Position numbers and translations under genes: made by a program
Shown: one piece after another, positions 1 to 32,111 of the stretch
Numbering within the stretch: the stretch's first letter is position 1
Layout: every line of letters starts with the position of its first letter
The notes under the pieces: model-generated
Told to the model about the DNA's origin: nothing
Seen by the model: only the letters and a program-made list of their open reading frames with translations
Database searches by the model: none
From: Vermamoeba vermiformis
Taxonomy: Eukaryota
Assembly (NCBI GenBank): GCA_045837725.1
Contig: JBEWZL010000224.1
Location: 1-32,111, forward strand
Length of the DNA stretch: 32,111 bases
Reading direction: 5' to 3'

Positions 1-3000
1 TATTATTAATACATAATTACTTACGGAATATTTCGATGCGTCCAACGCATCCGATCTGGCCAACAAGTTGCCGACCCCGTCGGTGAGCAGTAGTGATCGT
101 CCCTGCAGCGGGACACGAACGAAAAGCACGAGCATATACTGAAACGACCATTGGTGGTCGGGATCTCGCGGTACGAAAGTCAAGAAAACTTTCGATCGTG
201 CTTGTATTTTTCCAATCACTCCTGTAATAAAAAATTAATATTATAGCAATGCGTAACGTTCAATTAAATGATATTTTACTAAAAATTCGGATAAAATTCG
301 ACCACTAAGCTCTAATCCGGATCTTTAATTTTTAAATTGAAAAATCAATAATTGAATTAACGATTTCTATGTATTATAAATGGTGGAAGGATATAGGAAA
401 ATTATTACCTTTTAAGATCTCGGTCGCTGCTCCGAGATTTAGGCGCGAGAAATTGCTGAGTCGAAAGCCGCGCTACAACGACGCTGAATATCGTTGTGCG
501 CGTGTTGACTGTCAATAATATATCTAATTAATACAATAATTCGACCCTTGTGATCGAACTATTGTAAATCCAAAATCGCATCGCTGATCGTCAAAAATAA
601 CTCGCGCTGAGACGGCTCTGGTACCGCGGCGCGTAACTGTCTGTTGTTAATAATCAATAAAAAATAAATAATTCGACCCTTGTGGTCGATCTCTCGTTGA
701 ACTATTTTTAGTGACAAGTTCGTATCCGCTAACGGACTTGTCAGTGCGGAGTTAATGACTCCAAACTAGAATAAAAATGATTAATAATACTACTAACATT
801 ATTTCATGGGTTAATTTGCGAGAATTTCGATGATCTCGCGGTTTTGAATCCGATGCGAAATCGGAATCCGAATCAGAATAGTGATAAAAAATAACATAAT
901 CGTTTCTAAATAATGCTTACGTGTTATAATCGCCATATTTACTGCCAACTTCTTCAGATCTGACCGTTTTGATTGGTCAGATCTACGCGACGTTATTTCG
1001 CCGTCGCGATTTTTTCTGGCAACAGTACGCGTTAGTACTTGCCAGGAACTATCGTTTTTAATTAAAATAAACCAAAACAAACACGTATTAAAAAACTTTT
1101 TGATCCGGCGTTCTGATCCCCGCCAGAATTCCGTTTTAGGACTTACCTCGCCGCGCTATCTCGAATGATAAATACCATGTTAAAGACCATTGTTTGGGCT
1201 ATCTGTTCGCACCTAACAATCAATAAAATAACTTGTTTACGGTCTAATTCTATTACAATTTAAAGTTGCTCGTGTGAGATCAAATAGCTATTTTCCACGC
1301 GTTCGATCTGAATTTAAGCCGTAAAAATCGCTGACGTGCTCTTATCTGAAGTAAAAACGACATCAGTAAGTAATAATACAAGTATTTAACGCGTTCTACT
1401 TACTTTTAGCGCAATCACTGCGCTCTGTCAACCTCTTATTGGATCTAGATCCGCGAGCAGTGCTCTCGTACGTGTAAGTCCTAAACTAAGTATTAGCACT
1501 ACTATTAGTTTGTATTTGTTATTTTAAACGCATTGAACTTACCGTTGGCGCGATGCGCTTAATCAAAAGTTGAATCCGCTGCTGGTTCGCGGATATATCG
1601 TACTCGTTACTTTTCCTCAAGGGTTGTATCAACCCTTCCTGATTTAATAAGGGTTAGTAAATATCATTATAAATGCGTTTGCGTACTTTGCGGTCGAAAT
1701 AAACAGCCAAGCAGAACGTGAGTCGCGACATCCACGTCGAGTTCAACGAGGTTACCATTTCTACTAAGACAAACGTTAATTTAATTATACTTGATGTCTT
1801 TTTTTTTATTTACGTACCTTTGATGCGTTAGAGACTGCGACCAATAACATTGGAACGGATCGAGCAACGCACTTCTCAATCGCGTTACTCGGGCTCGCGA
1901 AGTGGACCATTTGGATCCGCAGTCGTTAGCTGTATGAATGAAAGGTTTTAGACTACAACAAAATAACAATGTTAAATTACTTACCGCGGACATCAGTTTG
2001 GCAGTCCGTTGATCGACCGTTCGATCCATCGTTACATAAAATGACTGGATCGTTGCGCTTCGTGATCTTAACCATCGCGTCAGTCCCTATCATGAGGGGT
2101 TAAAGCTATAACAATATTATCAATTAGTAATCATACACAATATCTATCTCTGTATTAACTTACGACGCGGACAACAGTTTCCAAACCAATACCGATCTCA
2201 CGCAACTTCGCATTCGGATCTTGAAGAATCCACACAGGTTACTAAATATAATATTATTAACAACGTAAATATGAAAATAAACAGAAATAGTACTTACGTG
2301 TTCGCGGTTCTAATAATGGCTGCGATCAGTGCCGACATGTTACCATTGATACTGACGCGTTCAAACAACCAAAAGAAGACTGTGTACGAGCAACAACGTT
2401 GTAGACAATATTAAACGACCGTTGGTGGTCGAGATCTAGCGAATCGAAAGATTACAACTCGATCCTGAACATATTTGAAAATTGAAATAATAAATTTACA
2501 TTATAGTAATAATATATAAGGTGGGAGTGTTGGAAAAATAATATTATTACCTTGATTTATCTCGGTCTCTGCACCGAGATTCGCGCAAGCTTGATCTCGC
2601 GCTTTGTCTTGCGCTAGAACGACGCTTGTTGTCGTTTGGCGCGTGCTTAATATTGATAATAATAAAAATAATGACAATATCTCGACCATTGTGGTTGATC
2701 TGATGCGAAGCTGAATATCGCATCAACTTGTCATCCAAATAACTCGCGCTGAACGGCCGTTGCGACCGTGGCGCGTCACTTCCTGCTGTTAATAACTCTG
2801 CAATAATAAATATATCGACCCTTGTGGTCGATTTGTCGAATTACTGATGCGAAATAACCCGTGCGAACATTTCGCATCAGCTCTGCTCCGCTGATCCTCC
2901 AAATAGCTCGCGCTGGAACGGCTCTGATGCCGCGGCACGTTACTGTATATGCTGTAATAACAATAAATAAATAAATCGACCCTTGTGGTCGATCTGTCAA

Positions 3001-3050
3001 AGTTTTTACACCTGACAATCGAGCGTGTAACGGTCACTTCCTATTCGGGC
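1..3050 (-). other. Non-coding, exon/intron-like repetitive region (possible spliced lncRNA or decayed mobile element interior)
   Basis: GC-richer blocks alternate with AT-rich blocks bounded by minus-strand GTAAG donors (CTTAC on + at ~20, 1142, 1400, 1538, 1980, 2159, 2293) and AG acceptors. The one exon tested (2298-2464) has stops in all 3 frames. Segments at ~140-200 and ~400-700 resemble ~2410-3000. Confidence 0.4.
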
Positions 3051-3196
3051 ACACAATTTTTTAAACCGACCTGCGTCGACAGTGAAAACCGACGTGAGTC
3101 GAACAGCACGTGCTGCCGAAAAATTATCCACCCAACAAATTTATGCAAGCAACACGTAACTATCAACCAACACGATCACCACAACCACAATGGTCG
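541..3196. repeat. Dispersed 17-bp hairpin motif TCGACC-CTTGT-GGTCGA and associated modules
   Basis: Copies or variants at 541, 673, 2682, 2815 and 2976, looser variants at 145 and 2416, and an inverted copy at 3182-3196. The module ATA(A/G)CTCGCGCTG...CCG(C/T)GGC(G/A)CGT starts at ~597, ~2739 and ~2903. Confidence 0.85.
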
Positions 3197-3721
3197 TGTA
3201 ATCAATTTTATTTTAATTTTCTTGTGCTTATCGTTGCGTTGAACTCAACGCAGGCCAAGTTTACCGGACGATCGGCTGTCTGTTGCACTAACTTGTGCTC
3301 GTACAGTGCGTAGAGCACTGAGGTGAGTTTAGTTAATTAATACCTCAGGAGAATTAAAATTAATATTAATTTCGGTAGGTTTTTCGGCTGATCGGTTATG
3401 CAACTCGAGCTCACTGCTGCGTATGGACTGGTGCATTCGTGCCTCAATTCAAAGAGGCATGGTTTTAGGATGTAGCTCACGAGCAGGCAGCGTTTTTATG
3501 GTGCTAGCCAACAAGTATGCTGCGTTTGGTAAGTAAAATAATTTAAATCCGTAATTTTCGATGCGCGGGATCTAATTTTTATTGTTTAAATAGTGCTGCT
3601 GGCCTCCTTATTTACTCCCAGCGTTCTATGATATTAAATTGGACTGCCCACTAGTGGCAACCTGATGAGGTAAGTCAGGTTAGGTTGTCTTAATGATCTA
3701 ACGAATCTCATCCAGGATTTT

Positions 3722-3856
3722 CCGTGTGCTCCCTCTCCCTGTCCCCATGACCAGGAGCGCGCTTTCTTGCCTATGACCAGCTGCTCGTGCTCTCCCTCTG
3801 TGGCTGGTCATGCTCCCTCTCTTGCCTGGTCGTGTTCTCCCTCCGTGACCAGCTGG
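3722..3856. repeat. Degenerate pyrimidine-rich short repeats
   Basis: Recurring TGACCAG, CTCCCTC and TCTTGCCT motifs. Confidence 0.5.
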
Positions 3857-3949
3857 ACACACAGCAGTCGCATGCGCTGCAAGCCATGCCGAATTGGCAT
3901 GCTATTTGTAATAAATAACATATCATACATTTCTGTCCCTTTGTTTGCC

Positions 3950-4295
3950 GGACTACACCCTTGTTCTGCAGAAAGGCGTAGTTTTGAGGACTACGCCCCC
4001 GTTCTGTTTCGCAAGGGCGTAGTTTCAAGGACTACACCCCCGTTCTGTTTCACAAGGGCGTAGTTTCAAGGACTACACCCCCCTTCTGTTTCGCAAGGGC
4101 GTAGTTTCAAGGACTACGCCCCCGTTCTGTTTCGCAAGGGCGTAGTTTCGAGGACTACGCCCCCGTTCTGTTTCGCAAGGGCGTAGTTTCAAGGACTACA
4201 CCCCCGTTCTGTTTCGCAAGGGCGTAGTTTCGAGGACTACGCCCCCATTCTATTTCGCAAGGGCGTAGTTTTGAGGACTACACCCCTGTTCTGCA
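3950..4295. repeat. 41-bp tandem minisatellite with an internal inverted repeat
   Basis: Unit GGACTACRCCCCCGTTCTGTTTCGCAAGGGCGTAGTTTCRA starts at 3988, 4029, 4070, 4111, 4152, 4193 and 4234. A degenerate unit starts at 3950 and a partial one at 4275. ACTACGCCC/GGGCGTAGT forms a 9-bp stem. Confidence 0.97.
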
Positions 4296-4697
4296 ATGGT
4301 ACGGTGTTCTTTGCCCTTCAGAACGCGAAACCCTAAACTGTAGTAACCTAATAACTACTATAATAGCAGATTTCATCTTAAAAATGGGCTCACACGTGGA
4401 GGGGCTTTATGTCCACAAACAAAAATATCTAACAAAAAATAAAAGGATAGAAATCATCTTGTCAAATAAACAAGTTTTGTCCAGATTGCTAATTTCAATG
4501 TTGAAGCTGTCTATGTTGGAGGTTGTTAACTTGACCTCTCTCAAGCTCATCGTGTTGTAACACCAAGTGATCACATTGTTTTGGTACTCCCCTCTGTTTT
4601 CACTCAGCTTGTCACAAATTTACAAGAGTTATGGTACCTGAACTACAGATTATTCAATTCTCCCAACATTCAAAGTCAAGCAATTTGTTTATTGAAT

Positions 4698-10167
<5,470 letters not shown>

Positions 10168-10345
10168 CGTTGTGAGCTCGCTCAAAGTTGAAATGGAAAT
10201 TTTTTTTTGTTTCGCCGTGAAAAAGCCGAAATTTATTGAGCTCAATTTATTGTTGTGAGCGACACACGAAGATATTTACTTTTCATCAAATAACAAAGTT
10301 CGAACAGATTGGATGTTGCTAAATCCATAAATACCTCGCCCGAGT

Positions 10346-13300
10346 ATGGAATATGATGATGACTTCGATGAGACCACTACGATAAATTTGTTGGTCACAT
10401 GGGAGCAAAAATTAGGTACGTAGATATCGTGGTATCAATTTTGAATAGCCTCGCGACTTTCAAAAATTTTGCAATTTAAATTTTGATACCCAAAATTCGT
10501 ACTAAAATTAACTATTACTGCTAGGCTATTTGCACGATTTTTGGCCCTATTTATTGATAAATATTCGTGACCGCGTGGAAAAAGAATATTTTATTCAGCA
10601 TCCTAAATTTTACATGTCCTATTTCCCTCAATTTTACAAGCACGATGCCTTAATAATATCAGATCAAGAGTTTGTCGAAGGTAAGCTCTTTTTTTCACTT
10701 TTCCAGCAAAATAGCAATTTTGTACGCGTTTTTTCCTCTCGGGCCGCTCATCCCGTTTCTTAAGGCTCACTAAATTTAATTAATTGCAAATAACGGCATT
10801 CAATTAATTGTAAATTGGCCCCAAATAAGCTAATTCTTACTATTTAAGGCATGACAATAGCGCTGGAAGAGCACATTAGTTTTGAAAAAGGCGAAGAGCT
10901 GTGCAAGACTTTAGGCACTTATTTCATATACAAATACCTAGGACTGTATAAACTATTCGAAGGTATGCTATATAATACCGTATTCTCGAAAATAGGACCG
11001 TCAGATCAGCAGATCTAATTTCATGAAATTAACAGAGAAGCTTAGCCAAATATCGGACAATTTTGAAGAGATTGAAGGACTGGACGAGAAAACTTCGCGC
11101 TCATTGGTCAATGCGGCCAGTCAACAGCTCTACAACGAGAGCGTGACCTTCATCTTCGTGATTTTAATGTCCGTCAAATTGCACCGCTCTGTGCTGCGCG
11201 AGCTGTTGAACACAGCCATGAATCAAATGAAATCTCGCTTGCAGAACAACGATCTCAAGGACAAGATTAAAAAGGTATATACGAGCACGCACTAGCTCGC
11301 GTTACTCGTCTGACATTGGGTTGCAGGTGAGCTTGAGCATCGAATCAATATCCAACCGAGGCGATTCAGACGAGTACAACGCACCGCCCAAGTCGAGCGT
11401 GTTGACGATGAGGAAATCTCCGGCAAAGAAGATGAAACATCACGCACGAGGCCAGAGTGTTATTTTGCCACGACATCAGACTGACTACCCAAAGGTACGT
11501 CCATGATCGATTGTCTTACAATTATGATGCTCATTAACCCGCCTTTCGTCAGTACATTAAAGTGCAAGAGAAAGAAGGCTACTTGGAGAAACAAAGTCAC
11601 GACGTGCTCGTCTCGTCGCACAATCGCAAGCCCTGGAAGAAGCGGTGGATCGTCTTGAAGGACTTGTTCATCACGTACTTTGACGACGAGAACTCCACCG
11701 AAGTCAAAGGCTGTATACCGCTCTACCTCGTCTCCGGCGTCAGAACTTCACCTCAATTTGGAAAGTCCTCGTTTGAAGTCTCCACCGCATCACGTGTCTT
11801 TTGTTTCAGGGTCAGTTTTGTTGTTAACACGCGCCATTCGTTTGGTCTAACTTTCAACACAGAGCGCTGACGAGAGTGAAACACAAAACTGGCTGTTTTC
11901 AGTGCAGAGCGCCATTGCGCTAAATTTAGAATCGATCTTATGCAAGCCAATCGCATTCAAGCACAAAATCACACGCTCAAAGAAGTGGTGGCAACAAGAT
12001 TTGCGAAACTTCAAGCCGCTAGATTACCGAGACGAGATTGAAAATCTGGACGACTTAGGTGTCACCGAGCATACATTTCAGGTACGCCGCCTTTAAAACT
12101 TTAATTTTTTTGTCCAGCTCGACAAACTGGAATCTTTTCACGGTCATCAAACAATCTATTAAAATTTTTGTTCTTGGAGACTGCGGATGGTGCTGTTCTG
12201 CATAGTTCTTTGGGATCAGTAATATCTTGCCTGTTGGTACACGCACGTGATCTAACACCCAAAATAGGAAATCAAGAGCAGCCCATTGAGGTTCGTGTCA
12301 GTGACGAGGTGTCAAGGCCTATCAGATCACATGGAAGACGAGTTCACGGTGGTGACTGACACGAAGAACATTAAGAAGTCAACTAGTGAAAACTACGCTT
12401 TCTTTGGCGTGTTCGACGGTAACTACAACCACTCTATCAACAATATAAACGTAAGTTAACTGTTACTAGGTCACGGTGGAAATGAATGCTCGAAGTTTGC
12501 TAAAGAGCACTTGCTGAAGAACATTTTGAACTCGAAATATGTAAATAAGGACATTTTGAAGGCAATCGACGAAGGCTTCGCCCTCACAGATAAGATGTTT
12601 ATAGAAAACTATTACAACGAAGAGAAAGGCACGAGCGGATCTACTGCCTGCTGTGCATTAGTGAAAGGAAACAAGTAAGATTTTGGCGTAGTGATTCTCG
12701 ACTAACAACCTCCGCAGAGTGTATGCTATCAACGTAGGCGACAGTCGCATCATTGTCTCGAAGAAAAGCATTGCGCAGCCGTTGTCTATTGACCACAAAC
12801 CCTCACGACCTGATGAAAGGCAACGAATTCAGGTATGTGCTGAACAATATCGATGTAACCAATCGATTTAACTAACACTGCATAGACTGCTGGCGGATTC
12901 ATCACTGAGAATAAGGAAATCAACTTGCTGAACTTGTACAAACTAAATCCACATCTGCTCGAAGAGATTAGACTGCCCGACAGAGTAGCGCACACCGTTG
13001 GGTTTGTTAGGTAGGTATCACGCGTCTACTTTCTCGCACATACTAACCGCGGTTTAGTGTCTATCGAGTGATGGGCGAGCTCTCCGTTAGTCGCGCACTT
13101 GGTGACGCCGAGTACAAAGGCGACTTGAAGAACGATTTCTGGGACAGCAAACTGAACGCTGATTTGGTGATTTCAAAGCCCGAAGTGCAGCAGTTCAGCA
13201 TTGACGTTGACACCGAGTTCTTTGTGCTCGCATCTGACGGGCTGTGGGATGTGATGGACAATCAGCAAGTGGTTGACTTTGTGAAGGGGTGTTTGGCGCG

Positions 13301-13400
13301 AAAAGTGGAGCTCAAAACAGTGCCGCAAGAGGTCATCAAAGAGGCAATTACGCGCGGCAGTCAAGATAACATCACTGTAATGATACTGTACTGTATTTAA
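10346..13400 (+). CDS. PH-domain-containing PP2C/PPM protein phosphatase, multi-exon
   Basis: PH motif KEGYLEKQ...PWKKRW...YF...KGCIPL at 11562-11810. PP2C motifs MED, FGVFDGHGG, GSTA, NVGDSR, DHKP, SRALGD, LASDGLWD and DNIT. The start (MEYDDDF) and N-terminal exons are less certain. Confidence 0.85.
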
Positions 13401-13547
13401 TAAATAACAATTGTGTACTATTCCAGGCTTATCTATATTTATATAATCTTTTATTATATCCCACAAATTCAAGTTTAGTTTTAAATAAGGTCGCGCAAAG
13501 AATATCCAAAAGGAAGGTCAAACAGAACGGCGCTCAAACTAAGCTAC

Positions 13548-15163
13548 TTAGTGCTTGGGCTTCTCGGCGGGGGGAGCAGCACCAGTAGTGGGCAAACCAA
13601 CGTACACCTTGAAGGTATCGTAGATGAACCATTGGAGGGCAGTCAAGGTACCAATCATGAAGATACGCATGCCAAGACCACGCCAGATACCAACAGGACC
13701 GAGCTCCTTGAGGATTTGACCAACAGGAGGACGAGTGGAGTACTGGTTCAACTTGGAGACGACAGAGTCGGCAGGGTGAGAGACGACAGCGCAGAAGACA
13801 CCAGCGATGTAACCAGCAGCGAAGGAGACACCGAGTTGTTCAAGCTTGGAGCACTCGCTCTGCACCGACACGTTAGTCATCCATAGAACTACGTAAGGTA
13901 TTAAAGGAGACTTACTCTGGGCTTGGGGATGACGTGAGCGTAGAGGGCTTGGACGGTTCTCTCGAAAGCCCAGAACTTCATCATAGTGTAAGGGATCTGT
14001 CTGGACCATAAAGGAACCAAACCCTTGTAGAGACCAGCAACACCTTCAGCCTTGATGATTTGACTCATACCTTGTCTATGTAAGAAATGGTGGTTAGTAA
14101 CGTACTATAATAAATTATTGACGATTTGAAAAAAGCGCGTTGCGTATCATATTTTTGCAAGAAATTTATCGCAGCTCGTCATAATTACCTCAAAGTGGTG
14201 GGGAAAGTGCGGTTAGCAGGGTTGGAGGTCTGAATTCTGACCTTGACGGCTTCCCAAGGGCACAAAGCAGCGTCAGCGATGAATTCAGCGCTGGCAGAGG
14301 CAGACAAGTACAACAAGTCCTTGTACTTCTTGGCGTTCTCCTCACCGGCAGCGTCAGCGTAGGTCTTCTTGAAGTACTATAGAGCGACAAACTGGTTAGA
14401 TCACGAAAATACAAAATTATTTTAAAAAATATGCAAAAAATCTAGGACATGCATATACGCTCTCGACTTAATATAAGGAACAATTATTGGGACTTACTTC
14501 GTAGAAACCGAACTTGCAGAGACCTTGAGCAGAGTAGCCGATCAAAGTAGGAGCCCAGCCGAGAACGAGACCTCGGGCACCTTCCTTGGCGAGAATTTCG
14601 CTAACGGAGGTCTTGATACCGACCTATAATACGATATTAGTAACGCCCACAAATTAAACAAATTATTTTTGAATCTGATAGATGGGATTCAACGGTTATC
14701 CGTTTGCTTGTCGTCTATAAAACTGATATAATTTTCGTGTATTTGTATGTAAGGTATCAGTGCATATTCATACAGGATATTTAATTATACCACAGCAAAA
14801 GCACGACAAAAAGATCGCGGTTCTCGCTTGTGGTGTAAATTAATACCCTGCAGGGAAATATTATTTGCATAATATGCTGACCGATAAATTATCTTTCAGA
14901 CCGCTTCGACAAAAACAATAAATAATTCGATTCATGAAGATAATTATTTGCGGCAAATCTGAATCCGTTAACAAGTTTGCAATTACATTCAAGGCTGAAA
15001 GTGTAATACGCTGTTACTACTATGTTAGTACACTTACTTGCTTACGGCACTTGATGATATCGAGGGTGACGACACCAGTGTGGGTAAGACCGCAAGAAAG
15101 CAAACCACCCAAGGCGCAGAGGCCGTAGAATTTGGGAGTGTACAATTCGACTTGTTGGGACAT
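13548..15163 (-). CDS. SLC25A3: Mitochondrial phosphate carrier (SLC25 family), multi-exon
   Basis: Spliced translation gives MSQQVELYTPKFYGLCALGGLLSCGLTH, GWAPTLIGYSAQGLCKFGFYE, CPWEAVKVRIQT, SHPADSVVSKLN and RIFMIGTLTALQWFIYD. Confidence 0.93.
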
Positions 15164-15249
15164 AGCTAAAGAACTTGAATCTATGGGCTCCTGTTACGGA
15201 TAAAAACAACGACTATCCTGAAAGAAAAACAAAATGGTAGCACCGCGAA

Positions 15250-15410
15250 GCGGGTAGAAATTTTAGCGAAAAAATCCATAGCTTTCGGGAGCGGGTAGCA
15301 TTCGCCAAAGATTTGACTAAATTGGTGCGGGTAGCACTAATAATAAGGCGAAGGCTAGCATTTTAGCGAATAAAGCAAAGCGTTTCTAATTTTTATTCGG
15401 ATGCGGGTAG
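15250..15410 (+). repeat. Subterminal direct repeats of the transposon left end
   Basis: GCGGGTAG at 15250, 15291, 15327 and 15403; TTTTAGCGAA at 15261 and 15361. Confidence 0.8.
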
Positions 15411-15550
15411 CTAACAGACTGTAAGCGGCTTCAAAGTACCGTCTATTATAGTTCAATAATCAGTTAAAGTTATACTTGTCTTTCTGTTTCCCGCCACTAG
15501 TGGAATTAAAAAAGATGACCGTTTTTTTTTCTTATTATTCTTTCGCCGTC

Positions 15551-17702
15551 ATGAGCAGCTGCACGTCTCCGCAAGTTGCTAATCGCGGAGGCTGTCCCAC
15601 GGCTAACGTGGAGTCAGTCCCTACCGCGTTAGGAACCAAAGGAGACAGGCAGCATGCCGGAATTAATTATTCGGATGTGGTGTTTGGCTTTAATTCATTG
15701 TTCGAGCAATCAACAACATCAAAAATTTCTATAGAGTAAGTAATAGTATTTATTTAATTTAACGGGTATTAATTAAATATTTCAGTTTTGTTGTTTGGCG
15801 AGTGATGCAATATTCTAAGCTTGATAATGCACACTTCGAGCGCGTAAAGACTTGTTTGGTCAAATACTTGGCAGGAGAATTACGAATTTATTATAAAAAT
15901 AATGTTCGAGCAAAACTTCGAGGTATGAACAAGTGATCCGGTGCAATATTAGACTGCTGACAATTAAATTATAGTTAGTGATACAATAGATAGCGCATTA
16001 AGTGCCGCCAGGCAGTTTAATTCAATGGGAACACCCGAGACTGTCCGTACTTTCCAGCTGGCCGATACGGAGAGTCCTCTGCGGGTATATTCCGACGTAA
16101 TGCCCATTGATGCGTATTCTAGATTTAAAGTCAGCCTTATGGAAGACACCTTATTGTACCACGAGTGCAAATGGCTTAAAGGAAACCTAGCAAAAACAAA
16201 AAGGTTGTACGCCGCTTTCGGGCAATGCCATACCGGCATGTTTTACAAGTAAGTAAGAACTATAACTATTCTTTCATTACTTTTGCTAATACGGCAGTGC
16301 AGTGGAATTTATTTGCCGGCGGACACTAGCTGTCCGGAGTCCGTGCGATTCATAATAGAGAGTGCTTTGAAGACGGGATTAATGATCTCGAAGTCTCTCT
16401 GTGTAATGATCACAGTATACCCTCCCTGTGACAAAGACACCAGTATAACGGCGCGTGCCGCCGGAAAGAAGATGCACGGGATGGCTTACCACTCCGATGG
16501 TATGGATTGTAGTGTGCAATAATGCAGGGCATTGACTAGTGCTTTATTTAGGAGCTGACAAGACGCAAGGATTGTACCTTGGGGATCCTAGTAAAGTCGC
16601 TGTGCACACTTTTTCGGGGTTTATTGACCCTTTGAACATCGGGCGACAAGTTGCATGCAATGACTGGTACTTCACTGTCAAGCATAATGAATCGGGTGTG
16701 GAGACTCCTTTTCAATTGCACGACAACTGTTTGTTAGTTCAACCACGCGGCATGCAGACAGCGTACAAACACAAAGTGCACGGCACGTACAACAGTTTCA
16801 TGCGTTGGGTTGCGACTGTACGGGATGTGGACGGAGATTACCTGCAAGCATGGTTGTGTAGAAAGAAGAAAGTTGTTGAAGCCGCTAAGTTCTCAAAGCA
16901 TCAAAGCCTCAGAGAATGGCTCACCCCGAGCGAACAGTGGATTGTGCGCAGATTAGCTAAACCCTCAAGGCCTCCCACGGAGTGTTCAGCTGTAGTCCTC
17001 GGCACCTGCGTTAACTGCAAGCAAGCTCCGTCGAAAGGTAGTAAGGCAAAGGATCAAAATGTAGCAAATATTAACTTCATTTCAGATCAACGCTGCTGCC
17101 CAAGCCCCGTTGTTTACGGGGATTGCGACCTGCAAATTGGACTCTCATATACAAAGGACTCGGTTTTCCAGTCATCGTTCTTTTCGCGTTCGGATCTTGG
17201 AGCAAGCATGGAAAAAAGCAAGGAATATGGGATCGCCGCAATGTACCTTACTTCTCAGCATCGTTTGAATGACTGGAGTCGCTGGAATTGCAAGACTCGG
17301 CCTACAATTCGGATCGCTGGTGCGGGTGGCAGAAAGAAGCAACGAAATCAGTAAGTTCAGTTGTATTATCATACCCAACGTAACACTTGCCAGGTGGCAC
17401 CATGTAGCACCGCAGTCACTAGCACAGAATTCTGCGTTCTTTTTCAATATCACTCACGGTACTCCCGTACGAATCTTGGTTCAGGATGACAAAGACACGG
17501 ACTGTTTCATTTACACCGGTAAGCTTCTGTCTTTAATGATTGCAACGTGAACTGAGCATTATTATTAGGCCTGTGGCGCGTGTACAACAGTATGTTACAT
17601 GCCGGAGATGCCGCATCGGATGGCCAACCTGTGTTCCTGACGACACTTCTTCGAGAAGAAAGCTTTAATTACGAATTAACAAAGGAGACATTCGTAAATT
17701 AG
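15551..17702 (+). CDS. AlkB-like 2OG-Fe(II) dioxygenase fused to a C-terminal SRA/SAD-like domain (transposon cargo, ~600 aa, 6-7 introns)
   Basis: AlkB-like part: KRLYAAFG...FYNG, HSD (16490-16498), VAVHTFSG, LHDNCLLVQPRGMQTAYKHKV and RWVATVR (HxD...H...Rx5R). SRA-like part: VYGDCDLQIG, GIAAMYL, AGAGGRKK, QSLAQNSAF, GTPVRILV, FIYTGLWRV and PVFLTTLLR. Stop TAG at 17700-17702. The ATG could alternatively be at 15515. Confidence 0.78.
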
Positions 17703-17747
17703 AATTGTAAGTTTATCCGTGCGTCTAAAACAGAATCTTATCGTGGT

Positions 17748-20329
17748 TCAGTTTTGTTCTCGAGTGTGTATCAGTCGAGCAATTATTGTCTTGCCCTGCA
17801 CACTCGTCACCGTGCACAGCCAAGCTATGTTCGACACTTGTATGAATTGTTCTTCCTTTGATTCGTCAACCAGAAGCAAGGAGCCGTCGTTATAGGGAGC
17901 TGTTGTTACATGGTTCGTCGAAGCAACTAAGTCGATTCCATGTGCCGAAGCCCTGATGAGAAAGAAGTTGACTCGTCGCACAACTTCATTATGGGCCTCT
18001 TTGCACAGCACATAGTGACTGCAGCGCTTGGCATTTGGATGTCGGCTAAAAGTGTACTTTTTGCCGCAAAATATTTGCGACCCCTTCTTTAGCTTAAAAA
18101 AGCGCCACAGCTCAACATCATTGACTGGAAATAACAGCAAAAGTGCAGCATTCTCTACCGGTGAGCATTTGTATTTCTTTACTCGATCCAAAATTTGTGT
18201 GCCGTTGGGCATTTTTCTGTTCCATTCAATGTTAGGAGTCGTTGTAGCTATGTCTAACCTCTTGAAGACGGCATGACTTGTATCTTTGTTGCTAAATTTG
18301 TCTCTGATTAGGTACTGACTGTTGGTTAAGATCGCAATTAACAAAAGCTGCTCGGATTGACTCGCGTTCGTCCCTTGAACGTGCGAGATTATTGCTCCCA
18401 TCTTGTGTTCATAAGGAAAGGCGGCGTGGGTCCAGAATGCACCAAAGTTGATGACTTGTTGGGGTAAGTGTATCAGGCAGTGGAGATTGATTGTGCACGC
18501 ACTAACCTGATACAAAGTAGGAAATGTGCGGACAAATTCAAAAAGCAAATCGCTTGCCTTTTCTATCATGGAAATTGTGATGCTTGGTGCCCACAAAAGG
18601 TGTAATGCGGAGCAAAGCAGCTTCAGATGCGACCAATACTTTTCCTCGAGGAATGGTTCTAGGACGGGGATGGCAAGGTAAAGGAGCCAATACTTGTGTT
18701 CGTGTGCTGTACTTTGTTAAAACAATTTATAGGTGTACTATTTACCTTTCCACGACCCAAAGTCATCAATTCTTCGTGGTCTTGACTCGCGACCATATGG
18801 TATTGTTATTGTCTCATGTATGCGATTGATTTCGGCAATGTGCTTCTTGATGCTGAAAGCCCTATCTGTGTATCTGTCGGTAATCCACAGTGTCCACAAA
18901 AGGTTTCCGATGTTCAAGCACACGCAATGCATTGGATCTACTACACTTTGGGCAATGATGTCAAAGTATGGCAATAAGTACAATGGACTTAATCCGGCGA
19001 CTCCAAATGATGCACGGCCACTTCGAACGGCTTCTAGGGCAAGTTGTCTGGTCCTGAAGTGTGTTCGAAGTATTGGCAGATCATTTGTCACGGTTACAAA
19101 TCTCATGCTGCCATCGGCATAGATTCCTTGTATCTCGCACACGGTGCAGCCAAACATTGCCGTGCAACTCTCGAAATTCATGATTGGAGCCTGCAATACG
19201 TAAGTAATCGAAAAGTAATGCAGTCTCTACCTTAGCCTTTAAATCCGCAGTTATATATAGCAATATTGCACGCACTTTCCATTGTTCGTAGTCCAATGGA
19301 GTTCGAAACAGTTGCACGAGCTCATTTACAAACGGCTTCAAAAATACTTGCATATTTGGGCTTCCTGACCCGATCCATAAGCAGTTCATAAGCATGTTCT
19401 CTTCTTTGAATCTCTCATTTGGCGGTAAATTATTTATCGATGTAAATAATGGCCACAGATGAATGCCGGAGCCGAACATTACTCCCCCGTCGATGTTGAC
19501 ACCAAGAGCCAAGTCAAATGGAGTGTTGAATAAGCCATGTTCCCGGCGCAATCTACTCCAAACCGCACCATCGGCAATGTCGTCAATGGTGTCTTTTGGC
19601 TGTCTCTGGTTGTCGAAGTTCTTTATGAGCGTGCTAACAAACGAAACATCTATAGTTGTCAAAATGGTATCGGTGCGTAATCATATTAATAATACCTTTC
19701 AGTTTCTCGTGCAATAATTCTTTCAAAGGAATGTATAAAAAGCTATTTTTCATTCTCGGTTCCCCGTGAGCTGATGCCAAGTAGCGAGCTTCATGGCAAA
19801 TCGGGCAGAGTTGCTCTCCCGGCTCGTAAATGCGAGAACATGGGTCACAATAATCGTAGTGTTTGAATTTATCCTTTAGATAACTCCAGTTCTGTGTTAA
19901 TTTATTAGCAAAAGTATAACCGAGCATGCAACCTGCCTTATAAAATTGATTCTTGTTTGTCGGAAGAGGGCTTCCGGGATAAGCAAAATCAATTAGCGCT
20001 AGTAATGCATCCAATTGAGTGCCGCCAACTTTGAATTTGAGAATGTACTTGAGGAGAAGCAAGCTGAATTCCAGTGTTGTTATAGTCGATTTCTTTGACA
20101 ATAGAACGTCCAAACCCGTGAACTCAAACTGATCTCGATTACAATCCACTTCCTCTTCCTCGGAGAAATCAATATTACGACTATAAGCCAGATCAAATTA
20201 ATACTGGAATTAAATCAGTAAATCTTACTTATCATTGGCCAATAAGGGTAGTTCAACAGTGTTCTCTATTGCCGTTATACGGTTATTATTTGACAGGGCT
20301 CTTTTCGCCGTCCGTGGTGTTCGAATCAT
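17748..20329 (-). CDS. CACTA/EnSpm Tnp2 (TnpD)-like DDE transposase, multi-exon
   Basis: CxxC...CPxC knuckle, DIADGAVW, VNIDGG, LWPL...NNLPPNERF, FLKPFVNEL, ADLKAK, GCTVC, DPMH, HCLIHLPQQV..FG and FPYE. The four track ORFs are separated by short GT-AG intron-like segments. Confidence 0.88.
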
Positions 20330-20394
20330 GATGTGATACAAATAACAAAAACACAAATCAAAATCAAATCAACAAATCAATTATTCAATCAACA

Positions 20395-21895
20395 ATGGAT
20401 CATTACGAACAGTTATTAGATAGGCTAACGACTTTCTTATTAAAGTCAGAGAACTCGGCGAGGGCTCTCATACCTGACCAAAATATCAAAGGATTTATCA
20501 GCCGTTTGGTTAATGCTGCCCTGCAAGCACGAGTAAGTCATGTAACGTCGATGGCATTTATTTATTCTATTTAGTTTGCACTCGCTGCCAACGTAACGGT
20601 GGAATGCCTATATGACTTGCCTGCAAGTGCAATTGATGAAATGGTGGTAACCGCTCAATTAGGCAACCCCAACAACAAGCTTGACTGCTTAATTGAGCAT
20701 CTCTTTTCATCTGCTATTATAACTTGGCTAGAAGATCACTCAACGATTAATAACCTAAAAGTATTTGTAGCCGCTAATGACATTGGTGACAAACTGTACG
20801 GGTCAACAGGCAGAGTATTAAGTGCCAAGGTAGACTTTGTTAGACAATTTGTATTGCTGGCAATGTCACCCAATCCAAAGGAGCTCGCACTACAAAATGC
20901 CGGTGCTAAGCATGTTGTAAGTAAATATTTTACTTTTCGAGCTCTGCTGACAGTGTTGACCTAGCCACCAGCTAAACAAAGTACTCAAACTCGTAAGTGT
21001 TGAATAAGTAGTGATTCACTCTAATAAAAAATAGGAGAGGCTACACGTGCACAGGCAAGGCAATTGTTTGAGTCACGCCAAGCTCTCCAATTACAAAGCT
21101 TGGCAGCACCTAGTGAAGTCCCTGCACGTCCTAGAATACAAGTAGACGAGGAAGATAATCAAGCTCGAACCAAGTTTAGCCTGACAACTGGAGATTTGGC
21201 AACACTAACACAAGGGCAGCTTTTATGGACAGCCAAAGAAATGCAGAGAAAGTTGCGAGAGTATAAGGTTTGTATTCAATTTGTGTGTTAGTGGCTCACT
21301 TTTCTACGCACACAGAATCATCAGCTTGTGCTCCCGGAACAACTCCGCTCCGACCCTCGTTATTCTTGGCCAAGTGAAGCCAAAGGAATTGAACTAAAGA
21401 AGCAAATGCTTGCCAGTGGAACTTGGCCCATCACTCTTAATTCGAACAGAAATCAAACGCACTGGTTAAGTAAACTCTTGTTTCACACCGGAATTAATTG
21501 GCAGGAAGGGTCCATCAAGCAACTTGTAAGTGACCAGTATTTAATAACCGAGTCTAATTCTCAATTAGTTGCTTGATAGTCAACCAACCATCGATGCAAT
21601 TGTTTCCCTATTTCGCGCGATGGAAATTTCACATTGGCTGCAACCAAAACCAGAACTCTACACGTATCCAGTTTTTATTCAACAACTCCTCAAAACAATT
21701 ATTATTAATGCCCGCTCCGACGTCAAAAAAGGAAGATCTACAGTCAATGTATTGTATTTGAGACAAGGCGGAGATCAGCCGGCAAAACACATTTATCTCC
21801 CAAAGCGACACAAGCATGCTTCCAACAATAGCAACAGGCAAAATAATCTTGACGATGATGAGGATGGCATGGTAATTGATATGCCATCCGATTAA
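20395..21895 (+). CDS. Hypothetical transposon accessory protein (TnpA-position gene), multi-exon
   Basis: Starts MDHYEQLLDRL. Track ORFs 20599, 21064, 21328 and 21569 are linked by short GT-AG introns, including a microexon near 20965-20992. Acidic/Asn-rich tail. No family recognised. Confidence 0.65.
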
Positions 21896-22510
21896 TGCGA
21901 ATAGAATCACAATAAAAATTAATTAAATTTAATCCCCAAATTCTTGCTCGCATTTAATGGCTAGTCCGTGCCTACCAGCATTTTGTTTAATTGCTAAATT
22001 TTGATCGCATTATCATACCCGTATTAGTTGACTCACTTTTCGCGACTAGCCAAAAGATAGTAGGAAAACGGCAACAAGCCGAGTAGCTTTTCGAGACAAA
22101 ATATGAATAGCCAAAGTTGATTTGCTATCCGCGTAAATTTTGCTCAGGATTTTGCTCGACCGCCAAAAAAAGTGAGTTCAGATCATAAAATTAATAAAAT
22201 AATATCCTGTTCGCGCTGTCTGCATTTCGTTGTTGCACATAATTACAACGAGGAGTCTGCGCCACAAATGCAATGCAATTAAATTAAGCAAATTACATCA
22301 GGTGTTTTTGGCGATCACTGGATCATCCGTGATCCGCACAACAATCAATTTCTCGTAATTCCTACTAGCCATCGTTAAATTTATTACGTTAAAGAGCAGG
22401 TAGTCGAGCAAAGGAAAGTTCAACGAACTTATCAGCTGTCAATATCCTTAAACCAAGGTTTTTTGGGCATAAAGGGTCCCAAAAAATCACAGTTTTGCAG
22501 TTATTTAAAT

Positions 22511-24441
22511 ATGAAGAGCACAACGGTAGTCATCATTGTCGCAATCATTTTTTTCTGCGAGGCACGGAGCACATCCGTCGTTTGGAAACGCTGTCCTGAT
22601 GATAGCCTCACGAGACTTGCGCATGTAAAGAGGTAAGCTGGTATGATGTTATTATTTTCTCGATAATATTGATTTAATAGTCTTCATAGTGCTGTTTTTC
22701 AGTGCACCTCGATCGAAGTCCCGCTCGACTGGGCCAATCCTGCCAATTCCAAAACAATAAGTTATTTTATATTGCGTGCATACAATAGTTCTTTGTCCCA
22801 ACCACCCTCCGAACAACTTTGGATGATTCAAGGAGGTCCTGGTGCTTCAGGTGCAGGTCTCGAAGATGCAGCACTCAATGTAGCTTCACAAATGAATCGT
22901 CAAGTCACAGTGTATGTTCCTGACAATCGTGGCACTGGCTTGTCATCGTGTTTGGGCTGTAACATCACTGAATGTAAATGGCAGCCAAATTTGATGGACA
23001 TCAACTACAAACTCTGCGCGAAGAAGTTATTTGAGCAATACGGCACTGACAGTACTTACTTTACGACCACAAATGCCGCCTTGGATATCGACAATGCGAT
23101 CAGCTTGATCAAACAATCGGAACAAGTGTCCAAGGTGTATATTTACGGCGTCTCTTACGGCACTTATGTTGCGAATCGATTTGGATTGATTGCACTGAAC
23201 AAACCAGATGCAATAGTGCTCGATAGTACGTCCTTAATATTAACCAAAACGAGCACCACTAATCTTATTTATCAGGCCTGTGTCCAGCTGACATTTGTCG
23301 TATTGACATGTACGACAGGAATTGGGACTTTGTTGCTCGTTCAGTGTTCACGTTGTGCGGGCTAGAGAGCAAAACGTGCAGAAAATACTTGGGTCCAAAT
23401 CCAAACGAATTGGCACAGCTAGGTATGCACGCGGATCCTCGTGTACCCGATTGACTTACTCTCATAATTGACTTTTCGCTTGTTAGTTCAAACTCATTTC
23501 GAACAAAAGCTTCCTTTTTGCAACGGTGCAGTGAACATTACTTTCGACCAGTTTTACGACGCCACCCTCCGATTCGTTCCAGCGGGCTACAATCGCGAGC
23601 TGATAGCACCTTTAATCAACAGGTAGGCGGAAGAATGCAAAATTATTTCTTTAATTTAATTTCTGACTACTGTAGGTTTATCCGATGTTCGCCAACAGAC
23701 ATTGCCGAACTCAACTATGCCTTCAAGTCGTTATCTTTATATTACGCAGAAAATCGTCGTCGTATATCTGTATCTCTACCTATTATGCTCACAGTGACCC
23801 TCTCTGAAATATTCGACTCCGATCCAGAGCATCCGTTATCCCTTGAAGAACACACAGGAATCGAGGTAACACTACGAAGTAAAGCTGCGCAGTAGACTAA
23901 TTATTGTTTTAGCGCACTTTACTGTTCTCGCCGAGAATTACCCTAGCAGCAGCTATTGCTCGTCCCTATTGGCTGACGTACAAGCCCGATCAGTTTTGGA
24001 ATGCATATTATTCTGAAGATATTCCGACTTTGATCTTGCAGGGCGAGCTCGATCCGCAAACACCTCACTTCTACGGCATTCATGCGATAAGCAACTATAA
24101 CAAGCCTTATCAATATCTCGTCTCTTTTCCGTACACGCCGCATGAAACTGTTCGCAGCGACAAGGTGCGTAGTGTTACTAATTACGAACGTATCACAACT
24201 AACCAAGTCATTTAGGCAAACTGTGGAGCTCAAGTCATGGCATCATTTTTGAACAATCCGACAGGGGACATCGATACTTCGTGCACGAGTCAAGTGTTGC
24301 CTATCGATTTTGAAGGTACGTTTAAAAGTATGTAGGTGTTTGAATTAAGCACCTAAACTCTTTTTCTAAGGCACAACAGCCGCAGCAAAGCAGGCCTCGC
24401 AGTCATTCTTTGGCACGCCGTTGTTATGGGGAACTGAATGA
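22511..24441 (+). CDS. Secreted alpha/beta hydrolase, peptidase S33/TAP-like
   Basis: Signal-peptide-like start MKSTTVVIIVAIIFFC, then EVPLDW, QGGPG, DNRGTGLS, nucleophile GVSYG, QGELDPQTP (Asp) and PYTPH (His). Confidence 0.85.
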
Positions 24442-24496
24442 ATGGACTCAAGCGGTACAAATAAAACTGGAAGTGCGGTTGAAATTATATTGACAT

Positions 24497-27400
24497 TTAC
24501 AGTTTAGAAAGCAATGGAAAATCGGCGATGAGACCGCGCATCGTCTCGGTCTGACTTTCGCCTTTGAATCCACTCTTTCGCAAATTTTGTACACGAGTGA
24601 CAAATTCACCAAAAACAGCGTCATCTCGATAACTAAAGAAGTTCATGTTAGTTTAATGTTATTTGGGTTGATTTTACGTGGTCCCACTTACGTGTCGGTC
24701 AGTTTGATGTTTTGGCCGTAGTTCTCCAAGGCAATGACTTTCATCGCTTGCAGTGCACTGACAGCTGTCTTAAGCGTGTCCGACGAACAACTCTCTTGAC
24801 AGCTCAACTTGCCCTCGTTGACAAGTGTCTCGCACAGCCATTGCATGCGTTGAAGTACAGAGTGGTAGCCGAGACCGTTGGGCTTCAAGTTGAACAGTAC
24901 CACACTGGCGATCCAGTAGGAGTCGATGAAGGGCCAGATCAAGTTGCCATAAAAGGTAATGGCGCCTTGTGCGTCTTTTTCTTGCGACAGACTTACGTTG
25001 TTGTCACCGTCAACTTTGATCACGCGTTGCTTTGCAAGGTCATCAAAGACGTCATCGAAGTTCTATCAAAATGTTAGTTTCCTGAGCATGCCGGTACTTA
25101 TTTGTATGAAATACCTCTTTAGACTCGGGGTTCAACTTGTAGACGAACTCATACTTCAATAGCTCGGCAACGAACTGAGCCTCAGCAAGCAAGTCAGCCT
25201 TGGGCACGGAGGATTGATTTTTATCTGAGAAAGTGTTAGCAACGCCATTCACACAGCACTCAATATACCATTTCTCTTACTAAAAGTCATGCTGACTAAC
25301 GCAACAATCAAAAATCCGTCGCGAGCAAAGAGATGTCCGAGCGAGTTACGGTAAATGCTGTGCACTAGCGTCGTATCTGGCGCCATTTGTATCATGTCTT
25401 TGCGCTCAGTGACCTATTAGCTGTGATTAGTATTGCTAGATAAAGGTTCTAATCTTCGCACCAATTGGCCCATCATGTGCAAGCCGTGAGTGGTCACTTG
25501 ACCAGCAGTCATGTTCGCAATCCAGTCCATGCAGCCTGTGTTACGGCGATAGATTTCATTCAACAACCAATCAACTTTAGCAATTAGTTGTTGTCTGTCA
25601 AAAAGTAGTGTCAGTACACGTAACTAAAAAAAAAGCAGAATTACGCTTACTTCGATATGCCTAGTCGGTACGTCATCAATATTGACGAAATGATTGAAGA
25701 AGGGCTCCAAACAATCTTCTGGTTCAATGCAAGAATAATCTCTTGCCCCAACACCACGCTGATGTCACGGCGGTCCTTGGCGTGCTTGAACGGATCGAAG
25801 CTGGGATTCTTTGTTTTCATCGCCTCAGTATATTCCTAGATACAAGTATTAATTGAGGTACGCGAGGGCAAGCACAAAAAAAGCAAAAGAACCATCATTG
25901 CCAAAAGCAAAAAAGAAATACGCCCGCTGTGGGGCTCGAACCCACGACCACACGGTTAAGAGCCGTGCGCTCTACCGACTGAGCTAAGCGGGCTGGCGTT
26001 GATTTGGCTTTCAACAAAATTTTCGCCGCGTCATTAGAGAGCAGACCGAACCCACGCACATCTCCAACGAAACCGTGTTTTTCTCGTATCGCTTACCTTC
26101 GCGCATTTTCGAAGTGATATAGGCTTGCCAACTTTTAGAGAGATCCTTCCAAAGTCCTCCGCTAAAACAGATCGTGCCTTCAGCAGATTCTCCAAGCTTT
26201 CCTTTTTCTTGCTTTCGCCGAGGAGCTCGCGAGCATAAGGAACGGCCTCAATTAGGCGTTCATAGTTCAAGGTGATTGGCACGTAAGAAATCTCCTCTAT
26301 GCATCAAATGTTAGGTTACGCGCAACAAAAATTCGAATGGCGATCTGGCGTACCGTAGTCTCCTTCAAAATATTTGTCGTTGATGATAGAAACAAGACCC
26401 AGCTTCGGTTGCAACAACTTTCCACTGCGGCTGCGTGTTCCTTCGATGAAGAACTCGAAGGGAAGTCCTTGGCCGATCAGCTGTTGCACGTACTCGGTGA
26501 AGATGGCGTTATACAGCACATCACCGCGGAATGTCCGACGAAGGAAGAATGCACCTCCCTTGCGCAGTAGAGTAGCAACGAATGATAGACCTAAGAAATC
26601 CTCGCCTGCAGCAATGTGTGGCACTGGAATGTCATACGCAAAGAGCACGAATGACACGATCAAAAAGTCAATGTAACTCTTGTGCGTAGGAACAATAATG
26701 ACCGGTCCTCGTTGAAGCAGGTCAGGTAGCTAAGAAGCCCGTATTAGTAACTAAAACTAAGTCCTTCGTAAGCCGTGAAAAGTACCGTTTTCAGCATGTC
26801 CTCGTTGATCTCAACTTGTCGGTAAATACTTCGCCAGACTTTTCGGAAGAACCACGCGAGGCCACGAATGACATTTAATTGAAGGCTAAAGCTTATTAGT
26901 AATGTGATTCTCAAATACCATCGTTAACATACGTTGCGGCCATGCGCTCAAAGATCTCGTCAGCTTTCTTTTCCAAAGATGAAGCAGGAATGCCTTTTTG
27001 TTCACTCACTCTGTAATACCAATTAATAACAATCACAGGCGATACTACTGGAAGATTACGTACTTGGCAATAGCTTCTTGCACGCGTCTTGAAGTCAACA
27101 CTGAGTCACGCAAGTTACCCGCTGTTTCGGGAATAGTAATCTGATAAAGTTAATTAGCTTGATTGCGCTTATCGACGTAAATACTATTCATACCTCTTTT
27201 GAAGCATTAAGCGCAAATCTGAGATCCGGGAACAATTTCTTTTCAATAGAAGAATGTCCATCGATGTCTCTGCTCGGTAGTCTATTGTACAATAAATCTT
27301 CTAATCGTGGCTCTTCGATTTCTTCCTTCAACACGAATCTTTGGAGACCTACACGTGTGATATTAGAACGTAATTTCTAGGTAAAGAACTATCGTACCGT

Positions 27401-32111: not shown

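Follow-up and report, generated by a model that had tools for sequence, protein, structure and literature searches.

Does a transposon in the genome of Vermamoeba vermiformis carry its own enzyme for finding and erasing DNA methyl marks? The question is raised by a gene within a 32,111-nucleotide stretch of contig JBEWZL010000224.1 (the window), which joins a 2OG-Fe dioxygenase to an SRA domain and lies next to a transposase gene. TET/JBP dioxygenase genes ride on fungal DNA transposons, a subject reportedly treated by Iyer et al. in PNAS in 2014. The first-pass annotation of this DNA had named such fungal cargo, in agreement with Kojima (2025, PMC12730594), whose part drawn on here lists Kyakuja, Dileera, Zisupton, Plavaka, EnSpm, hAT, Harbinger and Helitron elements as carriers, EnSpm/CACTA thus being included. 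Transposon-borne DNA methyltransferases and methyl-CpG binders are cited in the excerpted literature as well, and these three kinds of cargo suggest an arms race at the level of the DNA mark. An AlkB-type enzyme and an SRA domain linked to a transposase would be a mechanistically different solution, namely an eraser targeted by its own reader, and the cargo reading would extend the phenomenon to protists. Here, we find that the reader-dioxygenase fusion is real and that a role as transposon cargo is plausible, with no element ends or further copies found in the window.

The spliced dioxygenase-SRA fusion gene

The first-pass annotation proposed that open reading frame fragments which look unrelated splice into one protein of about 600 amino acids. 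Joining seven segments, with 16552-17350 left unsplit, gave a single open frame encoding 616 aa, with a GT-AG intron at each of the six joints. The in-frame intron 17038-17085 (48 nt) is probably spliced as well, since the frame of the relative P0001 ends a few residues past the same Lys|Gly point; this leads to the model of 600 aa, with seven GT-AG introns of 43-54 nt (Table 1). In BLASTP comparisons the spliced protein was matched by P0004 (residues 142-605, E 4e-40), P0007 (residues 146-611, E 4e-31) and P0013 (residues 233-600, E 3e-24). The alignment with P0004 is unbroken through the junctions of exons 3-7 and that with P0005 (residues 249-577) across the later exon junctions; the start codon and exons 1-2 (residues 1-107) are without homology support among the BLASTP relatives. 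A Pfam scan of the exons taken singly found no family. All motifs quoted by the first-pass annotation were recovered in the 600-aa model, which contains RLYAAFG at residue 184, HSD at 262, YKHKV at 336 and RWVATVR at 349, and further along CVNC at 417, RCC at 429, AGAGGR at 504 and YTGLW at 555. As judged from the single frame and the colinear full-length relatives, this is a real, intact, spliced two-domain reader-dioxygenase gene, and the proposal of one spliced protein stands.

Table 1. Features of the locus, in positions of the window.
Feature	Position	Strand	Remarks
GGTAGC-type 10-mers	15236..15412	+	six direct copies (GCGGGTAGCA and variants); intergenic, upstream of fusion gene
Dioxygenase-SRA fusion gene	15551..17702	+	8 exons, 600 aa; open frame and colinear BLASTP matches
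Fusion gene exons	15551-15735, 15786-15922, 15975-16248, 16303-16499, 16552-17037, 17086-17350, 17394-17518, 17569-17702	+	
Dioxygenase core, N-terminal half	15975..16640	+	RLYAAFG (184); HxD ligands H262/D264 at end of exon 4
Dioxygenase core, C-terminal half	16641..16840	+	QPRGMQ, distal His H338 (YKHKV), RWVATVR R349/R355; limits approximate, back-calculated from residue numbers
Cys-rich linker (CVNC ... CC)	16990..17110	+	split by 48-nt in-frame intron 17038-17085
SRA (YDG) domain	17110..17699	+	over exons 6-8 of the 8-exon model; P0013 matches
Tnp2/CACTA-type transposase gene	17748..20329	-	5 exons, 802 aa, intact frame
Transposase exons	20329-20229, 20180-19696, 19649-19231, 19190-18746, 18706-17748	-	introns 48, 46, 40, 39 nt
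Third gene, function not assigned by family	20395..21895	+	6 exons, 425 aa, intact

The identity of the C-terminal domain was assessed through the homologue P0013. Two stretches of the window, 17088-17348 and 17395-17517, match residues 235-311 (E 3e-5) and 321-345 (E 7e-6) of this protein, and both matches fall in or beside its Pfam SAD_SRA match (PF02182; residues 255-388, 38.0 bits against a cut-off of 30.7, E 1.8e-9), which spans positions 18-142 of the 148 in the profile. SAD_SRA stayed below the cut-off in P0008 (22.1 bits) and in the metagenomic relative L001:2177-3022 (22.6 bits), and the window's own SRA-half exon pieces, each scanned singly, gave no Pfam match. We then used Foldseek to compare an AlphaFold model of P0013 (pLDDT 73.5) with the PDB. 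SRA-domain proteins are named in 31 of the 35 matches listed; TagI was matched best (E 1.3e-8), and the UHRF1 and SUVH SRA structures were matched too, that of SUVH5 with TM 0.68-0.74 and rmsd 3.0-3.4. A PDB sequence search with P0013 gave weak SRA matches (TagI 0.051, SUVH9 0.16). The C-terminus of the fusion is an SRA fold, as modelled on P0013, and the SRA-like domain of the first-pass annotation is upheld by both Pfam and structure comparison.

This fold is common to the P0013 model and the SRA domains of UHRF1/NP95, UHRF2, SUVH5/6/9/KRYPTONITE and TagI (E 1.3e-8 to 1e-5, TM up to 0.74), and conservation extends to the motifs GGR, PVR and Y-x-G-L-W. In contrast to these SRA domains, which have a RING, SET or nuclease partner, the present one is fused to an oxygenase, and several of its pocket positions differ from the canonical SRA, e.g., YTG replaces YDG. 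The Cys-rich linker noticed between the catalytic and SRA parts is present: both CxxC cysteines occur in all six sequences bearing the SRA half, and shorter fragments also have Cys there. The resulting four-cysteine knuckle between the domains may bind zinc.

The fusion family has 12 representatives in 1.84 billion proteins. One of them, P0004, is an ordinary Vermamoeba transcript and the others come from aquatic or other metagenomes; the closest relatives, P0001 and P0002, are 58% and 65% identical. A scan of JGI metagenomes yielded a single locus, L001, with the full fusion gene on a 4.9-kb contig. Three sub-family alignments scanned against IMG/VR brought up no relative, which gives no pointer to an origin in giant viruses. 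No match was obtained by tblastn of P0013 against plasmids and phages, NCBIfam and PADLOC gave nothing relevant, and a word-based protein search returned P0007 itself only and, for exon 5, no protein of similar length. From these sequences, the family appears small, patchily distributed and eukaryotic, and present outside fungi too.

Neighbouring genes and the transposon reading

The fusion and transposase genes lie tail-to-tail, with 46 bp between their stop codons. The neighbour belongs to the CACTA-type (Tnp2) transposases, as had been claimed: Pfam Transposase_21 (Tnp2) matches 19081-19680 with 44.2 bits against a cut-off of 28.6 (E 1.7e-11), DUF4218 matches weakly (E 0.046), and a C-x2-C motif follows the second acidic motif. 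The last exon has a sole database relative, P0014, which is 50% identical over 99% of it. Frameshifts in the transposase were considered and ruled out, the overlaps being GT-AG introns of 39-48 nt. The third gene, for which no Pfam family was found, is divergent from the transposase gene, with 65 bp between the start codons. The three genes, all intact, make up a block of roughly 7 kb, flanked by a gene for a mitochondrial carrier and one for a hydrolase (ATG at 22512).

Tnp2 (Transposase_21), a DUF4218-like tail and the C-x2-C motif are features shared with CACTA/EnSpm (CMC) elements, as are a second gene beside the transposase and short direct repeats clustered near one end. One further copy similar to the 10-mers of Table 1 lies in inverse orientation at 22123-22132. 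GGTAGC itself has six plus-strand sites in the 32-kb window, four of them within the cluster, and none on the minus strand. These repeats are candidates for either a promoter element or a subterminal transposase-binding repeat.

We tentatively interpret the block as a transposon of the CACTA superfamily, or one that has recently lost its mobility, with the fusion as its reader-eraser cargo, and assign this reading a probability of about 45%. The SRA domain would bind a methylated base flipped from the DNA and thereby hold the dioxygenase on methylated DNA; the dioxygenase may oxidise the methyl mark (5mC or N6-methyladenine), and this oxidation would weaken methylation-based silencing of the element.

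The strongest competing explanation, which we consider possible but somewhat doubtful, is that the fusion belongs to the host and serves in chromatin or repair, and that a CACTA-type transposon comprising the transposase and the third gene has landed beside it, or a domesticated transposase resides there. The ends of the block speak in its favour, as no termini enclose the three genes. The first-pass annotation had placed the fusion inside the termini of a CACTA-like element, and this claim was not confirmed: the best inverted match between 15150-15560 and 21880-22520 is 11 nt long with a score of 22, not above the shuffled level (mean 20.7, maximum 30), and an exhaustive scan of end pairs returned AT-rich chance pairs only. 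CACTA occurs at 15335 and 15495; TAGTG occurs nowhere in 21896-22511. In contrast to CACTA/EnSpm (CMC) elements, no boundary configuration gave CACTA...TAGTG or CAC...GTG inverted termini or a target-site duplication of 3 bp, or of 2-4 bp, and no part of the block was found to recur within the window. The GC content and the CpG observed/expected ratio of the block (about 1.0) match those of the flanks, and thus neither a recent arrival nor decay driven by methylation is indicated; this equality also suits a host gene. On the other hand, the 46 bp between the stop codons leave no room for a transposon end, and 17680-17780 shows no inverted match with the right intergenic region, both of which argue against an element ending between the two genes.

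Codon usage (RSCU) may set the fusion apart from its neighbours, as the host-gene explanation would have it. The third gene correlates with the transposase at r 0.60 and with host genes at 0.27 and 0.04, whereas the fusion gene correlates with the transposase and the third gene at 0.30 and 0.22. When these two are taken together the value for the fusion is 0.30, against 0.45 for host genes, with a bootstrap interval of the difference that spans zero.

Convergent genes are close-packed elsewhere in the window, so adjacency alone is weak evidence for a link between fusion and transposase. Among relatives, the two genes apparently co-occur in one case and do not in another. P0014 lies on a 5310-bp Logan contig, and P0001 and P0002 come from the same source, also at 5310 bp; as judged from the equal size and source, one contig apparently carries the nearest relatives of both the fusion and the transposase. 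With proteins that are only 50-65% identical, such a shared contig would make a chance insertion hard to invoke. The contig of L001, in contrast, bears the fusion but no counterpart of the transposase or of the third gene (best tblastn E 0.036), which together with the normal transcript P0004 favours a host gene. Moreover, intron positions after 'FY|N' and 'H.DG' are common to the window and L001, a sign that the gene has long been inherited vertically in genomes with introns. The extremely rare and patchy occurrence of the family also fits a mobile gene.

Set beside the fungal TET/JBP cargo, as portrayed in the cited part of PMC12730594, the present gene likewise encodes a 2OG-Fe dioxygenase in an intact frame, proposed to erase the element's own methylation, a role that is putative in both. 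It differs in having no TET/JBP among its listed matches, in its own SRA reader, which the TET cargos portrayed there lack, and in a host outside the dikaryan fungi. Defined termini, target duplications and many copies characterise the fungal elements of that account, whereas none of these was found for the present block in the window. If the reader-eraser form of the cargo reading is true, transposons outside fungi and plants would have independently evolved an enzymatic escape from 5mC silencing. Even as a host gene, the fusion would represent, from its sequence, an uncharacterised candidate DNA demethylase family with a clear architecture and only a dozen known relatives.

Read data of two kinds were available for the locus. 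Two RNA runs and one contig set carry the same species label and are 4-8% diverged from the window; they cover only the highly expressed carrier gene, and depth is zero across 15202-23275. Since this interval includes part of the flanking hydrolase gene, the zero depth is uninformative on expression or presence. A water-metagenome run, X4, gave low-depth pieces, mostly at least 99% identical, in 23 of 30 bins. The loose ends of these pieces, at 22034, 22123 and 22206, were considered as new junctions and rejected, since they resemble diverged versions of this same intergenic sequence.

Class and possible substrate of the catalytic domain

The protein encoded in the window has both the HxD...H iron triad and the 2OG-binding RxxxxxR pair. 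The HxD ligands are kept in all seven family sequences covering that stretch; in the family alignment the distal His, the second Arg and QPxGMQ are each found in 13 of 13 sequences and the first Arg in 12 of 13. That these residues are kept at a pairwise identity of only about 25-35% argues for an active enzyme under selection, as far as sequences can tell. The N-terminal domain, with these conserved residues, is a 2OG-oxygenase fold according to structure models, and most likely a dioxygenase of the AlkB superfamily. Of the "AlkB-type catalytic set" in the first-pass annotation, the Fe/2OG set is present, and the AlkB type is likely, but prolyl hydroxylases are ranked equally by Foldseek and profile matches are not significant.

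It is improbable, in our view, that the domain is not of the AlkB type but prolyl-hydroxylase-like, with a protein substrate, or very divergent TET/JBP-like, so that AlkB chemistry would be inapplicable. This possibility is fed by structure: Foldseek with the predicted structure of P0004 (core pLDDT about 65-88) returned 215 matches at E <= 0.001, and the 42 listed comprise 27 prolyl hydroxylases, including ranks 1 and 2, and 13 AlkB family members with equal E-values. ABH8, ALKBH6 and FTO are interleaved there with PHD2 prolyl hydroxylases, and E. coli AlkB is matched with E 2.0e-5 and TM 0.54; TET/JBP proteins are absent from these 42. By sequence, PF13532 (2OG-FeII_Oxy_2) reached a non-significant E of 0.14 in one of 15 members, and hhalign probabilities were 1-2% (E 0.02-0.06), whether the comparison was with E. 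coli AlkB or with an alignment of 81 AlkB sequences. In PDB sequence searches the family profile and P0004 had 0 matches, and P0007 and P0008 chance matches only. The Tet_JBP Pfam family had no match in the 15 members and none among the ESM Atlas matches listed, although very divergent TET-like cargo that is recognisable by structure only is known (PMC12730594, section 3.2.3, in the portion cited).

Several observations argue against a non-AlkB enzyme. The relaxed hhalign path is colinear from RLYAAFG through HxD to RxxxTxR, the last lying against the terminal RYNLTFR of E. coli AlkB. The family conserves this RxxxTxR pair after the distal His, which we take to be the AlkB-family signature for 2OG binding. 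Fusion to a base-flipping reader suits a nucleic-acid enzyme, and an AlkB-SRA architecture has already been described (PMC4738411, cited part). As leads only, 186 residues of the ESM Atlas model of P0007 align with a bacterial AlkB cluster (TM 0.78), and its Atlas feature matches are all PF13532, then FTO; the neighbours listed for P0007 include no TET/JBP protein or prolyl hydroxylase.

A role in DNA alkylation repair (1mA, 3mC), with the SRA as a generic DNA-binding or lesion-sensing module and no epigenetic or transposon function, is very improbable: the classical activity of AlkB is to reverse alkylation damage directly, and a divergent SRA (YTG for YDG, exon pieces without a Pfam match) may not read 5mC, but housekeeping repair genes are broadly conserved, in contrast to the dozen representatives found here, the transposase linkage would be left unexplained, and, going by structure titles, the ligands of the SRA folds characterised to date are modified cytosines flipped out of a DNA duplex.

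With regard to the substrate, 5mC is reported to be confined to transposons in Acanthamoeba and Naegleria, and in protists 5mC marks transposons and 6mA active genes (PMC12695648, in the part cited). AlkB, ALKBH2 and ALKBH3 oxidise 5mC in vitro, according to the excerpt of PMC6582317. The most specific form of the cargo reading, a protist CACTA transposon with a self-contained SRA reader and an AlkB-type eraser of its own methyl marks, is unlikely as a whole. In the literature searched, made up of the main texts of freely accessible papers, no description of AlkB or AlkB-SRA as transposon cargo was found; if this form is true, transposon cargo would for the first time include an AlkB-type DNA demethylase, and for the first time a demethylase coupled to a reader.

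The closest described architecture is that of the fungal AlkB-SAD(SRA) fusions of the AlkBH3 clade (Iyer, Zhang and Aravind 2016, PMC4738411), the existence of which the first-pass annotation had stated correctly; the relatives found here are not fungal. In both, a 2OG-Fe dioxygenase, AlkB-type in the fungal fusions and probably so here, is joined to a divergent SRA. The present family, set beside the fungal one by description only, differs in its occurrence outside fungi (a Vermamoeba transcript, environmental contigs), in a putative AlkB domain too divergent for Pfam, in the Cys knuckle between the domains and in the adjoining transposase. In the part of their article cited, the authors proposed that such proteins demethylate nucleic acids, with m6A as the preferred candidate substrate; they doubt 5mC recognition by the fungal version, which would lend some weight to the repair alternative.

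As a side observation, and as a lead only, the nearest feature clusters in the ESM Atlas consist of Ascomycota PF13532 proteins of 590-900 aa.

Fusion gene and its relatives

The fusion protein is real and unusual. The short frames of its gene, which look unrelated in the ORF track, are set apart by introns of 43-54 nt with canonical GT-AG ends, and the seven exons joined give a 616-aa open frame. Positions 17038-17085 within this frame form an in-frame GT...AG interval of 48 nt. The frame of P0001, the nearest relative, ends a few residues past the same point between Lys and Gly and P0002, another close relative, picks up further on, as expected of a stop-containing intron there in the relative's organism. 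An eighth exon boundary is likely at this interval, and the product is 600 aa long once the 48-nt intron is taken out. In BLASTP searches the spliced protein aligned with P0004 (residues 142-605, E 4e-40), P0005 (E 1e-31), P0007 (residues 146-611, E 4e-31) and P0013 (residues 233-600, E 3e-24). Since these alignments span the junctions of exons 3-7 with no break at any of them, the splice model is backed by homology, a support which leaves out exons 1-2 and the start codon. Thus, the single protein of about 600 aa proposed in the first-pass annotation was recovered (600 or 616 aa, colinear over the junctions), and so was every motif quoted there: RLYAAFG at 184, HSD at 262, YKHKV at 336 and RWVATVR at 349 of the 600-aa model. 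C-terminal of RWVATVR lie CVNC...CC and then AGAGGR, PVR and YTGLW.

The family is small. A full HMMER search with exon 5 as the query, run over 1.84 billion representative proteins, returned only 12 at E <= 0.001, 7 of them at <= 1e-10. Four long single-frame relatives share the same layout, namely P0004 (728 aa), P0007 (575 aa), P0008 (706 aa) and P0013 (414 aa, clustered with P0012). The EukProt entry P0004 is a Trinity transcript from Vermamoeba vermiformis, and the other members stem from assemblies in Logan, ENA and JGI. A further intron-containing copy is borne by L001, a JGI metagenome contig of 4872 bp, and the introns that follow 'FY' and 'H.DG' are placed there as in the window's gene. 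Downstream of this copy lie three small minus-strand frames (3042-3617, 3644-3982 and 4083-4487 of L001), for which no Pfam family and no likeness to the neighbour genes in the window were found. At about 25-35% identity, HxD is kept in 7/7 family sequences; the distal His, QPxGMQ and the second residue of the Arg pair are kept in all 13, and the first Arg in 12 of 13. The residues kept are those expected of an active enzyme, and activity is predicted on this basis.

Features of the window
Feature	Position	Strand	Description
Repeated unit	398-696, 2540-2838, 2959-2998, 3175-3218		about 100-160 nt
Stop-free frame	3674-4063		rich in Pro, Ser, Cys
Tandem array	3931-4334		41-nt unit
AROM-like gene	4698-10275	-	pentafunctional; host context
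Mitochondrial carrier gene	13548-15165	-	ATG ~15165; left boundary of block
GGTAGC-type 10-mers	15236-15412	+	six, direct, within 177 nt
Fusion gene	15551-17702	+	
Transposase gene	20329-17748	-	802 aa, five exons, introns 39-48 nt
Third gene	20395-21895	+	intact, 425 aa, 6 exons; divergent from transposase gene
GGTAGC-type 10-mer	22123-22132	-	single, inverse
Hydrolase gene	ATG 22512		right boundary of block
Acyltransferase and reductase-like genes	24652-29567		host context
tRNA-Lys (CTT) gene	25921-25993	-	ARAGORN; Rfam 71.8 bits

Domains of the fusion protein

The C-terminal domain of the family is an SRA domain by profile and model comparison. Pfam gave no match on single exons of the window's gene, but SAD_SRA was found in P0013 at 38.0 bits (gathering score 30.7, E 1.8e-9) and below the gathering score in P0008 (22.1 bits) and L001 (22.6 bits); pieces of the window's exons match P0013 in its SRA region with E 3e-5 and 7e-6. 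The fold test was made on this homologue, whose AlphaFold model (pLDDT 73.5, pTM 0.52) has 113 PDB matches at E <= 0.001. Among the matches listed (best 35 of 113), 31 name SRA-domain proteins, including TagI (E 1.3e-8), KRYPTONITE, UHRF1/NP95, UHRF2 and SUVH5/6/9, with a TM of up to 0.74 and rmsd of ~3 Å against the SUVH5 SRA. The remaining four are mouse oocyte cytoplasmic-lattice entries, which presumably contain UHRF1. The SRA fold proposed earlier is therefore favoured by both Pfam and structure matches.

The 2OG oxygenase fold of the N-terminal domain is secure at the level of the P0004 model, which is poor overall (pLDDT 54) and reaches 65-88 in the core at about residues 181-400. Foldseek gave 215 matches at E <= 0.001. 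The sub-family is not secure, since the best 42 listed mix the AlkB family (13; ABH8 1.6e-5, E. coli AlkB 2.0e-5 with TM 0.54, ALKBH6 and FTO), prolyl hydroxylases (27, mostly many PHD2 entries) and plant oxidases (2); no TET/JBP entry is among these 42. The domain is probably AlkB-like. RxxxTxR, which we take to be the AlkB 2OG-binding signature, is conserved after the distal His, and a relaxed hhalign path against E. coli AlkB stays colinear, starting at the RLYAAFG segment, passing HxD and reaching the terminal RYNLTFR of that enzyme. Two ESM Atlas results for P0007 serve as leads only: its feature neighbours are all PF13532, then FTO, and 186 residues of its model align to an AlkB cluster (TM 0.78). 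A further pointer is that excerpts of PMC4738411 already describe the AlkB-SAD(SRA) architecture. Against AlkB counts that no significant sequence or profile match to it was found. Of the complete AlkB-type catalytic set claimed at first, the conserved residues and the oxygenase fold thus stand, while the AlkB assignment is not secure.

Transposase neighbour and the transposon claim

The gene beside the fusion gene, their stop codons 46 bp apart, encodes one intact CACTA-type transposase, with Pfam Transposase_21 (Tnp2) at E 1.7e-11 and a weak DUF4218 match, which is the layout of CACTA TnpD. No Pfam family was found in the third gene.

The claim that these genes form a transposon is only half supported. 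The transposase and the third gene have a common codon usage, which sets them apart from the host genes. P0014 (50% identity, 99% coverage, E 1e-102), the one relative of the last transposase exon found in the databases, sits on one 5310-bp Logan contig, and P0001 and P0002, which come nearest to the fusion protein (58% and 65% identity), are each on one Logan contig of this length. We infer that all three share the same contig, in which case the linkage would be kept between deeply diverged organisms. The GGTAGC-type 10-mers clustered between carrier gene and fusion gene, with a single inverse one near the other side of the block, could be subterminal binding sites. On the other side, the fusion gene had been placed inside CACTA-like termini, and these did not materialise: in none of the pairings of the four intergenic regions did inverted termini or a target duplication turn up, nor is there a TAGTG on the right side of the block. 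No further copy of any block part occurs within the 32-kb window, and L001 has nothing like the transposase or third gene, though the fusion gene is present. The codon usage of the fusion gene falls between host and transposase, and GC content and CpG observed/expected of the block equal those of its flanks.

Starting from the catalytic set, the SRA fold and the transposase neighbour, we infer the steps beyond. By recognising a flipped methylated base, the SRA domain would keep the oxygenase tethered, and the oxygenase in turn would oxidise the methyl mark. The two candidate substrates are 5mC, oxidised in vitro by AlkB, ALKBH2 and ALKBH3 according to excerpts of PMC6582317, and m6A, favoured for the fungal fusions in part of the text of Iyer et al. 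(PMC4738411) because their SRA is divergent. The same two-domain architecture is known from those fungal fusions, and dioxygenase cargos from EnSpm and other transposons (excerpts of PMC12730594). We found no report, in the literature searched, of a CACTA-type transposase linked to an eraser of AlkB type that is coupled to a reader; new would be this combination, in a non-fungal protist lineage.

Other features of the window

Introns of the carrier gene were confirmed by RNA from a diverged strain. In this gene the reads of the RNA runs, which carry the same species label, mismatch the window at 4-8% of positions, and between 14592 and 15036 they hold 29 nt which the window lacks, through either a micro-exon difference or replacement of a segment. 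These differences suggest that one species label covers marked divergence.

The 41-nt tandem array has at least 7 copies (74-94% identity to the reference copy) and partly overlaps the stop-free frame. The longer repeated unit, with palindromic core TCGACCCTTGTGGTCGATC, is present both as direct and as inverted copies, and a small non-autonomous element is one possible reading of it. Among the host genes, one that is fatty-acyl-CoA-reductase-like has an acyltransferase gene (DHAPAT/GPAT-like) nearby, a pairing which presumably points to ether-lipid synthesis, and the tRNA-Lys gene lies amid the exons of the acyltransferase-like gene.
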